In this document: in pieces, positions 1-64,000 of the stretch | How the letters are laid out: each line of letters opens with the position of its first letter | Position numbering within the stretch: the stretch's first letter is position 1 | Source of the DNA: Candidatus Saccharicenans sp. | GTDB taxonomy: Bacteria; Acidobacteriota; Aminicenantia; Aminicenantales; Saccharicenantaceae | Direction of reading: 5' to 3' | DNA: 64,000 nucleotides | Assembly (NCBI GenBank): GCA_026414545.1 | Contig: JAOAIU010000007.1 | Span: 39,261 to 103,260, forward strand | Notes under the pieces: model-generated | Told to the model about the DNA's origin: nothing | Databases searched by the model: none | What the model saw: the letters and a program-made list of their open reading frames with translations, nothing else | Made by a program: the position numbers and the translations under genes

Positions 1-1740
<1,740 letters not shown>

Positions 1741-1963
1741 CTAAAAGTAAAGAAAAAAATGACCGGAAAAATGCTTTTTTCATGTTTGTAAATCATTTAT
1801 TATCAGATGATTATAAGGTGACCGACCCGATTCAAATTATCTTGGCTGCTTTTCTGTCAAAAATCGTCTAATTTTACCGGTAGAAAAGAGAAATCGGGAC
1901 ATTTTTTCAGGCTTAAAAAAGCGCCAATTCTAAGCTAAAATAGGGTATCTCTGGAGGAAAAAA

Positions 1964-2953
1964 GTGCCGGCCAACCTGCCCCCGGAATACTTTGAAGTGG
2001 AAAGAACCCTGCGCCAGGCCAGGACTGCCGAAGAGAAAATTTCCATCATGGAAAAGCTTCTGTCCATAATTCCGCGGCACAAGGGCACCGAAAAGTTGGT
2101 GGCCCTGTACCGTTCCAAGATTGCCAAGTTGAAAGAAGAAATAGAACAGCGACCGACGGCCCGCCGGGGACAGTTGTTCAGGATTGAAAAATCAGGGGCC
2201 GGCCAGGTAATAATAATCGGCCCGCCCAATGCCGGCAAATCAGCCCTGATCAGGGCCCTGACCGGAGTGGAGGTAGAGGTGGCCGACTTTCCCTTCACCA
2301 CCAGGACGGCCGCACCCTACATGATGCCTTTCGAAAACATCAAGATCCAGCTCATCGACACCCCGCCCATCACCGCTGATTTTATGGAAACCTGGCTGGC
2401 CGAGATGATTAAGATGGCTGAAGCGGTCCTGGTGGTCCTGGACACGTCCAGCCCCGATTCCTCGGCCCAGCTGGAGGTGATCTTCAACCGGCTTAAAGAA
2501 AAGAAGGTGGAACTTGTCTCCGGAGAAACGACTGTCCCCCCGGATAGATTCCCGTTCCTGAAAAGGACTTTGCTGGTCTTGAATAAGAGTGACCTATCAG
2601 AAGCCCGCGCTTTCCAGGAAGAGCTGGACATACTTTTCGGAAAAACCCTGGACCGGGTTCCGGTTTCCGCGGCCACCGGTGATGGCCTGGAAACGTTGCG
2701 TCGTCGGGTGTTCGACCTGCTGCAGATTGTCCGGGTTTACAGCAAGGTGCCGGGCAAAAAACCCGATTACGACTCGCCATTCATCCTGAAAAAAGGAAGC
2801 AACATCGTGGACCTGGCCCGGCAGGTTCATAAGGATTTTTCGGAGAAGCTCAACTACGCCCGGGTCTGGAGCAAACAGGGCACAATCAGCGGGCTACGGG
2901 TGACCCGGGATTACCTGCTGAACGACGAGGACACCGTTGAGCTGCACCTTTGA
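1964..2953 (+). CDS. DRG-family (developmentally regulated GTP-binding protein-like) GTPase with C-terminal TGS domain
   Basis: GTG start with a GGAGG SD 6 nt upstream. N-terminus resembles the DRG helical region. Motifs: G1 GPPNAGKS, G2 FPFTT, G4 NKSD. C-terminal VRVYSKVPGKKPDYDSPFIL...YARVWS...DEDTVELHL is TGS-like, as in DRG1/Rbg1. The G3 motif reads DTPP rather than DxxG. Confidence 0.8.
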   Translation: MPANLPPEYFEVERTLRQARTAEEKISIMEKLLSIIPRHKGTEKLVALYRSKIAKLKEEIEQRPTARRGQLFRIEKSGAGQVIIIGPPNAGKSALIRALTGVEVEVADFPFTTRTAAPYMMPFENIKIQLIDTPPITADFMETWLAEMIKMAEAVLVVLDTSSPDSSAQLEVIFNRLKEKKVELVSGETTVPPDRFPFLKRTLLVLNKSDLSEARAFQEELDILFGKTLDRVPVSAATGDGLETLRRRVFDLLQIVRVYSKVPGKKPDYDSPFILKKGSNIVDLARQVHKDFSEKLNYARVWSKQGTISGLRVTRDYLLNDEDTVELHL

Positions 2954-3107
2954 AAATAAGGGCAGCTAGATTCATAAAAACAAGAAAGGCCACCGTCTCT
3001 GCCTTTGGGGTCGGACCGCGACCTCACTCAGAATTTCTTGTCTAAAAATATAAATCAATAATAGGGCAATTGAGAGTGCCGGCGAGCTAAACCTTTCTGC
3101 CCGCGTA

Positions 3108-4658
3108 CTACTTAAGCCTTTCCGGGGGAGCGCAGGCCAGTTCCATCACGGCCAGGAACATCAACCGGGTCATATCTTCCAGCATCTCAGGGTTAATCAA
3201 ATTGATATCATCCCGGGTGTTATGGTAGGTGGGATAAGGCACCACCAAACCTGAGGTGGAGAATGATAGCGAAGGGATATTCTTGTCCATGAAACGGGCC
3301 GCATCCAGCCTGGGCCGGGTCAGGTTGGACCAGTAATTGGTGCCAATTTCCCGGTGTAGATAACCGGCGCTGGCTTTTTCAAACGGGCCATAAAGCCAGG
3401 GAAAATTCTTCCCGGCCAGGGCAAAAATCCGGTCTCCGCTGCCCACTCCATCCATGTTTATTAGAGCCACAGTTTTTTCAACTGGAAAGACAGGGTTTTG
3501 AAGGTAATACTCAGAACCTTTCACCCCCTGCTCCTCGGCGCCAAAGAAAGCAAGGAGAACAGTCCTCTTTGGCTTTATTTCACACCGGCTGATGGCCTCG
3601 GCCAGACCCAGCATAACCGCCACGGCCGAGGCGTTATCGTTGGCCCCGGGCATCAGTTCAGGAAATTGCCCCAGGTGGTCGAGATGTCCGCCGATGATGA
3701 TGACCTCGTCCTTGAGTGACGGGTCCGTCCCGTTTATTTTTGCCAGGACGTTGTAACCAATGCCCTCAGGATGATGCTCGGTCCTGTTCTTAATGGTAAA
3801 GACTTTGCCGGTGGCAAAAGACTGGGGTTTCAGGGCAGTTCTGATTTTCTCCACAGTGGTCTGGTAGCTGCGGCCGGTGCCGGCAAAGATATCATCGACC
3901 ACGCTCCGCCCGACATGGCTGTAGATGAAACCTTCGATGTAATCATTGTTTGGATTGCAGATTGGTCCGTAATAATAGAGCAGGCCCTTGGCCCCATGAG
4001 CGGCGGCATTTTTCAGCTTGTACTGGTGGAAAGAATAGGGCCGCCACTTCCTGAAGGTTTCCGGGTCTTTATCTGGGCTGAAGGGAACTTCATTTTCCAT
4101 CAGGACTATCTTGCCCCGAACATCGACACCCTGATAATCATCGTAACCGAGCTCGGGAGCAGTGATGCCGTAACCAACATAAACCACTTCGGCCGTAATT
4201 TCGCCTGAAGCTGAGGTGCCGCCGGGAAAATATTCTTCCTCGTAGAGATAATACTTCTTAACCGTGGCCTGAGTCTTAGGGTCAGACTTACCAACCCTGA
4301 GAAGCATGGATACTTCACCCCTGTCCAGAATCAGGGTATAAGGATTGGGAAAAGCCTGAAGATAGGTGCCTTTATCGCCGGCTGGTTCCACGCCCCATCC
4401 TTTCAGCTTGGAGATGACCCATTCAGCCGAAAGGTTATAACCATCGGTTCCCGTCAGGCGACCGGTGTACTTTTCCGAGGTCAGTTCCCCAACATACTCT
4501 ATCAGAACATTGCTGGAAATGGTGTGGAACACCCGCAGCAGCTTCTGACTGTCATCAACGGGACGAGTTTGGGCCGGGACAGCCAGCTGACCCAGGTATA
4601 AAGCCAGGGCCAGAACCACAATCAGGTTGGCCGTTTTCTTAAGGTTGTTTTCCATCAC
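3108..4658 (-). CDS. Secreted M28-family Zn aminopeptidase with PA domain
   Basis: Signal peptide. Zn ligands in IIGGHLDHLGQ and NDNASAVAVMLGLAEA. The inserted protease-associated domain is typical of M28 aminopeptidases. Paralogous to the 6712-8196 gene. Confidence 0.8.
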   Translation of the reverse strand: MMENNLKKTANLIVVLALALYLGQLAVPAQTRPVDDSQKLLRVFHTISSNVLIEYVGELTSEKYTGRLTGTDGYNLSAEWVISKLKGWGVEPAGDKGTYLQAFPNPYTLILDRGEVSMLLRVGKSDPKTQATVKKYYLYEEEYFPGGTSASGEITAEVVYVGYGITAPELGYDDYQGVDVRGKIVLMENEVPFSPDKDPETFRKWRPYSFHQYKLKNAAAHGAKGLLYYYGPICNPNNDYIEGFIYSHVGRSVVDDIFAGTGRSYQTTVEKIRTALKPQSFATGKVFTIKNRTEHHPEGIGYNVLAKINGTDPSLKDEVIIIGGHLDHLGQFPELMPGANDNASAVAVMLGLAEAISRCEIKPKRTVLLAFFGAEEQGVKGSEYYLQNPVFPVEKTVALINMDGVGSGDRIFALAGKNFPWLYGPFEKASAGYLHREIGTNYWSNLTRPRLDAARFMDKNIPSLSFSTSGLVVPYPTYHNTRDDINLINPEMLEDMTRLMFLAVMELACAPPERLK

Positions 4659-4805
4659 ACTTCTCCCTGCTTAGATTTAAGGATGATATATTACCGCAGG
4701 TTGCGGCCCGGAGTAAAAGATTTCCTGGGGGGTCAGTCCTGGCTAATTTCCACGGCTCACGGGGCGGTCTACCCTGTCTCCTCAATCCGAAAGCTCGGCC
4801 GGCGC

Positions 4806-5636
4806 TCAGATTCTGAAGGACAGTCCGCCACGGAAAAGAAATCCGTCAAAAATCCCGATGTCGGCCACCAAATTCAGAGCCCTGGACAGCCTGGCTCTCA
4901 ATCCCAGGTTAAATTGAAAGATGGGCAAAAAATTAAGCGGAAAGTCCTTTCCCTCTGCCAGACGCTCGTCTTTAATCTGTCTCAGGGTCTTGCTGCCTGC
5001 CTCAGAGTACTGTTCGGTAGAATTGTCAGGGAGGGTGAGCGTCCCGCTGTATTCGTACCGGTAGCGGGCGTCGAAAAAGCTCTTGGAAGTGGAAATACCG
5101 GCGCCGATGGTCAGGTAGGGAGAAACTACCTTGGAAGGTAGAAATTCCCAGCGCATGTTAAGATGGAAGGACAGCGGCTTGATGATGAATTCCCCACCGG
5201 CCTGGCTGTTGAAAGTAGCCGTCTGATTGAGGTTGAGGTCGATGAGGTCCAGCCTGGCAGTGACCGCAGGGAAAGAAATCTTCATGGTAGTCTGCTCGAC
5301 GGCCAGCCCGAGGCTGAAGGACCCTCCCCTGCCCCCAGGATAAAAACGGAGTTCAAACCCGAGGTTGTGGCCCGGAGCGTCGAAGTTGACTTCCTGCTGG
5401 TAACCACTTTCAACCAGGGTCGGGTAGTCGGCCTGAATCTGCTCCAGGAAACGGTCTTTGAGGTCATTCTCCAGAGTATCGCTGACCATTTTTTCCACCA
5501 GGCCCCTGACCACGTTCAGAGTCCAGTAGGAATAATGGACGTTAAATTCCAGATGCCCATCTGCCAGCAGCGGTGTGGATAATAGAGTGAATAGAAGAAA
5601 AATGGCGCCAGTTACTTTGACTGCCGATTTTGCCAT
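4806..5636 (-). CDS. Putative outer-membrane beta-barrel protein (signal peptide, C-terminal ...GGLSFRI)
   Basis: N-terminal signal peptide. Amphipathic beta-strand-like alternating hydrophobicity throughout. An aromatic residue at the -3 position of the C-terminus is typical of OMPs. No named family recognised. Confidence 0.4.
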   Translation of the reverse strand: MAKSAVKVTGAIFLLFTLLSTPLLADGHLEFNVHYSYWTLNVVRGLVEKMVSDTLENDLKDRFLEQIQADYPTLVESGYQQEVNFDAPGHNLGFELRFYPGGRGGSFSLGLAVEQTTMKISFPAVTARLDLIDLNLNQTATFNSQAGGEFIIKPLSFHLNMRWEFLPSKVVSPYLTIGAGISTSKSFFDARYRYEYSGTLTLPDNSTEQYSEAGSKTLRQIKDERLAEGKDFPLNFLPIFQFNLGLRARLSRALNLVADIGIFDGFLFRGGLSFRI

Positions 5637-5781
5637 GCCGCAGCCTCCTTTTTTTCATTTTATCCCACGCCGGCGCTGGAAAGTCAAGCTTACTCCCGGT
5701 ACCGGCAGACTCCGTGACGGGCCTTTAATTTGATTATTTCTTTTTTATCTGATATCGTAAATTCTTGTGCGGAGGTAGAAA

Positions 5782-6354
5782 ATGAATAAAGGTCTTTTCA
5801 TCTTTTTCAGCCTGCTCCTGGTCTTCTCCATAAGTTCCCTGCTGGCAGCCAACCCCAGGGTCCTGATGAAAACCAGCAAGGGAGACATTGTGATCGAGCT
5901 GTTTCCTGACAAAGCCCCCATTACCGTCAAGAATTTTCTGGGTTATGTGGGAGATAAATTCTACGACGGAACCATTTTCCACCGGGTCATCAAGGGCTTC
6001 ATGATCCAGGGAGGCGGCCTGACCCCGGACCTGCAAACCAAGCCGGAAAAGCGGCCACCCATCAAGAACGAGGCCAACAACGGCTTGAAGAACCTGCGCG
6101 GGACGATCGCCATGGCCCGGACGCCTGAAATCGACAGCGCCACCTGTCAGTTCTTTATCAATCTGGTCGATAATCCATTCCTCGACCACGTACCCAACGA
6201 CCCCAAGAAGTTTGGTTACGCCGTTTTCGGCAAGGTTGTCCAGGGCATGGAAGTGGTTGACGCTATTGCTGAGGTGGCGACCACTACCAAGGGTATGTAC
6301 CGCGACGTTCCGGTTGAACCCATCGTCATTATTTCTGTTACCAAAATCCAGTAG
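5782..6354 (+). CDS. ppiA: Peptidyl-prolyl cis-trans isomerase, cyclophilin type, periplasmic
   Basis: Signal peptide followed by the cyclophilin core [14 protein letters not shown]...[22 protein letters not shown]...[24 protein letters not shown]. Confidence 0.9.
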
Positions 6355-6403
6355 ACTGTATCCCGACTGACCTTCAGGTCTAAAGCCATTTCCGACCGGA
6401 CCG

Positions 6404-6607
6404 ATGTTTGAATGGCTGTTCGCCCTGCTGCACCTGGGCCTCTACCTGGGCTTGTTGATTTATTCCATATTGAACCTGGTGAAGGGTCGGTGGTTGGCCG
6501 GGCTGGCCCTGCTGGTTTTCCTGGCAGCCTATTATTTTATTGTTCTCCACCCGGCCGTCCTCAAAGAGATAAGCCGCAGGAAAAAGCGACCCAAAAATAA
6601 AAAATAA
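6404..6607 (+). CDS. Small two-TM membrane protein with basic C-terminal tail (hypothetical)
   Basis: 67 aa with two hydrophobic helices and a RRKKRPKNKK tail. No SD, so the coding call is weak. Confidence 0.35.
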   Translation: MFEWLFALLHLGLYLGLLIYSILNLVKGRWLAGLALLVFLAAYYFIVLHPAVLKEISRRKKRPKNKK

Positions 6608-6672
6608 AAAATTCGTTGAGCGAAGCCGGGCTCAAATTTCAGCTAATTTCCCGCAGTCCGAACCCGGTTATG

Positions 6673-6681
6673 TGATATAAT
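6673..6681 (+). promoter_or_regulatory. Candidate extended -10 promoter element (TGaTATAAT) for the downstream M28 peptidase gene
   Basis: TGATATAAT at 6673-6681, about 30 nt upstream of the GGAAGG RBS and the ATG at 6712. The -35 is weak, as is common with extended -10 promoters. Confidence 0.35.
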
Positions 6682-6711
6682 CGCCTCTGATTTTAATTTG
6701 ACGGAAGGTTC

Positions 6712-8196
6712 ATGAACATGAAAAGAACGACATACCAACTGACCTTAACCCTGATTCTTTCCCTGGCCATTTTTAGCTGGCTGACCGCCGCGGAGCTGCC
6801 TGCCCGCCTTAAAAAAGCTGTGGACAGCATTGACCCCCTGCTGGCCTACCAGCTCACCAGGACCATGGCTTCGGAGGAATTTGCCGGTCGTCTGACCGGA
6901 CATGAAGGATATACCCGGGCTGCTCGCTGGGCAGCAGCCAGGTTCAAAGAATGGGGACTTAAGCCGCTGGACGGCAGGAACGGTTATCTCCAGCCTTATC
7001 CATCTCCCCATACTATCATAGAGCAGGCTTCCATGAGTCTTCATCTGCCGGGTAAAGCCGGAAACGATGGCCAGCCCACCTACGAAACGGTAGAACTGAA
7101 GCCGGAAAAGGACTTTCTGCCCCTTTTCTATTCCGATAGTGGCAACCATACGGCGGGCCTGGTTTTTGTCGGTTGGGGAATATCCGCTCCGGAGCTCAAC
7201 TATGACGATTATGCCGGAGTGGAGGTAAAGGGCAAGTTCGTCCTCTGTTTCCGGGGCACGCCCGACCCGTCTCGACGCGAATTCCAATCCCATGACGAAC
7301 ATCGGACCAGGATGAAGGTAGCCAGGGAAAAAGGCGCCCTGGGACTGATCTACATCTATCCCGAAGCCCAGGCTAACCCCAACGGCGACTGGCTGCCCGG
7401 TTTCATGCCCGGGATGATCACCGAAAAGACGGCCGACCTGATTTTTAAAGAAATGAACACCACCACAGCCGAACTGAAGAAGGCCTTGCAGAACTTCAAG
7501 AGACCCATCTCCTTCGACCTAAAAGCCAGGCTCTCTTACCAGGTCAGCTCCAGGCACTATCCAGACTCCACCGGCTATAACGTCGCCGGCTGGGTGGAGG
7601 GGTCCGACCCGAAGCTTAAAAAAGAACTGATCATCATCGGCGGTCATTTCGACCACTGCGGCCGACACCTGGGTCTGCTGTTTCCGGGAGCTGACGACAA
7701 CGCCAGCGGTTCAGCGGTGGTGATGACCCTGGCCCGGGCCTTTGCCTCGCTTAACCCCAGACCAAAACGGTCGGTCATGTTTGTTCTCTTCGGCGGAGAG
7801 GAACTCGGCCTTCAGGGTTCTACTTACTTTGCCGACCACCTTCCGGCCGGGTTTGACCGGGTGATGGCCATGTTCAACTTTGATATGGAAGGCGAAGGCG
7901 ACGGCGCCTGGTGCGGAATTAGCGCCGAACCTACCTACCTCAAAGAAGCCTTAGAGAGGGCCAACCGTGAAGTTAACATCATAAGGGGATACGGGGTGAT
8001 TAGAAACATCGGGGTCAGGAGCTCCGATTTTGCGCCGTTCTTCCTGAAAGGAATTCCCTGTGCCAGCCTCGGTTCCAATGGCCCGCACCTGGCCTACCAC
8101 GGAACGGGAGATACCATCTACCGCATCAACCCTGAGATCATGGGTAACATTGCCAGGGTATCTTTCCTTTCGGTCTATTTTCTGGCTGACAGATAA
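6712..8196 (+). CDS. Secreted M28-family Zn aminopeptidase with PA domain (paralogue of 3108-4658)
   Basis: Signal peptide. IIGGHFDHCG and DDNASGSAVVMTLARAF Zn-ligand motifs. Collinear similarity to the upstream M28 gene across the N-terminal, PA and catalytic regions. Confidence 0.8.
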   Translation: MNMKRTTYQLTLTLILSLAIFSWLTAAELPARLKKAVDSIDPLLAYQLTRTMASEEFAGRLTGHEGYTRAARWAAARFKEWGLKPLDGRNGYLQPYPSPHTIIEQASMSLHLPGKAGNDGQPTYETVELKPEKDFLPLFYSDSGNHTAGLVFVGWGISAPELNYDDYAGVEVKGKFVLCFRGTPDPSRREFQSHDEHRTRMKVAREKGALGLIYIYPEAQANPNGDWLPGFMPGMITEKTADLIFKEMNTTTAELKKALQNFKRPISFDLKARLSYQVSSRHYPDSTGYNVAGWVEGSDPKLKKELIIIGGHFDHCGRHLGLLFPGADDNASGSAVVMTLARAFASLNPRPKRSVMFVLFGGEELGLQGSTYFADHLPAGFDRVMAMFNFDMEGEGDGAWCGISAEPTYLKEALERANREVNIIRGYGVIRNIGVRSSDFAPFFLKGIPCASLGSNGPHLAYHGTGDTIYRINPEIMGNIARVSFLSVYFLADR

Positions 8197-8241
8197 GTTC
8201 TATAATTAATAAACAGTTAATGGCATGGTGAGGCACAAAAA

Positions 8242-8883
8242 ATGAAAGTTGCGAGAGAAGGTTTAATCTTTTACCTGCCGTCGCTGGGAGTGTTTTTGCT
8301 GACCCTGGCGCTCGGCTGGTGGCTGGCCAGCCTTTTTTTCCTGCTGCTGTCGGCAGCCTTCCTTTTCTTTTTCCGCGACCCGGATAGGCAGCCGCCAGCC
8401 GGAGAGAACCTGGTGCTATCGCCGGCTGACGGGCAGATTATAAAAATCGAAGAATTTTCCAGTCACCCGGACCTGCCCGGTCCCGGGAAAGTGGTCAGCA
8501 TTTTTCTCTCCCTGCTCGACGTTCATTTCACCCGCGCACCCTTTACCTCCGAAGTTAGAAGAATCGATTACCAGCCCGGCAAGTTTTTCCCCGCCTACAG
8601 GGAAGAAGCCAGCAGCCAGAATGAATCCCGCAGCCTGTTGCTTCATGGCAACAGGGGCCCGGCTTTCTTAAAGCAGATGGTCGGAGTTGCCGCCAGGCGC
8701 ATAAAATGTTATGTTAAGCCCGGAGACAAGGTGGCCGCCGGGCAGAAAATCGGCTTGATGTATTTCGGTTCCAGAGTTGACCTGTACCTGCCCGGTCAGG
8801 TGGAGCTGAAAGTCAGTCTGAACCAGAAAGTCAAAGGAGCTCTGACCGTCATCGGAGAGTGGCGAGATGAAAGTCAGAATTAA
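8242..8883 (+). CDS. psd: Phosphatidylserine decarboxylase, short (archaetidylserine-decarboxylase-like) form
   Basis: About 210 aa with N-terminal TM helices and an FGSRVD motif, equivalent to the LGST self-cleavage/pyruvoyl site. Overlaps the start of the downstream CDP-alcohol phosphatidyltransferase. Confidence 0.75.
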   Translation: MKVAREGLIFYLPSLGVFLLTLALGWWLASLFFLLLSAAFLFFFRDPDRQPPAGENLVLSPADGQIIKIEEFSSHPDLPGPGKVVSIFLSLLDVHFTRAPFTSEVRRIDYQPGKFFPAYREEASSQNESRSLLLHGNRGPAFLKQMVGVAARRIKCYVKPGDKVAAGQKIGLMYFGSRVDLYLPGQVELKVSLNQKVKGALTVIGEWRDESQN

Positions 8884-9649
8884 GCAGCCGGTTCCCCGGC
8901 TCTATTTTCTGCCCAGCGTCTTTACCCTGACCAACGTCTTCTTCGGCTTCCTCAGCCTGACCTCTACTTTTTATGGTCGTTACCGTTGGGCAGCCCTCTG
9001 GATAATAATCGCCGCCATGCTGGATGGCCTGGACGGCCTGGTGGCCAGGGCCACCAAGACTAGTTCCGATTTCGGCATCCAGCTGGATTCGCTGGCTGAT
9101 GCCGTCTCCTTCGCCGCAGCAGCCTCCCTTCTCATGTACTTCTGGGGACTTAAAGTACTGGGCCCGGCCGGAATATTTTTCAGCTTCCTGTTTATAGTCG
9201 GCGGCCTGCTGCGGCTGGCTCGCTACAACGTCAGAACCAAGAGCTTACCGGACCGGCGTTATTACCAGGGCCTGACGGTACCTTCTGCCGCCATTTTTCT
9301 GGCCTCGCTGGTTATTTTCCACCCGGAGCCAAACTATCAAACCCTGAACGCCTTTTACCTGTCTGCGCTGGTGGTAGTTATCAGCCTGCTCATGATCAGC
9401 ACCCTCCGCTACCGGAATTTCGTATCTCTCGTCATCAACCGGCCGGTGGACATGAGGACAGGGTTGTTGCTGGCCGTAGTTCTGACCGGCCTGCTCTTCC
9501 GCCCGAAATATTTTCTGCTGCTCTTTACCAGTCTCAACGTTCTCTACGGACCGGTTGATTTTCTGGTGCTCAAATTCAGGAGAAAGACGGCTTCCAGAAC
9601 AATAGCTCAAAAACACGAAACCGGAAAACCCCTTGACCTCAAGGAATAG
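8867..9649 (+). CDS. pssA: CDP-diacylglycerol--serine O-phosphatidyltransferase (CDP-alcohol phosphatidyltransferase family)
   Basis: Multi-TM protein carrying the CDP-OH transferase motif DGLDGLVAR...G...DSLAD. Together with psd forms a PE-synthesis pair. Confidence 0.8.
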   Translation: MKVRIKQPVPRLYFLPSVFTLTNVFFGFLSLTSTFYGRYRWAALWIIIAAMLDGLDGLVARATKTSSDFGIQLDSLADAVSFAAAASLLMYFWGLKVLGPAGIFFSFLFIVGGLLRLARYNVRTKSLPDRRYYQGLTVPSAAIFLASLVIFHPEPNYQTLNAFYLSALVVVISLLMISTLRYRNFVSLVINRPVDMRTGLLLAVVLTGLLFRPKYFLLLFTSLNVLYGPVDFLVLKFRRKTASRTIAQKHETGKPLDLKE

Positions 9650-10913
9650 CCTCGCTCAGTTGATGAGAGCCAGAGCCAGGATCAACCGCAAAAAAATACT
9701 GGCGGTAGCTATCATATTGCTATTGCTGGCCATAATCACCATCATCCTGCTTATTAACAGAAGTCCCGAGCGGCCAGCGACCAGTCCCAAGATTCCTGAA
9801 TCCAGCCTGGAATCCCAACCCCCACCCCCAGTAACCGAGGAATTCACCATCCCGGCCGGCAAGACCATAACTGAGCTTCTAACCCCTTTTGGCTTTCCTC
9901 CTTCCCGCGTGATTGAAATCAGGGAAGCCACCAAAAAGGTCTTCGACCTGGCCAGGATTCCTGCCGGGCAGAAATTCAGATTGCTGAAGCAGGGCCAGAC
10001 CTACAGCGCCTTTCAGCTCGACCTTGACCCCGAACGCTTCCTGGAAGTGGACCTCAGCTCATCTCCACCTTCAGCCAGCATCAAGTCGCATCCGGTCACC
10101 AGGCAGCTGGTGCTGGTCGAGGGGGTAATCAAGGATTCCCTGATTGCCGCGGTCAATCAGGCTGGCGAGCAGGACCTTCTGGCCTTGATGATGGCCGAAA
10201 TTTTCGGCTGGGTCATCGATTTTTACGTCGACCTCAGGCAGGATGACAGCTTCCGGCTGCTGGTCGAAAAAAAATATATAAACGGTCAGTTCGGAGGATA
10301 TGGCCCGATTCTGGCCGCTCGCTTTGTTAACCGGAACCAGGTCTTTGAAGCCTACCGCTATGTCTTCCCCGACAGCGGCCAAGCTGATTATTTCGAAGCC
10401 GGGGGAGGTTCGCTACGAAAGGAATTCCTGAAATCGCCCCTGCGATACGCCCGGATTACTTCCCGCTTCAGTTCCAGCCGTCTTCATCCCATCCGCAAGA
10501 TTTACCGTCCTCATTATGGAATAGATTATGCCGCTCCCGTCGGCACGCCCGTCCAGGCCACGGCCGACGGGGTGGTGACCTTTGCCGGCTGGAATGGAGC
10601 CGCCGGCCGCATGGTCAGAATCCGGCACAAGAATGCCTACGAAACCATGTATCTGCACCTGAAGTCACTGGCCTCTGAAATTAAAACCGGTGCCCGGGTG
10701 GCAGGCGGGCAGGTCATCGGGTATGTCGGGTCTAGCGGCGAGTCGACCGGCCCCCATCTCGATTACCGGCTGCTCTATCACGGCAAGTATGTGAATCCCC
10801 TGAGCTGGAAATTCCAGCCGGCCGAACCACTGCCCTCACGCTACCGTCCCGATTTTGAGAAGAAAGTCAGGGTACTGCAAATGCTCCTTCTTTTTCCAGC
10901 AACTTATTTTTAA
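9633..10913 (+). CDS. Membrane-anchored M23-family murein endopeptidase
   Basis: N-terminal TM anchor. C-terminal M23 motifs HYGIDYAAPVGTPV...GGQVIGYVGSSGESTGPHLDYRL. The start overlaps the pssA stop. Confidence 0.8.
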   Translation: MTSRNSLAQLMRARARINRKKILAVAIILLLLAIITIILLINRSPERPATSPKIPESSLESQPPPPVTEEFTIPAGKTITELLTPFGFPPSRVIEIREATKKVFDLARIPAGQKFRLLKQGQTYSAFQLDLDPERFLEVDLSSSPPSASIKSHPVTRQLVLVEGVIKDSLIAAVNQAGEQDLLALMMAEIFGWVIDFYVDLRQDDSFRLLVEKKYINGQFGGYGPILAARFVNRNQVFEAYRYVFPDSGQADYFEAGGGSLRKEFLKSPLRYARITSRFSSSRLHPIRKIYRPHYGIDYAAPVGTPVQATADGVVTFAGWNGAAGRMVRIRHKNAYETMYLHLKSLASEIKTGARVAGGQVIGYVGSSGESTGPHLDYRLLYHGKYVNPLSWKFQPAEPLPSRYRPDFEKKVRVLQMLLLFPATYF

Positions 10914-11222
10914 CCTGTTTTCTTCTCAGAAGGAAAAATCTTTCCTTATAGCTAACAGGCAGAACCCCCCAACCCGAATTTAAGGGTCAAGTTTTTGCCA
11001 ATTCACCAAGCCCTTTGCCTCAGACTGACCAGGAATTAAAAGAGGTGTCCGGGCCAGGAGCTCTGTCTGGGTAAAATTCCGTGAGCAGGGCTTACTCTAT
11101 AGACTTTTCTTCGCTTCTGATTGCCCCGCAAGGCGGCCAACCGCCCCGTGAAAAAGGGTGGTTTGACTTGGTAGAATTGCCCGCCTAAATTTATAAGCGG
11201 GAATCATTTCGGGGAGGCAACC

Positions 11223-12323
11223 ATGAGAATTACTATCAGTGTCTTAAAAGCTGATATCGGGAGCATCGGCGGCCATATCAAACCAAGCCAGGCCCTTCTC
11301 CAGGAAATCAGGAATTTCGTGGCTGCCAGAAGCCAGGATTTATTGATTGATTATTACATCAGCTCAACCGGTGACGATATCGCCATCCTCTGCACTCACA
11401 CCAGAGGAATCGGCAACGAGAAGATACACCAGCTGGCCTGGGAAGCCTTCTTGGCCGGGACGGCCGTGGCCAAGAAGACCGGCCTGTACGGAGCAGGCCA
11501 GGACCTGCTCAAAGACGCCTTCTCGGGCAACGTCAAGGGCTTAGGGCCGGCGGTGGCTGAAATGGAGTTTGAGGAAAGAGAAAACGAACCGTTCCTCTTT
11601 TTTGCTGCCGACAAGACTGACCCCGGCGCCTACAATCTACCATTTTACCTGGCCTTCGCTGACCCCATGTACTGTTCCGGTCTGATCCTCAGCCCGAAGA
11701 TGAGCCTGGGCTACAGGTTCCGCATTATCGACGTCAGTTACACCGAAAAAAATAAGGTAATTGAACTGGTGGCTCCGGAAGAACTTTATGACATAGCCGC
11801 CCTGCTCCGAGATACCGAAAGATACGTCATCGAGAGCATCTGGTCGCGCAGCACCGGAAACCAGGCCGTATCCATCTCCACCCAGCGCCTGCATAACATC
11901 GCCGGAAAATATACGGGCAAGGACGACCCGGTGGCCCTGGTTCGGGTCCAAGGGGAATTCCCGGCCACCGGCGAAATTCTGGCCCCGTTCAACATCGGGC
12001 ACTACGTGGCCGGCTTCATGCGCGGCAGTCACATCGGACCGCTAATGCCCTGCCGACTTAACGCTACCGTTTCCTATTTCGACGGCCCCCCGGTGGTAAC
12101 CGGGGCCGCCTTCTCCATGAAAGAGGGGCGCCTGTCCGAGCCGGCTGACGTCTTTGACCATCCATACTGGGAAGCCATACGGGCTCAGATTGCCCAGAAA
12201 GCCTCAGAAATCAGACGTCAGGGATTCTGCGGCCCGTCGATGCTACCATATTCCGAACTGGAGTACGGTGGGGTGGTTGAAAAATTGAAACAGCTGGAAA
12301 AGAGGTTTATCCTTTCCGATTGA
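11223..12323 (+). CDS. fbp: Bifunctional fructose-1,6-bisphosphate aldolase/phosphatase (class V FBPase, archaeal type)
   Basis: [18 protein letters not shown]... N-terminus. Collinear match along its whole length to FBP aldolase/phosphatases, including [10 protein letters not shown]...[10 protein letters not shown]...[27 protein letters not shown]17-TAAATT candidate promoter lies upstream. Confidence 0.85.
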
Positions 12324-12366
12324 CTTTTTCCCCGGCAGAGGGTATTTTAGCCGGGAAGAATCCACC

Positions 12367-13083
12367 ATGAGCGAAAGAAGGCATCCTGTCCCGGCTGTCG
12401 ACCTGATCATAGAAATCAAACTGCCCGACGGTCGGACCGGCATAGTTTTGATAGAAAGAAAGAACCCGCCGTACGGCTGGGCTCTTCCCGGCGGCTTTGT
12501 AGATTATGGCGAAACCCTGGAACAGGCTGCCATCCGCGAGGCCCGGGAGGAAACTTCACTCCAGGTCGAACTCATCAGGCAATTCCACACCTACTCGGAC
12601 CCCGGACGTGACCCGAGACGCCATACCATATCCACCGTATTTATTGCCAGGGCAGAAGGAATGCCTGAGGCCGCCGATGATGCCAGAAAAGCCGGTGTCT
12701 TTAGCCGCGAAGAAATTAACTTCCCGCTGGCTTTTGATCATAGACAGATACTTGATGATTATTTTGCCTGGCGAGAGAAACATCCTCCCGAACTGGACGG
12801 GAATCAGTCTGAACATGTCCCGCTTTCACCTCCAAACTCTCCAGAACTGGAAGAAACACTGGTCGAATTGACAAGGGTCTGGAGCCTGGCCGAAGCCGAG
12901 GTCATAAAGAGCTTCCTGGGCACCAACGGCATCTTCTGCCTGCTCAAAGGCCAGATTGTCCATTCCATTTATCCGTTCACCATGGATGGACTTGGAGAAA
13001 CGATAATAATGGTGTTGCAGAAGGACCTGGAAAGGGCCCGGCAGTTGCTGGAAGATTACAGCCCTTCGCGGACCGAAGACTGA
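12367..13083 (+). CDS. NUDIX hydrolase fused to a C-terminal DUF2007-like (PII-like putative signal-transducing) domain
   Basis: NUDIX box [24 protein letters not shown] in the N-terminal ~150 aa. The C-terminal ~70 aa, [37 protein letters not shown]...[22 protein letters not shown], matches the DUF2007 pattern. Confidence 0.75.
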
Positions 13084-13153
13084 CCGGTCGAGAGTCCGCT
13101 TTTCTCCCTGTTATCACCCCCTAAAAATATTTTGTTTTAATGGGATTTTTTTC

Positions 13154-13182
13154 TTGACTTTTATAATTTTCTTTCTTATATT
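13154..13182 (+). promoter_or_regulatory. Pmra-like sigma70 promoter for the dcw cluster (TTGACT-N17-TATATT)
   Basis: -35 TTGACT at 13154-13159, a 17-nt spacer, and -10 TATATT at 13177-13182. It sits immediately upstream of the MraZ boxes and mraZ. Confidence 0.45.
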
Positions 13183-13191
13183 TAACTCAAA

Positions 13192-13217
13192 ATGGGATAA
13201 AACGGGACAAAATGGGA
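13192..13217 (+). promoter_or_regulatory. MraZ operator: three (T/C)GGGA direct repeats at 10-bp periodicity
   Basis: aATGGGAtaaaACGGGAcaaaATGGGAaaa: boxes at 13193-13197, 13203-13207 and 13213-13217. This matches the architecture of MraZ-binding direct-repeat operators between Pmra and mraZ in other bacteria. Confidence 0.5.
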
Positions 13218-13694
13218 AAAGAAGCCGCCAACAACTTGCTGATCGGAAGCTACACGGCTCGTCTTGACCATAGCGGCCGGCTGAAAATTCCCGAAAAATT
13301 TCGAGATATTATCGAACAGGCTTATGGCAAAGATGTCTTCATAACTTCTCTTACCGACGAAGCGGTGCAACTATTTCCGCTGACTGTCTGGGAACAGCTG
13401 ACCAGCATCGCCAACGAGGGAGCACTGACCCTGCGTCCAGACGTCAGGCGTTTCTTGCTGCGGGTCAACCTTAAAGGGAGTCATCATCAGATCGACGCTA
13501 AGGGAAGGGTGCTGATCAGTCAGACTCTCAGAGACAAGGCTCGGCTCAACACCGAAGTGGAGGTGATTGGACTTAACAACCATCTGGAAATCTGGAACAA
13601 GGAAGTCCTGGAATCGATTATCGAAAAGCGGCCCCTGAGCGAGGAGGATTTCGAAAATATTGCCCGTCTTGTCCCCCGAGGAAAGACTGAATGA
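13212..13694 (+). CDS. mraZ: Transcriptional regulator MraZ
   Basis: Two DxxxR-type MraZ repeats (DHSGRLKIP and DAKGRVLIS). First gene of the dcw cluster. The start is uncertain: the ATG at 13212 overlaps the third MraZ box, and the in-frame TTG at 13236 would give the canonical MLIGSY... N-terminus. Confidence 0.85.
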   Translation: MGKEAANNLLIGSYTARLDHSGRLKIPEKFRDIIEQAYGKDVFITSLTDEAVQLFPLTVWEQLTSIANEGALTLRPDVRRFLLRVNLKGSHHQIDAKGRVLISQTLRDKARLNTEVEVIGLNNHLEIWNKEVLESIIEKRPLSEEDFENIARLVPRGKTE

Positions 13695-14593
13695 AAGATT
13701 ACGGGCACAGGCCAGTCCTGGTTGAGGAAACGCTGGCCTATTTACAGGCCTCGCGGCCGGGGCTCTATATAGATTGCACGATTGGCCTGGGGGGACACGC
13801 TCTGGAGATTTTGAGGAGAAATCCCGGAGCCAGAATAATCGGGTTTGACCTGGATGAGCTGTCGCTCAAGGCAGCTTCCGGGAGGCTGGCTGAATACCGC
13901 GACCGGGTCAAGCTCTTTCAACTGGATTTCAGGGAGATGCTCGACTTCCAAGGGCTCGTTCCCTTTGACGAAGTGAAGGGCGTTCTGGCCGACCTGGGAA
14001 TTTCTTCCTTTCAGCTTGACAATCCGGAGCGCGGTTTCAGTTTCAACCTGGAAGGTCCGCTGGACATGAGAATGGATACAAGGCAGAAAACCACGGCCGA
14101 AAAGATCCTGATGACCTATCCTGAAGCTCGCCTGGCCGAAATTTTCAAGAAGTACGGAGAACTCCACCATACCAGGCTGCTGGCCCGCAAAATTGCCAGC
14201 CAGCGTAAGCTCGGGCTCTTAAAAAATACCACCGACCTCAAGAAGCTGGTAGAAGAGGTCTACCGCTGGGTGCCCCATAAGAACCATCTTCACCCGGCGG
14301 CCAGAGTTTTCCAGGCTTTGAGGATAGAGGTTAACCAGGAACTTAAAGGGCTGGACCTTTTCCTCGACCGGCTGGCCAGGAAATGTCCGCCGGGAGCCAG
14401 GCTGGTCGTCATTTCGTTCCATTCCCTTGAGGACCGCCTGGTCAAAAAGGCTTTCCAGAGCCTGGCTTCGGGGGAGACGGGGCATCCACTGGTCAAAATT
14501 CTGACCCGAAAGCCGGTCCGGCCGTCGCCGGAAGAAATAGAAGCCAATTCCCGTAGCCATTCGGCCAAGCTGCGGGCCGCGGAGAGAATATGA
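13691..14593 (+). CDS. rsmH: 16S rRNA (cytosine1402-N4)-methyltransferase RsmH (MraW)
   Basis: HRPVLVEETLAYL...GLGGHA...GFDLD SAM-MTase motifs. Position after mraZ. Confidence 0.9.
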   Translation: MKDYGHRPVLVEETLAYLQASRPGLYIDCTIGLGGHALEILRRNPGARIIGFDLDELSLKAASGRLAEYRDRVKLFQLDFREMLDFQGLVPFDEVKGVLADLGISSFQLDNPERGFSFNLEGPLDMRMDTRQKTTAEKILMTYPEARLAEIFKKYGELHHTRLLARKIASQRKLGLLKNTTDLKKLVEEVYRWVPHKNHLHPAARVFQALRIEVNQELKGLDLFLDRLARKCPPGARLVVISFHSLEDRLVKKAFQSLASGETGHPLVKILTRKPVRPSPEEIEANSRSHSAKLRAAERI

Positions 14594-14892
14594 ATATGGT
14601 CAGGAAAAAATACAGCTGGAAGCAGCTGGCCCTGGGCGCTGGACTGGCGGTGTTAGTTCTGGGCAACCTGACCTTTTACATCTGGTACCAGAGTGAATCG
14701 GTTCGGCTCGGCTACCGGATTCACGAACTGGAGATGAAGGTGGAAAGGTTGAAAGAGGAAATCAAGAGGCTGGAAACCAGGAAAGAAGCCCTGCTGTCCC
14801 TGGAAAGAATCGACCGGGTGGCCCGGACCGACCTCCAGCTCCAGGACCCGAAACCCGACCAGGTCATCTTCGAAAAGCAGGTGGTGAAATGA
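14590..14892 (+). CDS. ftsL: Cell division protein FtsL
   Basis: 100 aa with a single TM and a coiled coil. Canonical position between rsmH and ftsI. Confidence 0.7.
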   Translation: MNMVRKKYSWKQLALGAGLAVLVLGNLTFYIWYQSESVRLGYRIHELEMKVERLKEEIKRLETRKEALLSLERIDRVARTDLQLQDPKPDQVIFEKQVVK

Positions 14893-16676
14893 AGCTGATA
14901 CTCCAGGACCGTTCGCCATTTTCCACCAGCCACCGCCAGAAGGTCAAGTTCGTACTGGTGGCCATCCTCTTCTGGTTTGCCGTCATCAGTGTCCGGCTGC
15001 TGGAACTCCAGGTCCTGGAACACAAGAAACTAAAGGCCGAGGTGCTGGAACAGAGTCAGGACCTGATCACCGTCCTGCCGACCAGGGGCACGATTTTCGA
15101 CCGGAACGGAAAAATCCTGGCCCGAAGCCTGCCGGCCGCCTCGGTGTTCTTCTCGCCGGTTAAAGGCGAAAATCTGGACCAGCAGCTCAAGAGCATCTAC
15201 CGGTTGAAGAGTCTGCTGGACCTAAAAGACCAGGAAGTCAGAAAAATCGTCAATTCCATAGAAAAGCGCAGGAGATTTACCTGGATAAAAAGAAAAATAT
15301 CCCTGGAACTGGCTGAGACCATTAGAAATCTCAAGTTACCCGGCATCTACCTGCTGGAAGAGAACCGTAGATTCTATCCTCAGGGTCAGCTGGCTGCTCA
15401 TGTACTCGGCGGAGTCAACGTGGACGATTTCGGGCTGGCCGGGGTGGAGTATTACTACAACTCCCTGCTGCGGGGAGAAGAGGGCCAGCAACTGATCATG
15501 AAAGATGCCCGCAAAAGGGAATTCTTCATCGAAACCATAAAGGAAACCAGGCCCGGCCAGGACCTCTACCTGACGATAGATTCCACCATTCAGTACATCG
15601 CTGAAAAAGAACTGCAGCGGGCGGTAGAAAAACACCAGGCCAACTGGGGCACCATCATCGTTTCGGTACCCCAGACTGGCGAAATCCTGGCCATGGCCAG
15701 CTACCCGTCTTACGACCCGAATAATTTCCCCCCGCCGGAAAATGTCATGCCCAACCGGGCCATCCAGCACACCTACGAACCAGGTTCGACGGTGAAGATG
15801 GTTACGGCCGCAGCCGCCAGGGAACTGGCCGGGATTGACTGGAATACCTATTACGACTGCAGCCAGGGATACCTGGTTTTCGGGGGAACCATAGTCCGGG
15901 ACCACGTCCGGATGGGAGTGTTGAACTTCCCTGAGGTCTTCATCCAGTCTTCCAACGTGGGTACCATAAAGATTGCCGAGCGTATTGGCGTCGAAAATAT
16001 CTACCGGATGTTCAGGGCTTTCCGGTTCGGCGAGAAGACCGGCATCGACCTGCCCGGGGAAGAATCCGGCATCCTTCACCCGCTGGACAGGTGGCGGAAA
16101 TCATCTCTTCGAGTGGCCATAGGCTACGAAATTTCAGCTACCCCCATCCAGGTGCTGAGGACGCTGAATGTCTTTGCCACCGGAGGTTACCTGGTACAGC
16201 CCAGGGTCCGGCTGGACCAGGTTTCCCCTCTCTCTGGAATCACCGCCGCGGCCCTTAAACCCCAGGCGGGAAGCCAGCCCATCCTCAGGCCGGAAACCGT
16301 TCGGCAGCTGGTCGACCTGGTCCTCAAACCGGTGGTCGAAAAGGGCACCGGCCGAGAAGCAAGCTTGCCCGGTTACCAGATGGCTGGCAAGACCGGGACC
16401 GCCCAGAAATATGATTCTGAGCTCAGGGCTTACTCCAATTCCAGGCACGTGGCTTCCTTTGCCGGTTTTGTTCCGGCCGATCAACCCCTGGTTTCCATAG
16501 TCGTGGTTATAGACGAACCGCGGGGGATGTTTCATTACGGAGGCCAGGTGGCCGCTCCCGTCTTCAGGGAAGTGGCCAGAAAAGTCCTTCTCTATCTTAA
16601 TCGACCCCCGGAGAAATTGCCCGAAGGCCTGATCCTGGCCAGAAAAGAAGCCCCGACGGCAGGAGTGACTGATTGA
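14889..16676 (+). CDS. ftsI: Peptidoglycan D,D-transpeptidase FtsI (class B PBP)
   Basis: N-terminal TM and dimerisation domain. Transpeptidase motifs STVK, SSN and KTGT. Confidence 0.9.
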   Translation: MKLILQDRSPFSTSHRQKVKFVLVAILFWFAVISVRLLELQVLEHKKLKAEVLEQSQDLITVLPTRGTIFDRNGKILARSLPAASVFFSPVKGENLDQQLKSIYRLKSLLDLKDQEVRKIVNSIEKRRRFTWIKRKISLELAETIRNLKLPGIYLLEENRRFYPQGQLAAHVLGGVNVDDFGLAGVEYYYNSLLRGEEGQQLIMKDARKREFFIETIKETRPGQDLYLTIDSTIQYIAEKELQRAVEKHQANWGTIIVSVPQTGEILAMASYPSYDPNNFPPPENVMPNRAIQHTYEPGSTVKMVTAAAARELAGIDWNTYYDCSQGYLVFGGTIVRDHVRMGVLNFPEVFIQSSNVGTIKIAERIGVENIYRMFRAFRFGEKTGIDLPGEESGILHPLDRWRKSSLRVAIGYEISATPIQVLRTLNVFATGGYLVQPRVRLDQVSPLSGITAAALKPQAGSQPILRPETVRQLVDLVLKPVVEKGTGREASLPGYQMAGKTGTAQKYDSELRAYSNSRHVASFAGFVPADQPLVSIVVVIDEPRGMFHYGGQVAAPVFREVARKVLLYLNRPPEKLPEGLILARKEAPTAGVTD

Positions 16677-16677
16677 C

Positions 16678-18144
16678 ATGAAGTTATCGGAATTATTGCG
16701 GGATGTTCGAGTGGCCAGCCTGCGGGCGGCCCCAGACCTGGAGATTACCGGGCTGGCCTACTCTTCCAAAAAAGTCGAGCCAGGAAATATCTTCATCGCC
16801 CTCAAGGGACAGAAAACGGATGGACATAATTTCCTATCGGAAGCCCTGGAGCGCGGGGCCGCGGTCATAGTTTCAGAACGTCCGCGCCCCCCTGAGGTTG
16901 ACCAGGCCTGGGTCCAGGTGCTCGACGCCCGCGAGGCCATGGCCCTGATGGCCGCCAACTTCTACGGCCACCCCTCTTCCCGGCTCAAGGTGGTCGGCAT
17001 TACCGGCACCAAGGGGAAAACAACCATAACCTATATCCTGGAAGAAATTCTCAAGACCGCCGGCTTCCAGCCGGGGGTGGTCGGCACCGTGGAATACCGC
17101 TGGGCCGGTCGGCAGTTTTCCGCCGAGAGGACCACGCCCGAAGCGCCGGACATCCAGAAGTTTTTGCGGCAGATGGTGGAAGACGGAGTCAGTCACTGCC
17201 TGATGGAAGTTTCTTCCCATTCCCTCGAGTTCAAGCGGGTCTGGGGAATCGGGTTCGACGTGGCTGTTTTCACCAATCTCAGCGGGGAACACCTCGATTA
17301 CCACCAGACCATGGAAAAGTACTTCGAAGCCAAGAAAAAACTTTTCTTCCTGAACCATAAACGCCAGGCATCCATCGTCAACATCGATGACCCCTGGGGG
17401 GAAAGGTTGCTATCAGAATTGCCGATGCAGACAATTAGCTTCGGCTTCAAGCCGGAAGCCGTGGTCAGGGCTGAGAAGTTCATCATCGATCAGGATGGAA
17501 TGACCGCCACTGTTTCTTCGCCCCTCGGGCGGCTGACCTTCACCTCCAGCCTGATAGGAAAACATAACCTTTATAACTTTCTGGCGGCCATCTCAGCCGC
17601 CCTGGCCCTGTCTGTTTCCGTTCCAGACATCATCAAGGGAATCTCCTCTGTCAAAAGGATTCCGGGCCGCTTCGAGAACGTGCCCAACAGTCTGGGAATT
17701 AAGGTCATTGTCGATTACGCCCACACTGACGGAGCTCTGGAAAATCTGCTGCAGGCCATACGCAGCCTTAACCCCAGGAAAGTTATCCTGGTCTTTGGCT
17801 GTGGCGGCGACCGCGACCGTCTGAAACGCCCGCGCATGGGTGAAGTGGCCGCCAGGCTGGCCGACTGGACCATCATCACTTCCGACAACCCCAGGTCCGA
17901 AGACCCGGAGCAGATAGTTTCGGAAATAGAACAGGGCTTCCACCGCCTGGGCAATCACAACTACGAAAAGATCATCGACCGGCGCCAGGCCATTGAAACC
18001 GCCCTGGTCACGGCCAGGAAAGGCGACTGGGTGGTCATTGCCGGCAAGGGTCATGAAAATTACCAGATATTCAAGGACCGGACGGTTTCCTTCAGCGACG
18101 TCGACACCGCCCGAGAAATAATTGAGAGCCTGGAGAAAAAGTAG
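16678..18144 (+). CDS. murE: UDP-N-acetylmuramoyl-L-alanyl-D-glutamate--2,6-diaminopimelate ligase
   Basis: Mur ligase P-loop GITGTKGKTT. The DNPR motif (ITSDNPRSEDP) indicates meso-DAP specificity. Confidence 0.9.
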   Translation: MKLSELLRDVRVASLRAAPDLEITGLAYSSKKVEPGNIFIALKGQKTDGHNFLSEALERGAAVIVSERPRPPEVDQAWVQVLDAREAMALMAANFYGHPSSRLKVVGITGTKGKTTITYILEEILKTAGFQPGVVGTVEYRWAGRQFSAERTTPEAPDIQKFLRQMVEDGVSHCLMEVSSHSLEFKRVWGIGFDVAVFTNLSGEHLDYHQTMEKYFEAKKKLFFLNHKRQASIVNIDDPWGERLLSELPMQTISFGFKPEAVVRAEKFIIDQDGMTATVSSPLGRLTFTSSLIGKHNLYNFLAAISAALALSVSVPDIIKGISSVKRIPGRFENVPNSLGIKVIVDYAHTDGALENLLQAIRSLNPRKVILVFGCGGDRDRLKRPRMGEVAARLADWTIITSDNPRSEDPEQIVSEIEQGFHRLGNHNYEKIIDRRQAIETALVTARKGDWVVIAGKGHENYQIFKDRTVSFSDVDTAREIIESLEKK

Positions 18145-18145
18145 G

Positions 18146-19531
18146 ATGGCCAGTTTGTTTCTGGGACAGGTAGCGCAGCTGGCCGGGGGCCGGCTGCTTC
18201 AGGGTCGACCCGATACTCCCATCCTGTCCTATACCTTTGACTCCAGGCAGGTTGCTCCGGGGACCCTGTTCTTCGCTCTAAAAGATAAGAGAGATGGACA
18301 CCAGTTCGTCCGCGACGCCTACGATAAAGGGGCGGCGGCAGCCTGCATCTCTGAAGAGGTGGGCAGCCTGCCACCGGACTTCGGATTGATAAGAGTCGAA
18401 GATACCCTGAAAGCCCTGCAGACCCTGGCCGCCCGGTGGCTGGGCCTGCACCCGGTCAAAATCGTGGGAATAACGGGCAGCGTGGGCAAGACTTCCACCA
18501 AGGAATTTACCGCTCACCTTCTCCAGGAAAAATTCAGAGTGTTGAAATCTCCCGGGAATTTCAACAACCAGATCGGCGTTCCCATCTCCATACTATCGAT
18601 GGACGGCAGCCAGGAAATCGCGGTGCTGGAAATGGGCATGAGCCAGCGGGGAGAAATAAGCAAGCTCACGGACATTGCTCCGCCGGACGTAGCAGTCATA
18701 ACCGCCATCGCCCCGGTTCACCTGGAATTCTTCCGTGACCTGGAAGATATCGCCCTGGCCAAGAAAGAAATACTGGAGGGAGCCAAACCGGGAGCCCTGG
18801 CCGTCTTAAACGGTGATGACTCATTGCTCAGAAAAATGGGCGAAGCCTGGGGCGGACGGGTGCTTTATTACGGCTCAAGCCCGGATTTCCCGGTCAGAGC
18901 TGAAAATCTTGAGCAACTTGGCCTGGAAGGTATCCGTTTTGACCTGGTCCTGGGAGACGAGAAAACTTCTCTCCGGGTGCCTTTCCTGAACCGAGCCCTG
19001 GTCTCCAACCTCCTGGCCGCCTGCGCCGTGGCCCACTCTTTCGGGCTCAAGCTCGCTGAGATCCTGCCGGCTCTGAACGACCTGCCAGCGGTTGAGCATC
19101 GGGGCCAGCTTCTGGAATTAAAAAATGGAATAAGGGTTTACGATGATTCTTATAATTCCAACCCCGTGGCCCTGAAATCAGTGCTGGAAAGCCTGGGGCG
19201 AATTCCGGCCCGCAGGAAAATCGCGGTCCTGGGCGACATGCTGGAACTCGGCCCGCAGGAAATTAGTTTTCATCGTGAGGCCGGGGCCAGGGTACCAGAA
19301 AACGGGTGGAATATCCTAGTAACCGTCGGCCAGAGGGCCCGTCACCTGGTTGAGGGAGCGGTCGAGTGCGGTTTTGACCCCGGGTCCGTATATTCTTTTG
19401 ACGAGGCCCTGCAAGCAGCCGCCTGGCTGCGCGATTTTCTGCAGGCCGGAGACCTGGTCCTGGTCAAGGGTTCTCACGGCCTGGCCCTGGACCGCATAGT
19501 GACTTTCCTGAAAAAAGAGATGGAGGCCTAA
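18146..19531 (+). CDS. murF: UDP-N-acetylmuramoyl-tripeptide--D-alanyl-D-alanine ligase
   Basis: Mur ligase P-loop GITGSVGKTSTKE. Start placed at the ATG at 18146, just after the murE stop; the track ORF begins at 18122 inside murE. Confidence 0.88.
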   Translation: MASLFLGQVAQLAGGRLLQGRPDTPILSYTFDSRQVAPGTLFFALKDKRDGHQFVRDAYDKGAAAACISEEVGSLPPDFGLIRVEDTLKALQTLAARWLGLHPVKIVGITGSVGKTSTKEFTAHLLQEKFRVLKSPGNFNNQIGVPISILSMDGSQEIAVLEMGMSQRGEISKLTDIAPPDVAVITAIAPVHLEFFRDLEDIALAKKEILEGAKPGALAVLNGDDSLLRKMGEAWGGRVLYYGSSPDFPVRAENLEQLGLEGIRFDLVLGDEKTSLRVPFLNRALVSNLLAACAVAHSFGLKLAEILPALNDLPAVEHRGQLLELKNGIRVYDDSYNSNPVALKSVLESLGRIPARRKIAVLGDMLELGPQEISFHREAGARVPENGWNILVTVGQRARHLVEGAVECGFDPGSVYSFDEALQAAAWLRDFLQAGDLVLVKGSHGLALDRIVTFLKKEMEA

Positions 19532-19532
19532 A

Positions 19533-20621
19533 GTGCTGTACTGGTTGCTCGTTCCGCTCAGAGAGTATTACTTCTTCTTCAATGTCTTCCGCTACATAAC
19601 CGTCAGGACGGCTCTGGGCGGAATCACCGCCCTGCTGCTGATGTTCATCTTTACGCCCTTATTCATCAAACTTCTAAAAAAACACCAGGTCGGTCAAGAA
19701 ATAAGGCAGGAAGGACCTTCCAGCCACCTGAACAAGAAGGGCACCCCGTCGATGGGCGGGTTGATGATCATCGCCGCCACCGTGGTCTCCACCCTGCTCT
19801 GGGGCAACCTGGAAAACATATATGTCTGGCTGGCCATGGGAGGAATGCTGTTCTTCGGGGCCATCGGTTTCGCCGATGATTTCATAAAATACCGCTGGCG
19901 TCGCTCCCTGGGCCTGACTCCCCGGCAGAAACTGGCCCTGCAATTTCTGGCTTCCGGGGCCCTGGCTCTGGTGCTGGTTCTGATCGGATTCAGGGGTCAA
20001 TTCAGCCTGAACCTGACTTTCCCGTTTTTCAAGGAATGGACACCCTATCTGGGCTGGGTTTACCTGCCCTGGATTCTGTTCATACTGGTCGGCTCTTCCA
20101 ACTCGGTCAACCTGGCTGACGGACTGGATGGGCTGGCCATTGGCTTGACCCTGATTGCTTCGGTAGCCCTGACCGCCCTGACCTATGTCGCCGGCCATGC
20201 CGTCTGGTCCCAGTACCTGAATATACTGCGCGTTCCCCTGGCCGCCGAGCTGACCGTATTTGTGGGAGCGTTGTCCGGAGCCTGCCTGGGCTTTCTGTGG
20301 TTCAACTGCCACCCGGCTGAAATATTCATGGGCGACGTCGGGGCCCTGTCGCTCGGAGGAACCCTGGGCCTGATTGCCATACTGATCAAGCAGGAATTTC
20401 TTCTGTTTGCCGTGGCCGGGGTGTTCATCCTGGAAGCCCTGTCGGTCATGCTCCAGGTTTCATACTTCAAGCTCACAGGTGGCAAGAGAATCTTCAGGAT
20501 GGCTCCCCTGCACCACCATTTTGAACTGGCCGGCTGGCCCGAAGAAAAGGTGGTCATACGCTTCTGGATCATAGGCATCATATTCGCGCTGTTCAGTTTA
20601 ACCACGTTGAAGTTGAGGTAA
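19533..20621 (+). CDS. mraY: Phospho-N-acetylmuramoyl-pentapeptide transferase
   Basis: Ten-TM protein with the conserved MraY motifs NSVNLADGLDGLA and HHHFE. Confidence 0.9.
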   Translation: MLYWLLVPLREYYFFFNVFRYITVRTALGGITALLLMFIFTPLFIKLLKKHQVGQEIRQEGPSSHLNKKGTPSMGGLMIIAATVVSTLLWGNLENIYVWLAMGGMLFFGAIGFADDFIKYRWRRSLGLTPRQKLALQFLASGALALVLVLIGFRGQFSLNLTFPFFKEWTPYLGWVYLPWILFILVGSSNSVNLADGLDGLAIGLTLIASVALTALTYVAGHAVWSQYLNILRVPLAAELTVFVGALSGACLGFLWFNCHPAEIFMGDVGALSLGGTLGLIAILIKQEFLLFAVAGVFILEALSVMLQVSYFKLTGGKRIFRMAPLHHHFELAGWPEEKVVIRFWIIGIIFALFSLTTLKLR

Positions 20622-20623
20622 AG

Positions 20624-21994
20624 ATGGAACTCAGAGGTAAGAACGTCGTAGTCGTGGGTTTTGCCCGGACCGGCCAGGCCGTCTGCGATTTCCTGCTGGA
20701 AAAAGGAGTCGGCCGGTTGACGGTCAGCGACCGTAAGAGCGAAAACGAACTGGAACGGGTTGCCGAGTACCGCGAAAACGGCGTGGAATTTGACTGCGGC
20801 CGCCATCGGCTGGAACTTTTCCTGGAAGCCGACCTGATCGTGGTCAGCCCGGGCGTGCCACCTTTACCCGAAATCCTGGAAGCCCGCGACAGGGGGGTAA
20901 AGGTAATTTCAGAAATTGAACTGGCCTATCACTTCCTGAATTGCCGGCTAGTTGGCATTACCGGGTCCAACGGCAAATCGACCACCACCACCCTGATTTA
21001 CAGAATGCTCAGGAACAGCGGCCTCAAGGTCCACCTCACGGGAAACATCGGGAAGCCCCTGATTTCCTTCGTGAAAAAGAGCCGGCCGGACCACATCATT
21101 GTAACCGAAATCTCCAGCTTCCAGCTGGAATTTACGGAAACTTTCCGCACTGATATTGCTGTGTTTTTGAATATTTCGCCCAATCACCTCGACTGGCATA
21201 AGACCTACGAAAACTATATTCGGGCCAAGAAGAAGCTTTTCGACCAGCAACGGCCAGAAGACCTGGCCGTCCTCAATCGCGACGACGCCGTCCTCTGGGG
21301 CTGGCGCCGCGAGAAAAAATCAGGACTATATGCTTTCAGCCGAAAGCATACGGTACCCCGGGGTTGCTACCTCAAGGACTCAACGATCTGGTTGAAGCTT
21401 GAGGAAGAACTTCCGGTAATAAAAACCAGTGACATCAAGCTGAGAGGGGTTCACAACCTGGAAAATGTCATGGCTGCTGTGGTTGCCTCCCGCCTGGCCG
21501 GGGCGAGTCTGCCGGCCATCCGGCAGACCGCCAGAGACTTCAGGGGGTTAGAACACCGACTGGAAGAAGTGCGCACCATAAACCGGGTCCTGTTCGTGAA
21601 CGATTCCAAAGCTACCACCGTTGCCGCCACTGTTAAAGCTGTCCAGTCCTACTCACGCCCAATCGTACTAATCCTCGGGGGGCGCGACAAGGGGGGAGAC
21701 TTCTCCCCCCTGCGTCGCGCGCTAAAAAACAGGGTCAGAAAAATCCTGCTGATTGGTGAGGCCAAAGAAAAAATAAGGAAAGCGCTGGAAGGCGCCTTCT
21801 CGCTGGAAGAAGTTGCCACCTTCCGGGAGCTGGTGACCAGGGCCTATCAGGCTGCCCGGCCGGGAGACGTGGTGCTGCTGGCGCCGGCCTGCACCTCCTG
21901 GGACATGTTCAGGAACTTTGAGGAACGGGGCCGGCTGTTCAAGAAGGAAGTAAATTACCTGGCCAGAAAACTGGCTAAGAGGAAAAAGAGCTGA
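20624..21994 (+). CDS. murD: UDP-N-acetylmuramoylalanine--D-glutamate ligase
   Basis: N-terminal Rossmann VVGFARTG and Mur ligase P-loop GITGSNGKSTTT. Confidence 0.9.
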   Translation: MELRGKNVVVVGFARTGQAVCDFLLEKGVGRLTVSDRKSENELERVAEYRENGVEFDCGRHRLELFLEADLIVVSPGVPPLPEILEARDRGVKVISEIELAYHFLNCRLVGITGSNGKSTTTTLIYRMLRNSGLKVHLTGNIGKPLISFVKKSRPDHIIVTEISSFQLEFTETFRTDIAVFLNISPNHLDWHKTYENYIRAKKKLFDQQRPEDLAVLNRDDAVLWGWRREKKSGLYAFSRKHTVPRGCYLKDSTIWLKLEEELPVIKTSDIKLRGVHNLENVMAAVVASRLAGASLPAIRQTARDFRGLEHRLEEVRTINRVLFVNDSKATTVAATVKAVQSYSRPIVLILGGRDKGGDFSPLRRALKNRVRKILLIGEAKEKIRKALEGAFSLEEVATFRELVTRAYQAARPGDVVLLAPACTSWDMFRNFEERGRLFKKEVNYLARKLAKRKKS

Positions 21995-23106
21995 TGGAAG
22001 TCTTCAAGAGATTTGCCTTCGACAAGGTGCTGCTGGTCAACACCCTGTTACTGCTCATAATGGGGATCATCATGGTCTTCAGCTCCTCAGCCATCCTGGC
22101 CGGTGAAAAATACCGGCAAAGCTTTTACTTCCTGACCAACCAGATCATGGCTGCGGTCTTCGGCTTGATTCTGATGGTCATCGTGGCCTCAATCAGAGAA
22201 CCTTTTTTCACCATGACCAGGATGCTCTACCTGGCCACGGCCTTTACCTTTCTGCTCCTGGTGCTCTGCCTGGTCATGCCGCCATCGGCCAACGCCCACC
22301 GCTGGGTTCAGTTCATGGGGGTTCGTTTTCAGCCCTCGGAGCTGGCCAAGGTCGTCCTGGTCCTGTTCCTGGCCAATTACTGCTACCGGAAAGCGGATAC
22401 CATCAACCACTGGAAAACCCTGATGGTCCCGGTGGGTGTGGTGCTGGCCTTTGTCCTGGTCATACTGCTGGAACCAGATTACAGCACGGCCGTGTTCATT
22501 TTCCTTATTTCGGCCCTGATGCTGTACCTGGGCGGGGTCAAACTCAAGTATTTCGCTCCGCCGGCCCTGGTTCTGCTGGTCATATTCACCATTTTTCTTT
22601 TCTCGGCCGATTACCGGGTTAACCGGTTGCACGGATTCTTATCGCCCGGACAGGACCCTCTGGGTAAAGCTTTTCAGGTCCGGCAGTCAAAGCTGGCCGT
22701 CGGGGCCGGCGGGCTGCTGGGGGTGAGCATCGGCTCTTCCACCCAGAAACTCTATTTTCTTCCCTGCGCCCATACTGATTTTATCTTTGCCATACTCGGC
22801 GAGGAGCTCGGGTTGCTCGGTACCCTGGGCACCGTTAGCCTGTTATTGCTTTTCCTGTTCCGTGGCCTGAAAATAGCAAGCCAGACCCTAAATGCCAACT
22901 ACAGGTTGATCGCTTACGGGTTAACCCTGAGCATAACCATCCAGGCCCTGCTGAACATTAGCGTCGTTCTGGGCCTGGGACCGGTTACCGGTATTCCTCT
23001 TCCCTTTATTTCCTTTGGCCGTTCGGCCCTGGTCTGCAATCTACTGGCCGTGGGCCTGCTCCTAAATATTTCCCAGAGAAAGCTGGAGGTGACTTCTACC
23101 CCATGA
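21994..23106 (+). CDS. ftsW: Peptidoglycan glycosyltransferase FtsW (SEDS family)
   Basis: Polytopic SEDS-family protein. Position between murD and murG. Confidence 0.9.
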   Translation: MEVFKRFAFDKVLLVNTLLLLIMGIIMVFSSSAILAGEKYRQSFYFLTNQIMAAVFGLILMVIVASIREPFFTMTRMLYLATAFTFLLLVLCLVMPPSANAHRWVQFMGVRFQPSELAKVVLVLFLANYCYRKADTINHWKTLMVPVGVVLAFVLVILLEPDYSTAVFIFLISALMLYLGGVKLKYFAPPALVLLVIFTIFLFSADYRVNRLHGFLSPGQDPLGKAFQVRQSKLAVGAGGLLGVSIGSSTQKLYFLPCAHTDFIFAILGEELGLLGTLGTVSLLLLFLFRGLKIASQTLNANYRLIAYGLTLSITIQALLNISVVLGLGPVTGIPLPFISFGRSALVCNLLAVGLLLNISQRKLEVTSTP

Positions 23107-24203
23107 AGCAGACGACGGTTATCATCAGCGGCGGGGGCACGGGCGGGCACCTCTACCCAGCCCTGGTCCTGGGCCGCAGTCTATTGCGCCTGCAACCCGA
23201 CCTCCGGCTGGTCTATGTCGGCAGTTCCAGGGCAGTGGAAAAGAAGATCATGTCGGCCGAGGTCCAACATTTCCTCACCCTGCCGGTTGAAGGACTCAAA
23301 GGCGGGGGGCTGAAGAAGCTGCGCGGCCTGGTCCTTCTCCCCCTGGCCTTCTTGAAATCGTTCTTCATTCTTCTCCGGTTCCGCCCGGCCCTGGTGGTTG
23401 GAGTCGGAGGTTTCAGCTCGGGGCCGATTGTGCTCCTGGCTGCCCTGATGAACAAACCGACAGTCATCCTGGAGCAGAATGCCCTGCCCGGCTTCACCAA
23501 CCGTCAGCTCAGCCGATTTGTCGACCTGGTGGTTGTTTCTTTTGCCAGTTCTCTCGCCTATTTCGGGGACAAGGCGGTGCTGCTGGGCAACCCGGTCAGG
23601 CCGGAATTCTATGAAATTCCAAAAAAACAGCGAGAGCAGACCCTGACCCTGCTGATTTTTGGCGGGAGCCAGGGTTCAAAATTCCTCAACGACCGGTTGA
23701 TAGAATCTCTTGACCGTCTGAAGGAACTAAAAGATTCGCTGGTTATCTATCACCAGACCGGAGAAAGGGACCTCGACCGGGTCAGCCAGGCTTACCGGGA
23801 ACACAGCTTTTCCAGGGCGGTAGTAGCCGCCTTCTTTTCCCCCATGGCCGATTATCTGGCCAGAGCCGACCTGGTAATCTGCCGGGCCGGGGCCACCACC
23901 TGCGCCGAGCTGGTGGCCGGCCGGAAGCCAGCCCTGCTGGTACCCTTCGCCGCCGCCGCTGATAACCACCAGGAATTCAATGCCCGCGAGCTGGAAAAGG
24001 CCGGCGGGGCCGAGGTCATCCTGGAAAAGGACTTTCAGCCCGGGCTGCTGGCCGAAAAAATAAAATACTACCTGGACCATAAAGAAGTCCTCGACCGGAT
24101 GGAAGAAAATCTGGAAAAAATGCGACCGGAGAACGTGGCCGACAGGATTGCCAGCCTCTGCCTGGAGAGGATGAAGACCCGCACAGGAGGCAACCGTGGT
24201 TAA
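23103..24203 (+). CDS. murG: UDP-N-acetylglucosamine--N-acetylmuramyl-(pentapeptide) pyrophosphoryl-undecaprenol N-acetylglucosamine transferase
   Basis: GT28 N- and C-terminal domains: GGGTGGHLYPALV and GAGATTCAEL. Confidence 0.9.
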   Translation: MKQTTVIISGGGTGGHLYPALVLGRSLLRLQPDLRLVYVGSSRAVEKKIMSAEVQHFLTLPVEGLKGGGLKKLRGLVLLPLAFLKSFFILLRFRPALVVGVGGFSSGPIVLLAALMNKPTVILEQNALPGFTNRQLSRFVDLVVVSFASSLAYFGDKAVLLGNPVRPEFYEIPKKQREQTLTLLIFGGSQGSKFLNDRLIESLDRLKELKDSLVIYHQTGERDLDRVSQAYREHSFSRAVVAAFFSPMADYLARADLVICRAGATTCAELVAGRKPALLVPFAAAADNHQEFNARELEKAGGAEVILEKDFQPGLLAEKIKYYLDHKEVLDRMEENLEKMRPENVADRIASLCLERMKTRTGGNRG

Positions 24204-25596
24204 GAAAGGCTACCGCAAATTAAACCGCATTCACATGGTGGGCATAGGCGGCACCGGCATGTGCGGCATCGCCGAAGTCCTGCTCAACCTCGGTTATGAG
24301 GTTTCCGGCTCAGACCTGCAGGACAATGAAGCCACCCAGCGCCTAGCCAGGCTCGGAGCCAGAATTCACCGTGGCCATGCCGCTGAAAATGTCGGCCAGG
24401 CTGATGTCGTGGTTATTTCCTCAGCAGTAAGAGAGGATAACGTCGAGGTGGTTGAGGCCCGGGTTCGTCAGATCCCGGTTATTCCCCGGGCCGAAATGCT
24501 GGCCGAGCTAATGCGGATGAAATACGGCATAGCTGTGGCCGGAGCCCACGGCAAGACCACCACCACCTCCATGACGGCCATGGTCCTGGAGGTAGCTGGC
24601 TTTGACCCGACAGTCATCGTTGGCGGTCGCCTCAATACCCTCGGAGCCAATGCCCGCCTGGGCGAGGGAGATTTCATCGTGGCCGAGGCCGACGAAAGCG
24701 ACCGCTCCTTCCTGTATCTTTCTCCCTTCATTGCCGTCCTGACCAACATCGACGCCGAACACCTGGACCATTATGGTTCCCTGGATGAAATCAAGAAGAC
24801 CTTCGTCAGCTTTGCCAACAAGGTGCCCTTCTACTGCCCGGTCATCCTGTGCCTGGACGACCCCAACCTGCAATCAATCATTCCCGACCTGGAAAGGAAG
24901 ATCATTACCTACGGCTTCAGCTCTCAGGCCGACATCCAGGCCAGGGATTTTTCATTTTCCGAGTTCTCCAGCCAGTCCACGCTCTATGCTTTCGGCCAGC
25001 GACTGGGACGTTTGAAGCTCAACGTTCCCGGCAAGCATAACATCTTGAACGCCATGGCGGCCACGGCCGTGGGCCTGGACCTGGACATCCCCGCCCGGAC
25101 CATTCTCAAGGCCCTGGAGGAATATTCCGGAACCGGCCGCCGGTTTGAGCTGAAGGGTACGGTGAACGACATCATGGTCATCGAAGATTATGCCCACCAT
25201 CCGACCGAAATCCGGGCTACCCTGGAGGCAGCCCGGACCGGATGGGACAGAAGGTTGGTAGCCGTTTTTCAGCCTCATCGCTACAGTCGGCTGGCCCGGC
25301 TGCTTCCCGATTTTGCTACCGCCTTCAACCAGGCCGATATTCTTCTGGTAACCGAAATTTATGCCGCCGGAGAAGACCCCATAGAGGGAATCAACGGCCA
25401 GGTTCTGTTTGAAGCCATCAGGCAATTTGGTCACAAGAATGTCCTCTTTGAGCCGGTCCTGAACCGGATCCCCAGCCGGCTGGCAGAAATACTTCGTCCG
25501 AACGATTTGCTCCTGGTCCTGGGAGCTGGAAATATCAGCCGGATCATCCCGGAATTGATCAAGTTATTGCAGGGAGAAACCAACCATGGCCGTTGA
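24196..25596 (+). CDS. murC: UDP-N-acetylmuramate--L-alanine ligase
   Basis: IHMVGIGGTGMCGIAEVL and GAHGKTTTTSM motifs. Confidence 0.9.
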   Translation: MVKKGYRKLNRIHMVGIGGTGMCGIAEVLLNLGYEVSGSDLQDNEATQRLARLGARIHRGHAAENVGQADVVVISSAVREDNVEVVEARVRQIPVIPRAEMLAELMRMKYGIAVAGAHGKTTTTSMTAMVLEVAGFDPTVIVGGRLNTLGANARLGEGDFIVAEADESDRSFLYLSPFIAVLTNIDAEHLDHYGSLDEIKKTFVSFANKVPFYCPVILCLDDPNLQSIIPDLERKIITYGFSSQADIQARDFSFSEFSSQSTLYAFGQRLGRLKLNVPGKHNILNAMAATAVGLDLDIPARTILKALEEYSGTGRRFELKGTVNDIMVIEDYAHHPTEIRATLEAARTGWDRRLVAVFQPHRYSRLARLLPDFATAFNQADILLVTEIYAAGEDPIEGINGQVLFEAIRQFGHKNVLFEPVLNRIPSRLAEILRPNDLLLVLGAGNISRIIPELIKLLQGETNHGR

Positions 25597-26437
25597 AAAT
25601 GGATATCCGCTAAACGCCGCCGGGGCCGTGGTTTTCCACCGGGCAGCCCGGCCGGCCGGCTTCAAGGGTAAGAGCGGGAAGAAGCAGCTGCGCTGGACAC
25701 ATCTCGTCGGATTATTCTTAAGCCTGGTCCTGCTGTTTCTTGGCGTGGCTCAGCTCTACTACTACCTGATCACCTGTGATGAACTGAGAATCAAGAAGGT
25801 GGAAGTCCTGTCCTCCAGCCCGGAGCTCAAGCAGCGAGTAGAAAACTACCTGTTGAGCCGGAACCCGGGAAACATCCTGATCTGCAATCTCGATTATCTA
25901 AGGTTGAACCTGACCTCGCTGCCCGGGGTCAAGGAAGTCCGGGTGGAAAAGATTCTGCCCTCGACTCTTCGGGTTGAAGTCTTTCCCAGGACTCCCAGGG
26001 TCTATGTCCACCGGGGCCTGTATTTCCTGGTGGACGAAGAAGGGAAGGTTATCAGGAGCGAAGCCGAGCCTTCGGACCCGGCCTTTCCGGTGCTGGAGGA
26101 CGAAGGTGGTTTCAACCTGGCCTACCAGGAAAAGGTCAGCCTGGCCTGCCGGGCCCTGGGCGGGTTAGACCCCGAAGCCAAACAGTTTGTACGGCGCCTG
26201 ATTTTCAAAGCTGACCGGCGGCTGGAAGTGGAGCTGGCTGAGGACCCTGTCCGGATCATCATCGACCCGGAAAATTTTCCGCAACAACTGCCATACTACC
26301 TGGCAAATAGAGAGGCCTGGACCCGGCTGTTTGGCCCCCTGGAGTACGTGGATTTAAGAATTGAGGGCCGGGCCTACGTCAAACCCCTGGAACTATCCGC
26401 CCGGGAGGCCAGCGGGCAGAAAAAGGAGGTAAGTTAA
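25586..26437 (+). CDS. ftsQ: Cell division protein FtsQ (POTRA domain)
   Basis: TM anchor followed by POTRA and FtsQ beta domains. Follows murC directly, with no ddl or murB between them. Confidence 0.8.
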   Translation: MAVENGYPLNAAGAVVFHRAARPAGFKGKSGKKQLRWTHLVGLFLSLVLLFLGVAQLYYYLITCDELRIKKVEVLSSSPELKQRVENYLLSRNPGNILICNLDYLRLNLTSLPGVKEVRVEKILPSTLRVEVFPRTPRVYVHRGLYFLVDEEGKVIRSEAEPSDPAFPVLEDEGGFNLAYQEKVSLACRALGGLDPEAKQFVRRLIFKADRRLEVELAEDPVRIIIDPENFPQQLPYYLANREAWTRLFGPLEYVDLRIEGRAYVKPLELSAREASGQKKEVS

Positions 26438-27657
26438 TGGCCAGAAACAATTATCTGGTTGGTCTGGATATCGGCACCAAGAAGACGGTAGCCATCATCG
26501 GAGAAATCACTGAGGAACAGAAGGTTGAAATCATCGGCATCGGGGTGGCGGAATCCAAGGGCATCAGGAAAGGAGTGGTGGTCAACCTGGACCTGACCAT
26601 CTCGGCCATCAAGAGGGCCCAGGAAGAAGCCGAGCTGATGGCCGGAGTGGAAATAGAATCGGCCTACGTGGGCATCTCCGGTTCTCATATCAAGAGCTTC
26701 AACAGCCGCGGGGTGGTGGCTGTGTCCGGCAAGAACCGGGAGATCTCCCGCGAGGACATCCGCCGGGTGATCGACCAGGCCCGGGCCCTGTCCATCCCAC
26801 CCGACCGGGAAATAATACACATCATACCCCAGGAATTCATCGTGGACGAACAGGACGGAATAAAGGACCCGCTGGGCATGAGCGGCATCAAACTGGAAGT
26901 CAATGTTCACATCGTCACCTCGGCCATCACCTCCATCCAGAACCTTAAAAACTGCCTGGAGCGGGCCGGAATCGGCATACAGGAAATAGTCCTCAATCAG
27001 ATTGCTACCAGCCACTCGGTGTTAACCCACGATGAACGGGAGCTGGGCGTGGGCCTGATCGACATCGGAGCCGGAACTACCGAAGTGGCCATCTTCGAAC
27101 GCGGAGCGCTGTGGTACACCTCAACCATCCCGCTGGGCGGCGATAACTTTACCAACGACATTGCTGTCGGGCTGCGCACTCCCATTCCCGACGCTGAGAA
27201 GATCAAGAAAAAATACGGCTGCGTGGCCCTGCCCGTGACCGAGGAACAGGACACCATCGAAGTCCCGACCGTCGGCAAGGGCCGGAAATCGCGGGTGATG
27301 TCCAGACAGATCCTGGCCGACATCATCCAGCCCCGGGCCGAGGAAATTTTCCGCCTGGTAGATTCAGACATCAAGAGAATGGGTTATGAAAAGTCGCTCA
27401 ACTCCGGGCTGGTTCTGACCGGCGGCACCGCCCTATTGGACGGCCTGGAAGAAGTGGCCGAGGAAATCTTCGACCTTCCGGTCAGGCGGGGTGACCCGAA
27501 CTACATCGGCGGACTGATAGACCGCGTCAGCACGCCCGATTATGCCACGGCCGTCGGACTCATCCTCTATGGATACAACCAGATTCTGGAACGCGGTTTT
27601 ATTAAAGATAAAAAGAAAGGCTTCTGGACCAGGATTAAAGACTGGTTCAATGAATAA
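26437..27657 (+). CDS. ftsA: Cell division protein FtsA
   Basis: Actin-like ATPase: [16 protein letters not shown] and [10 protein letters not shown], with a C-terminal amphipathic helix. Confidence 0.9.
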
Positions 27658-27667
27658 GGAGGCAAAA

Positions 27668-28891
27668 ATGCGCGATGACTTCGGCAACAAGATCAAATTT
27701 CACCTGGCAGAGGAAAATCCGGGAGCAAAAATTAAGGTCATAGGCATTGGCGGCGGCGGCGGTAACGCCGTCAACCGGATGATCGAAAGCGGAATCGAGG
27801 GAGGGGAATTCATCGCCATCAACACCGACCGCCAGGCCCTGAATAATAACCGGGCCCACCTCAAGATCCAGGTCGGGAGCAAGCTGACCAAGGGCCTGGG
27901 CTCGGGCGGGGACCCCGAGGTCGGTCGCCAAGCAGCCGAAGAAGATACCGAGCGGCTGGCCGAAATACTGGAAGGAGCTGACATGGTCTTCCTGACGGCT
28001 GGCCTGGGCGGCGGCACCGGAACCGGAGCCACGCCGGTCATCGCCAATCTGGCCTCCGGGATGGGAATCCTGGTCATCGCCATCGTCACCATGCCCTTTG
28101 CTTTTGAGGGCAGGATCCGGGCTAAAAAAGCCGAAGAAGGGCTGCAGGAACTGAAATCGGTGGTGGATACGGTCATCGCCATTCCCAACCAGAGGCTGAT
28201 TGACACGGTTAACCTGGACACCACCATCCCCGAGGCCTTCCGCATGGCCGACGACGTCCTGCGCCAGGCGGCCCAGGGCATTTCCGACCTGATTACCAGG
28301 CCCGGTCTGATCAACCTGGATTTCGCCGACGTCAAGTCCATAATGAAAGGAATGGGCATGGCCTTCATGGGCACCGGCATCGCCAGCGGCGAAAACCGAG
28401 CGGTGGAGGCAGCCCAGAAAGCCATCAGCAGCCCGCTGCTTATAGATACTTCCATAGAGGGAGCCAGGGGTGTGCTCATCAACATCACCGGTGGCAAAGA
28501 CATGACCTTGCACGAAGTCTCCAAGGCTTCCCAGCTCATCACCAGCCTGGCTGACCCCGAAGCCAACATCATCTTCGGAACGGTCCTGGATGAAGAAGTC
28601 CGGGAAACAATAAAAGTTACGGTAATTGCCACCGGCTTTGACCGCAAGAAGCCGAGGACGGCCACGCCCGAAATCATCCGGAGACCGACCAGCAGCCCAC
28701 CGACCCAGACCGCGGTCATGGTCAAGGGCGATACGCCGCCCTATCTTTTTGAACCCAAGGGTGGGCCGGCCGCGCCGGCCATGGTCGAACCGGCCCCTTC
28801 CGAAATCGACTGGAACGAACTCAACACCCCGGCCTTTATCAGGAAAACCAGGCAGGGTTCAATGAGGAAAACGCCCAATGACCTGCGCTGA
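27668..28891 (+). CDS. ftsZ: Cell division GTPase FtsZ
   Basis: Start set at the ATG at 27668, preceded by a GGAGG SD at 27658-27662. The track ORF start at 27542 lies inside ftsA. Tubulin signature GGGTGTG, T7 loop, and a C-terminal conserved peptide. Confidence 0.95.
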
Positions 28892-30152
28892 CCTGGTGGT
28901 TGCCGGCCTGGACCAGCTCCTGACTTGCGGGGGACCGGCCCCCAAGACCGGGCCGGCCATGAGGGAAGTCGGCCTGCTGGAAAAGGCCTGGATTGCCGGC
29001 TGCCAGGGTAAAGTAATCTTTGTCGGTTCGGAAAAAGAATTCAAGGAGAAGGTCAACCCAGCCGAAAATGCCCGGATTATAGACGGCAGGGGCCTGGTCG
29101 GACTGCCCGGATTGGTCGATGCCCATACTCACCTGCCCTTCGCCGGCAACCGGGAGAGAGAATTCTCCCTGCGCCTTCAGGGATACACCTACCAGCAGCT
29201 GGCGGCTATGGGCCTGGGCATCCAGACCACGGTCCGGGCCACCAGGGAAGTGAGCCGGGAGGAACTCAAAGATCTCTGTCGGAAACGCCTCCGGGCCATG
29301 CTGCTCAATGGTGCAACCACGGTGGAGGCTAAGAGCGGCTACGGTCTGAATTACGAAGACGAAATCAAGCAGCTGGAAGTGGTCAGAGAACTGGCCGGCG
29401 AACAACCGGTCAGCCTGGTGCCTACCTTCATGGGCGCCCATGAAATTCCACCGGAATACAGGACTGAAAGAAAGGCCTACATTGAATTACTAATAAACAG
29501 AGTCATGCCAGAAGTCAGGCAGCGCCGGCTGGCTGAATTTTTCGACATCTTCTGCGAGCCGACAGTCTTCAACCTGGAAGAGACCAGGCAGCTGGCCGAG
29601 GCCGCCCTGAAACTCGGCTTCAAGCTCAAGATCCATGCTGATGAATTCATACCCATCGGCGGCACCGAGCTGGCGGTCGAACTCGGCGCCCGCTCGGTCG
29701 AGCACCTCATAAACATAACCCCCGAAGGGATAGAAAAACTCAGCCGCAGCCGGACAGCAGCCGTGCTCCTGCCCGGAGTATCTTTCTTTTTGATGATGGA
29801 CAAAAAGGCCCCGGCCCGGGAATTGCTCGACCGCGGAGCCATCGTGGCTCTGGCCAGCGATTTTAACCCCGGTAGCTCTCACCTGCTGTCCATGCTATTC
29901 GTGCTTCAGCTCGGCGTCTTCACCCTGCGGATGACGGTGGAGGAAGCCGTCAATGCCTGCACCATCAATGCCGCCTATGCCCTCGACCGCCAGGACCGCT
30001 GCGGTTCTCTGGAAACGGGGAAGGATTTTGACCTTATTCTCTGCGACCTTCCCTCTTACCTTTCCCTGGCCTACGAGCTCGGCCGCAACCCGGTCAAAAC
30101 GGTCATCAAGGCCGGCCGGGTGGTAGTCCAAGACGGTCACCCGGTTAGTTGA
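28878..30152 (+). CDS. hutI: Imidazolonepropionase (HutI family amidohydrolase)
   Basis: Collinear with HutI along its length: [40 protein letters not shown] at 28878 with a GAGGA SD. Overlaps the ftsZ 3' end by 14 nt. Confidence 0.8.
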
Positions 30153-30408
30153 CCCCCCCTACCGCCCGGTCTATTCTTGCTTATTACCGTGAAAGCTTCA
30201 TCCCCGCTTATGGGTTAGGCCTTCAGTCATTTTCACGCGACAGGCCCGCCCCCCTGATATATGAATAATCATTCATATGTTATGCCATCCCAGGCCAGCC
30301 CGGTTCCAGTTCTTCTGACCGGATTGGTAGCACGGGCCGCCCGGTCAAGAACCATGGTAATTTCTCCGGCCAGATGTTGTAAATTCAGAAAGGTAAGGAG
30401 ATGGCACC

Positions 30409-31497
30409 ATGAGGATCATAAGGATTCCGCAATCCAGCTTATCGGCTTTTTTCTTAATCCTGGCCCAGGCGGGCTGGGTTCTGTTTTCAGCATCGCTTTA
30501 TGCCCAGGTCAAAAGGGTGATATACCAGCCCGGCCCCGGCGACTTCAAGTATACCTTCGGGCAGAGCCGCCCGGTCTTGAAGGTCAGACCCGGCACCATC
30601 ATAGAAACCTACACCGAAGACTGTTATGACGGCCGGGTAAAAAAGCCCGGCGACCTGCCGACTGAAGTCATCCCGCCCGGCCATGACAACCCGCAGACCG
30701 GACCTTTTTACATCGAAGGAGCGGAACCTGGAGATACCCTGGCTGTCCACCTTATTTCCCTGGAACCAGTCCGGGATTATGCCATCAGCAGCTACTTCCC
30801 GGATTTCGGCATACTGACCCCGACTAAATACACGGCCATGCTCAACCAGCCCCTCCCGGAAACGGTCTGGTGGTACCAGGTTGATAAAAAGAAAGGAACC
30901 GTCCGTTTCCAGTCGCGCCAGGGAAATTTTTCTCTGGAGCTGCCGGTCAAGCCATTCCTGGGCTGCCTGGGGGTGGCTCCGGCCGACAATGAAGTCAGAA
31001 CCACAATAGTGCCCGAAGCTTTCGGCGGCAATCTGGATTCGCCCGAAGTCCGGCCTGGCCATACCATCTACCTTCCAGTAAACGTAAAGGGAGCTCTGCT
31101 CTTTCTCGGCGACGGCCACTTAATACAGGGTGAGGGAGAAATAATCGGAACTGCGGTGGAGGCAGCCATGAAAGTCGTCCTTTACGTGGACCTCGTGAAG
31201 AGCTGGAAGATCGAGTGGCCGAGGATAGAGAGCGATGAATATTTAATGAGCCTCGGCAGTTACCGGCCGCTGGAAGATGCTTTCCGGATAGCTCACCGGG
31301 ATATGGTCGACTGGCTGACGACCGCCTACCGGCTGGAAACGATGGATGCCTACCAGCTTCTCTCCCAGGTTGGCGAGGCCCGAATCGCCCAGGTGGTCGA
31401 CCCAAACTACACGGTGGTGGCCCGCATCCCCAAAAAATACCTTCCGGCCGACGGGCAAGAAACACCCCACCAAAAAATCAGGAAGTTGAAACTCTAA
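30409..31497 (+). CDS. Acetamidase/formamidase (FmdA_AmdA) family protein with N-terminal signal/anchor sequence
   Basis: Hydrophobic N-terminus, then a fold-level match to FmdA/AmdA-family amidases over about 330 aa. AAGGAG RBS. Confidence 0.65.
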   Translation: MRIIRIPQSSLSAFFLILAQAGWVLFSASLYAQVKRVIYQPGPGDFKYTFGQSRPVLKVRPGTIIETYTEDCYDGRVKKPGDLPTEVIPPGHDNPQTGPFYIEGAEPGDTLAVHLISLEPVRDYAISSYFPDFGILTPTKYTAMLNQPLPETVWWYQVDKKKGTVRFQSRQGNFSLELPVKPFLGCLGVAPADNEVRTTIVPEAFGGNLDSPEVRPGHTIYLPVNVKGALLFLGDGHLIQGEGEIIGTAVEAAMKVVLYVDLVKSWKIEWPRIESDEYLMSLGSYRPLEDAFRIAHRDMVDWLTTAYRLETMDAYQLLSQVGEARIAQVVDPNYTVVARIPKKYLPADGQETPHQKIRKLKL

Positions 31498-32845
31498 AAA
31501 CCCGGGTCCTGTTTTCAAGGTTGCGTTTCCTGATGTAAAGGAAAAGCTCAATTAAGTCCCGGCGCCTGAGCTCTTCTGTTTCCACGGCGAAGGCGGTGGA
31601 ACGGTACAGGTCCCAGTCGCCGGCAATTTCAAGCGGCAGCTTCAGGTTACGTTGCAACTCACTTCCGGGCGTCAGGTAAAAAACCGAAGGCCCCACCAGC
31701 ACCCCGGCCTCCAGCAGTTTCTCGCTGGTGTTCACAATTTCCTCCCGGCTCTGGCCGGGCAGTCCAAGGATCAGGTAAACGGTCACAAAGAATCCCAGCC
31801 TCCTGGCCATCTTCAACAGGTCAAAAAATTCGGCCTCGTCCTTTTTTTGCGGCCGGTGGTATCTTTGCCTTACGTCCGCATTCCCGGATACCCAGGACAA
31901 GTCCAGTTTCCTGACGCCAGCTCTCTTCATCAGTTCCAGCAGATCCCCATCCAGATTTTCATAACCCAGGCCATTCATGAAGGTCAACTCGCATCTCTCC
32001 AGCTCCGGGTCAGTCGCCACCGCCTCCAGGAACTCCACCAACCAGCCACGGTCAAAGGCCAGGTTGTCGTCTTCAAAGTTAAACAGCCTGACACCGCGGT
32101 AACGGTAGTTCCAGCGCATCTCCTCCAGGACGGAAGAAACTGTCCGATAATCCATCCGCCTTCCAAAAACCAGATGGATGTTGCAGAAGGAACAATTCTG
32201 CGGACAGCCACGGCTGGCCTGGAGCGACAGGTAATTCTTCTTTCCGATACGGTAAGACGAAGGTTCCAGAAGCTCGTGGGCTGGCCGCAGTTTTTTCCAG
32301 TCCAGGGGCTGAAAGCTGATTATCTCCTGCCTGGCGTTGGCCAGACTGTTTTCTCCAATAAACCGGGGCAGACAGCTTTCGGCCGGCCCGGCCAGAATAT
32401 AATCAATCTCCGGCACCCTGGTCTTAATCTCATCCCGGCAGCAGGTGGCCTGGTTGCCACCCACAACGACTGGAACCCTGAATTTCTTTTTGAGCTCCCG
32501 AACCAGTTCCGCAGCCGTGCTGAAATAAGCAGCAAAGGAGCTGTTGATGGCGATTAGATCTGGGCAGTTCTCCCCCACCCTGGTTAGGACCTGCTCCGTG
32601 GTCATTCCAAAGCGCTGAAAGCTCTTGAAAAAAAGAGGTTGACCCAGGTGCTGCTTTAAATAAGAGAACTTCTGAGGCAAGGGCAGCTGTTTCTTTCTCA
32701 GCGGTTTCAAGCAGTCGAGGATTTCCACCTGGAAGCCCATGACTTTAAGTACCGAGGCCGCATACAGCAGGCCCAGGGGATAAAGTCGGATGGGCGTGGT
32801 GTAAAAATCCTCGAGCGGCGGCTGGATCAGCAGGATTCTCTTCAT
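31478..32845 (-). CDS. B12-binding-domain radical SAM protein
   Basis: N-terminal cobalamin-binding Rossmann-like domain (LLIQPP...VLKVMGFQVEILD). Radical SAM CxxxCxxC cluster (ASRGCPQNCSFC). Confidence 0.7.
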   Translation of the reverse strand: MKRILLIQPPLEDFYTTPIRLYPLGLLYAASVLKVMGFQVEILDCLKPLRKKQLPLPQKFSYLKQHLGQPLFFKSFQRFGMTTEQVLTRVGENCPDLIAINSSFAAYFSTAAELVRELKKKFRVPVVVGGNQATCCRDEIKTRVPEIDYILAGPAESCLPRFIGENSLANARQEIISFQPLDWKKLRPAHELLEPSSYRIGKKNYLSLQASRGCPQNCSFCNIHLVFGRRMDYRTVSSVLEEMRWNYRYRGVRLFNFEDDNLAFDRGWLVEFLEAVATDPELERCELTFMNGLGYENLDGDLLELMKRAGVRKLDLSWVSGNADVRQRYHRPQKKDEAEFFDLLKMARRLGFFVTVYLILGLPGQSREEIVNTSEKLLEAGVLVGPSVFYLTPGSELQRNLKLPLEIAGDWDLYRSTAFAVETEELRRRDLIELFLYIRKRNLENRTRVFRVSTS

Positions 32846-32873
32846 CGTTACAACAGCCGGCTGGCAGGCCCGG

Positions 32874-34292
32874 CTACTCGTTCGTGCCCGCAGGCTGGCT
32901 TTCGACTTCAGTCCCGGGTCCGCTGCCAGATTCTTTTTTCTTCCAGTAGAAATAGGCCGGCACCCCCAGGACGATGATGGCCAGCCCGGCCAGGGAGTTC
33001 CAGAATTCCTTTAAGAGCGAATTCAAAGAAATCAGGAAGGCAGCCAGCACGAAGAGAGCCGGGGTCAGCGGATAACCCCAGGTCTTATAGGGCCGGGGCA
33101 GGTCCGGACGCTTTTTCCTAAGAACAATTACAGCCGCCCCGGTCAACCCGAAGAACAGCCACTGCCCGAAGACAACATAGGTGAAAAGCTGTTCAAATGT
33201 CCCGGACAGGCTGAGAACCACGCTCCACAGGCTTATGGCAATTATGGACACATGCGGGGTCAGGTAGCGGGGATGGACCCGGGCAATATTCCTGAAGAAT
33301 AATCCGTCCCGCGACATGGCAAAATAAACCCTGGGTGAACAGAGAAGATTTTGGTTAGCCGCACCCATGATCGAGAAAAGGATTATAAAAGAAATGAGGG
33401 AAGCCCCGGCCGGCCCCACTGCCGCCTTCATGGCTTCAGCTGCCACCCGCGGAGTCCGGGCAATCACCTCGGAAGGCAGGACATAAAGGTAGGCCAGATT
33501 GGCCAGCAGGTACAGGGCGATGACCGCGGTCAGACCGATCAGGATTCCCAGGGGCAGGTTCCGCTCAGGTTGCTTGACTTCCCCGGCGCTGTAGGTAGCC
33601 GATTCCCAGCCTTTGTAAGCCCAGAAGGTAGCCACCAGAGCCACACCGAAGGCGCTCAGCAGGTTCATCGAAAATTTCCCGGGCTGGGGCTCGACCAGGT
33701 TTTCCGGGTTCCCTTTCCCGAATAAAAAAATGGTAGCGCAGATACCAAAAATGGCCGCAGACTTTATGAAGGTCAGCAGGTTCTGGAGGTTGGCTCCCCA
33801 GCGGACACCAATATAGTTCACCGCTGCCAGAAAGCCGATGAATAGCACGGCCACCAGTTTGGAGACGAGCGGAGACATTTTGAAAAAGTAAGGAAGGTAA
33901 TTGGCGGAAAAGGCCACGGCCAGGGTGGCAATGGCCCCGGAGTCAATCACCAGGAAAAGCGTCCAGCCGAAGAGGAAAGACAGCAGGGAGCCGTAGGCCT
34001 CTCGCAGGTAAACATACATACCCCCGGCTTCGGGCATGGCCGCACCCAGCTCGGCGAAGGACAGAGCTCCCAGGAAACTGAGAAACCCACCAACCACCCA
34101 GACCAGGAGCATCATCGTCGGCGATTTGACTTCCAGGGCGATTTTGGCCGGCACCAGGAAAATTCCAGAACCAATAACCCCGCCTATCACTATTGAAACC
34201 ACATCCAGCCTGGTCAGAACCCGGGGCAGGGTCAGTCTGGTCCTGTCTGCCGGGCTGCAGGTTGGGGCCTGTCTTTTTTTCTCCATCCGCAT
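32874..34292 (-). CDS. Amino acid permease (APC superfamily)
   Basis: Twelve-TM protein with the APC N-terminal signature LDVVSIVIGGVIGSGIFLVP. A 28-nt gap separates it from the radical SAM gene on the same strand. Confidence 0.85.
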   Translation of the reverse strand: MRMEKKRQAPTCSPADRTRLTLPRVLTRLDVVSIVIGGVIGSGIFLVPAKIALEVKSPTMMLLVWVVGGFLSFLGALSFAELGAAMPEAGGMYVYLREAYGSLLSFLFGWTLFLVIDSGAIATLAVAFSANYLPYFFKMSPLVSKLVAVLFIGFLAAVNYIGVRWGANLQNLLTFIKSAAIFGICATIFLFGKGNPENLVEPQPGKFSMNLLSAFGVALVATFWAYKGWESATYSAGEVKQPERNLPLGILIGLTAVIALYLLANLAYLYVLPSEVIARTPRVAAEAMKAAVGPAGASLISFIILFSIMGAANQNLLCSPRVYFAMSRDGLFFRNIARVHPRYLTPHVSIIAISLWSVVLSLSGTFEQLFTYVVFGQWLFFGLTGAAVIVLRKKRPDLPRPYKTWGYPLTPALFVLAAFLISLNSLLKEFWNSLAGLAIIVLGVPAYFYWKKKESGSGPGTEVESQPAGTNE

Positions 34293-34618
34293 TCTCCTTG
34301 TTACGGAAATCCTGCCAACGGAACCCGGGCCTCGTCCTCAGGCGGCCTGCGCCCGCTGAGGCCTAAAGCAGCGGACAATAATGAGGAGATTTTAACAGCA
34401 AGGGCCTCGAAGTTCAATCTGGCGAGCGGACCCGACCGTCCTTCCCCAGTCTGTCATGTTGACATAGGAAAACAGCTTCTTTTATTATCAAGCTAAAAGG
34501 GAAGAAAACAATACTCAGTATTAAAGGCAGCTTTTTGGGCTGGGCCAAGATCATCATCTTAGGCTCACTGGTAGGCCAGGCCTGACTTCCAGCTCGCCTA
34601 ACTTATCAGTCCATTCCG

Positions 34619-35167
34619 GTGACCAGTCTGCCGCCCGAGGCCATGGTCATTTTGGACGGAAAGAACGCCGGAAGGACACCGCTCACCCTTCGCCTCGACA
34701 GATACAGAGAGCATGTGGTCCGCATCGAGAAAGAGGGCTATAAGCCGGCCAGAATCAGATTTGAAATCAACAAGCATAAGTATGCCGCCAGGCGTGCTGG
34801 GCAGATTGTCGTGGGCATAACCTTGGCGCTCGTTGGCGCAGCTTTAGGGGGCTGAGTCGCCCATCTTACTTCACCGGCTGAACCGGGCGGCCATAATCCC
34901 GGCGCCTGGCTCCTGGCCGGGGCCCCGGCGGGAATGGTCCCGGGCACATTGATCGTCGTTTCCAGTTTGAAGCCAGGAGCCTGGACCGGTCTTTGGCCCG
35001 ACACACTCTACATCATTCTGGAAAAAGAAGATTCGCCGCGGCCCAGTTCAGACATCACCCTCACCGCCGAGGAATTCGACCAGCTGCGCCGGGTGAGCCT
35101 CGTCTGCGCTGATGTGCCGGGAGAAAACGCCTCCGGCCTCAGGAACCAACTTCCTTTCACCAGGTGA
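34619..35167 (+). pseudogene. PEGA-domain membrane protein ORF interrupted by a single in-frame TGA (34853-34855); pseudogene or recoding candidate
   Basis: GTG start. PEGA-like PPEAMVILDGKNAGRTPLTL motif, then a TM helix IVVGITLALVGAALGG. After the TGA the same frame stays open for 104 codons to a stop at 35167. Codon-by-codon check confirms one stop codon interrupts one continuous frame. Confidence 0.3.
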
Positions 35168-35230
35168 ACAGATCCGAAGCTTTTTCCAGGCATTGCTTCC
35201 CCAGCCGCCACATCAACTTAGGGCCGCATC

Positions 35231-36748
35231 TCAACCAAGTCGGTCCAGCGAGCGGTACTGGATGGCCTCGGCCACGGCCGCGGCTGAAATTCGTTCCTCA
35301 CCACTCAGGTCAGCCACTGTCCTGGCCACTTTCAGGATGCGGTCATAGGCCCGGGCGCTGAAGCGAAAGCGCTTCATGGCCGCTTCCATCAGCCTGGAAG
35401 CGTCCTGGTCCAGCCAGCAGAACTGCCGTAGGTCACGCGAGGTCAGGCCGGCGTTGGAAAAAATTTTCCTTCCCCTGAATCTTTCCAGCTGAATTTTGCG
35501 GGCTGCCGAGACCCTTTCCCTGATGGCAGCCGAGGACTCCCCCGGGGACCGGCCGATGATGTCCTGGTACTTTACGGGTGGCACCTCGACCTGGATATCA
35601 ATCCTGTCCAGCAGGGGTTTTGACAGCCGCGCGTAATATTTTCTCCGTTCCATCTCGGTGCAGTTGACCTCAGGCCCGGAGCCCAGGAAAACATCAGCGC
35701 AGGGATTCATGGCCGCCACCAGCATGAAGGCGCAGGGATAGGACAGGCTGCCAGCCACCCGGGAAATGGTCACCCAGCCGTCCTCCAGTGGCTGGCGCAG
35801 GCTCTCCAGGGCCTGGCGACTGAATTCGGGAAATTCATCCATGAACAGCACCCCGCGGTGGGCCAGGCTGACCTCGCCCGGCCTGGGGTAATTGCCGCCG
35901 CCGACCAGCCCGGTGTCGGTGATGGTATGATGCGGAGACCGAAAAGGGCGCTGGCTGATGGCCGCCCTGTCCCCCAGCAACCCGGCCGAACTGTAAATCT
36001 GAGTGACTTCTATTATTTCTTCAAAGGTCATCTCCGGCAGGATGGTCGGCAGCCTCCTGGCCAGCATGGTCTTGCCGGAACCGGGTGGACCGATCATCAG
36101 CAGGTTATGACCGCCGGCCGCGGCCACTTCCATGGCCCGCTTGGCCTGCTGCTGACCACGCACTTCAGAAAAATCAAGCTCGCTGCCGGTTGGGCCGATG
36201 AGCTCTTCCTGGCTATAGCTGGAAGGCTGGTGTTCATCCCGGCCGTCAAGGAGCCTTATCACTTCCAGCAGGTGGTTGACGCCATAGACCTTGGTCTCGC
36301 GGACCAGGCAGGCCTCCCGCGAGTTTCTCCCGGGCAAGACCAGGCCGTCAAGTTTTTTTCGGCTGGCCAGCAGGGAAAAGGGCAATCCTCCCCTGACCGC
36401 CTTCAAGCTTCCTTCCAGGGTCAACTCGCCCACAAAAATAAACCTGGCCAGCTTATCAACCGGAACCATGCCCAGGTAGGCCAGCAGGCCCAGGGCAATT
36501 GGCAGGTCAAAAGCCGAACCTTCTTTTTTGCGGCTGGCCGGGGCCAGGTTGATGATGATCTTCTTGGCGGGAAATTCAAAGCCGCAATTCCTGAGGGCAG
36601 CTCGTACCCGTTCTTTGCTCTCCCTGACTGCGGCATCAGGCAGGCCGACAATGATGAAGGCAGGAAGGCCCGGGGAGATATCAACCTCAACTTCCACCTG
36701 ATAGGCCTCTATTCCGTGCAGGGAGGCACTGATGATTCTGATGAGCAT
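35231..36748 (-). CDS. comM: Mg-chelatase-like AAA+ ATPase YifB/ComM
   Basis: N-terminal Lon-like domain. Walker A GPPGSGKTML. C-terminal ChlI-like domain. Matches ComM along its full length. Confidence 0.9.
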   Translation of the reverse strand: MLIRIISASLHGIEAYQVEVEVDISPGLPAFIIVGLPDAAVRESKERVRAALRNCGFEFPAKKIIINLAPASRKKEGSAFDLPIALGLLAYLGMVPVDKLARFIFVGELTLEGSLKAVRGGLPFSLLASRKKLDGLVLPGRNSREACLVRETKVYGVNHLLEVIRLLDGRDEHQPSSYSQEELIGPTGSELDFSEVRGQQQAKRAMEVAAAGGHNLLMIGPPGSGKTMLARRLPTILPEMTFEEIIEVTQIYSSAGLLGDRAAISQRPFRSPHHTITDTGLVGGGNYPRPGEVSLAHRGVLFMDEFPEFSRQALESLRQPLEDGWVTISRVAGSLSYPCAFMLVAAMNPCADVFLGSGPEVNCTEMERRKYYARLSKPLLDRIDIQVEVPPVKYQDIIGRSPGESSAAIRERVSAARKIQLERFRGRKIFSNAGLTSRDLRQFCWLDQDASRLMEAAMKRFRFSARAYDRILKVARTVADLSGEERISAAAVAEAIQYRSLDRLG

Positions 36749-36795
36749 GATGCCAGAACTAAGGACGCAGAGGGGAGGGGAAAATTCTCAGTGAT

Positions 36796-37662
36796 TCATT
36801 TCTTGGCGGTCAGGCCAAATTCTTTTGACAGTCGCTCTATTTCCTGTTCAATGTCTTCTATTGACTGAACTTTTATTTTGGTGGTGGGAAAGGGAGTTTC
36901 ATCCCCGGGTCGAACAAAATCAATTCTCACCTCGGGTTGTTTTCGGCCGCGGCCTTTACGGGCTGGGGCTGGAGCGGCGGCTTCTACCTGGGCCGGAGAG
37001 GTAACGATTTCAGCCGGGGCGAAATCGCGGCCCTCGGCCTCTTCCATTTCCGCTTCCCTAGGTCTCTTTTCTCCCAGCACCCGCTCCCGGACCACGGGCA
37101 CGGTCAACCGGGCGATCTCCTTCAAGGTTTCCAGCACTCCCCGACCGTTGATGGCTTCGGCCTCGATGTAAGGAGCATTGCGGTGGTTAAGCAGACGGTT
37201 AAACGTCTCAACCGGAATCAGGTTGGGCAGGTCTCTCTTATTATACTGAAAGACCAATGGAATGCGGTTAAGGTCTATGTTATGCTCCAGGCAGTTCCGC
37301 CTCAAGCCGTCAAAACTTTCCAGGTTGGCATCGAGCAGCGGCATCTGGGAATCAGCCACGAAGACAATGCCGTCAGCTCCCTTCAGAACGCTCTTGCGCG
37401 AGGCCTCGTAAAAAACCTGGCCGGGAACTGTCAGAAGCTGAAAATGGACCTTGAAATCTCTGATGAGGCCGGCCCTGATGGGCAGCAGGTCAAAGAAAAA
37501 AGTCCTTTCGGTCTCGGTTTCCAGACAAACCAGCTCACCGCGGTAGGCCGGTTCCAGCTTGAAATAGATATATCTGAGGTTGGTGGTCTTGCCGCTCAGG
37601 CCCGGTCCATAGTAGACAATTTTGATCGCTATATTTTTGGTGACATAGTTGACATAGGCCAT
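36796..37662 (-). CDS. mglA: MglA-like Ras-superfamily small GTPase with ~90-aa C-terminal extension
   Basis: Near-identical motif layout to Myxococcus MglA: KIVYYGPGLSGKTTNL, TVPGQ, VFVADSQ, QYNKRDLP. Followed by an extra acidic/basic tail (EAEMEEAEGRD...KGRGRKQ...). No mglB-like gene is adjacent. Confidence 0.8.
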   Translation of the reverse strand: MAYVNYVTKNIAIKIVYYGPGLSGKTTNLRYIYFKLEPAYRGELVCLETETERTFFFDLLPIRAGLIRDFKVHFQLLTVPGQVFYEASRKSVLKGADGIVFVADSQMPLLDANLESFDGLRRNCLEHNIDLNRIPLVFQYNKRDLPNLIPVETFNRLLNHRNAPYIEAEAINGRGVLETLKEIARLTVPVVRERVLGEKRPREAEMEEAEGRDFAPAEIVTSPAQVEAAAPAPARKGRGRKQPEVRIDFVRPGDETPFPTTKIKVQSIEDIEQEIERLSKEFGLTAKK

Positions 37663-37848
37663 CTATTGAAGTCTCCCCATCAGGGCTATTGTTAGCACAC
37701 CACAAGAATTTAGTCAACCAGCAGAGGCAGCGGTTGAAAAATAAGGCAGTAAATTGCAAACCACGGAGGGCTGTGCTATTTTTTCAACTGCCGGCCGGCG
37801 GCCCGATTCCAGGCCGTCGCGAACTATAGGTTTACAAAGGAGAACAAC

Positions 37849-38319
37849 TTGGCAGAGCAAGATTATCGTTCCAGGCCCAGGGTAGCAGTCATAGGCGGAA
37901 ACCGGCCCGACCCTGAGTCCATGAAGACTGCCTACCGGGTCGGCCAGCTGCTGGCAGAAAGAGGCGCAATCCTGGTCTGCGGCGGACTGGGCGGAGTCAT
38001 GGAAGAAGCAGCCCGGGGCTGCCGGGAAGCAGGTGGACTGAGCCTGGGTATCCTTCCCGGCCAGAGTCTGGAAGAAGCCAACGATTATATTGATATACCG
38101 GTGGCCACCGGCATCGGCTACAACCGGAACTCCCTGGTAGTTCTCAACGCCCAGACCGTCATCGCCATAGACGGCGAATACGGAACGCTGAGCGAAATTG
38201 CCTTTGCCCGGATTTTTGGCCGGAAGGTCGTCGGCTTGAACACCTGGTCAATCCCCGGAGTCATCCCGGCCAGCTCTCCGGAAGAAGCGGTGAGCCTGGC
38301 TCTGGAAGGAATCAGATGA
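37849..38319 (+). CDS. LOG/SLOG-family Rossmann-fold protein (TIGR00725-like)
   Basis: TTG start with an AAAGGAG SD. Motifs VAVIGG...LVCGGLGGVMEEAARG...IAIDGEYGTLSEIAFA are typical of LOG-like nucleotide-binding proteins. Confidence 0.6.
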   Translation: MAEQDYRSRPRVAVIGGNRPDPESMKTAYRVGQLLAERGAILVCGGLGGVMEEAARGCREAGGLSLGILPGQSLEEANDYIDIPVATGIGYNRNSLVVLNAQTVIAIDGEYGTLSEIAFARIFGRKVVGLNTWSIPGVIPASSPEEAVSLALEGIR

Positions 38320-39143
38320 TACACAATATCAACCCGGAAGAACCCGCTCTCGCTGACGATGAGCCGGACCTTATCGAAAAAACCCAAGAAAGTCAGCTGC
38401 TGGACCTCCCTCTCCTCGAAAATTTCAAGCTGACCATATCCTACGACGGCACCGATTACCACGGCTGGCAACGACAGCCGAACCGGGTCACCATCCAGGG
38501 AAAGCTGGAAGATGTCCTGATGAGAATCATGGGCGAAAAAATCAACCTGCAGGCCGCGGGGCGCACCGATGCCGGGGTCCATGCCCTGGGTCAGGTGGCT
38601 AACTTCAGGGCCAACTGCCGCCTGAGCGAAGCGGAGCTACTCCGGGCCCTTAATGCCATGCTCCCCTTCGACATCCGCATCCTGAAGGTGGAAAAAGTGG
38701 GACCGAGTTTCCATGCCAGGAAATCGGCCCGGTCCAAGGTCTACCGATACCGGATAAAAATTTCTCCCATCATCAGTCCTTTCGATTACAGGTATGTGCT
38801 TCATTATCCTTACCCGCTGGACATCCAGACCATGGAAGATGCCGCCAAGCGCTTTGAGCGGGAAGCGGATTTTTCAGCCTTTTCTTCGGGTGATTACCCA
38901 AACCCGGTGAGGAAGGTCTTAAGTTCCAGGCTGGAGCATTGCGGAGACGAGCTGGTTTACACGGTCGAGGCCAACGGCTTCCTGCGCTACATGGTCAGAA
39001 CCATCGTCGGAACGCTGATCATGACCGGACGCGGACGGTTGAAACCCGATGACATCGACCTTCTTTTTGAGCAAAGAAAGAGGACTCTTTCCAGCCCCAG
39101 CGCCCCGGCCCGGGGGTTATGCCTGGTCCGGGTCAACTACTGA
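38316..39143 (+). CDS. truA: tRNA pseudouridine(38-40) synthase TruA
   Basis: TruA catalytic motif GRTDAGVHALGQV. Has an N-terminal extension of about 30 aa; the start may lie further downstream. Confidence 0.9.
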   Translation: MIHNINPEEPALADDEPDLIEKTQESQLLDLPLLENFKLTISYDGTDYHGWQRQPNRVTIQGKLEDVLMRIMGEKINLQAAGRTDAGVHALGQVANFRANCRLSEAELLRALNAMLPFDIRILKVEKVGPSFHARKSARSKVYRYRIKISPIISPFDYRYVLHYPYPLDIQTMEDAAKRFEREADFSAFSSGDYPNPVRKVLSSRLEHCGDELVYTVEANGFLRYMVRTIVGTLIMTGRGRLKPDDIDLLFEQRKRTLSSPSAPARGLCLVRVNY

Positions 39144-39147
39144 ACGG

Positions 39148-39645
39148 TCAGCTCAGAACCAGGCCCATAACATAAGCGTCTTCAACCGGACGACTGTAAT
39201 ATTCCTTCCGCACTCCAAGAATGGAAAAACCGAGCTTACGATAGAGAGACAGGGCCCGGTGGTTGCTGACCCGAACCTCCAGGGAGACAAAATGAACGCC
39301 GTTTTCTTTAAGCCGGTCCAGGACATGCCGCATGGCCAACTCTCCCAGGCCCTGGCCCTGGAAATCAGGATGGATGGCCACGTTGTTGACCTGGGCTTCG
39401 TCGCCTATCTGCCAGTAAATCACGTAACCGGCTACTCTCTTCTGCTCTCGGTGAACTACCACCAGGGGGAAAGAAATAGCCCGGTTCTGAATCTCACCGA
39501 GAAAAATCTCTCGGCTCCAGGGATTCGGAAAGCAGAGGTTCTCTATGGCCAGAACTTCCGGCAGGTCTTCCTCTCTCATTCTCCTGATGAGGACAGGAGA
39601 TTCATTGTTCGCCAGCAGTTCTTTTCTCCTCAGCCTGGGAGGCAC
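39148..39645 (-). CDS. rimI: Ribosomal-protein-alanine N-acetyltransferase RimI (GNAT)
   Basis: GNAT motifs QVNNVAIHPDFQGQGLG. GTG start with a 44-nt overlap with tsaB. The exact start is uncertain. Confidence 0.8.
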   Translation of the reverse strand: MPPRLRRKELLANNESPVLIRRMREEDLPEVLAIENLCFPNPWSREIFLGEIQNRAISFPLVVVHREQKRVAGYVIYWQIGDEAQVNNVAIHPDFQGQGLGELAMRHVLDRLKENGVHFVSLEVRVSNHRALSLYRKLGFSILGVRKEYYSRPVEDAYVMGLVLS

Positions 39646-40297
39646 GATAATAAATGGGTTGAAGCTCAGCCGGGCTGAGCCCCTTCCCGCCAGCCAGAAG
39701 CTTTTCGCCCACCAGCCCTACTTCCGCCGCGATGTAAAGGCTCCGGCTGGAGAAAACAGCCCGCGTTCCGAGCCCGTTTTCAATCAGCGAACGATATAGC
39801 TCCGCCCCGGTCCCGATAAAAGCGGCCTGGCCGCGGGAAGGCAATCGATTCAGGAAAATCTCGGGGCGATAGGCGCCGGCCGGAACCACCTCTCTCCACC
39901 CATGACCGTCAGCCAGATAAGCGCTGGCAAAAACCTCACCCTTGCGGGCATCAATCATCGGCACCATCAGGTCTACACCGGACGGCAGGAGCTTAAGGGC
40001 CAGAGCTTCCAGGGCAGAAACCCCGGCCAGAGGACGGCCCGATGCCTGGGCCAGTGCTTTTGCCAGGCTCAAGCCGATTCTAATTCCGGTAAAGGAGCCT
40101 GGCCCGGCGGCCACGGCCAGCCCTCCCAGGTCATCGAATTTCAGGCCGGCCACCCGAAGCGCCTCATCCACCGCCCGGAAGACCTGGCGCGAATGAGTGG
40201 AAGGGGAAGCGTAGTTGACCTCGGCCAGGACCTGGCCGTTTTCGATTACGGCCACAGACCCGAAGCGGGTGGTGGTATCGATGGCCAGCAGCAGCAT
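39602..40297 (-). CDS. tsaB: tRNA threonylcarbamoyladenosine biosynthesis protein TsaB (YeaZ)
   Basis: MLLLAIDTTTRFGSVAV...GPGSFTGIRIGL. Classic tsaB-rimI pairing. Confidence 0.85.
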   Translation of the reverse strand: MLLLAIDTTTRFGSVAVIENGQVLAEVNYASPSTHSRQVFRAVDEALRVAGLKFDDLGGLAVAAGPGSFTGIRIGLSLAKALAQASGRPLAGVSALEALALKLLPSGVDLMVPMIDARKGEVFASAYLADGHGWREVVPAGAYRPEIFLNRLPSRGQAAFIGTGAELYRSLIENGLGTRAVFSSRSLYIAAEVGLVGEKLLAGGKGLSPAELQPIYYRASQAEEKRTAGEQ

Positions 40298-40350
40298 CCT
40301 CTTCCTTTATCGTGCTCTGAGATTATTATTTATTATTGGTGATCTGACCC

Positions 40351-41466
40351 TCAGAGCTTCTCAGCAACGGCCAGGGCCACGTCCAGCGTTTTGGCCGAAC
40401 CTCCAAGGTCATAGGTTCTGACTTTACCTTCCTTTATCACCTCGGCAATGGCCTGTTCCAGGACTGTTGCCCTGTTGGTCTCACCCAGCCAGTCCAGCAT
40501 CATCTTGGCTGCCAGCAGGGTGGCGATGGGATTTACCTTGTACAGGCCAGTGTACTTGGGCGCTGAACCATGAGTGGGTTCGAAGACGGCATACTTATCG
40601 CCGATATTCCCGGCACAGGCAAAACCCAGTCCCCCGACCAGCTGGGCCCCGAGGTCGGAAATGATGTCGCCGAATAGATTCTCGGCCACCAGCACGTCAT
40701 AATCGTGAGGATTCTTCAGCAACCACATGCACATGGCATCTACGTTGGCTTCGTAGAACTTGATGTCGGGGAACTCGGTCGCTACCTGGCGAGCTACCCT
40801 CAGCATCAGGCCTCCGGTCTCTCGCAGGACGTTGGGTTTTTCTACCAGGGTAACTGATTTACGGTTATACTTCCGGGCATATTCAAATGCGGCCCGGACG
40901 ATACGTTCGCAGCCCTTCCTGGTCATGATCCGGGTAGAGACGGCTATTTCATCCGCCGGGACATCCTTGAAATCCTTCATCTTGGGGTGGAGCATAAAAG
41001 CTTCCCTGACCTTATCGGGCAGCGGATAGAATTCTACCCCGGCATAGCTGCCCTCGGTATTCTCCCTGAAAATCACCAGGTCTATGCCTTCTTTATAATT
41101 CAGCGGGTTGCCTGGATAAGCTTTACAGGGCCTGAGGTTGATATAGAGGTCAAACAGCTGCCGCAACTTCACGATCGGGCTGACATATGACAGACCCTTC
41201 CCCCGTAGTTCCGGAGCCAGCTCGGCAGCGGCATCTTCCTTGGGCTTGGAGGTGATAGCTCCGAACAGGCAGGCATCGGTTTCCTTCAAGAGCTTGATGG
41301 TCCTGTCAGGGAGAGCATTCCCCTCCTTGCACCAGAACTCCCAGCCGATGTCTCCATAGATATACTCGGCGTCCAGGTTCAGCCGCTCCAGGACAATCAT
41401 GGCCGCTTCAATCACTTCCTTGCCGATCCCGTCGCCGGGCAAAATAGCCAGTCGATACTTTGCCAT
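40351..41466 (-). CDS. Isocitrate/3-isopropylmalate dehydrogenase family protein
   Basis: LAILPGDGIGKEV, FRENTEG and NLFGDIISDLGAQLVGGLG motifs. The specific substrate (isocitrate, IPM or homoisocitrate) cannot be assigned from sequence alone. Confidence 0.8.
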   Translation of the reverse strand: MAKYRLAILPGDGIGKEVIEAAMIVLERLNLDAEYIYGDIGWEFWCKEGNALPDRTIKLLKETDACLFGAITSKPKEDAAAELAPELRGKGLSYVSPIVKLRQLFDLYINLRPCKAYPGNPLNYKEGIDLVIFRENTEGSYAGVEFYPLPDKVREAFMLHPKMKDFKDVPADEIAVSTRIMTRKGCERIVRAAFEYARKYNRKSVTLVEKPNVLRETGGLMLRVARQVATEFPDIKFYEANVDAMCMWLLKNPHDYDVLVAENLFGDIISDLGAQLVGGLGFACAGNIGDKYAVFEPTHGSAPKYTGLYKVNPIATLLAAKMMLDWLGETNRATVLEQAIAEVIKEGKVRTYDLGGSAKTLDVALAVAEKL

Positions 41467-41607
41467 TATGGTTCTCCTTCTGGAATTTTTGTTGGTTGAG
41501 GTTGGTATTATGCCTGAAAATTAGCTTTTCTGTCAATCAACTCTGGAAACAGCTCCTGGCAGCCAGTCCGGTAATGGTTCCATTTCTCCAGAAATGGGAA
41601 AAGCCGC

Positions 41608-41637
41608 AAAAAAAGGGCTCCCCGCAGGAAGCCCTTT
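41608..41637 (-). terminator. Rho-independent terminator after the ECF module (8-bp GC-rich stem + U7)
   Basis: Minus-strand reading: AAAGGGCT-tcctgcgggg-AGCCCTTT followed by TTTTTTT. Stem 41612-41619 / 41630-41637. A-run 41608-41614 on the plus strand. Lies 24 nt downstream of the 41661-42047 gene. Confidence 0.55.
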
Positions 41638-41660
41638 CCCGTAACCTCGACCGAATTCAG

Positions 41661-42047
41661 CTATTCCAGCCAGACCTTTACCGTCTCCTCTTCCTCGTTG
41701 ACTTCGATGATGGCCAGCGGCCCGACTTTCTTGAGTTCGGCCAGCAATTCCGGCAGGTTCAGGCTGCAGCCATCGCGCCCCAGCTTGACTTCCTTGTTGT
41801 CAGCACAGCGGGCGAAGATCTCCACCAGGGTGAGGGGCATAGTAATCTTGACTTTTTCTTTACCGGTCTTGGTATCTGTCACCAGCACTTTGAACCATTT
41901 AACTTCCTTGGCCGTCTCAACTTTTGAGTTCTCCTGGACTGCTTTCTTGATCACCTGATAATCGTCCTTATCACCAGCCGGAAACAGGCTGGAACTCAGA
42001 AACAACAACCCCAGAAGCATCACCGTGATCACGACTGCTTTTTTCAT
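41661..42047 (-). CDS. Secreted protein (128 aa) with conserved C-terminal W-L-E domain; paralogue of 42076-42933 and 44348-44755 genes
   Basis: ATG with an AAGGAG SD. Signal peptide. C-terminal FKVLVTD...ITMPLTLVEIF...NLPELLAELKK...IIEVNEEEETVKVWLE aligns with the C-termini of the two other secreted proteins in the operon. Confidence 0.5.
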   Translation of the reverse strand: MKKAVVITVMLLGLLFLSSSLFPAGDKDDYQVIKKAVQENSKVETAKEVKWFKVLVTDTKTGKEKVKITMPLTLVEIFARCADNKEVKLGRDGCSLNLPELLAELKKVGPLAIIEVNEEEETVKVWLE

Positions 42048-42075
42048 TTTGTTTCTCCTTTTCTCTGACTTTTAT

Positions 42076-42933
42076 CTATTCAATCCAGATTTCGATGATG
42101 TTGCCATCTTCTTCTATCCGGACGAGTTTCTCTTTAGCCCGGGCCAGGTCGGAAATGATGCGGTCGAGGTCATAGCCTTTTTCTTTTATCTTTGCTTTTT
42201 CCTCTTCGGAAATGGCCTGGATGGCCAGGTCGGCCAGGGCCAGGGGTAAGTTCATTGACAGGCTGGGAACCTTCTTCCCCTTTTCATAGACCCTGATTTT
42301 CAGCAAACGCAAGCCTTCCCTTGCCGGCCGGTCGGGAACATCTTTCAGGGCCCGCGGGGAAATCCTGAGGATGGCAATCCTGGCCCGGTCCACCAGTTCC
42401 TGATCCTTTTCTGTTTCTATCAATTTGAGCAGCACTGGCAGGGCCTGGCCGGCCAGGTCCTTATCTTTAAGGTAACTCATCTTCATTGCTGCATAGTACC
42501 TGATGACCCGGTTGGGACTGGATAGCCTGTCCTGAAGCAACCGGCTGTATTCCTTCTGACCCTGGCTGAAAAGACAGAAGGCCAGGTCGATGATGGCTAT
42601 CTCGGCCTCTTCCACCAAGCCCTGGGGGCGATCCGGTCTCTTCAGGAAAGCTTCGAAGGAACCCAGGGCTGCCTTTTCCTTTCCACTCTGCTCTGACTGG
42701 CACTTGCCGAGATAAAACAGGGCCTGGGAATAATAGCCGCTCTTCGGGTGGTTATTGACCAGGACCGCCAGTTTCTTCTCGGCCTCAGACCAGTTCTTGT
42801 CAAATATCAAGAGTTTGGCTTCCTGTAGCAGCTTCTCGTCTTCGCCAATTCTGGCCTGTCCGAGTATGGGCAGCCCGCCCTCAAGAGTCAGAAGCAGCGC
42901 TATTATTAATATCGTTTTTCCTTTTATTTTCAC
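42076..42933 (-). CDS. Secreted helical-repeat (TPR/HEAT-like) protein (285 aa) with conserved C-terminal W-I-E domain
   Basis: GTG start 1 nt after the anti-sigma stop. Signal peptide. Helical repeat region (YYSQALFYLGKCQ..., RYYAAMKMSYL...). C-terminal LKIRVYEKGKK...SMNLPLALADLAI...DLDRIISDLARAKEKLVRIEEDGNIIEIWIE. Confidence 0.5.
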   Translation of the reverse strand: MKIKGKTILIIALLLTLEGGLPILGQARIGEDEKLLQEAKLLIFDKNWSEAEKKLAVLVNNHPKSGYYSQALFYLGKCQSEQSGKEKAALGSFEAFLKRPDRPQGLVEEAEIAIIDLAFCLFSQGQKEYSRLLQDRLSSPNRVIRYYAAMKMSYLKDKDLAGQALPVLLKLIETEKDQELVDRARIAILRISPRALKDVPDRPAREGLRLLKIRVYEKGKKVPSLSMNLPLALADLAIQAISEEEKAKIKEKGYDLDRIISDLARAKEKLVRIEEDGNIIEIWIE

Positions 42934-42934
42934 T

Positions 42935-43726
42935 TCAAACCTCGCCTTGCTGGAGTTCTTTTTTGACCAGGTTTATTTTAAGCAGGAGTTGCTTTTCTTC
43001 GACTAACTCCCGGACCTTTTGCAGTTCCCCTGCTGACAGCTCCGGGCTCAACTGGCTGAGCTCCAGGAACAACAGCTCAATCTGGTCGCAGATAGCCCGA
43101 GCCTTCATCAACCGCCAGTCATCGAGCTGGTTATTCAGGTATTTTTTTTCGGTCAGGAGCTGCCGGATCTTTTCCTGGTGGATAAAACCCGATTCCCCCG
43201 GCTTACTGTTCTGAAGAAGGTCGAGCAGAAGATACTGACTACGTTCCAGGTAATCTATAGTCTCCCGGCGGGCCAGGGCTACATCCACCCGCTCCACCAG
43301 GTCTGCCGGCCAGGTTAGCCCTGCTTCCTGGCGGGGTATCAAGGCTCCGGGTTTCTGGGGCTTGAGGAGCATAAAAGTCAGGGCCCCGCCCAGCAGCAAT
43401 CCCAGGAAAAGCCCGGCCGCCACCGGCTGCCATTTCCAGGCCCGCCAGCGTGAGGGAGAAACAGCTGGCATTTTCTGTTCTTTCTGTTGCCACACTTTTT
43501 CGGTTATTTCCCCGGGGAGCGACTCCCAGTCTACCGTGGCCATAACCTCTTCAATTTCTTTTTTGAAGCCTGCGGCCAGCGAGATTATTTTTCGGGTTTC
43601 TTCCAGCTCAGTCCGGCAGCCGGGGCAAACTCGCAGGTGGGCAACGATTTCTTCTTCCTTTCCAGGAGGAAGCTGACCAGCAATAAATGCCGGCCACTCT
43701 TTTTTATATTTACTGCAGACCTTCAT
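42935..43726 (-). CDS. Anti-sigma factor, zf-HC2 type, single-pass membrane protein with periplasmic coiled-coil domain
   Basis: N-terminal HLRVCPGCRTEL Zn-finger (HxxxCxxC). TM segment VAAGLFLGLLLGGALTFMLL. Overlaps the ECF sigma gene by 4 nt. Confidence 0.7.
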   Translation of the reverse strand: MKVCSKYKKEWPAFIAGQLPPGKEEEIVAHLRVCPGCRTELEETRKIISLAAGFKKEIEEVMATVDWESLPGEITEKVWQQKEQKMPAVSPSRWRAWKWQPVAAGLFLGLLLGGALTFMLLKPQKPGALIPRQEAGLTWPADLVERVDVALARRETIDYLERSQYLLLDLLQNSKPGESGFIHQEKIRQLLTEKKYLNNQLDDWRLMKARAICDQIELLFLELSQLSPELSAGELQKVRELVEEKQLLLKINLVKKELQQGEV

Positions 43727-44301
43727 CGGTCACCTCTCAGGCTGGGGGACAGAGTCTTTCTCAGCTTGTTGATAGCCTTAAAGTGAAGGGATTTGACCGT
43801 GCCCAAAGCAATTCCCAGACGATCGGCTATCTCCTCGTACTTCAGTTCATCATAATGATGCAGGACAAACACCAGCCTCTGTTTTTCGGGCAGGGCCTGG
43901 ACCGCCCGGTAGACCAGTTCCCTCGTCTGAAACCGGTCCGGGTCTTCCCGTCCGACCGCCAGGTCAGCCCGGTCCAGGTTCAAGCCATCCAGGCTACTCT
44001 TTTTCCTGGTTTTGTTGCGCCGTAGAAAATCGATGCTCAGGTTCCTGGCAATCTGCATCAACCAGGCCTGGAAACTTTCACCGGCACGGTAGCTTTGAAT
44101 TTTTTCATACAGCCGGAGGAAAACTTCCTGGACCAGGTCCAGAGCATCTTCCCTGTCCCGGACCATGGAGTAGGCCAGGATGAAGACCTTCTGTTGATAG
44201 GCAGCCACGATTTTCATGAAAGCTTCCCGGTCTCCATTTTTAATCCGGTCAACCAGATATTCAACCTGCGGTTGAACTGTCCGACCATTTTTCTGTTCCA
44301 T
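43723..44301 (-). CDS. ECF-subfamily RNA polymerase sigma-70 factor
   Basis: Region 2 (FMKIVAAYQQKVFILAYSMVRDREDALDLVQEVFLRLY) and region 4 (LPEKQRLVFVLHHYDELKYEEIADRLGIALGTVKSLHFKAINKLRK). Confidence 0.85.
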   Translation of the reverse strand: MEQKNGRTVQPQVEYLVDRIKNGDREAFMKIVAAYQQKVFILAYSMVRDREDALDLVQEVFLRLYEKIQSYRAGESFQAWLMQIARNLSIDFLRRNKTRKKSSLDGLNLDRADLAVGREDPDRFQTRELVYRAVQALPEKQRLVFVLHHYDELKYEEIADRLGIALGTVKSLHFKAINKLRKTLSPSLRGDR

Positions 44302-44347
44302 CCTCTGACTCTGTCCCCGGTTGTGGCCTCTCGTCCATAGTATATTC

Positions 44348-44755
44348 TTATTCCAGCCATAAAAGCACCCTTTCCCGGTCGGTCATGACCTCGGCCAGAA
44401 ACCCCGGCGGCATCTCACCGACCGCCCGGCCGAATCCGTTCATATCAAATTCAAAATCCTGGTCGTGCGGACGGGCCGCGTTTGCGTCTTCAGGCTTCAA
44501 TCCCTTTTTGATCAACCAGAAGGGCAGGGAAATCCTGAGGAGTTGGGCCTGGTTAGGGTCGTAGACCAGCATTTTCAGGCGATGTGGGCGGTCCGAAGAC
44601 GAAGAATGGAGGGATAATTGCATAACCCGATGTCTGGTGTTCTGCCATTCAAGATCAGCTTGACTTTCTGTTTTTTCCACCGCCACCACCAGACAGGAAG
44701 ACAGGGTCAACAGGATGGCGGTTATGATCAGCGGGGCCTTCAATCCAGATAGCAT
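44348..44755 (-). CDS. Putative lipoprotein (135 aa) with conserved C-terminal W-L-E domain; first gene of the ECF module
   Basis: Start reassigned to the ATG at 44753-44755, which has a perfect AAGGAG SD 6 nt upstream. The track GTG start at 44782 would translate the SD itself. Lipobox-like LTLSSC. C-terminal LKMLVYDPNQ...ISLPFWLIK...FLAEVMTDRERVLLWLE. Confidence 0.5.
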   Translation of the reverse strand: MLSGLKAPLIITAILLTLSSCLVVAVEKTESQADLEWQNTRHRVMQLSLHSSSSDRPHRLKMLVYDPNQAQLLRISLPFWLIKKGLKPEDANAARPHDQDFEFDMNGFGRAVGEMPPGFLAEVMTDRERVLLWLE

Positions 44756-44786
44756 CTTGCTCTCCTTTTTTCTGGTTATCACCAGA

Positions 44787-44816
44787 AATTACGGAGAACA
44801 GGAACCGAAGGTTTAC
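44787..44816 (-). promoter_or_regulatory. Candidate ECF-type promoter (GTAAACC-N16-CGTAAT) driving the ECF module
   Basis: Minus-strand -35 GTAAACC (plus 44810-44816), 16-nt spacer, -10 CGTAAT (plus 44788-44793). The predicted TSS is about 25 nt upstream of the lipoprotein ATG. It fits the AAC-N16-CGT architecture common to ECF sigma promoters. Confidence 0.4.
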
Positions 44817-44853
44817 CCGCCGGAAGATTTTTAATTTTAAGAAGCAGACCTAT

Positions 44854-44874
44854 CCCCTATAAAGGGTATAGGGG
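44854..44874 (-). terminator. Perfect 8-bp inverted repeat CCCCTATA-aaggg-TATAGGGG; likely terminator/insulator between RRM gene and ECF module
   Basis: Hairpin 33 nt downstream of the RRM gene stop (minus strand), followed by an AT-rich tract (ttcttaaaattaaaaatctt). It lies just upstream of the ECF promoter. Confidence 0.35.
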
Positions 44875-44906
44875 GTAGTTGAAGCCCGTTCCGGCCTGGA
44901 AATCTA

Positions 44907-45209
44907 TCAGAATTTACGGAAATTTCTTCTCTGTTGTGGCCCGGAACCGAACCGGCGTTCACCGCCGCTTTTCTTCTCGCCCTTCGGTCTGGCGTCATTG
45001 ACTATGATCTTGCGGCCGTCAAACTCGGTCCCGTTGAGCTTGTCCTTAGCTTCCTGGGCGCCTTCTTCGGTTGACATTTCCACAAAGCCAAAGCCCCGAC
45101 CCTGCAGGATGTTAACTGAGGTAACTTCTCCGTACTGAGAAAATAATTCCTTCAGTCTGTCCTCGGTGGTCTTGTAATTTAAGTTACCCACATAAAGCTT
45201 TAAAGACAT
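44907..45209 (-). CDS. RRM-type RNA-binding protein (glycine/arginine-rich tail)
   Basis: Start at the ATG at 45207-45209 with a GGAGG SD. RNP2 LYVGNL and RNP1 RGFGFVEM. C-terminal RGG-like tail. The track ORF carries a spurious N-terminal extension. Confidence 0.8.
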   Translation of the reverse strand: MSLKLYVGNLNYKTTEDRLKELFSQYGEVTSVNILQGRGFGFVEMSTEEGAQEAKDKLNGTEFDGRKIIVNDARPKGEKKSGGERRFGSGPQQRRNFRKF

Positions 45210-45332
45210 AAAAAAAACCTCCTCGACCTCTCCATATCGGATGCCCCCTGAAAGGAAGGAACAACTCGATTGAAAAGGCAGAATTAATGATGCCACATCA
45301 AAAAGCCAAAATCAATAAAAATTTTTTGAAGG

Positions 45333-47132
45333 TCAGGTAGGAGGATGCAGGCGCTTCTTGAACCAGACCCGGAGCCGCTCCATCTTCTCCCGCTGACCGG
45401 CCGGGGCCCGTCGCCGGCAGGTCGACATTTCCTCTGAATCCGGCCTGGCCCCCCAGCGGATTTCGGGGCAATCATTGGGGTTATATCCCATTTCAAAGGC
45501 TTCTTTTCTTCTTAAGATTTCTTCCAGGGTCAGAACCTGCAGCCGTCCGTCGGACCTGGGGTAGGAAATATACAGGCTGCTGGCCAGCTCTGCCGATAGC
45601 TTCTGCAGCCTGACCCGAATCTCTCCGGGCTTTTCTGAGTTTTTTGTGCGGTACATTTCCGGATGAGCAGCGACTTTATCCGGAAATTCCTCGATGGTAT
45701 CCATGGCAATCAACAACCGCAAATCGCGATTGGGGGTGGAAAAATCTTCCCAGGGCCCCGAAGCCAGAAAGACGCCTGCCCCGGAGGGCATAGGTATTAC
45801 CTGCCCAGGATGAGCCCTCATGTATTTTTCTCCATTCTCCACCGATTCCACCCTGACCAGGAGTTGCTCGTAAAGAGCCTGGAATAACTCCCTGAGGGCT
45901 GTCTCCGGGTCCAGGGGACGGGGGTTGATGAGTCTTTCCATACGGTCATAAAAAAGTTCAGGCTCCAGGTTTCGCTGTTGGAGAGAGTAATTTCCGTAAT
46001 CCGGGCTTTCCTGAATTTCCCGGTTTGACAGCAACCTCAGCCGACCCTGAGACCTGACAACCGGCCTGAAGGCCTTAAAACCTGGTTCTCCCACCACTTC
46101 GGAGGTGGCAAACAGAAAATTACCTTTCCAGAACCGTTTTAACCCCACCGTTCCGTCGGGCTGAGCATCCACCGCCAGCAGGACGCCTGGCCTGGAGTCG
46201 GTCTGCGGTTCCCAGCGGACGATAACCAGCGTGTGACCATAAGGGTCGGCATAAACCGTTCCCGGCCTGAGCGCTTCCCGCGAAAGGGGCAGAGGATAAT
46301 AATCCGAGTTCTCCTGGTCGAGAGCCATCCGGCCCGTTCCGGAGTGCACCGCGTTCATCACCATCCGCATCAGCCGTCCAAATTTTTCGGTCTCGGTCCC
46401 CTCGCCGGCTGGCAGCTCGTTGTGGAACCATCGACCGGGATTCGGTGGAGTAACTAGCGACCCGCGCGAACACTCGTGGAAACCAAAGGGAAGCCTCATC
46501 TTCCAGGAAAAGTAAGCCCTGAGAAAAAATGGATTATCAGCGCAATCCGGCCTGAGTTTCAATAGGCCATCCTCATTCTGCCCGAGATGGTCATGAAGGA
46601 AGTTATGACCAGGCCGGTTGAGGACCGAATTCAAGTCCGGCCAGGAGTCTTTTTCGCTGGCCTCATGGAACAGGGCATCCAGCCAGGCTGAAAACAGATT
46701 CTCCTGATTCCTGTCCCAATCCTCTTCTGACTTCCAGAAAAAGTTCGTTCTGACCAGGGCCGGCCGCTCGGCTTCCACCAGAACCACCCTTGATTCAAGG
46801 GTTTTTCCACCCTGAAGTATTTCAAGCCGGTACTGTCCCGGCTGGCGAATCTGTCCCTCCCACCAGAACCAGAATGGAGGGCCGCCTCCTTTCTTCCTGA
46901 GCTCCAGTTTCAGTTTTTCCCCTTCCTCCCTGCGAAATTTGACCTCTATCCGGCCTGCCACCGATTCCTCCTCTGTTACCACTAGCAAGCGGAACCCGGA
47001 ATCCGGACTCAGGCGAGCCGGAGAAATTAGAACACTTAGCTTCGGCTCGGCCACCCCGGCTCCGATGAGCTGGCCAGAAATTAACCACAGCAGACAGCCG
47101 GTCAGCCAGAAAAATTGGCCAATTCTTTTCAT
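45333..47132 (-). CDS. Secreted hypothetical protein (599 aa), no recognisable domain
   Basis: Signal peptide, long ORF with typical codon usage, divergent from sppA. No family-level motif could be assigned by inspection. Confidence 0.5.
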   Translation of the reverse strand: MKRIGQFFWLTGCLLWLISGQLIGAGVAEPKLSVLISPARLSPDSGFRLLVVTEEESVAGRIEVKFRREEGEKLKLELRKKGGGPPFWFWWEGQIRQPGQYRLEILQGGKTLESRVVLVEAERPALVRTNFFWKSEEDWDRNQENLFSAWLDALFHEASEKDSWPDLNSVLNRPGHNFLHDHLGQNEDGLLKLRPDCADNPFFLRAYFSWKMRLPFGFHECSRGSLVTPPNPGRWFHNELPAGEGTETEKFGRLMRMVMNAVHSGTGRMALDQENSDYYPLPLSREALRPGTVYADPYGHTLVIVRWEPQTDSRPGVLLAVDAQPDGTVGLKRFWKGNFLFATSEVVGEPGFKAFRPVVRSQGRLRLLSNREIQESPDYGNYSLQQRNLEPELFYDRMERLINPRPLDPETALRELFQALYEQLLVRVESVENGEKYMRAHPGQVIPMPSGAGVFLASGPWEDFSTPNRDLRLLIAMDTIEEFPDKVAAHPEMYRTKNSEKPGEIRVRLQKLSAELASSLYISYPRSDGRLQVLTLEEILRRKEAFEMGYNPNDCPEIRWGARPDSEEMSTCRRRAPAGQREKMERLRVWFKKRLHPPT

Positions 47133-47241
47133 GGGGACAACCAGATTTCAGGTTATTTTGATTCAACCCTCCCGTTTTGTCAAACCAGCCAGCTTTTATT
47201 TCCAGCAGTTCCTGAAGTAAAATAACCGGGCAGGAGGTCAA

Positions 47242-48954
47242 ATGAAAAAGCGAGTTCTCTGGATATTGCTTATTGTCTTCTTCTTCATATTGATAATCGC
47301 TCTGGGGCTTTCTTATTTCTTTTACAAAATAGGGCCGAAAGAAGCTGTCGTGGCCGGGAATTCTTACCTGGAAATAAAGCTGGAAGGAAGGCTCGATGAT
47401 TATTCTCCGTCCATTCCCTTCCTAGAATTCTTCCCGGAAAGAACCCTTTCCCTTTTTGACATCTGGATGAACCTGCGCAAGGCAGCCAGGGATTCCAGGA
47501 TTAAAGCCGTAGTCATAAAATTCGGGATGCTGGAAGCTGACTGGGCCAAGATGGAAGAGTTGCGGCAATCAGTCCTGGCTTTCAGAGAATCGGGCAAGCC
47601 GGTTATCGCCTATTTTGAAGAATCTCCCGAGGCCGACAAAGAATACTACCTGGCTACCGCCTGCAACCGGATTGTCCTGCACCCCCTGGGCTGGCTGGGA
47701 ATCAATGGCCTGTCCGCCTACGTTCCCTTTTTCAAGGGGGCGCTGGACCGCCTGGGGATCAGGGCCGAGTTCGAACACATCGAGGAATACAAGACTGCCT
47801 ATAACCAGTTTACCGAAACCGGCTTCACCCCAGCTCACCGGGAAATGCTGCTTTCGATATATGAAGATATCTTCAATTATTATCTGAAGGAAATCGCTTC
47901 CGCCCGGCAAAAGACACCAGAAGAGATGCGGCAGCTGATTGATAAGGGATACTTCAACGGCCAGGAAGCAGTGGCCAGCGGCCTGGTGGATGAGCTGGCT
48001 TACGAGGACCAGCTCTTCCAGAAAAGCGGACTGGAAAAATACCGGGAACTTACACGCATCACCAATGAGAAATACGCCAGCGTCAGGCCGGAAGGGCTGG
48101 GGTTGAACCTGGGCCGGAAGGTAGCCCTGATTTTTGCCAGCGGGACAATTCTCAGCGGTTCGGCCGAACAGGTGGCCCTGGGCAGCGAGACCTTTAGCCG
48201 CTGGTTGCGAGCCGCGGTCAAAGACAGGTCCATCGAAGCCATTATCGTCCGGGTGGACAGTCCCGGCGGTTCGGCCGTAGGTTCCGACATCATCTGGCAT
48301 GAACTGGTCAAGGCCCGGAGTGAAAAACCGGTGATAATCTCCATGTCCGGCCTGGCCGGTTCTGGCGGCTACTGGCTGTCTCTCGGCGGGCACAGGATCA
48401 TCGCCCAGCCCCAGACCCTGACCGGTTCCATCGGGGTGATAGCCGGCAAGTTCAGCTTCGAAGGCCTGATGAAGAAATTGGGGCTTACCGCCGACCGGCT
48501 GGTAATTGGAAAGAACGCCGATGCGTTATCCGTTTACCGGAGCTTTACTCCCGAGGAAAGGAAGATTTTGAGGGAAGAAATCAGTTATATTTATGACCAG
48601 TTCCTGGAGCGAGTGGCTACAGCCCGCAACCTTCCCCTGGAAGAAGTGGAACGGCTGGGCCGGGGGCGGGTCTGGACCGGACGTCAGGCTAAAGACTTGA
48701 AATTGGTTGACGACCTGGGAGGCCTGTTCCAGGCCATGGAGTCTGCCCGGCAGCTGGCCGGGATTCCCCCGGAAACCGAACTCAGGCTGGTGGTCTGGCC
48801 AGCCAGGCGCAGCCTGTGGGATATCATCCTGGGCAGAAAAACGGAACTGGCCCGGACTGGGTCAACGAACGAGCTGCTGTCCCGCGCCCGGGAAATGCTG
48901 GAAATATTTTCGCGGGCCAGGATCTGGACCATGATGCCTTTCTGGGTGTATTGA
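47242..48954 (+). CDS. sppA: Signal peptide peptidase SppA, 67K type (tandem S49 domains)
   Basis: N-terminal TM. Two ClpP/crotonase-like S49 modules, including SGGYW...GSIGV. AGGAGG RBS. Confidence 0.85.
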   Translation: MKKRVLWILLIVFFFILIIALGLSYFFYKIGPKEAVVAGNSYLEIKLEGRLDDYSPSIPFLEFFPERTLSLFDIWMNLRKAARDSRIKAVVIKFGMLEADWAKMEELRQSVLAFRESGKPVIAYFEESPEADKEYYLATACNRIVLHPLGWLGINGLSAYVPFFKGALDRLGIRAEFEHIEEYKTAYNQFTETGFTPAHREMLLSIYEDIFNYYLKEIASARQKTPEEMRQLIDKGYFNGQEAVASGLVDELAYEDQLFQKSGLEKYRELTRITNEKYASVRPEGLGLNLGRKVALIFASGTILSGSAEQVALGSETFSRWLRAAVKDRSIEAIIVRVDSPGGSAVGSDIIWHELVKARSEKPVIISMSGLAGSGGYWLSLGGHRIIAQPQTLTGSIGVIAGKFSFEGLMKKLGLTADRLVIGKNADALSVYRSFTPEERKILREEISYIYDQFLERVATARNLPLEEVERLGRGRVWTGRQAKDLKLVDDLGGLFQAMESARQLAGIPPETELRLVVWPARRSLWDIILGRKTELARTGSTNELLSRAREMLEIFSRARIWTMMPFWVY

Positions 48955-48992
48955 ATGAAGACATAATCCCGGATGGCGGGAAACTGACTGGA

Positions 48993-49304
48993 TTACTTTT
49001 TTTCCCTGATTATAACCTTCTCGTCCGGCCTTATCAGCCAGAGTTTTTCCCGGGCTTCTTTTTCCAGGGCGGCCGGGTTTTTCTCCAGCTCCCTTATTTC
49101 GGCTTCCAGCCTTTCCTTCTGCGAGGTCAGGTCCTGAATCTGGGCCTGGAGTTCCTGGTACCTTTTCTTGGATTTCTGGATATCGAGGAAGCCCTTTTTC
49201 CCGAAAAAGGTGGTGAACAGGGTGGCCAGGATAAATATGACTACCAGCAGGTAGAAAAACTTTTTCCTGGTCGACGGCTGTCGCCCTGTTCTGGCCTTTT
49301 CCAT
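48993..49304 (-). CDS. ftsB: Septum formation initiator FtsB/DivIC family protein
   Basis: Start at the ATG at 49302-49304; the ATGA overlaps the upstream mutase stop. TM helix plus coiled coil (YQELQAQIQDLTSQKERLEAEIRELEKNP). Confidence 0.7.
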   Translation of the reverse strand: MEKARTGRQPSTRKKFFYLLVVIFILATLFTTFFGKKGFLDIQKSKKRYQELQAQIQDLTSQKERLEAEIRELEKNPAALEKEAREKLWLIRPDEKVIIREKK

Positions 49305-50701
49305 CACAAAAGCTCCATCCCGGCCCGGAGCAAAGCCCGGGCTTCTTTCTCGTCTCCGGCCTCGGCATAGCACCTGATGAGCGGTTCTGTTCCGGAAAAC
49401 CTGAGAATCAACCAGCGGTCGCCATCAAAATCAAGCTTCAGCCCGTCCATGGTCTCGACCGACTGCACCACCCTTTTTCCCAGGCGGCCCGGCGGATTCT
49501 TAATAAGCGCTTCCAGCTTCCTGGCCTTATCCGGTGTTAATTTTATGTTCTGCTGGACACCAACCATCAGCCCGTATTTTTTGAAAAGCTGCTGTAGTAG
49601 CTGGGAAAGGCTCAAGCCGCAAACGGCCACCATCTCGGCCACCAGCAACCCGGCGAAAATCCCGTCCTTCTCCGGCAGGTGGTCTCGGACGGCCAGACAG
49701 GCGCTCTCCTCCCCGCCGAATATGATTTTATTCTGGAGGAACAGGTCAGCCATATACTTGAAACCGACCGGGGTGCGGTAGAGTGGCACATCGTAATGTC
49801 TGGCAATCCGGTCGATCAGGTGGGTAGTGGTTACCGACCTGGCTACGCCCCCTCGCCAGCCCTTGACCGCCAGCAGATACTCAAGAATCAAGGCCAGGAT
49901 ATAATTCGGGATGATCACCTGGCCCTTCTCGTTCACCACGCCGAAGCGGTCTCCGTCGGCATCGGTAGCCAGGCCCAGGGCACATTCCTTTTCCTTAATC
50001 AGTCGTTTCAGCTCGGCCAGATTGGTTTCGGTGCAGGAAGGAGAAATCCCCCCGAAGTAGGGGTCGATGTAGCCGTGAATAACCTCAATCGGAATGCCAT
50101 TCTCCTCTAGGATTTCATCCAGGTATTCCCGGCTGGTACCGAACAGCAGGTCGATGCCTATCCTGATTTCCGATTTCTTTATGGCCTCAAAGTCAATCTT
50201 TTTCTGCAGGAACTCCAGGTAATCTTTCTGCAGGTCGACCCGGTGAATATAGGAACGGTCAGGGTAATAATGGGGAGCTACCATCTCCGGGCGGATTTTT
50301 TCCACTTCCCTTTCTATTTGGTCGGTAACTTCCGGCAGAGCCGGGGCTCCGCTGGCCACATTAAATTTTAACCCGTTGAATTCCGGCGGGTTGAACGAGG
50401 CAGTAAAATTTATCCCGCCCACATGTCCGGCCCGGATGATGTGATAGGCCAGGGCCTGAGAGGGACAATCGCGATCGGCCAGGTAAACTTGAATCCTGTT
50501 CCTGGAAAGAAGGGCCGCGGCCTCGTTAGCAAATCTTTCCGACAGGAAACGGGTGTCATAACCGATGGCCAGCGATATCTCTTTTCCGGGGTATTGATCC
50601 CGGAGATAATTGGCAATGGCCTGCACCACGCGGCGGACATTGGAGAAGGTAAACTCTTCTCCCATCACTGCCCGCCAGCCAGAAGTGCCAAACCTGATCA
50701 T
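49304..50701 (-). CDS. Phosphoglucomutase/phosphomannomutase family protein
   Basis: FGTSGWRA N-terminus. Phosphoserine loop TASFNP (variant of TASHNP). Metal loop DADGDR. Sugar-phosphate loop RFSGTEPLIR. Confidence 0.8.
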   Translation of the reverse strand: MIRFGTSGWRAVMGEEFTFSNVRRVVQAIANYLRDQYPGKEISLAIGYDTRFLSERFANEAAALLSRNRIQVYLADRDCPSQALAYHIIRAGHVGGINFTASFNPPEFNGLKFNVASGAPALPEVTDQIEREVEKIRPEMVAPHYYPDRSYIHRVDLQKDYLEFLQKKIDFEAIKKSEIRIGIDLLFGTSREYLDEILEENGIPIEVIHGYIDPYFGGISPSCTETNLAELKRLIKEKECALGLATDADGDRFGVVNEKGQVIIPNYILALILEYLLAVKGWRGGVARSVTTTHLIDRIARHYDVPLYRTPVGFKYMADLFLQNKIIFGGEESACLAVRDHLPEKDGIFAGLLVAEMVAVCGLSLSQLLQQLFKKYGLMVGVQQNIKLTPDKARKLEALIKNPPGRLGKRVVQSVETMDGLKLDFDGDRWLILRFSGTEPLIRCYAEAGDEKEARALLRAGMELL

Positions 50702-51043
50702 CGGCCGTTTTTTTCTTAAATATCATGATGAAAATACCACAAGAAAGAACTTATTTCAATTAAACTGGACGGATGGAAGCCGAGCCAAAAAGATTTTCTT
50801 CCTGCGTTGGCCGGCATAATGATGTCAACCATCAGTTGAGTTAGAGCCAGGTAAACCGGGTGCTGAGCTAAGCGGTGAAACAGAGCCAGGGTTCTAATTC
50901 ATTAGATCAATAGATTCAAGCATGGACGAGTGCTCCGGCCGGCTCCGGGTTCTCTTTATAAAGAACCAGAAATCACAGAAACAGGGATCAGGTCCGTTAA
51001 GATTGACTGGACGTTTTGAATATCATAACCTTGAATTAAACCC

Positions 51044-53488
51044 ATGCCGCAAAGGTCAAGAATACTCGCGGGTGTTTCTCTGGTTTCAGCCCAGGTCCTG
51101 GCCCTGGAATTGATCCTGACCAGGTTCTTTTCCATTTCCCAGGGTTATCATTATGCCTTCCTGATAGTCAGCATCGCTTTCCTCGGATTCGGTGCCGGCT
51201 CTCTCTTTCTTTTTTCCGGGCGGCTAAAAGAATTCCTGAACGGGGAAGAAGCCCTCTCCTCCCTGGCCCTCGGCTCGAGCCTGACCATCATTCTGGGTTT
51301 CTTCCTGCTGAACCGGCTGCCCTTCAATCCACTGGAGCTTCTCTGGAACCAGGCCAGGCTGGGAATCATACCGCTGCATTACCTCCTCCTGAGCGCTCCA
51401 TTCCTGCTGGGAGGGCTATCCATCTCCCTGGCCCTGACCAGGTTATCTGGCCTTGTTCACATGGTATATTTTGCCGACCTGACGGGAGCCGCGGCCGGTC
51501 TGCTTCTCTCTTCATGGAGTTTCAGACTGTCCGGAGACCTCGGGGCTATCTGGCTTCTGGTTCTCCTGCCGCTGGCCGCTTCCTGGCTTTTTCTTCCCTG
51601 GGCCAGTACCAGACGAGCCCGGAAAATCGGGCACCTGGTCGCAAGCGTGATGGTTGTTTTGGCCGTGGGTTTGGGCGGAAGAGAACTCTGTTTTCAGATT
51701 TCCGACTATAAGCCCCTGCCTTTCTTCCTGAAACAAAAAAATGCGGCCCTGACCGCCACCCGGTGGGACGAAAAATTGCGACTTGACCTGTTCCAATCGC
51801 CGGCAGTTCGCTACGCCCCGGGTCTCAGCCTGAATTACAACGGCCCGATTCCGCAGCAGACCGGGCTTGCCCTGGATGCCGAAAGAATTTACGCCCTGAA
51901 CGATAGTGACGGGCCCAGCAACCAGCCCGCTTTCCTGGATTACCTGCCTTGCTGGCCGGCTTTCAATTTCCATCAGGGCGGTCGTTTCCTCCTGCTGGAT
52001 CCGGCCGGAGACCTGGAACTGCGTCTGAGCCTGAAAGCAAAGGCGTCCTCGATTACCGTCTTTGAAGAAAACCATCTCCTGAGGCAAGTACATAAAGACT
52101 GGCTCGACCCGTTGATTGGAACCGCGCATCCCACGTCTGCTGTCGAGTTCAGAACGGTTGAAGCCCGGGCCGGGTTGAGCTATGAAAAAAAGAGGGGCAC
52201 GGAATTCGACCTGATCTTCTATGCCCTGCCGGACCTTCCCGGTAGTTACAGCACCGGATTCTTCGGGCCCGGAGAGGATTACCTGATGACCGCTGAGGCG
52301 GTAGACCTGATCTACGAACTTCTCTCGCCGCGCGGCCTGGTCACCGCCCTTTACTATTTTCTACCGCCGCCCCGTCAGGAACTGCGTTTTCTGGCCCTCT
52401 GGGTGGAAGGGCTTGAAAGGCGCGGTCTCAGGCCTGAAAGGCATATTGTCTTTCTGAAAACAGTTGAAACTATAACCTTTTTTATTAAAAAGCAGGAATT
52501 TTCCGCTGCAGAAATAAGCCAACTGGAGGAATTTTCCCGCAACCGCTTGTTCGACCTGATCGTTCCGGGTCAAAAGGTCGGGGAGAAGACTCCACCTTTT
52601 ATTCAAGCAGAGATTCCGGCCTGGGAAGAGCTGGCCGGCTACCTTTTCGACCGGCAGAAACGACAGGCCATCTACCAGAATTATCTCTTTGACATCAGGC
52701 CGCCGGATGACGACCGGCCCTTTTTCCGTGATTTCATGAAATGGAATCGCTGGCCCGATATCAGAAAATTTTTTAATCGGAAAGCCTATCCCCTGTTCAT
52801 CGGCAAATACCTGCTGGTTTTCCTCCTGGCCCAATCGCTGACCATAGGGTTGCTGGTCATCATTCTTCCCCTTCTTCGCTCTGCTCGTCGAAGGCTGGCT
52901 GCTGTCCCCCGGAAAACCTTGCCTTTCTTTTACTTTGCCAGCCTCGGAGCGGGCTATTTGCTGGTGGAGATCACCCTTTTCCACAAGTTCATATTGCTCA
53001 TCGGGCACCCGACGTACTCGTTGAGTGCGGTCCTGTTCTTCCTGCTCAGTGCTTCTGGAGCCGGCAGCCTGAGCCTGACCGGCCTGCGCCGAAAAATCGG
53101 CCAGGTTGGGTTAATTAGCTGGCCCCTCGTTTGCCTTCTGACCATACTGCTGGAAATTGCCGCTCTGAACCTGGCTGGAAACTTTTTCCTTGCTCTCGGC
53201 CTGCCCTGGCGGCTTCTTCTCTGTTTCTTCCTGGTTTTCCCGCTCGGCTTCTGCTTGGGAATTCCCTTCCCGGCCGGTCTGAGCTACTTTCAATCCAGGT
53301 CGCCACTGATGATACCTTTTGCTTTTGCCGCCAACTCTTTTTTCAGCCTGCTGGCCTCAATCTGGGGCCTGGTCCAGGCCCAGCTCTGGGGATACCGGTC
53401 GGTATTTTTTGTTTCGGCCGGCTGCTACCTGTTAGCGTTTTTCTTTTTCTATCTCGCCTATCATCGGGACAAACCTGACGTCGAGTAG
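51044..53488 (+). CDS. Polytopic membrane protein with central spermidine-synthase-like (degenerate) domain and duplicated TM module
   Basis: The N-terminal module ([33 protein letters not shown]) is repeated near the C-terminus ([36 protein letters not shown]). The central [11 protein letters not shown]...[10 protein letters not shown]...[10 protein letters not shown] resembles the SpeE fold, with the GGGDGG SAM loop replaced. Confidence 0.55.
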
Positions 53489-54172
53489 TTGTTTGACCAC
53501 CGGCCTTCCCCCGACCTTTCTCACCAGGGTCAATGTTTGAAAGAATACGGTGCTGCCCACCGGGATGACCAACCTGCCCCCCTCTTTTAACTGTTGAAAA
53601 AGTGGGGGCGGAATATGATTGGCAGCACAAGTAACCAGGATGGCATCGAAGGGCGCCTCTTCCGGCCAGCCGAAATAACCGTCTGCGCAGCGCACTCTTA
53701 CCCCGTCATAATTCAGCGACCGGAGGACCCCGGCTGCCCGACCGGCTAAAGTTTCCCTGATTTCTACTGAAAAAACCTGGTCGGTGAGCTGATTGAGAAT
53801 AGCAGCCTGGTAACCGGAACCGGTACCGATTTCCAGGACCTTATCACCGGGTTGGACCTCGGCGGCCGCAGTCATCAGGGCCACGATATATGGCTGGGAG
53901 ATAGTCTGCCCCTCTCCTATGGGCAACGGATAGTCCTCATAGGCTTCCCGACGGTATTGTTCTGGAACGAAAAGGTGGCGGGGAACGGACAGAAAAGCCT
54001 GGAGCAACCTTTGGTCCCGCAGGCCACGGCTCTGGATCTGAGAGCTGACCATCTGTTCCCTTTTTTTCTGGAAAAAGGTTTTGTCTTTATCCAGATTATC
54101 CTGTGAAATGAGTCCAGATATACAGAAAACTATTCCCAGCAGCAACCAGGATACCAGATTCCGCCTGCTCAT
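53432..54172 (-). CDS. pcm: Protein-L-isoaspartate O-methyltransferase with N-terminal membrane anchor
   Basis: [24 protein letters not shown] and GRLVIPVG motifs. Hydrophobic N-terminal segment [17 protein letters not shown]. Its 3' end overlaps the convergent membrane-protein gene by 57 nt. Confidence 0.85.
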
Positions 54173-54356
54173 ATTGTATATTTTACCTCAGACCATTCCG
54201 GAGAGCCAGAAATTAGCCTCACCCCTGGAGAGTAAGGAAGCCACCAAAAAATCACCTCTGGATTAGCCAGAAGCGGTGATTGACCGGCCAGGGGACTGTT
54301 CTTAAGCTCTGGGATAGGATTGGAAAGGGCACAAACTAACTGTGAGAAAAAAATAT

Positions 54357-54385
54357 TTGACACGGAGAGGCATTTTTGATAATTG
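54357..54385 (+). promoter_or_regulatory. Candidate sigma70 promoter for coaD-pilMNOPQ (TTGACA-N17-TAATTG with TGn extension; tandem TTGATAA repeat)
   Basis: TTGACA at 54357-54362, -10 at 54380-54385. Contains a TTGATAATTGATAAT tandem heptamer. The coaD ATG lies only about 10 nt downstream, so the transcript would have a very short leader. Confidence 0.35.
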
Positions 54386-54395
54386 ATAATCAAGC

Positions 54396-54908
54396 ATGCA
54401 AGGAACTGAACTCCTTAATGGGAAGAAGGCAATCTACCCAGGGTCATTTGACCCGATTACCAACGGTCATGTGGATATTATTCAAAGGGGGAAGAAGATT
54501 TTCGACAAAATTATTGTGGGCGTTCTCGATAACCCCAAAAAAATGCCCCTTTTTTCTGCGGAGGAACGGGTGGAACTGATAAGGAAGACTTTCGAGGGAG
54601 ACCGGGCCGTGGAGGTGAAAAGCTTCAGCGGATTGCTGGTCGAGTTCGCCCGTCAGAACCAGGCCGATGCCGTGATCAGGGGGTTGAGGGCGATTTCTGA
54701 CTTTGAATACGAATTCCAGATGGCCCTCATGAACCGCAAATTATGGAGCGAAATTGAAACCCTGTTCATGATGCCCAGCCTGAAATACTCATTCCTGAGT
54801 TCCAACCTGGTCAAGGAGGTCTTCCAGCTTGGAGGCTGCATTAAGGACCTGGTTCCGCCGGTGGTGGAAGAGGCCCTTAAGAATAAATTTAAGAATTCCA
54901 ATAAATAA
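54396..54908 (+). CDS. coaD: Phosphopantetheine adenylyltransferase
   Basis: [20 protein letters not shown]. Full-length CoaD. Confidence 0.9.
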
Positions 54909-54918
54909 GGCGGTAAAA

Positions 54919-55995
54919 ATGTTGGGTTTATCCAAGGAAAAGAGCGTGGTCGGACTCGATATCGGGTCCTATTCCGTTAAGGCAGTCGAATTAAAGGTCA
55001 AACAAAAGGGAGATACCACCCAGTACGAGGTCCAGAAGATCGGTTACGAACCCCTGCCCCATGATGCCATTGTAGAAGGAACCATCATCGATTCCACCGC
55101 AGTTAGCGAGACCATCAAGTTACTGTTCGAAAACGCCAAAATTGCCACCCGCGACGTGGCCATCTCCATCTCCGGAAACTCGGTCATCATCAAAAAGATC
55201 TCCCTGCCGGCCATGGACCAGCAGGAGCTGGCCGAGTCCATCACCTGGGAAGCCAAGCATAACATTCCCTACAATTACGAAGAAACCAACGTCGATTACC
55301 ATGTGGTCAGGTCCCCCCGCGGGAGCGAGGGCACGGTGGACATCCTGCTGGTGGCGGCCAAGAAGGATAAAATCGCCAACTACAGCAACGCCGTCAGCAT
55401 CGCCAGGAAGAACCTGGTGGCCATAGAAGTGGACATCTTCTCTCTGATCAACGCTTTTGAGGTCAACTACCCGGAAATCTTCAAAGAGAAAACCGTGGCC
55501 CTGATTAACATGGGAGCCAATATCACCAACGTCGGGATAGTGGAGCATGGGGTGCCGCAGCTGTTCAGGGACCTATCCCTGGGCGGATATTTCTTTACCG
55601 AGAATATCCGCAAGGAACTGAACGTCTCCTTTGAAGAGGCCGAGGCTGCCCTGAAGGGTATCCCCGGAAAGAACATCAATGCCGACCAGTTCGCTTCCGT
55701 CCTGACCATGAATATCAGAGACCTGCTGGACGAGATGGAAAAGACCTTTTCTTTCTACGAGGCCGGGGAAAAGAGGGAACGCCGCATCGAACAGATACTC
55801 CTGAGCGGCGGACTGGCCCTGATTCCCAACATGGTCAGCGCCTTCGAGCTCAAGTTCCGGATCAAGACCGAGTTGCTCAATCCTTTCCGGTCGATAAAGT
55901 TTGATGAAAAGAAGTTCGAATCCATCTATTTTAACGAAATGGCCCCTGTCTTCGGGGTGGCCGTTGGACTTTCAACGAGAAAGGCAGAGAAATGA
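54919..55995 (+). CDS. pilM: Type IV pilus assembly protein PilM
   Basis: Start at the ATG at 54919, 11 nt after the coaD stop; the track ORF start at 54829 lies inside coaD. Actin-like fold: VGLDIGSYSVKAVEL. Followed by pilNOPQ. Confidence 0.85.
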   Translation: MLGLSKEKSVVGLDIGSYSVKAVELKVKQKGDTTQYEVQKIGYEPLPHDAIVEGTIIDSTAVSETIKLLFENAKIATRDVAISISGNSVIIKKISLPAMDQQELAESITWEAKHNIPYNYEETNVDYHVVRSPRGSEGTVDILLVAAKKDKIANYSNAVSIARKNLVAIEVDIFSLINAFEVNYPEIFKEKTVALINMGANITNVGIVEHGVPQLFRDLSLGGYFFTENIRKELNVSFEEAEAALKGIPGKNINADQFASVLTMNIRDLLDEMEKTFSFYEAGEKRERRIEQILLSGGLALIPNMVSAFELKFRIKTELLNPFRSIKFDEKKFESIYFNEMAPVFGVAVGLSTRKAEK

Positions 55996-55998
55996 GCC

Positions 55999-56631
55999 AT
56001 GATCAGGATTAATTTATTAAAACCGGAAGCCAAGGAAGCCAGGGAACCTGAAAAACCAGGTTTACCTAAGGTTGCGAAGGAAAGAAAAAGAGCCAGCATT
56101 GGCACTATTATCTTCCTGCTGCTCCTGGTCAGTCTGGCCGGTTACTACTTTTACCAGCACTGGCAGATACAGAAAGAAAATCAACTAATTGCCCAGGCCC
56201 AGCAGGAAAAGAATCAGCTGCAGTACGTGGTGGCCAAGCTGGAAGAGGTCAAATTGCAGAAGGCCAACCTGGAAATGAAGATCAACCTGATCAGACAGCT
56301 GAAAGCCAGCCAGGATATCGCGGTCAGGATCATGGATGAAATCAACCGCCGGATACCTGATTATGTCTGGCTGAAAGAGACCAGCTTTGACGGACAAACC
56401 CTGAAGATCAAGGGCGAGGCCATTTCCAACAATCTGATTGCCGATTTCATCACCAACCTGCAGCGCAGCGAGACCTTCGGGCAGGTCAACCTGATCGTCT
56501 CAGCTCAGAAGACCGAGGGGGGTATCGCCTATCTTGAATTTGACATGACCGTTCCGGTGAACAGGCCTCAGGCCGAGCAACCGCAGCCGGCTAGACCCAC
56601 CCCTCAGAACACAAGAAGGAGACAGCCATGA
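55999..56631 (+). CDS. pilN: Type IV pilus assembly protein PilN
   Basis: MIRINLLKPE N-terminus, single TM, coiled coil. Position between pilM and pilO. Confidence 0.8.
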   Translation: MIRINLLKPEAKEAREPEKPGLPKVAKERKRASIGTIIFLLLLVSLAGYYFYQHWQIQKENQLIAQAQQEKNQLQYVVAKLEEVKLQKANLEMKINLIRQLKASQDIAVRIMDEINRRIPDYVWLKETSFDGQTLKIKGEAISNNLIADFITNLQRSETFGQVNLIVSAQKTEGGIAYLEFDMTVPVNRPQAEQPQPARPTPQNTRRRQP

Positions 56632-57212
56632 GAAACTGGCCATGGTATGGATATCTAATACTAGCCATAGTCATCTTCGCCCTGGCTTTCTTTTTCTACT
56701 TCAAACCCCGTAACGAACAAATCCAGGACCTACGGCAGCAGAGGGAAAAACTGGAAAAAGAAGTTCAGGTTTTGAAGGAAAAAAAGAAAGAGCTGGATAA
56801 AATTGAGGCCGAACTGGTGGTGCTGAATGCCACTCTCAAAGACCTGGAACAGATCATTCCTCAGCAGAAAGAAATCGCCGAAATCCTGAGGCGCATCCAG
56901 CAGCTGGCCTATGATTCCCGACTCAACGTGCTGAAATTTCAACCCAGTGGTGAAATCAAGAAGGAATTTTATGCCGAATGGCCGATAAACATCGAGGTTT
57001 CTGGCACCTATCACAACCTGGGAATTTTCTTTGATAAACTAAGCAATTTTGCCAGGCTGTTCAACGTTAACAACTTCAGCATCAGCGCCCTGAGCAACCA
57101 GACCGAAGCCCTGACCATAGGTGCCAAATTTGTTACCACCACTTATTATTTTCTTGAAGAACAGCCTCAGCCGGCTAAGACCGCAGCCGGCCAGCAACAG
57201 CCGAGGAAATAA
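56628..57212 (+). CDS. pilO: Type IV pilus assembly protein PilO
   Basis: TM followed by a coiled coil and a ferredoxin-like periplasmic domain. Overlaps the pilN stop. Confidence 0.75.
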   Translation: MRNWPWYGYLILAIVIFALAFFFYFKPRNEQIQDLRQQREKLEKEVQVLKEKKKELDKIEAELVVLNATLKDLEQIIPQQKEIAEILRRIQQLAYDSRLNVLKFQPSGEIKKEFYAEWPINIEVSGTYHNLGIFFDKLSNFARLFNVNNFSISALSNQTEALTIGAKFVTTTYYFLEEQPQPAKTAAGQQQPRK

Positions 57213-57213
57213 C

Positions 57214-57711
57214 ATGAGAAAGATAAGCATTCTGGCACTGGTTTTATTGATGTCAGTAATGTACGGGTGGCTAACTCTGGCCTCCGGCCAGGAGGTTCAG
57301 CAGACCGGGCAGCAGCAGGAGCAGAAGCAACAGGAAACCATAATTTCCCCGCAGCTGGCCCTGAGCAATCTCCCTGCCCGGGCCTCTTATAACCCGGGCG
57401 GGCGCCGGGACCCGTTCATAGACCTGATAGGCAAGGGAAAAGGCGGAAGCAAGACCACAGTGGCCGAAGGGCAGCTGACCATTGATAATGCCACCCTGGT
57501 GGGCATCGTTAAGACATCCAAGGGCTACGTGGCTATAGTTTCTGGACCTCAAGAATTCCCTTACTTTCTGAAAATAGGAGATAGACTGGCTGACGGCTAT
57601 GTCTACTCCATCAGCGAGGCCCAGGTGGTCTTCCGCAAGACCCACGAAAGGGGCATCCCCCTGATGAGGCCCAGAGACGTTGTCAAAGAAATCAATCCGG
57701 AGGAGCGTTAA
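57214..57711 (+). CDS. pilP: Type IV pilus assembly protein PilP
   Basis: Start at the ATG at 57214 with a GAGGAAAT SD. Signal peptide. Gln-rich linker. Conserved GGRRDPF motif and beta-domain. Confidence 0.65.
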   Translation: MRKISILALVLLMSVMYGWLTLASGQEVQQTGQQQEQKQQETIISPQLALSNLPARASYNPGGRRDPFIDLIGKGKGGSKTTVAEGQLTIDNATLVGIVKTSKGYVAIVSGPQEFPYFLKIGDRLADGYVYSISEAQVVFRKTHERGIPLMRPRDVVKEINPEER

Positions 57712-57712
57712 C

Positions 57713-60007
57713 ATGAAAAGGAAAGTTTGTTGGCTTATTCTGGCAGCGATAAATTTAATACTGGTTTCGGCTATTCTGGCCCAGGCTGCCGACTTGAGAA
57801 AGATCGAAGTCAAATCGGGCCTGCTGTCGACCAGGGTCATCCTGACAGCCGATAACCCGGTCCAGGTAAAGAGTCTGAGCTATGTGTCCGAGGCTCCCCC
57901 GGTGCTATCTATGGAACTGCTCAAGGCCAGACCGGTGGAACTTCCGGCCACGATTGAACCGGGCAGCCGCTTGATTAAGAATGTCCGGATGGAACCCCTG
58001 GGCGAAAACCTGAGAATCCAGATGCAGTTAACAGATAAAGTGCCCTTCCGGCTACTGGTGGAAGACGGTAAAACAATCCTGGAATTCAACGAATTCCTGA
58101 GGGCTTCTTCCTACCAGATAGACCCGGCCATGACTGCCCTGATCCGGCCGGAAAACCAGGTCAGTTTCGGCGACCTGAACGTGAAGAGCGAGGCCGACAA
58201 GGTTAGCTTTTTCATAGGCCTGACCGGCGAGGCTCCCTGGCAGACTTTTGCCCTGGAAAATCCCAGCCGGCTGGTGGTTGACCTGCTCAACACCAATTTC
58301 CTCAGGCCCAGCCAGTCTTACCAGGTAGGGCGGGCTAACGTGGAGAAAGTCAGGGTAGCCCAATTCAAGACGGGCGAACCCTGCCCCATAACCAGGCTGG
58401 TCTTTGACCTTAAGGATATCGGCTGGTATTCGCTTGATTCCACACCCCGTGGCCTCCAGATTTCGTTCTATTCACCCGAGGCCGTAATGGTAGCTGAGAA
58501 GCCGGCTGAACCGGCCAGAAAGGCCGAGCCGGTCAAGACTGCTCTGGCCAACGCCATGCCGGCCGCTGAAGACCAGAACACCAAGACCAAGAAGCCGGCC
58601 ATAAAAGTTGAAGAAAAGACAGAAATCCCTTCGACCAAAACCGAGCCGGCCCAGGCTGAAACCAGGACCGAGCCCGAACCGAAAGCGGCCAAGCCCCAGA
58701 CCCAGGAAAAAGAACAGTTCAAACCCAGGGTCATCCAGGCGGCCGAAGATAAATATTCCGGTGAACTGATCAGCCTGAAATTCAAGGACGCTGACCTGCG
58801 CGACGTAGTGCTCTTCCTGGCCGACTTTGCCGGGCTGAACGTCATTTTTGACCCCGAGGTCCGGGGCACCGTCACCTGCAACCTGCAGGAAGTTCCCTGG
58901 GACCAGGCCCTGGAAATCGTCCTTCGCCAGAACCGGATGGGCAAGGTCATTGAAGGCAACGTGCTGCGCATCGCCCCTATAGCCACTCTATCACGGGAAG
59001 ACGAAGATTTAAGAAGGCTCAAAGAGAGCAAGGAGCTGGCCGGCCCCATCCAGGTTAAGACCGTGACCCTGTCCTATTCAAAGGCCAGGGACGTACAGAA
59101 CCTGCTCAAGAGCCGGCTGTCCAAGAGCGGTGAAATCGTCATTGACGAAAGAACCAATACCCTGATCATCAGCGAGGTCCGGGACAGGATGGAACTGCTG
59201 GACAAGTTGATTGCAGTTCTGGACACGCCCACTCCCCAGGTTTCCATAGAGGCCAGGATCGTCGAAGCCACCTCAACCTTTGTCCGGAATCTGGGCATCC
59301 AGTGGGGCTACAAGGGTGTGATTGATCCCTTCTATGGCAACCAGACAGCCATTTCTTTCCCCAACAAGATTCTGGCTGACGGAGCCATGATTCCCCAAGG
59401 AATTGTGACCAAGGGCATCGGCGGTCCGCTGGGTGGCTATGCCATAAACCTGCCGGCCCCGGCTTTCAATACTGCCGTCGGCTTCTCCTTTGCCAACGTG
59501 CTCGATACTTTCAGGCTGGACGTGGCTCTAAGCGCCCTGGAAACTTCCGGCAACGGCCGCATCATTTCTTCTCCCAAGGTAACCACCCAGAACAACCAGG
59601 CAGCTGAAATCGTTCAGGGCCGTCAGATTCCGGTCCAGACCGTGGCCAACTTTACCGTTACCACCAGGTACGTCAACGCCGCCCTGGAGCTGCGAGCTAC
59701 TCCCCAGATCACGGCTGAAGGCACCATCATCATGAACATTGAAATCCAGAACAACGCCGCTGATTTCGCCAACCTGGTCAACGGCATCCCGCCCATCACC
59801 ACCCAGAGCGCCAAGACCACGGTCATGGTCCCCGACGGCGGCACCACGGTCATCGGCGGAATCTACCGAACAGAAGATTCAATCACCAGAGAACGCGTTC
59901 CTTACCTGCACAGTATCCCTGTCCTGGGAACTCTGTTCAGGTCCTTTGCCCGGACCAAACAGAACAGGGAACTGCTGATATTTATAACTCCAAGGATAAT
60001 CAAATAA
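57713..60007 (+). CDS. pilQ: Type IV pilus secretin PilQ with two N-terminal AMIN domains and a Pro/Ala/Glu/Lys-rich linker
   Basis: Start at the ATG at 57713 with a GGAGGAG SD. Signal peptide. Two AMIN-like repeats, a low-complexity linker, then N0/Secretin_N and the C-terminal secretin domain (...GTLFRSFARTKQNRELLIFITPRII). Confidence 0.9.
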   Translation: MKRKVCWLILAAINLILVSAILAQAADLRKIEVKSGLLSTRVILTADNPVQVKSLSYVSEAPPVLSMELLKARPVELPATIEPGSRLIKNVRMEPLGENLRIQMQLTDKVPFRLLVEDGKTILEFNEFLRASSYQIDPAMTALIRPENQVSFGDLNVKSEADKVSFFIGLTGEAPWQTFALENPSRLVVDLLNTNFLRPSQSYQVGRANVEKVRVAQFKTGEPCPITRLVFDLKDIGWYSLDSTPRGLQISFYSPEAVMVAEKPAEPARKAEPVKTALANAMPAAEDQNTKTKKPAIKVEEKTEIPSTKTEPAQAETRTEPEPKAAKPQTQEKEQFKPRVIQAAEDKYSGELISLKFKDADLRDVVLFLADFAGLNVIFDPEVRGTVTCNLQEVPWDQALEIVLRQNRMGKVIEGNVLRIAPIATLSREDEDLRRLKESKELAGPIQVKTVTLSYSKARDVQNLLKSRLSKSGEIVIDERTNTLIISEVRDRMELLDKLIAVLDTPTPQVSIEARIVEATSTFVRNLGIQWGYKGVIDPFYGNQTAISFPNKILADGAMIPQGIVTKGIGGPLGGYAINLPAPAFNTAVGFSFANVLDTFRLDVALSALETSGNGRIISSPKVTTQNNQAAEIVQGRQIPVQTVANFTVTTRYVNAALELRATPQITAEGTIIMNIEIQNNAADFANLVNGIPPITTQSAKTTVMVPDGGTTVIGGIYRTEDSITRERVPYLHSIPVLGTLFRSFARTKQNRELLIFITPRIIK

Positions 60008-60026
60008 GCGAGAGGAGAAGGAAGCA

Positions 60027-60614
60027 ATGAAGAACATCATATCCGGTCTTAAAATAATATCGGTCCTGGTGCTGGTACTGGCCCTATTTTCCTGCAACCC
60101 GGTGGAGAGAAACACCAATTCCGCCAGCTTTTTGATCATCGAAAGTATCATCGGCAAGGATACCCAGGGCAATGATTCCACGGCGGTTTTCTCCGATGTC
60201 ATCACCAACGGAGTGGTCTATTCTGACTTTGTTAATCTGACCGTTCGCGCGGCCACTCTGGACCCCAACCCGATCATGGGTGTCTCTCAGTACAGCGATG
60301 TCATGATCACCAATTACATAGTGACCTACATCAGAAGCGACGGAGCTACCGGCGAGGGAACCGACGTGCCTTACCATTTTGAAGGAACTTTGTCCACCCT
60401 GGTTCCCGTAGGCTCCTCGGTCAGTATCCCTCTGTTGATCGTGCGGGATGTAGCCAAGACCCAACCGCCTCTCAGCGCTCTGGTCGGAAACCCGACGGGT
60501 ATGCTGGAATGTACCGCTCGTATCGAATTGATCGGCCACGACCTGAGAAACCGGCAGGTCCGGCAGACCGGCCAGATCACGGTTCGCTTTGCCGATTATA
60601 TTGACCCGCAGTAA
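60027..60614 (+). CDS. Putative lipoprotein (195 aa, beta-rich), downstream of pilQ
   Basis: Signal peptide with a lipobox-like LALFSC. 19 nt after pilQ. No recognisable family. Confidence 0.45.
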   Translation: MKNIISGLKIISVLVLVLALFSCNPVERNTNSASFLIIESIIGKDTQGNDSTAVFSDVITNGVVYSDFVNLTVRAATLDPNPIMGVSQYSDVMITNYIVTYIRSDGATGEGTDVPYHFEGTLSTLVPVGSSVSIPLLIVRDVAKTQPPLSALVGNPTGMLECTARIELIGHDLRNRQVRQTGQITVRFADYIDPQ

Positions 60615-60640
60615 GAGGATTTTAGCCGCTCAGGTCAGTT

Positions 60641-62785
60641 TCACTGCCAGAGCCTGACCCAGAGATGGGCAGCAGGTTTCTCCATCCGGAATTTTCGCAG
60701 GTAAGAAAGTAGAGCTTCAACCTGGGTCTCGGATGATAACCTGACCATCAGCCTTACTTCCCGTTGCTCTTTGCGCCAGGTTTTCCGGGAAACTTTCGGC
60801 CCCAGAAGCTCCAGTCCGGGAAAATCCCTGTCCAGCTGTTCCAGGAGAAGACGGGAAGAACGCCCGGAACTTCGCAGTGAACGACCATCCAGCCCGACCT
60901 CAAGCAAATAGCTGAACGGAGGGTAATTCAGCAACCGCCTGTATTCTATTTCCCTCTGGTAGAAACCGGGAAAATCCCCGGACATGGCCTGAACTATTGC
61001 TTCCGGAGGAGGCCCGGCAGTAACCACCGCCACCCCGGAGCCTTCTTCGTTTCTCAGCAATTCCAGGGCGGAACTAGTCAGGGCTACCGTCTTTTCTGAC
61101 GCCCGGAAATCGGGCCGGTTAAGGCTGCTTTCCGGGTTGACCAGAACCAGACATGAGAAGTGATTCAACGGCAGCCGGCGCAGGGCATATTCGGTGCCTA
61201 TCACTAGGGGGCTCTTGCCCGAGCGTATTCTTTTCAGGCTCTTTTCCGCGGCTTTCTCTCCTACTCCCTCTTCCAGAACCTCAACTGGCTGATTGGGGAA
61301 GGCAGCCTGCAACTGCTCCTTCAAGTACTGGCTGCCGCGGACGCGCCCGGGCCTGAGTTTCAGGCGGCAGACTGGACATTCTTCCAGAGCCGGAGTTTCC
61401 CGCCCGCAATAACTGCAGCTAAGTTCTCCGCCCTTCGCCTTCAGGTTAAGGGCAATCCGGCACTGAGGACAGCGGGCGACGTAGCCGCAACTCGGGCAGA
61501 AAAGGTAACCGGCATAGCCTTTGCGGTTGACCAGGAAGAAAACATTGCCCCCGGCTCCCAGGCAGGAGGAGATTTCTTCCCGGAGCTCCTTTTTTAACAG
61601 CCTGGCTATATCTTTATCATAAAAATTGAGCCGCGGAACAAATTCCGGACGGCCGAGATCGAGAAGTGTTCCAGCCTGGAGGTGACGATGGTACTGACTG
61701 ATTCGGGGACAGCTTGAACTGAAAATCAGCAGGCTGTTTTCCAGTCTGGCCCTGATTCTGGCTGCTTCTCTGGTGTCAAAGGCCGGGCCATCAGCCTGGA
61801 AATGAAGGTCGTCGTGCTCCTCATCAACGACTATTAATGATATGGGCTGCACCGGCAGGAATAGGGCCGACCTGGTCCCGAATATGATCCTGGTCCGACC
61901 GGAAAGTACCTGGCTCCAGACATTTTCCCTGACTTTATCCGGAAGCTGGCTGTGCCAGCTCGCTGCCCGACTTCCAAACTCCTTTTCCAGAAGGCGCCAT
62001 TTTTCCAGCCTCTGGATATCCGGAACCAGAATCAAAACGAATCCATAACGCCCGGCCGAATAATCTGTGATTTTCCTCAGGAAATCCTGCCTTCTGTCCA
62101 GGCTTCCGGTGAGCAGGAAATTCCCGCCCTGGCCAGCCTCCAGCCTTGCCAGTAAGGGCTGGCCAACCCCCGGCAAGCCGTCAGGTCGGACCGGCAATAC
62201 CAGCTGACGGAAATTATCGGAAGCAGCCATCCGGAACGTTTTTTTTCTAGTTATTTTTTCCCTGATTTCCAGCAGGCCTTCCTGGCTCAGACTTCTCAGG
62301 TAGGAATTGATTTCCCTGAGCTTAAGCTTCCTCTTGATATATACCGGGCTTAGCTGGCGCTCAACCAGCAGGCTCAAGATCTGGCCCCGGCGGCCTTTCA
62401 TGCGGCCAGAGACCAGCTCCTGCAATCCTTTTTCGGTTATAAATAACCTTAGCCGGGGCTTCACTCTCGAGGCCGGAGGCTCGGCCATTTCCAGCAGTAG
62501 ACCGGGGGCAGTGAGGCTGCGCCCAGAAAGTTCCAGGGCAAATTTGAGGATTACCTCAGGTAACCGGAAAGAGTCCTGCGGGCAGGAGATTATTTCTTTA
62601 ACCTTGAATTCGGGTTCGCGGGTTAGCTCTTTGATCTCCAGCACATAGCCGCCCAGTTTCCTTGTGCCCAGAGGAGCGATGACCCTGGACCCGGGTTGCA
62701 CCTTTCCGGTCAGCTCAGGTGGCAGACGATAAAGGAAGGTCTGAAAGACCGGTAGCGGAAAAAGAACCTGGCAGTAGCTGGACAT
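60641..62785 (-). CDS. priA: Primosomal protein N' (PriA) homologue with degenerate ATPase motifs
   Basis: Collinear with PriA. It retains GTRSALF, the DEEHD Walker B and the 8-Cys double zinc finger CPSCGYVARCPQC...CSYCG...CPVC. Walker A reads LLTGSLDRRQD instead of GxTGSGKTE. Motif III reads SSSCP instead of GSATP. No GRxGR is present in motif VI. Confidence 0.8.
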   Translation of the reverse strand: MSSYCQVLFPLPVFQTFLYRLPPELTGKVQPGSRVIAPLGTRKLGGYVLEIKELTREPEFKVKEIISCPQDSFRLPEVILKFALELSGRSLTAPGLLLEMAEPPASRVKPRLRLFITEKGLQELVSGRMKGRRGQILSLLVERQLSPVYIKRKLKLREINSYLRSLSQEGLLEIREKITRKKTFRMAASDNFRQLVLPVRPDGLPGVGQPLLARLEAGQGGNFLLTGSLDRRQDFLRKITDYSAGRYGFVLILVPDIQRLEKWRLLEKEFGSRAASWHSQLPDKVRENVWSQVLSGRTRIIFGTRSALFLPVQPISLIVVDEEHDDLHFQADGPAFDTREAARIRARLENSLLIFSSSCPRISQYHRHLQAGTLLDLGRPEFVPRLNFYDKDIARLLKKELREEISSCLGAGGNVFFLVNRKGYAGYLFCPSCGYVARCPQCRIALNLKAKGGELSCSYCGRETPALEECPVCRLKLRPGRVRGSQYLKEQLQAAFPNQPVEVLEEGVGEKAAEKSLKRIRSGKSPLVIGTEYALRRLPLNHFSCLVLVNPESSLNRPDFRASEKTVALTSSALELLRNEEGSGVAVVTAGPPPEAIVQAMSGDFPGFYQREIEYRRLLNYPPFSYLLEVGLDGRSLRSSGRSSRLLLEQLDRDFPGLELLGPKVSRKTWRKEQREVRLMVRLSSETQVEALLSYLRKFRMEKPAAHLWVRLWQ

Positions 62786-63531
62786 CAGGATTTAAGCAGC
62801 TCAAGTACTTTTTTCATGTCTTCCCAGACCATTTTCTTGATTTCTTTATTCCCTTCATTCCGGACCAGGTAAGAAGGATGAAAAGTTGGCATAACCGGGA
62901 TTCCCTGAAACTCGCCAAAGTTCCCGCGCAGTTCGGACATGCTCTTCGGGCTTTGAAGAAGAAAGTCGGTGGCTACCTTTCCCAGGGCTACGATGACCTT
63001 AGGTCTAATCAGGTCTATCTGCCGAAGAAGGTAGGGAGAGCAGGCCTTGACCTCGTCGGGCCGGGGCGTGCGGTTCTCCGGCGGACGGCACTTGATGACA
63101 TTGGCAATGTAGACCTCTTCCCGGCTGAAACCCATGGCCTGAATAATCCGGGTCAGTAGCTGTCCGGCCCGGCCGACGAAAGGACGGCCTTGCAAGTCTT
63201 CGTCCCGCCCCGGAGCTTCGCCCACAAACATCAACCTGGCCTGCCGGTTCCCCTCGCCGGGTACAGCCTGGGTCCTCCCCTTAAAAAGGGGGCAGGCCTG
63301 GCAGCCCATGATTTTGCGAATCAGCCGTTCCCATTCTTCCCCGTCAGGAGTAATCTCTCCGCCAGCTCCAGAAAAGCCACTGGCTATCAGCAACTGATTC
63401 TCGGCCGTGGCGGCTCCATCTTTCCCGCTTGTCTTCCGCGGACTGACCAGAAACTCAACACCCAGGTCGCGGTAAAACTCCAGCCGGGTCCGCAATTCGT
63501 GCTTCAAGTCAGCTCTTTCCTTTTCGTTCAT
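62785..63531 (-). CDS. udg: Uracil-DNA glycosylase, family 4 (Fe-S type) with N-terminal extension
   Basis: GCQACPLFKGRTQAVPGEG, LMFVGEAPGRDED, GRPFVGRAG, HPS motifs. Confidence 0.85.
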   Translation of the reverse strand: MNEKERADLKHELRTRLEFYRDLGVEFLVSPRKTSGKDGAATAENQLLIASGFSGAGGEITPDGEEWERLIRKIMGCQACPLFKGRTQAVPGEGNRQARLMFVGEAPGRDEDLQGRPFVGRAGQLLTRIIQAMGFSREEVYIANVIKCRPPENRTPRPDEVKACSPYLLRQIDLIRPKVIVALGKVATDFLLQSPKSMSELRGNFGEFQGIPVMPTFHPSYLVRNEGNKEIKKMVWEDMKKVLELLKS

Positions 63532-64000
63532 TTAAGAGAACCTCGACCTCCGTCATTATTTCCTGGCTTATTTTTCTCTTGCTGGCCCGGGGAATCTTCC
63601 TGTAGCGGCCGTCCGGCCAGAACAGGGTAACCTCATTCTCGTCGCTTCCGAACCCTACCTCGGGCCTGGAGACATCGTTGCTGACCATCAGGTCGACCTT
63701 TTTCCTATTCATTTTCTCCAGGGCTCTATCTTCCAGCCGGCTGGTTTCGGCGGCAAACCCCACCAGCAACTGCCGTTCCTTCTGTCGCCCCAGCTCCTCC
63801 AGGATATCGGGGGCGGGTTCGATTTCTAGGGCTTTACCAATTTCAGCTTTCCTGGCTTTATCGGGCAGGGTCCGCTTAAATCGGAAATCAGCTACGGCCG
63901 CGGCCATCAGAACGACATCAGCCCGGGGATAATGCTTGAGAACAGCCTCCCTCATTTCTTCGGCAGTGTTCACCCTTTCCAGGTAGACACCAGACGGTGC
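63509..64000 (-). CDS. coaBC: Bifunctional phosphopantothenoylcysteine decarboxylase/phosphopantothenate-cysteine ligase, C-terminal (CoaB) part; N-terminus beyond window
   Basis: VLMAAAVADFR...LVGFAAET...DLMVSNDVS...GFGSDENEVTLF is the CoaB domain. The frame continues past position 64000. Confidence 0.8.
   Translation of the reverse strand, partial: APSGVYLERVNTAEEMREAVLKHYPRADVVLMAAAVADFRFKRTLPDKARKAEIGKALEIEPAPDILEELGRQKERQLLVGFAAETSRLEDRALEKMNRKKVDLMVSNDVSRPEVGFGSDENEVTLFWPDGRYRKIPRASKRKISQEIMTEVEVLLNERKGKS

Follow-up and report, generated by a model that had tools for sequence, protein, structure and literature searches.

A conserved ECF sigma/anti-sigma operon of the Aminicenantia encodes predicted exported paralogues sharing a C-terminal domain outside the named families

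A five-gene operon in a 64-kb window, the whole stretch of DNA analysed, from a Candidatus Saccharicenans MAG encodes an ECF sigma factor, a zf-HC2 anti-sigma factor and three predicted exported paralogues (A, B and C) with one common C-terminal domain. The operon is found across the class Aminicenantia and again in divergent loci of higher GC. We put at about one half the probability that it is an autoregulated envelope-signalling operon, in which the strongly conserved outer domain of the anti-sigma factor has B, A and, in some genomes, C as its partners in the periplasm. No alternative sigma factors are more abundant than those of the ECF type, yet, to our knowledge, only a minority of ECF groups have a known signal and known accessory proteins to relay it. 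A literature search returned nothing on ECF systems of Aminicenantes.

Results

An ECF sigma/anti-sigma operon with its own promoter and terminator

The five-gene minus-strand layout proposed in a first-pass annotation of this DNA was confirmed in the ORF list of the window, which gave lipoprotein C, the ECF sigma factor, the zf-HC2 anti-sigma factor, B and A (Table 1), and the NCBI annotation of the MAG contains the same five genes (N3G18_01790 to N3G18_01810). The longest ORF for gene C extends to 44782.

Table 1. Positions of the operon genes and signals in the 64-kb window
Feature	Positions	Strand	Description
ECF-type promoter	44790-44816	-	GTAAACCTT-N14-CGTA; -35 GTAAACC, -10 CGTA
Gene C	44348-44755	-	135-aa predicted lipoprotein; start is the ATG after an AAGGAG ribosome-binding site
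ECF (group IV) sigma-70 factor	43723-44301	-	192 aa; Pfam and NCBIfam matches
Class I anti-sigma factor	42935-43726	-	263 aa; zf-HC2
Gene B	42076-42933	-	285-aa predicted exported protein; signal peptide
Gene A	41661-42047	-	128-aa predicted exported protein; signal peptide
Intrinsic terminator	41608-41634	-	8-bp GC-rich stem GGGCTTCC / GGGAGCCC, loop TGCG, then T7

The sigma factor is of the SigW/RpoE type. Pfam identified Sigma70_r2 (8e-20, residues 32-97) and Sigma70_r4_2 (5e-17, residues 128-180), the NCBIfam model TIGR02937 for sigma70-ECF scored 116 bits against a cut-off of 42.9, and the 192-aa protein has the ECF make-up of regions sigma-2 and sigma-4 only within ~170-220 aa. The nearest solved structures were those of SigW, sigma-H and RpoE, with E values of about 1e-23 to 1e-24. 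Relative to the curated NCBIfam cut-offs, the protein came nearest to TIGR02985 (117 of 126 bits) and sigma_PG0214 (112 of 130 bits), both of which are Bacteroidota ECF models.

Directly downstream, in an arrangement kept in 64/64 loci, lies the anti-sigma gene, whose first 4 nt overlap the sigma stop. The encoded protein carries zf-HC2 (PF13490, residues 4-38) at 29.4 bits against a cut-off of 22.2 (E=8e-7), and its H30-x3-C34-x2-C37 motif is that of class I (ASD) zinc-binding anti-sigma factors, with HxxxCxxC present in 66 of 73 orthologues. Together with the Pfam hits to Sigma70_r2/r4, this substantiates the compact ECF sigma/zf-HC2 anti-sigma operon described earlier. One transmembrane helix (~99-122) followed by a conserved helical periplasmic domain (~123-263) was predicted, and in the orthologue alignment the periplasmic part was the most conserved of the protein (0.62, vs 0.50 for the sigma-binding part). 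The periplasmic motifs recur in high-GC Acidobacteriota orthologues, and a structure search found no solved relative for this part.

The operon also has an ECF-type promoter and a terminator of its own, as had been proposed. The promoter is located ~35 nt upstream of the gene C start codon and is the single match of GTRAACCT-N15-CGTA in the 64-kb window. Of the 66 loci, 62 carried AAC-N15-18-CGT ahead of the leading module gene, compared with 19% in shuffles, and the orthologous loci gave the extended consensus GTRAACCTTT...CGTAGTA, in the form GTRAACCTTT-N13-CGTA. The promoter lies before the leading gene of the module, whichever that is, and has a freely variable spacer. Within 705 kb the strict motif matched 55 times, always on the operon strand and never on the other, and every match in the full-length loci was upstream of the module. 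The operon had also been called self-contained, which holds locally, in that no second promoter copy was found in the 64-kb window or in the 705 kb of orthologous flanks. AAC-N16/17-CGT is the SigW-type promoter form, as in the promoter here, and this ECF-like form and the position of the conserved promoter suggest that the sigma factor transcribes its own operon. At the other end, the terminator begins 27 nt past the gene A stop codon; its hairpin is also present in the RNA fold, and it was not among the matches listed by a pattern scan. The gene that follows, Iso_dh (40351-41466), has a separate promoter, TTGACA-18-CATAAT, at 41507-41536.

Conservation of the module across genomes

Related loci were searched across genomes using the A-family alignment as the query. 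The order sigma, anti-sigma, B, A was found in all 64 Aminicenantes species genomes with enough upstream sequence, and gene C was present in 44 of these loci and missing from 20, which makes the lipoprotein an accessory part of the module and not a core one. Four divergent metagenomic loci show the module order as well, and GC is much higher in three of these (0.59-0.70). One, L092 (68% GC), has the full five-gene module including gene C, and one of the higher-GC loci falls in a protein cluster that carries the name of soil Acidobacteria. Gene A is absent from one divergent locus, L089. The neighbourhood of domain proteins beside an ECF sigma/zf-HC2 pair, which the first-pass annotation had singled out for checking, is kept in 64/64 genomes and in the four divergent loci.

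Three predicted exported proteins with a common C-terminal domain

The N-terminal sequences of A, B and C suggest that all three proteins are exported. Protein A consists of a signal peptide, a short conserved motif DDYQxIKKAV (residues 28-37) and the shared domain (46-128) ending KVWLE; it has more than 170 orthologues, and W[LFI]E stood at the C-terminus in 80/80 examined. Gene C encodes a lipobox (LSSC), a short N-terminal region and the shared domain (~55-135) ending LLWLE, and had no Pfam or NCBIfam match; one search returned 21 orthologues, and a lipobox-like motif was present in 42 of 48 orthologues. In protein B, a TPR/HEAT-like alpha-solenoid (31-198) and a flexible linker precede the shared domain (~210-285), which ends EIWIE. 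For the TPR/HEAT-like repeats described earlier, Pfam confirmed TPR_6, whereas the HEAT_2 match remained under its cut-off.

The solenoid of B resembles the envelope TPR proteins BamD, CpoB and YfgM. As a BamD- or CpoB(YbgF)-type family member B was rejected, with scores of 28 vs 90 bits and 19 vs 81 bits, far below the cut-offs. Unlike BamD, CpoB and YfgM, B has extra HEAT-like repeats and the unnamed C-terminal domain, and it is encoded in a sigma operon, not in a tol-pal or bam context. The TPR similarity of B to these proteins is generic.

The three C-termini had been described as clearly alignable. Pairwise BLASTP gave no significant result (E=0.03 for an out-of-register fragment, no alignment for one pair and E=0.6 for the third), and the similarity was therefore tested with profiles. 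Profile comparison of the domain only aligned A with B (E=3e-8, probability 95%) and A with C (E=1e-9, probability 96%), both in register to the last residue, and the column-permuted and reversed controls scored at most 18 vs the 44 and 52 observed. The B-C comparison reached only E=0.025, confined to the first hairpin, and B and C are connected solely via A. When the A-family HMM was run on the 609 window ORFs, B (1.7e-4) and C (2.2e-4) came top, with the next decoy at 0.11, and with each single-family HMM the members of the remaining families outranked every one of the 606 decoy ORFs. The alignability therefore holds at the profile level for A-B and A-C but not pairwise, and for B-C only through A; at that level the three non-regulatory proteins are, as proposed, paralogues with one common C-terminal domain, their export being predicted from sequence.

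The domain comprises ~80 residues in an alpha/beta layout of beta-hairpin, helix, variable insert, helix and a beta-hairpin ending W-h-(E/D), and P26 and W81 are invariant in the merged alignment. Its middle differs between the paralogues: the A model has a small beta-hairpin there, the B model a helix. The W(L/I)E ending noted earlier keeps its acidic last residue in A and B, but this residue is variable in C. The AF2 model of the A domain had a pLDDT of 85.6 and the topology bb-a-bb-a-bb, and no solved relative was found for this confident predicted structure.

One profile retrieved at least 1,369 clusters at 50% identity, with the domain C-terminal, and all named members are annotated hypothetical. 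Two-copy tandem proteins and paralogue clusters are common in this wider family; the domain was found in two-copy secreted proteins without an adjacent ECF gene and in a probably cytoplasmic protein adjoining a DUF2089 gene. Its presence away from ECF genes indicates that it is not intrinsically an anti-sigma ligand. The view that the domain belongs to no named family was upheld: no Pfam or NCBIfam model matched it when the window proteins were scanned, and the merged profile, searched against PDB sequences, reached E=0.3 at best. Neither the RseB/MucB fold (LolA-like) nor a sequence match to it was found. DUF4252 (PF14060), the candidate family named for testing, was not matched at the level of the Pfam model: A, B and C had no match even at E<=1, and 0/10 further candidates matched. 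Weak matches, the best at E=0.011 and all far under the gathering score, occurred in 4 of 148 family representatives, with none in the other 144, and similarly weak matches go to the unrelated DUF6432 and DUF7545.

These data bear on two other accounts of the domain. The likeness of the C-termini might be convergent or compositional, reflecting short amphipathic beta-hairpins in small secreted proteins with no common descent. The lack of significance in BLASTP, the noise level of the direct B-C comparison and the unlike domain centres of the A and B models are in keeping with this account, but we regard it as extremely improbable, because the A-B and A-C matches span the whole domain in register well above the controls, the single-family HMMs cross-detect ahead of every decoy, two positions are invariant, and one profile recovers the domain at the C-terminus throughout its many clusters. 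Alternatively, the domain could be a very divergent DUF4252 branch, the module then being the Acidobacteriota version of the Bacteroidota ECF/DUF4252 operon and the family a catalogued though uncharacterised one. The near-cut-off scores of the sigma factor with TIGR02985 and sigma_PG0214, the grouping of an ECF sigma gene, a hypothetical gene and DUF4252 genes in Porphyromonas gingivalis PG0214-PG0218 and PG0985-PG0987, and the four weak matches all point that way. Membership is nevertheless unlikely, given that A, B, C, nearly all representatives and all further candidates lacked a match, and that unrelated DUFs score equally weakly.

Possible roles of the exported proteins

The strict synteny and the highly conserved periplasmic domain of the anti-sigma factor make it reasonable to infer that A, B and C modulate this factor. 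In the mechanism proposed, the sigma factor would transcribe its own operon from the GTRAACCTTT-N13-CGTA promoter, and B and A, plus C where present, would be located in the periplasm. There they would bind the conserved outer domain of the anti-sigma factor, or one another via the shared domain, a pairing suggested by the natural two-copy proteins. Such binding would set whether the anti-sigma factor is degraded and the sigma factor released, and the BamD/CpoB/YfgM-like TPR solenoid of B may provide the contact to an envelope component or client. Against a regulator role stand the dispensability of gene C in 20/64 genomes and the missing A in L089.

A, B and C, predicted to be co-transcribed with the sigma gene, might just as well be the output of this factor and not its input. 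Under envelope stress, the sigma factor would then activate its own operon, and the three proteins would serve protection or assembly in the periplasm or outer membrane without feedback on the anti-sigma factor; a chaperone or scaffold built on the solenoid of B could be one example. This arrangement accords with the location of the three genes downstream of the one ECF promoter, with the likeness of the B solenoid to envelope assembly and chaperone TPR proteins and with the existence of the domain family independently of ECF genes. It also accords with the finding that the 5 kb on each side contain no further promoter copy, so that the local regulon may consist mostly of the operon itself. 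We nonetheless judge it somewhat unlikely, because synteny with the sigma and anti-sigma genes in 64/64 genomes and in divergent high-GC lineages is more typical of physically cooperating components, and because the unusually conserved periplasmic domain of the anti-sigma factor needs a conserved partner or ligand.

Comparison with known ECF systems

The sigma factor is of the same type as those of Escherichia coli rpoE-rseA-rseB-rseC and Bacillus subtilis sigW-rsiW, with solved relatives at ~1e-23 to 1e-24, and the anti-sigma factor is predicted to be single-pass, with the same topology as the products of rseA and rsiW; RsiW is a zf-HC2 protein too. As with rseB in E. coli, the accessory periplasmic protein genes lie downstream of the anti-sigma gene and are predicted to be co-transcribed. 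RseB in E. coli acts on RseA, thereby setting anti-sigma degradation and the release of the sigma factor, which is the role that the proposed mechanism would give to the exported proteins here.

The closest described analogue is provided by the Bacteroidota ECF/DUF4252 operons, which are likewise compact: the ECF sigma gene is accompanied by a gene for a small protein, membrane or hypothetical, and by at least one gene for an exported protein, all such exported proteins belonging to a single DUF. An exported protein encoded beside the ECF sigma gene is common to both, which is a likeness of context and not of sequence. Unlike these operons, the module encodes exported proteins that lack a match to the DUF4252 model, an anti-sigma factor recognisable as zf-HC2 with a 140-residue conserved periplasmic domain, and one paralogue (B) bearing a TPR/HEAT solenoid. 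The PG0214-PG0218 and PG0985-PG0987 clusters of P. gingivalis are each co-regulated as a unit and respond to oxidative and nitric-oxide stress (PMC10101095, PMC11018363, PMC10434189). DUF4252 is itself uncharacterised in function, so the analogy supplies no mechanism.

The operon offers a clean and strictly conserved unit of five genes, four of them core, in a phylum where genetics has hardly begun; its defined promoter motif could serve directly in a heterologous reporter, and the uncatalogued domain family would deserve its own Pfam entry and a solved structure. Should the paralogues indeed control the anti-sigma factor, they would represent a new class of periplasmic ECF regulators, which might also explain the obscure Bacteroidota DUF4252 operons, including the stress-responsive ones of P. 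gingivalis; if they are only regulon output, the result is a useful though ordinary annotation. A more far-reaching proposal, which we consider rather unlikely, is that the W-h-E domain defines a large unrecognised family of exported bacterial proteins with a fold absent from solved structures, whose paralogues would work as hetero-oligomers and in Acidobacteriota would form a new periplasmic signal input to an ECF anti-sigma factor, the TPR/HEAT arm of B acting as the sensor of an envelope component. In such hetero-oligomers, the single-copy proteins would pair as the natural two-copy proteins do.

Profile comparisons link the three predicted exported proteins through a shared C-terminal domain

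The five minus-strand genes C, sigma, anti-sigma, B and A were recovered with the positions and identities described by the first-pass annotation. For the three non-regulatory products, namely A (128 aa), B (285 aa) and the lipoprotein C (135 aa), NCBI holds proteins of 100% identity on a 164-kb contig of a Candidatus Saccharicenans MAG (Aminicenantes, phylum Acidobacteriota): N3G18_01790, N3G18_01810 and one annotated 'tetratricopeptide repeat protein'. Pfam and NCBIfam returned a TPR_6 match and a weak HEAT_2 match in B, and left the last 80 residues of all three proteins unmatched. These segments had been described as clearly alignable. By BLASTP, one of the three comparisons gave E=0.03, for a fragment aligned out of register, another gave E=0.6 and the third nothing to align; pairwise similarity is not demonstrable. 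At the profile level, however, the similarity was upheld. Orthologues were gathered for each family (more than 170 for A, 169 for B and 21 for C), all the organism-named ones being labelled Aminicenantes, Saccharicenans or Acidobacteria, and profiles were restricted to the domain. The A profile aligned in register to the final residue with those of B (E=3e-8, 95% probability, 81 columns) and C (E=1e-9, 96% probability, 76 columns), and B versus C matched over the first hairpin only (E=0.025); column-permuted and reversed control targets scored at most 18, compared with the observed 44 and 52. As a non-circular check, single-family HMMs were run on the 609 stop-to-stop ORFs of the window. The A-only HMM placed B (1.7e-4) and C (2.2e-4) on top, with the next decoy at 0.11, and A was detected by the B-only HMM at 8e-7 and by the C-only HMM at 3e-4. 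Collectively, the profile comparisons, controls and single-family HMMs demonstrated that A, B and C are paralogues in the shared domain, linked through A. The original observation is confirmed, with the caveat that profiles are needed. The window holds exactly three copies of the domain.

Features of the module, its neighbourhood and related loci (L-numbers denote loci retrieved from other genomes, in their own coordinates)
Feature	Sequence	Positions	Strand	Remarks
C	window	44348-44755	-	ORF; start ATG 3' of AAGGAG ribosome-binding site
Sigma	window	43723-44301	-	ORF; standard ECF factor (Pfam, NCBIfam)
Anti-sigma	window	42935-43726	-	ORF; 4-nt overlap with sigma stop codon; zf-HC2 (Pfam, NCBIfam)
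B	window	42076-42933	-	ORF; starts one base past anti-sigma stop codon
A	window	41661-42047	-	ORF
Strict promoter motif	window	44790-44816	-	single occurrence in 64 kb
Terminator	window	41608-41634	-	downstream of A; 8-bp GC-rich hairpin then T7
RRM_1 RNA-binding protein gene	window	44907-45296	-	E=9e-23; directly upstream of module
599-aa protein gene	window	45333-47132	-	upstream of module; N-terminal hydrophobic stretch, no Pfam match
SppA-type signal-peptide peptidase gene	window	47242-48954	+	Peptidase_S49, E=3e-75; divergent orientation
~105-aa ORF ending ...GINVY	L021, L052, L060	about 2380-2700	+	unrelated; between RRM gene and sigma in C-less loci
Region with two-copy family member and following smaller gene	L005	5726-6154
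Region with two-copy family member and following smaller gene	L007	855-1049
Region with two-copy family member and following smaller gene	L008	834-1199
Region with two-copy family member and following smaller gene	L093	5611-6072
Region with 240-aa protein gene	L094	2066-3239		domain copy, SHOCT-like_DUF2089-C linker, second domain copy
Region with 240-aa protein gene	L095	3-1026		as in L094
Anti-sigma orthologue	L092	1430-2200		high-GC Acidobacteriota
Anti-sigma orthologue	L089	4187-5011		high-GC Acidobacteriota

Anatomy of the shared domain and its wider family

Across the 61 sequences merged into one alignment, P26 and W81 are invariant and L29 and L60 nearly so (numbering of the 83-residue A domain). 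The AlphaFold2 domain model built on this alignment is confident (pLDDT 85.6, pTM 0.71) and runs from a beta-hairpin through a helix, a small beta-hairpin and a second helix to a C-terminal beta-hairpin. The full-length model of B (pLDDT 87.5) has the same outer elements, whereas a helical middle replaces the small hairpin, so that the middle is an insert that varies. W-[LFI]-E closes all 80 A orthologues and W-I-[ED] most B orthologues, and C orthologues keep W-[LI] with a variable last residue; in the model, this 'WLE' ending forms the final beta-strand (pLDDT about 92) and not a free tail. Between signal peptide and domain, A also carries a short motif, DDYQxIKKAVxEN (residues 28-40), conserved as strongly as the domain core and invariant at D29, K35, A36 and V37, with kin in A-like proteins of other lineages (NWRVIKNAV, DDFKVIKKAV and DDLAVVKRAV). 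The motif may serve as a docking helix, for instance one that fits into the TPR groove of B.

The merged domain profile found no match among PDB sequences (best E 0.3), and Foldseek against the PDB gave none either (best E 0.21; top query-normalised TM 0.40 among listed hits). Among 1.84 billion cluster representatives, the profile retrieved 1,369 proteins with E<=1e-3, of which 226 reach E<=1e-10; an N-terminal hydrophobic stretch is present in 124 of the 148 new representatives, and the majority end in W-h-[ED]. By architecture they divide into single-domain proteins like A (about 125 aa), proteins like B (about 285 aa), lipoprotein-like forms (about 135 aa), a large set of 180-196 aa in which the domain occurs twice in tandem, and rarer forms, one with a SHOCT-like linker. 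Every named member is annotated 'hypothetical protein', and a Pfam scan of the 148 representatives returned scattered, sub-threshold matches only (DUF6432 in 9, DUF7545 in 6 and DUF4252 in 4). DUF4252 had been singled out beforehand as a candidate identity, which the sequences do not bear out: the best of the four matches reached E=0.011, and ten further candidates gave none. As judged from these sequence searches, the domain constitutes an uncatalogued and widespread family, predicted to be exported and without a solved structural relative.

Downstream of four two-copy members, by ~10-80 nt, lies a smaller gene whose product has an N-terminal transmembrane segment and looks by eye like one and a half domain copies, HMM-significant for L005 only (E=2e-6). 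In L005 this gene directly 3' of the tandem protein encodes a membrane-anchored paralogue, and the layout of L093 is similar, which suggests a recurrent pair of a secreted and an anchored protein. No ECF gene adjoins the tandem proteins of L005 and L093. The 240-aa protein of L094 and L095 has no obvious signal peptide and is probably cytoplasmic, and the start of its gene lies within the end of a gene for a DUF2089 zinc-ribbon protein. With DUF2089 proteins being putative regulators, this is a second association of the domain with a possible regulator, here probably in the cytoplasm. The tandem proteins lacking an adjoining ECF gene, together with this apparently cytoplasmic form, indicate that the shared domain is not ECF-specific.

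Conservation of the module and its promoter

The A-family alignment retrieved 80 of the 107 confirmed species-representative genomes, and most of their records bear the name Aminicenantes, Saccharicenans or Acidobacteriota. The title 'uncultured Eubacteriales' stands on about two dozen module-bearing records (including L013, L020, L028 and L032) and 'Clostridiales' on one; an automated MAG pipeline probably assigned these to the wrong taxon. The gene-neighbourhood conservation proposed as a check in the first-pass annotation was found throughout: sigma, anti-sigma, B and A follow one another in that order on one strand in 64/64 loci with enough upstream sequence. C lies upstream of sigma in 44 of them; in the other 20, an RRM-protein gene takes the upstream position in many, and in a few it is filled by some other gene or by a small, unrelated ORF. 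The same arrangement was found in four divergent representatives: sigma, zf-HC2, B and a partial downstream gene on one contig; sigma, a 274-aa protein and B in L089 (70% GC), whose protein cluster includes a member named Acidobacteria bacterium 13_1_40CM; sigma, a 265-aa protein, B and A in L091; and the full set of C-like (E=2.5e-9), sigma, anti-sigma, B and A in L092 (68% GC). Since the anti-sigma factors of the high-GC loci also share periplasmic motifs with the window protein, the module is old and orthologous across these lineages.

An ECF-type promoter and a terminator had likewise been proposed, and the originally delimited span, 41608-44816, coincides with both. The motif GTRAACCTTT-N13-(C/T)CGTA(G/A)TA, with its hexamer-like ends kept and its spacer freely variable, precedes the first module gene (C, or sigma where C is missing) in 62/66 loci. 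AAC-N17-CGTA is the form of SigW-type ECF promoters. Even the loose pattern AAC-N15-18-CGT occurs in only 19% of shuffles; the strict motif gave 55 matches in 705 kb of orthologous loci, all on the operon strand and none opposite, and wherever the locus is full-length, every match is upstream of the module. The next gene past the terminator has its own sigma-70-type promoter. In L021, L052 and L060, which contain the ...GINVY ORF, the AAC-N-CGT pattern is absent within 280 nt upstream of sigma.

An ordinary ECF switch and the possible roles of A, B and C

The regulatory core is ordinary. The nearest solved relatives of sigma are SigW, sigma-H and RpoE, and Bacteroidota-type ECF models come nearest to their curated cut-offs (117/126 and 112/130 bits). 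The anti-sigma factor keeps its HxxxCxxC motif in 66/73 orthologues and has one transmembrane helix followed by a 140-residue helical periplasmic domain (residues 123-263), whose conservation (mean top-residue frequency 0.62) exceeds that of the sigma-binding domain in the cytoplasm (0.50) and for which Pfam, NCBIfam and the PDB yielded no relative. Its conserved motifs are RxxxxDYLERSQ, KARxICDQIELLFLEL and LLLKIxL. The module is a standard ECF switch joined to an uncatalogued exported-domain family.

Sigma would transcribe its own operon in the usual ECF positive loop, and B, A and sometimes C may act in the periplasm on the outer domain of the anti-sigma factor, by analogy with RseB on RseA. 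A, B and C might first pair through the shared domain, an idea prompted by the abundance of two-copy proteins in the family and the clustering of paralogues elsewhere (L005 and L093). Its main rival casts A, B and C as output of sigma and not as input to it; the data fit both alike. The first-pass interpretation of the module, taken as a whole, is partly supported. Should the paralogues turn out to regulate ECF factors from the periplasm as a class of their own, the module would gain in interest; a tie to DUF4252 would lessen it.

The rpoE-rseABC and sigW-rsiW systems offer a functional analogy, and the closest described analogue of the whole operon is the Bacteroidota operon that joins an ECF sigma gene to a hypothetical gene and DUF4252 genes. 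Two such operons, PG0214-PG0218 and PG0985-PG0987 of P. gingivalis, show co-regulation under stress from oxidants and nitric oxide (PMC10101095, PMC11018363, PMC10434189). A literature search on ECF systems in Aminicenantes found none.

Two periplasmic cysteines (...PPSCRRQ... and ...LPPCA...) occur in the anti-sigma orthologues of L092 and L089, whereas the periplasmic domain of the window protein has a single one, C213; the pair could form a lineage-specific disulfide and hence provide a possible redox input.

Upstream of the module, the RRM-type ORF recurs in L001-L003 and many C-less loci; bacterial RRM proteins are little studied. The 599-aa protein and SppA are both neighbours again in L002 and L003, as SppA is in L001; SppA could conceivably be connected with anti-sigma turnover.

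Follow-up and report, generated by a model that had tools for sequence, protein, structure and literature searches.

A class-wide PriA orthologue with degenerate helicase motifs in Candidatus Saccharicenans and other Aminicenantes, putatively acting in replication restart without unwinding

Introduction

PriA pseudohelicases are already an established concept, as is the genetic rationale provided by priA300, and no new kind of system is described here. In E. coli, the priA300 product (PriA K230R) lacks ATPase activity, supports restart, and allows near-wild-type growth (PMC5778457); the change from Lys to Arg at Walker A abolishes the ATPase, helicase, and translocase activities and leaves primosome assembly in place. 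A helicase-dead priA allele of E. coli depends on PriB. A second, weak nucleotide site has also been proposed for E. coli PriA (PMC5778457). In the Deinococcus-Thermus group, PriA is reported to match motif I and Walker B poorly, a lineage-wide change, and is known as a pseudohelicase (Lopper et al. 2015, PMC4504706): the D. radiodurans protein, which carries the K-to-R change, is inactive both as an ATPase and as a helicase, yet it retains binding to forks and to DnaB (PMC4504706).

The gene examined here lies in a 64-kb stretch of DNA, the whole of which is referred to as the window hereafter, from a metagenome-assembled genome (MAG) of Ca. Saccharicenans. The original prediction, made from the nucleotide sequence, was that this gene encodes a PriA homologue that keeps its structural motifs and has lost several motifs for ATP binding and hydrolysis. 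We examined this protein in terms of its motifs, predicted fold, family, and gene neighbourhood.

Results

Gene and domain layout

The gene and the domains that frame its former motor are located as follows.

60641..62785, minus strand: priA orthologue with degenerate helicase motifs (putative pseudohelicase PriA), 714 aa (ORF, TIGR00595, PDB match, AF2/Foldseek, dN/dS)
62471..62785, minus strand: 3′-end-binding domain (3′BD), residues 1–105, with the FxY element F17 and Y19 (PF17764)
61367..61498, minus strand: Cys-rich region (CRR), residues 430–473, with four CxxC pairs (alignment; PF18319 below its cut-off)

The reading frame of 714 codons runs without interruption. Its product narrowly exceeded the cut-off of the TIGR00595 equivalog (247.3 bits vs. 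230.35), and the match, which covers model positions 26–488, begins downstream of the Walker A segment. Among the Pfam models for the PriA domains, only PF17764 scored above its cut-off (59.1 bits vs. 22.7; residues 6–102). PF18319 (19.5 bits vs. 26) and PF18074 (13.6 vs. 26.9) fell below theirs; nevertheless, the predicted fold spans both of these domains. In the 714-aa protein, no PF00270 match was obtained at E ≤ 1, PF00271 remained below its cut-off (21.3 bits vs. 23.5; residues 243–306), and all NCBIfam PRK05580.x subfamilies were also below theirs. The F17 and Y19 residues of the 3′BD are invariant in the family described below and are also kept in canonical PriAs. The CRR, with its four pairs (C430/433, C439/442, C457/460, and C470/473) and two Zn sites, is an insert in lobe 2, as is characteristic of PriA, and all eight Cys residues are invariant in the family.

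The AF2 model of the protein was confident over the full length (pLDDT 82.8, pTM 0.79). When it was searched with Foldseek, the full-length PriA structures 4NL4, 6DGD, and 8FAK were found on top (E 1e-40 to 1e-38, TM 0.68–0.76), and each of the best nine matches was a PriA chain (E 1e-40 to 2e-26, TM 0.6–0.77). The next matches were Mfd (E 5e-12 to about 1e-11), and they covered the RecA-like lobes only. The identity as Mfd was rejected on this ground, and that as RecG was rejected because the TIGR00643 recG score (13.6 bits) was far under the cut-off of 659. Judging from the model, the full architecture of PriA is kept, being composed of the 3′BD, the winged helix (WH), two RecA-like lobes, the CRR, and the C-terminal domain (CTD).

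Helicase motifs

The motifs were located by three independent alignments: a HMMER alignment to K. pneumoniae PriA (4NL4; E 1.4e-42), a MAFFT L-INS-i alignment of 46 sequences, and a MAFFT alignment of about 125 sequences.

62078..62122, minus strand: degenerate motif I, residues 222–236, FLLTGSLDRRQDFLR, without GK[ST]
61859..61879, minus strand: motif Ib, GTRSALF, residues 303–309, kept
61811..61834, minus strand: motif II (Walker B), IVVDEEHD, residues 318–325, kept
61706..61726, minus strand: degenerate motif III, residues 354–360, IFSSSCP replacing LGSATP
61511..61531, minus strand: motif IV, VNRKGYA, residues 419–425, kept
61166..61198, minus strand: degenerate motif V, residues 530–540, GTEYALRRLPL replacing GTQMxAKGxDF
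61040..61075, minus strand: degenerate motif VI, residues 571–582, SSALELLRNEEG, replacing QVxGRAGRG, with both Arg residues gone

At the aligned positions of this protein, none of the SF2 motifs I (GxxxxGK[ST]), III (SAT), V, and VI (QxxGRxGR) was found. In motif I, ITGSGKTEVYL of canonical PriA aligns with LTG-SLDRRQDFL: the P-loop is shorter by one residue, and Arg232 occupies the column of the Walker A Lys. In the AF2 model, a strand (residues 221–226) is followed by a helix that starts from residue 229 at the site of the former P-loop. In motif VI, QVxGRAGRG aligns with ALELLRNEE. The three alignments agree with one another, by which an alignment artefact was ruled out as the source of these losses. 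The losses of the Walker A Lys, motif III, and the arginine finger of motif VI, all of which had been claimed in the original prediction, were thus borne out by careful alignment. Two further changes had been missed there, namely the loss of motif V and the alteration of motif Ia from PEIxLT to PDIQRLEK.

We then counted the residues in the corresponding columns of 81 family clusters and 37 canonical PriAs. The Lys, the Thr/Ser, and either Arg of motif VI were present in all 37 canonical PriAs and in none of the 81 family clusters. The Walker A Lys column is occupied by Arg in 77 of the 81 clusters, as against Lys in 37 of 37. One family member, P0290, contains a match to the GxxxxGK[ST] pattern, which falls outside the position of motif I and was not accepted. 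Motif II drifts across the family while staying acidic (D/E, E/D, E, and then Q, S, H, or A; for example, DEEQ, DDEx, and EDEx), and its third acidic residue is present in 80 of the 81 clusters. Among the close family members, D321 never varies, and E322 and R232 hardly do. The earlier claim that the structural motifs are intact therefore holds for GTRSALF, IVVDEEHD, and the four CxxC pairs of this protein; the His of DEEH, however, is variable across the family.

Family spread and selection

The same motif losses were found in about 110 clusters (90% identity), which comprise 33 clusters at 43–100% identity and about 75 more that belong to a sister group. The named clusters come from Ca. Saccharicenans, Aminicenantes, and Aminicenantales, and all named members belong to Aminicenantes or Acidobacteriota. 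Every one of the best 35 representatives among 1.84 billion was degenerate, and no motif-intact protein was found among the named Aminicenantes PriA matches in the large protein searches. Similarly, among the matches listed from the genome collection, all Aminicenantes-labelled loci carry a degenerate PriA. In the neighbour-joining analysis, the family and the canonical PriAs were split in 100 of 100 bootstraps, a grouping that long-branch attraction could inflate as these are fast-evolving sequences. The nearest canonical relatives of the family are the PriAs of other Acidobacteriota, as expected under vertical descent.

The dN/dS of priA was 0.12–0.18 overall, similar to those of the neighbouring housekeeping genes. 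When the gene was divided into parts, the value was 0.05–0.07 in the 3′BD (omega 0.07) and the CTD, which are the two most constrained parts, and 0.15–0.17 in the former motor lobes, which evolve about twice as fast; these omega values are approximate, since dS to the nearest relatives is about 1 and near saturation. The occurrence of the same substitutions in the orthologues throughout the Aminicenantes family clusters, together with the purifying selection, agrees with the earlier view that the losses are not a simple sequencing error. The loss of the motor residues is well supported, on comparison of the family sequences, as running through the whole class under maintained purifying selection.

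Degenerate PriAs were also encountered outside the family (P0316, P0328, P0356, P0364, P0367, and P0380).

Genomic neighbourhood

Two genes upstream of priA fall within the window.

62785..63531, minus strand: uracil-DNA glycosylase superfamily gene (udg; PF03167, E 2e-44)
63509..64000, minus strand: coaBC, 3′ part (PF04127 DFP, E 2e-35); the listed ORF stops at 63973, and the gene presumably runs past the end of the window

All three genes are on the minus strand. The stop codon of udg shares 1 nt with the start codon of priA (TGATG), and udg and coaBC overlap by 23 nt, as the co-orientation and overlaps noted in the original prediction had indicated. In related loci, a full-length coaBC is located upstream of udg. 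The block yicC-gmk-coaBC-udg-priA was found here and in all of the Aminicenantes loci among the matches listed. In six Firmicutes loci, canonical priA stands within the arrangement (yicC)-gmk-coaBC-priA; in one other Acidobacteriota locus (L058), udg lies next to a motif-intact PriA gene. Since the degenerate gene occupies the same site as canonical priA, after gmk-coaBC and after udg, it is regarded as the positional orthologue and not as an extra paralogue. No second PriA homologue was found within the 64-kb window.

Discussion

Comparison with known PriAs

The present protein resembles canonical PriA of E. coli and K. pneumoniae (4NL4, 6DGD, and 8FAK) in its six-domain architecture and fold, in the FxY element of the 3′BD, in motifs Ib, II, and IV, in the two-zinc CRR, and in its position beside coaBC. 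It differs from them in that motifs I, III, V, and VI are gone and the identity is only about 20%.

A close parallel in character is the PriA of Deinococcus-Thermus, with which it shares the replacement of the Walker A Lys by Arg, the retention of the DNA-binding domains, the lineage-wide extent of the change, and the proposed role in restart without unwinding. Unlike the Deinococcus-Thermus proteins with their poor Walker B, however, it has an intact DEEH, and the phylum is also different: it is Acidobacteriota (Aminicenantes), other members of which have canonical PriA. The erasure of motifs III, V, and VI and the shortening of the P-loop, as read from the sequence, go beyond what was described for Deinococcus-Thermus. 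From the taxonomy and synteny, we infer that the loss arose independently of that in Deinococcus-Thermus. The Lys-to-Arg replacement is likewise that of E. coli priA300; priA300 and K230A/D, however, are engineered single changes in an otherwise intact motor, whereas five motifs are degenerate here and are fixed throughout the class.

By sequence, Actinomycetota are another PriA lineage without the helicase motifs, as represented by two members, P0268 (Solwaraspora; 983.7 bits vs. the NF011452 cut-off of 980) and P0271, which also lack motifs I, II, and VI. UniProt attaches to PriAs of this type (PRK14873) the caution that helicase domains are not detectable. The present protein is placed in a different clade and keeps the Walker B that the actinobacterial proteins have lost, and its score against the best of the Actinomycetota models (NF011453, 158.5 bits) is far from the cut-off of 812.

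Interpretation of the motor loss

With the P-loop and GK[ST] as well as motifs III, V, and VI lost, the sequence indicates that canonical ATP binding and hydrolysis, translocation, and unwinding are almost certainly impossible for this protein. We consider it probable that this is the genome's own orthologous priA, whose motor has been inactivated class-wide, and that the product serves as a restart platform without unwinding. The alignments, the fold, the selection on the family, and the precedents all support the earlier suggestion of an ATPase-dead PriA acting as a scaffold or restart loader. The lack of ATPase activity, the binding to forks, and the loader role are each deduced from the sequence, and the most likely task of such a protein would be to recognise stalled forks and to recruit the replisome.

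Other explanations have to be weighed against this one. That the gene is an artefact of sequencing or assembly or a decaying pseudogene might be suspected from its origin in a MAG and from a related low-coverage MAG locus (L003) whose reading frame is broken. This is effectively refuted by the unbroken frame of 714 codons, by the same length and substitutions recurring in over 100 independent clusters, which derive from many samples, by the dN/dS of 0.12–0.18, and by the confident full-length model. It was also suggested earlier that the gene might be a pseudo-helicase paralogue; it would then have a derived or minor role, with a canonical priA elsewhere in the genome performing restart. The window covers just 64 kb of a contig that is about 164 kb long, and the roughly twofold faster evolution of the former motor lobes would suit such a gene. 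We regard this explanation as unlikely, however, because the gene stands at the exact canonical priA site after gmk-coaBC and udg, because no motif-intact PriA appears among the named Aminicenantes matches and all Aminicenantes-labelled loci among the matches listed are degenerate, and because the closest canonical PriAs, from other Acidobacteriota, fit vertical descent.

The remaining explanations accept orthology and concern the function. The altered pocket, with Arg232 and the Walker B Asp/Glu, might bind ATP or another ligand, so that the protein would be a nucleotide-regulated switch or a slow motor. The conservation of Arg in the Lys column and of the third acidic residue of motif II, the invariance or near-invariance of D321, E322, and R232 in the close family, and the second weak nucleotide site discussed for E. 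coli PriA are consistent with such a pocket. Nevertheless, it seems improbable: the shortened P-loop has neither the glycine nor the Ser/Thr by which phosphates and Mg2+ are held and is modelled as the start of a helix, the protein has lost both arginine fingers as well as motifs III and V, through which hydrolysis is coupled to movement, and K to R alone abolishes the ATPase of E. coli PriA. Alternatively, the protein could have been repurposed outside restart, for example as a sensor of DNA structure that works in repair with the translationally coupled uracil-DNA glycosylase, as might be imagined from the overlap of the udg stop with the priA start and the class-wide conservation of the pair. 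We find this very hard to accept, since udg adjoins a motif-intact PriA gene in L058, which means that the coupling extends beyond the degenerate form, and constraint is strongest in the fork-recognition domains, as the ancestral role predicts.

Under the favoured explanation, a restart platform without a motor, the SF2 motor would have been inactivated in the ancestor of the class Aminicenantia, in which the P-loop lost one residue and GK[ST], and motifs III and V and both arginine fingers of motif VI were replaced. Selection would have kept the 3′BD, the winged helix, the two-zinc CRR, and the CTD, and the two RecA-like lobes may persist as a rigid DNA-binding body, with motifs Ib and IV retained. 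An abandoned fork would be recognised by two features, its branch point and the 3′ end of the nascent leading strand. PriA would then act as a static platform for bringing in the replicative helicase, whether by direct contact, as has been reported for PriA and DnaB of D. radiodurans, or via other partners; any removal of strands that is needed would be done by other helicases.

Implications

It is well supported that Aminicenantes are a second natural lineage with a pseudohelicase PriA after Deinococcus. The Walker A Lys is changed to Arg in Aminicenantia, as reported for Deinococcus-Thermus, and the 3′BD and the CRR are kept in the motor-degenerate lineages examined. We tentatively raise the possibility that the motor was shed independently in Deinococcus-Thermus, Actinomycetota, Aminicenantia, and at least two more lineages among the nearest 150 representatives, and that what has been selected universally in PriA is the ability to recognise forks and to recruit the helicase, with unwinding as an accessory.

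The present result adds an entire, environmentally widespread class in which an orthologous PriA minus five motor motifs is under strong purifying selection, and it provides a deep natural alignment of the surfaces that matter without a motor, namely the 3′BD, the CTD, the CRR, and motifs Ib and IV. The automated name "replication restart helicase PriA" on the proteins of Aminicenantes MAGs overstates what the sequences support. If the possibility of repeated motor loss raised above is true, Aminicenantia would be a natural, class-wide "priA300", which would imply a helicase-independent route of restart, possibly with direct recruitment of DnaB. The present result strengthens the view that the core job of PriA is the recognition of forks and the recruitment of the replisome, not unwinding.

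Motif losses and predicted fold of the window PriA

An unbroken ORF on the minus strand of the window (60641..62785) encodes a PriA of 714 aa. PF17764 (the PriA 3′-end-binding domain, 3′BD; 59 bits) is the sole Pfam family above the cut-off in this protein: Helicase_C, the PriA zinc ribbon and PriA_C are sub-threshold, and no Pfam match was obtained for DEAD/ResIII. Among the NCBIfam models, the protein lies narrowly above the cut-off of the generic priA equivalog TIGR00595 (247 bits vs. 230), with a match that begins at model position 26, directly past the Walker A segment, and far below all of the specific subfamily cut-offs (PRK05580.x and PRK14873.x). A phmmer search of the PDB sequences returned PriA only (K. 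pneumoniae 4NL4/6DGD and E. coli 8FAK/6DCR; E ~1e-42). In this alignment, the canonical ITGSGKTEVYL of motif I corresponds to LTG-SLDRRQDFL, LGSATP of motif III to FSSSCP, and the GRAGRAGK segment of motif VI to LELLRNEEG; the correspondences were identical in MAFFT alignments with canonical PriAs of several phyla. The losses of GK[ST], SAT and the motif VI arginine described in the original prediction were thus confirmed, and motif Ib (GTRSALF), motif II (DEEH) and the four CxxC pairs, which it had regarded as intact, are all present, together with motif IV (NRKGYA). Two changes that it had overlooked were found by MAFFT: motif V is gone (GTQMxAKGxD to GTEYALRRLP), and motif Ia is changed.

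For the AlphaFold2 model built from the family alignment (pLDDT 82.8, pTM 0.79), the top Foldseek matches in the PDB were PriA chains only, over the full length (E 1e-40 to 2e-26; TM 0.6-0.77), while Mfd and other SF2 proteins matched the RecA-like lobes only (E 1e-11 or weaker). In the model, strand 221-226 and a helix beginning at residue 229 are nearly contiguous, so that the eight-residue phosphate-binding loop is predicted to be cut to about two residues.

Breadth of the family and lineage of the loss

Among 5.8 billion clustered proteins, an NCBI protein identical to the window PriA (from a Candidatus Saccharicenans MAG) and 32 more clusters with 43-79% identity to it were found. Nearly all of the latter are 711-716 aa long (one is partial, 606 aa), Pfam detects the 3′BD alone in them, with the zinc ribbon added in some, and the motif losses are common to all (MAFFT). 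About 75 further clusters, with roughly 30% identity to the window PriA, form a sister group that is labelled, where named, Aminicenantes, Aminicenantales or Acidobacteriota (the labels of loci and clusters are those given by the MAG submitters). Its motifs Ia, III and IV are nearer canonical than those of the close family; GK[ST], the Lys-Gly of motif V and the two arginines of motif VI are missing there too. The Walker A lysine, the next Thr/Ser and either motif VI arginine occur in none of 81 family clusters vs. 37 of 37 canonical PriAs, and the lysine column holds arginine in 77 of the 81.

When 1.84 billion representatives were searched exhaustively with a profile, the best 35 (≥511 bits, 648-726 aa) were all degenerate, and motif-intact PriAs begin at 504 bits, below a clean break. 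The losses shared by both groups and the low dN/dS (below) effectively rule out an artefact or pseudogene. Neighbour-joining, in which long-branch effects are possible, set the family apart from the canonical PriAs in 100 of 100 bootstraps, with other Acidobacteriota as the nearest canonical sequences. Since the motifs are fully canonical in other Acidobacteriota PriAs (Terriglobales, Terracidiphilus, subdivision 13 and locus L058), the sequence comparison places the motor loss at the Aminicenantes stem, with more erosion later in the Saccharicenans branch.

The sole disrupted copy seen was in a 3.9x-coverage Aminicenantes MAG (L003:4943-7166), where the frame breaks after about 90 codons, probably by an assembly error. 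Three loci labelled 'uncultured Eubacteriales' (L004, L009, L011) nevertheless encode a degenerate sister-group PriA and carry the Aminicenantes-type yicC-gmk-coaBC-udg-priA block; the label is probably wrong.

Genomic neighbourhood and selection

The following ORFs of the window are referred to here, besides priA:

45333..47132, minus strand: large ORF, 599 aa, no Pfam match at E≤1e-5
51044..53488, plus strand: large ORF, 814 aa, no Pfam match at E≤1e-5
60027..60614, plus strand: lipoprotein-like ORF, 195 aa, signal peptide with the lipobox LFSC at its end
62785..63531, minus strand: UDG-superfamily protein (udg), 248 aa

As originally predicted, priA is co-oriented and overlapping with udg and coaBC: it closes the coaBC-udg-priA unit on the minus strand, in which the stop codon of udg runs into the priA start codon (TGATG) and a 23-nt overlap joins udg to coaBC. 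The unit is convergent with the end of the pilMNOPQ-lipoprotein operon. The order yicC-gmk-coaBC-udg-priA was found in every Aminicenantes locus of both groups among the matches listed, (yicC)-gmk-coaBC-priA in at least six Firmicutes loci with a motif-intact PriA, and udg directly upstream of priA in the canonical Acidobacteriota locus L058. Because the block is shared with these canonical loci, the degenerate gene is a positional orthologue in the ancestral priA slot. This position, and the absence of a second PriA homologue from the 64-kb window, argue against the gene being an extra paralogue of a canonical priA elsewhere in the genome, the probability of which is low but non-zero.

The dN/dS of priA, calculated against two relatives with DNA (L081 and L083, the latter from GCA_003426165.1), was 0.12-0.18, with 0.09-0.10 for udg and 0.14 for coaBC in the same genome pairs; these values are approximate, as dS was ~1 in comparisons with the window. 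By domain (values likewise approximate), the constraint was strongest in the C-terminal domain (CTD; 0.055) and the 3′BD (0.07), and looser, still clearly present, in the ex-motor lobes (0.15-0.17) and the Cys-rich region (CRR; 0.13-0.20). The priA genes of L081:3001-5145 and L083:9971-12115 form a mosaic (dS is 0 for codons 1-200 and reaches 0.3-0.85 in the 3′ half), which suggests strain recombination or a chimeric assembly.

The neighbours have features of their own. In the UDG-superfamily protein, a ~90-residue N-terminal extension precedes the Pfam UDG domain (residues 91-240), as also in relatives (L001, domain from residue 86; L008, from residue 68). The lipoprotein-like ORF, which has no Pfam family, directly follows the pilQ secretin gene and adjoins the secretin gene in all Aminicenantes loci among the matches listed. 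Its conservation is unusually high (93-94% aa identity against 79% for PriA; dN/dS ~0.04), and a role as a pilotin-like or otherwise secretin-associated component is possible. Like the 814- and 599-aa ORFs, an 810-aa gene called at the corresponding place in L083 has no Pfam match.

Proposed function and comparison with other degenerate PriAs

E. coli PriA loses its ATPase, helicase and translocase activities in the K230R allele (priA300), yet the protein still assembles primosomes and the cells are almost like the wild type; helicase activity is required only for the PriA-PriC route, phage Mu and some stress conditions (PMC5778457; PMC4504706). The D. radiodurans PriA, with the same K to R change, is without ATPase or unwinding and still binds ssDNA, forks and DnaB (PMC4504706). 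In the Aminicenantes family, the fork-recognising 3′BD, including the FxY element, and CTD are best conserved, as are the CRR, which binds zinc, and motifs Ib and IV, which contact nucleic acid. The motif loss, the constrained fork-recognition domains and these precedents favour the reading, already offered in the original prediction, of an ATPase-dead scaffold or restart loader: most likely, the protein would work as a static platform for fork recognition and recruitment, without motor activity. Speculatively, the empty site may be stabilised by pairing of the conserved arginine with the Walker B acids that remain.

Whereas the Deinococcus PriA is an experimentally known pseudohelicase, the Aminicenantes PriA is assigned to the same kind from its sequence. 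It belongs to another lineage, Walker B is intact in the window protein, and the erosion is wider, covering motifs III, V and VI and a shortened P-loop.

Other degenerate PriAs were also seen. The Actinomycetota PriAs P0268 and P0271 (e.g., Solwaraspora) lack motifs I, II and VI, P0268 scoring above the curated NCBIfam cut-off NF011452 (PRK14873.1-2); motif-less PriA thus appears to occur in this phylum too. Six metagenomic representatives outside the Aminicenantes family (P0316, P0328, P0356, P0364, P0367 and P0380) have no intact Walker A; motif VI, too, is missing from most of them. In the neighbour-joining tree, the first five are nested among canonical PriAs and P0380 is sister to the Aminicenantes family, which suggests additional independent motor losses. 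From these Actinomycetota and metagenomic cases, PriA motor loss seems to be recurrent.

The main review names Deinococcus as the sole exception (PMC5778457), and our literature search found no paper linking PriA and Aminicenantes in the pseudohelicase sense. The finding will be no great surprise to specialists familiar with the priA300 and Deinococcus work; the Aminicenantes family corrects the 'only Deinococcus' picture of PriA pseudohelicases and offers a class-wide natural experiment.
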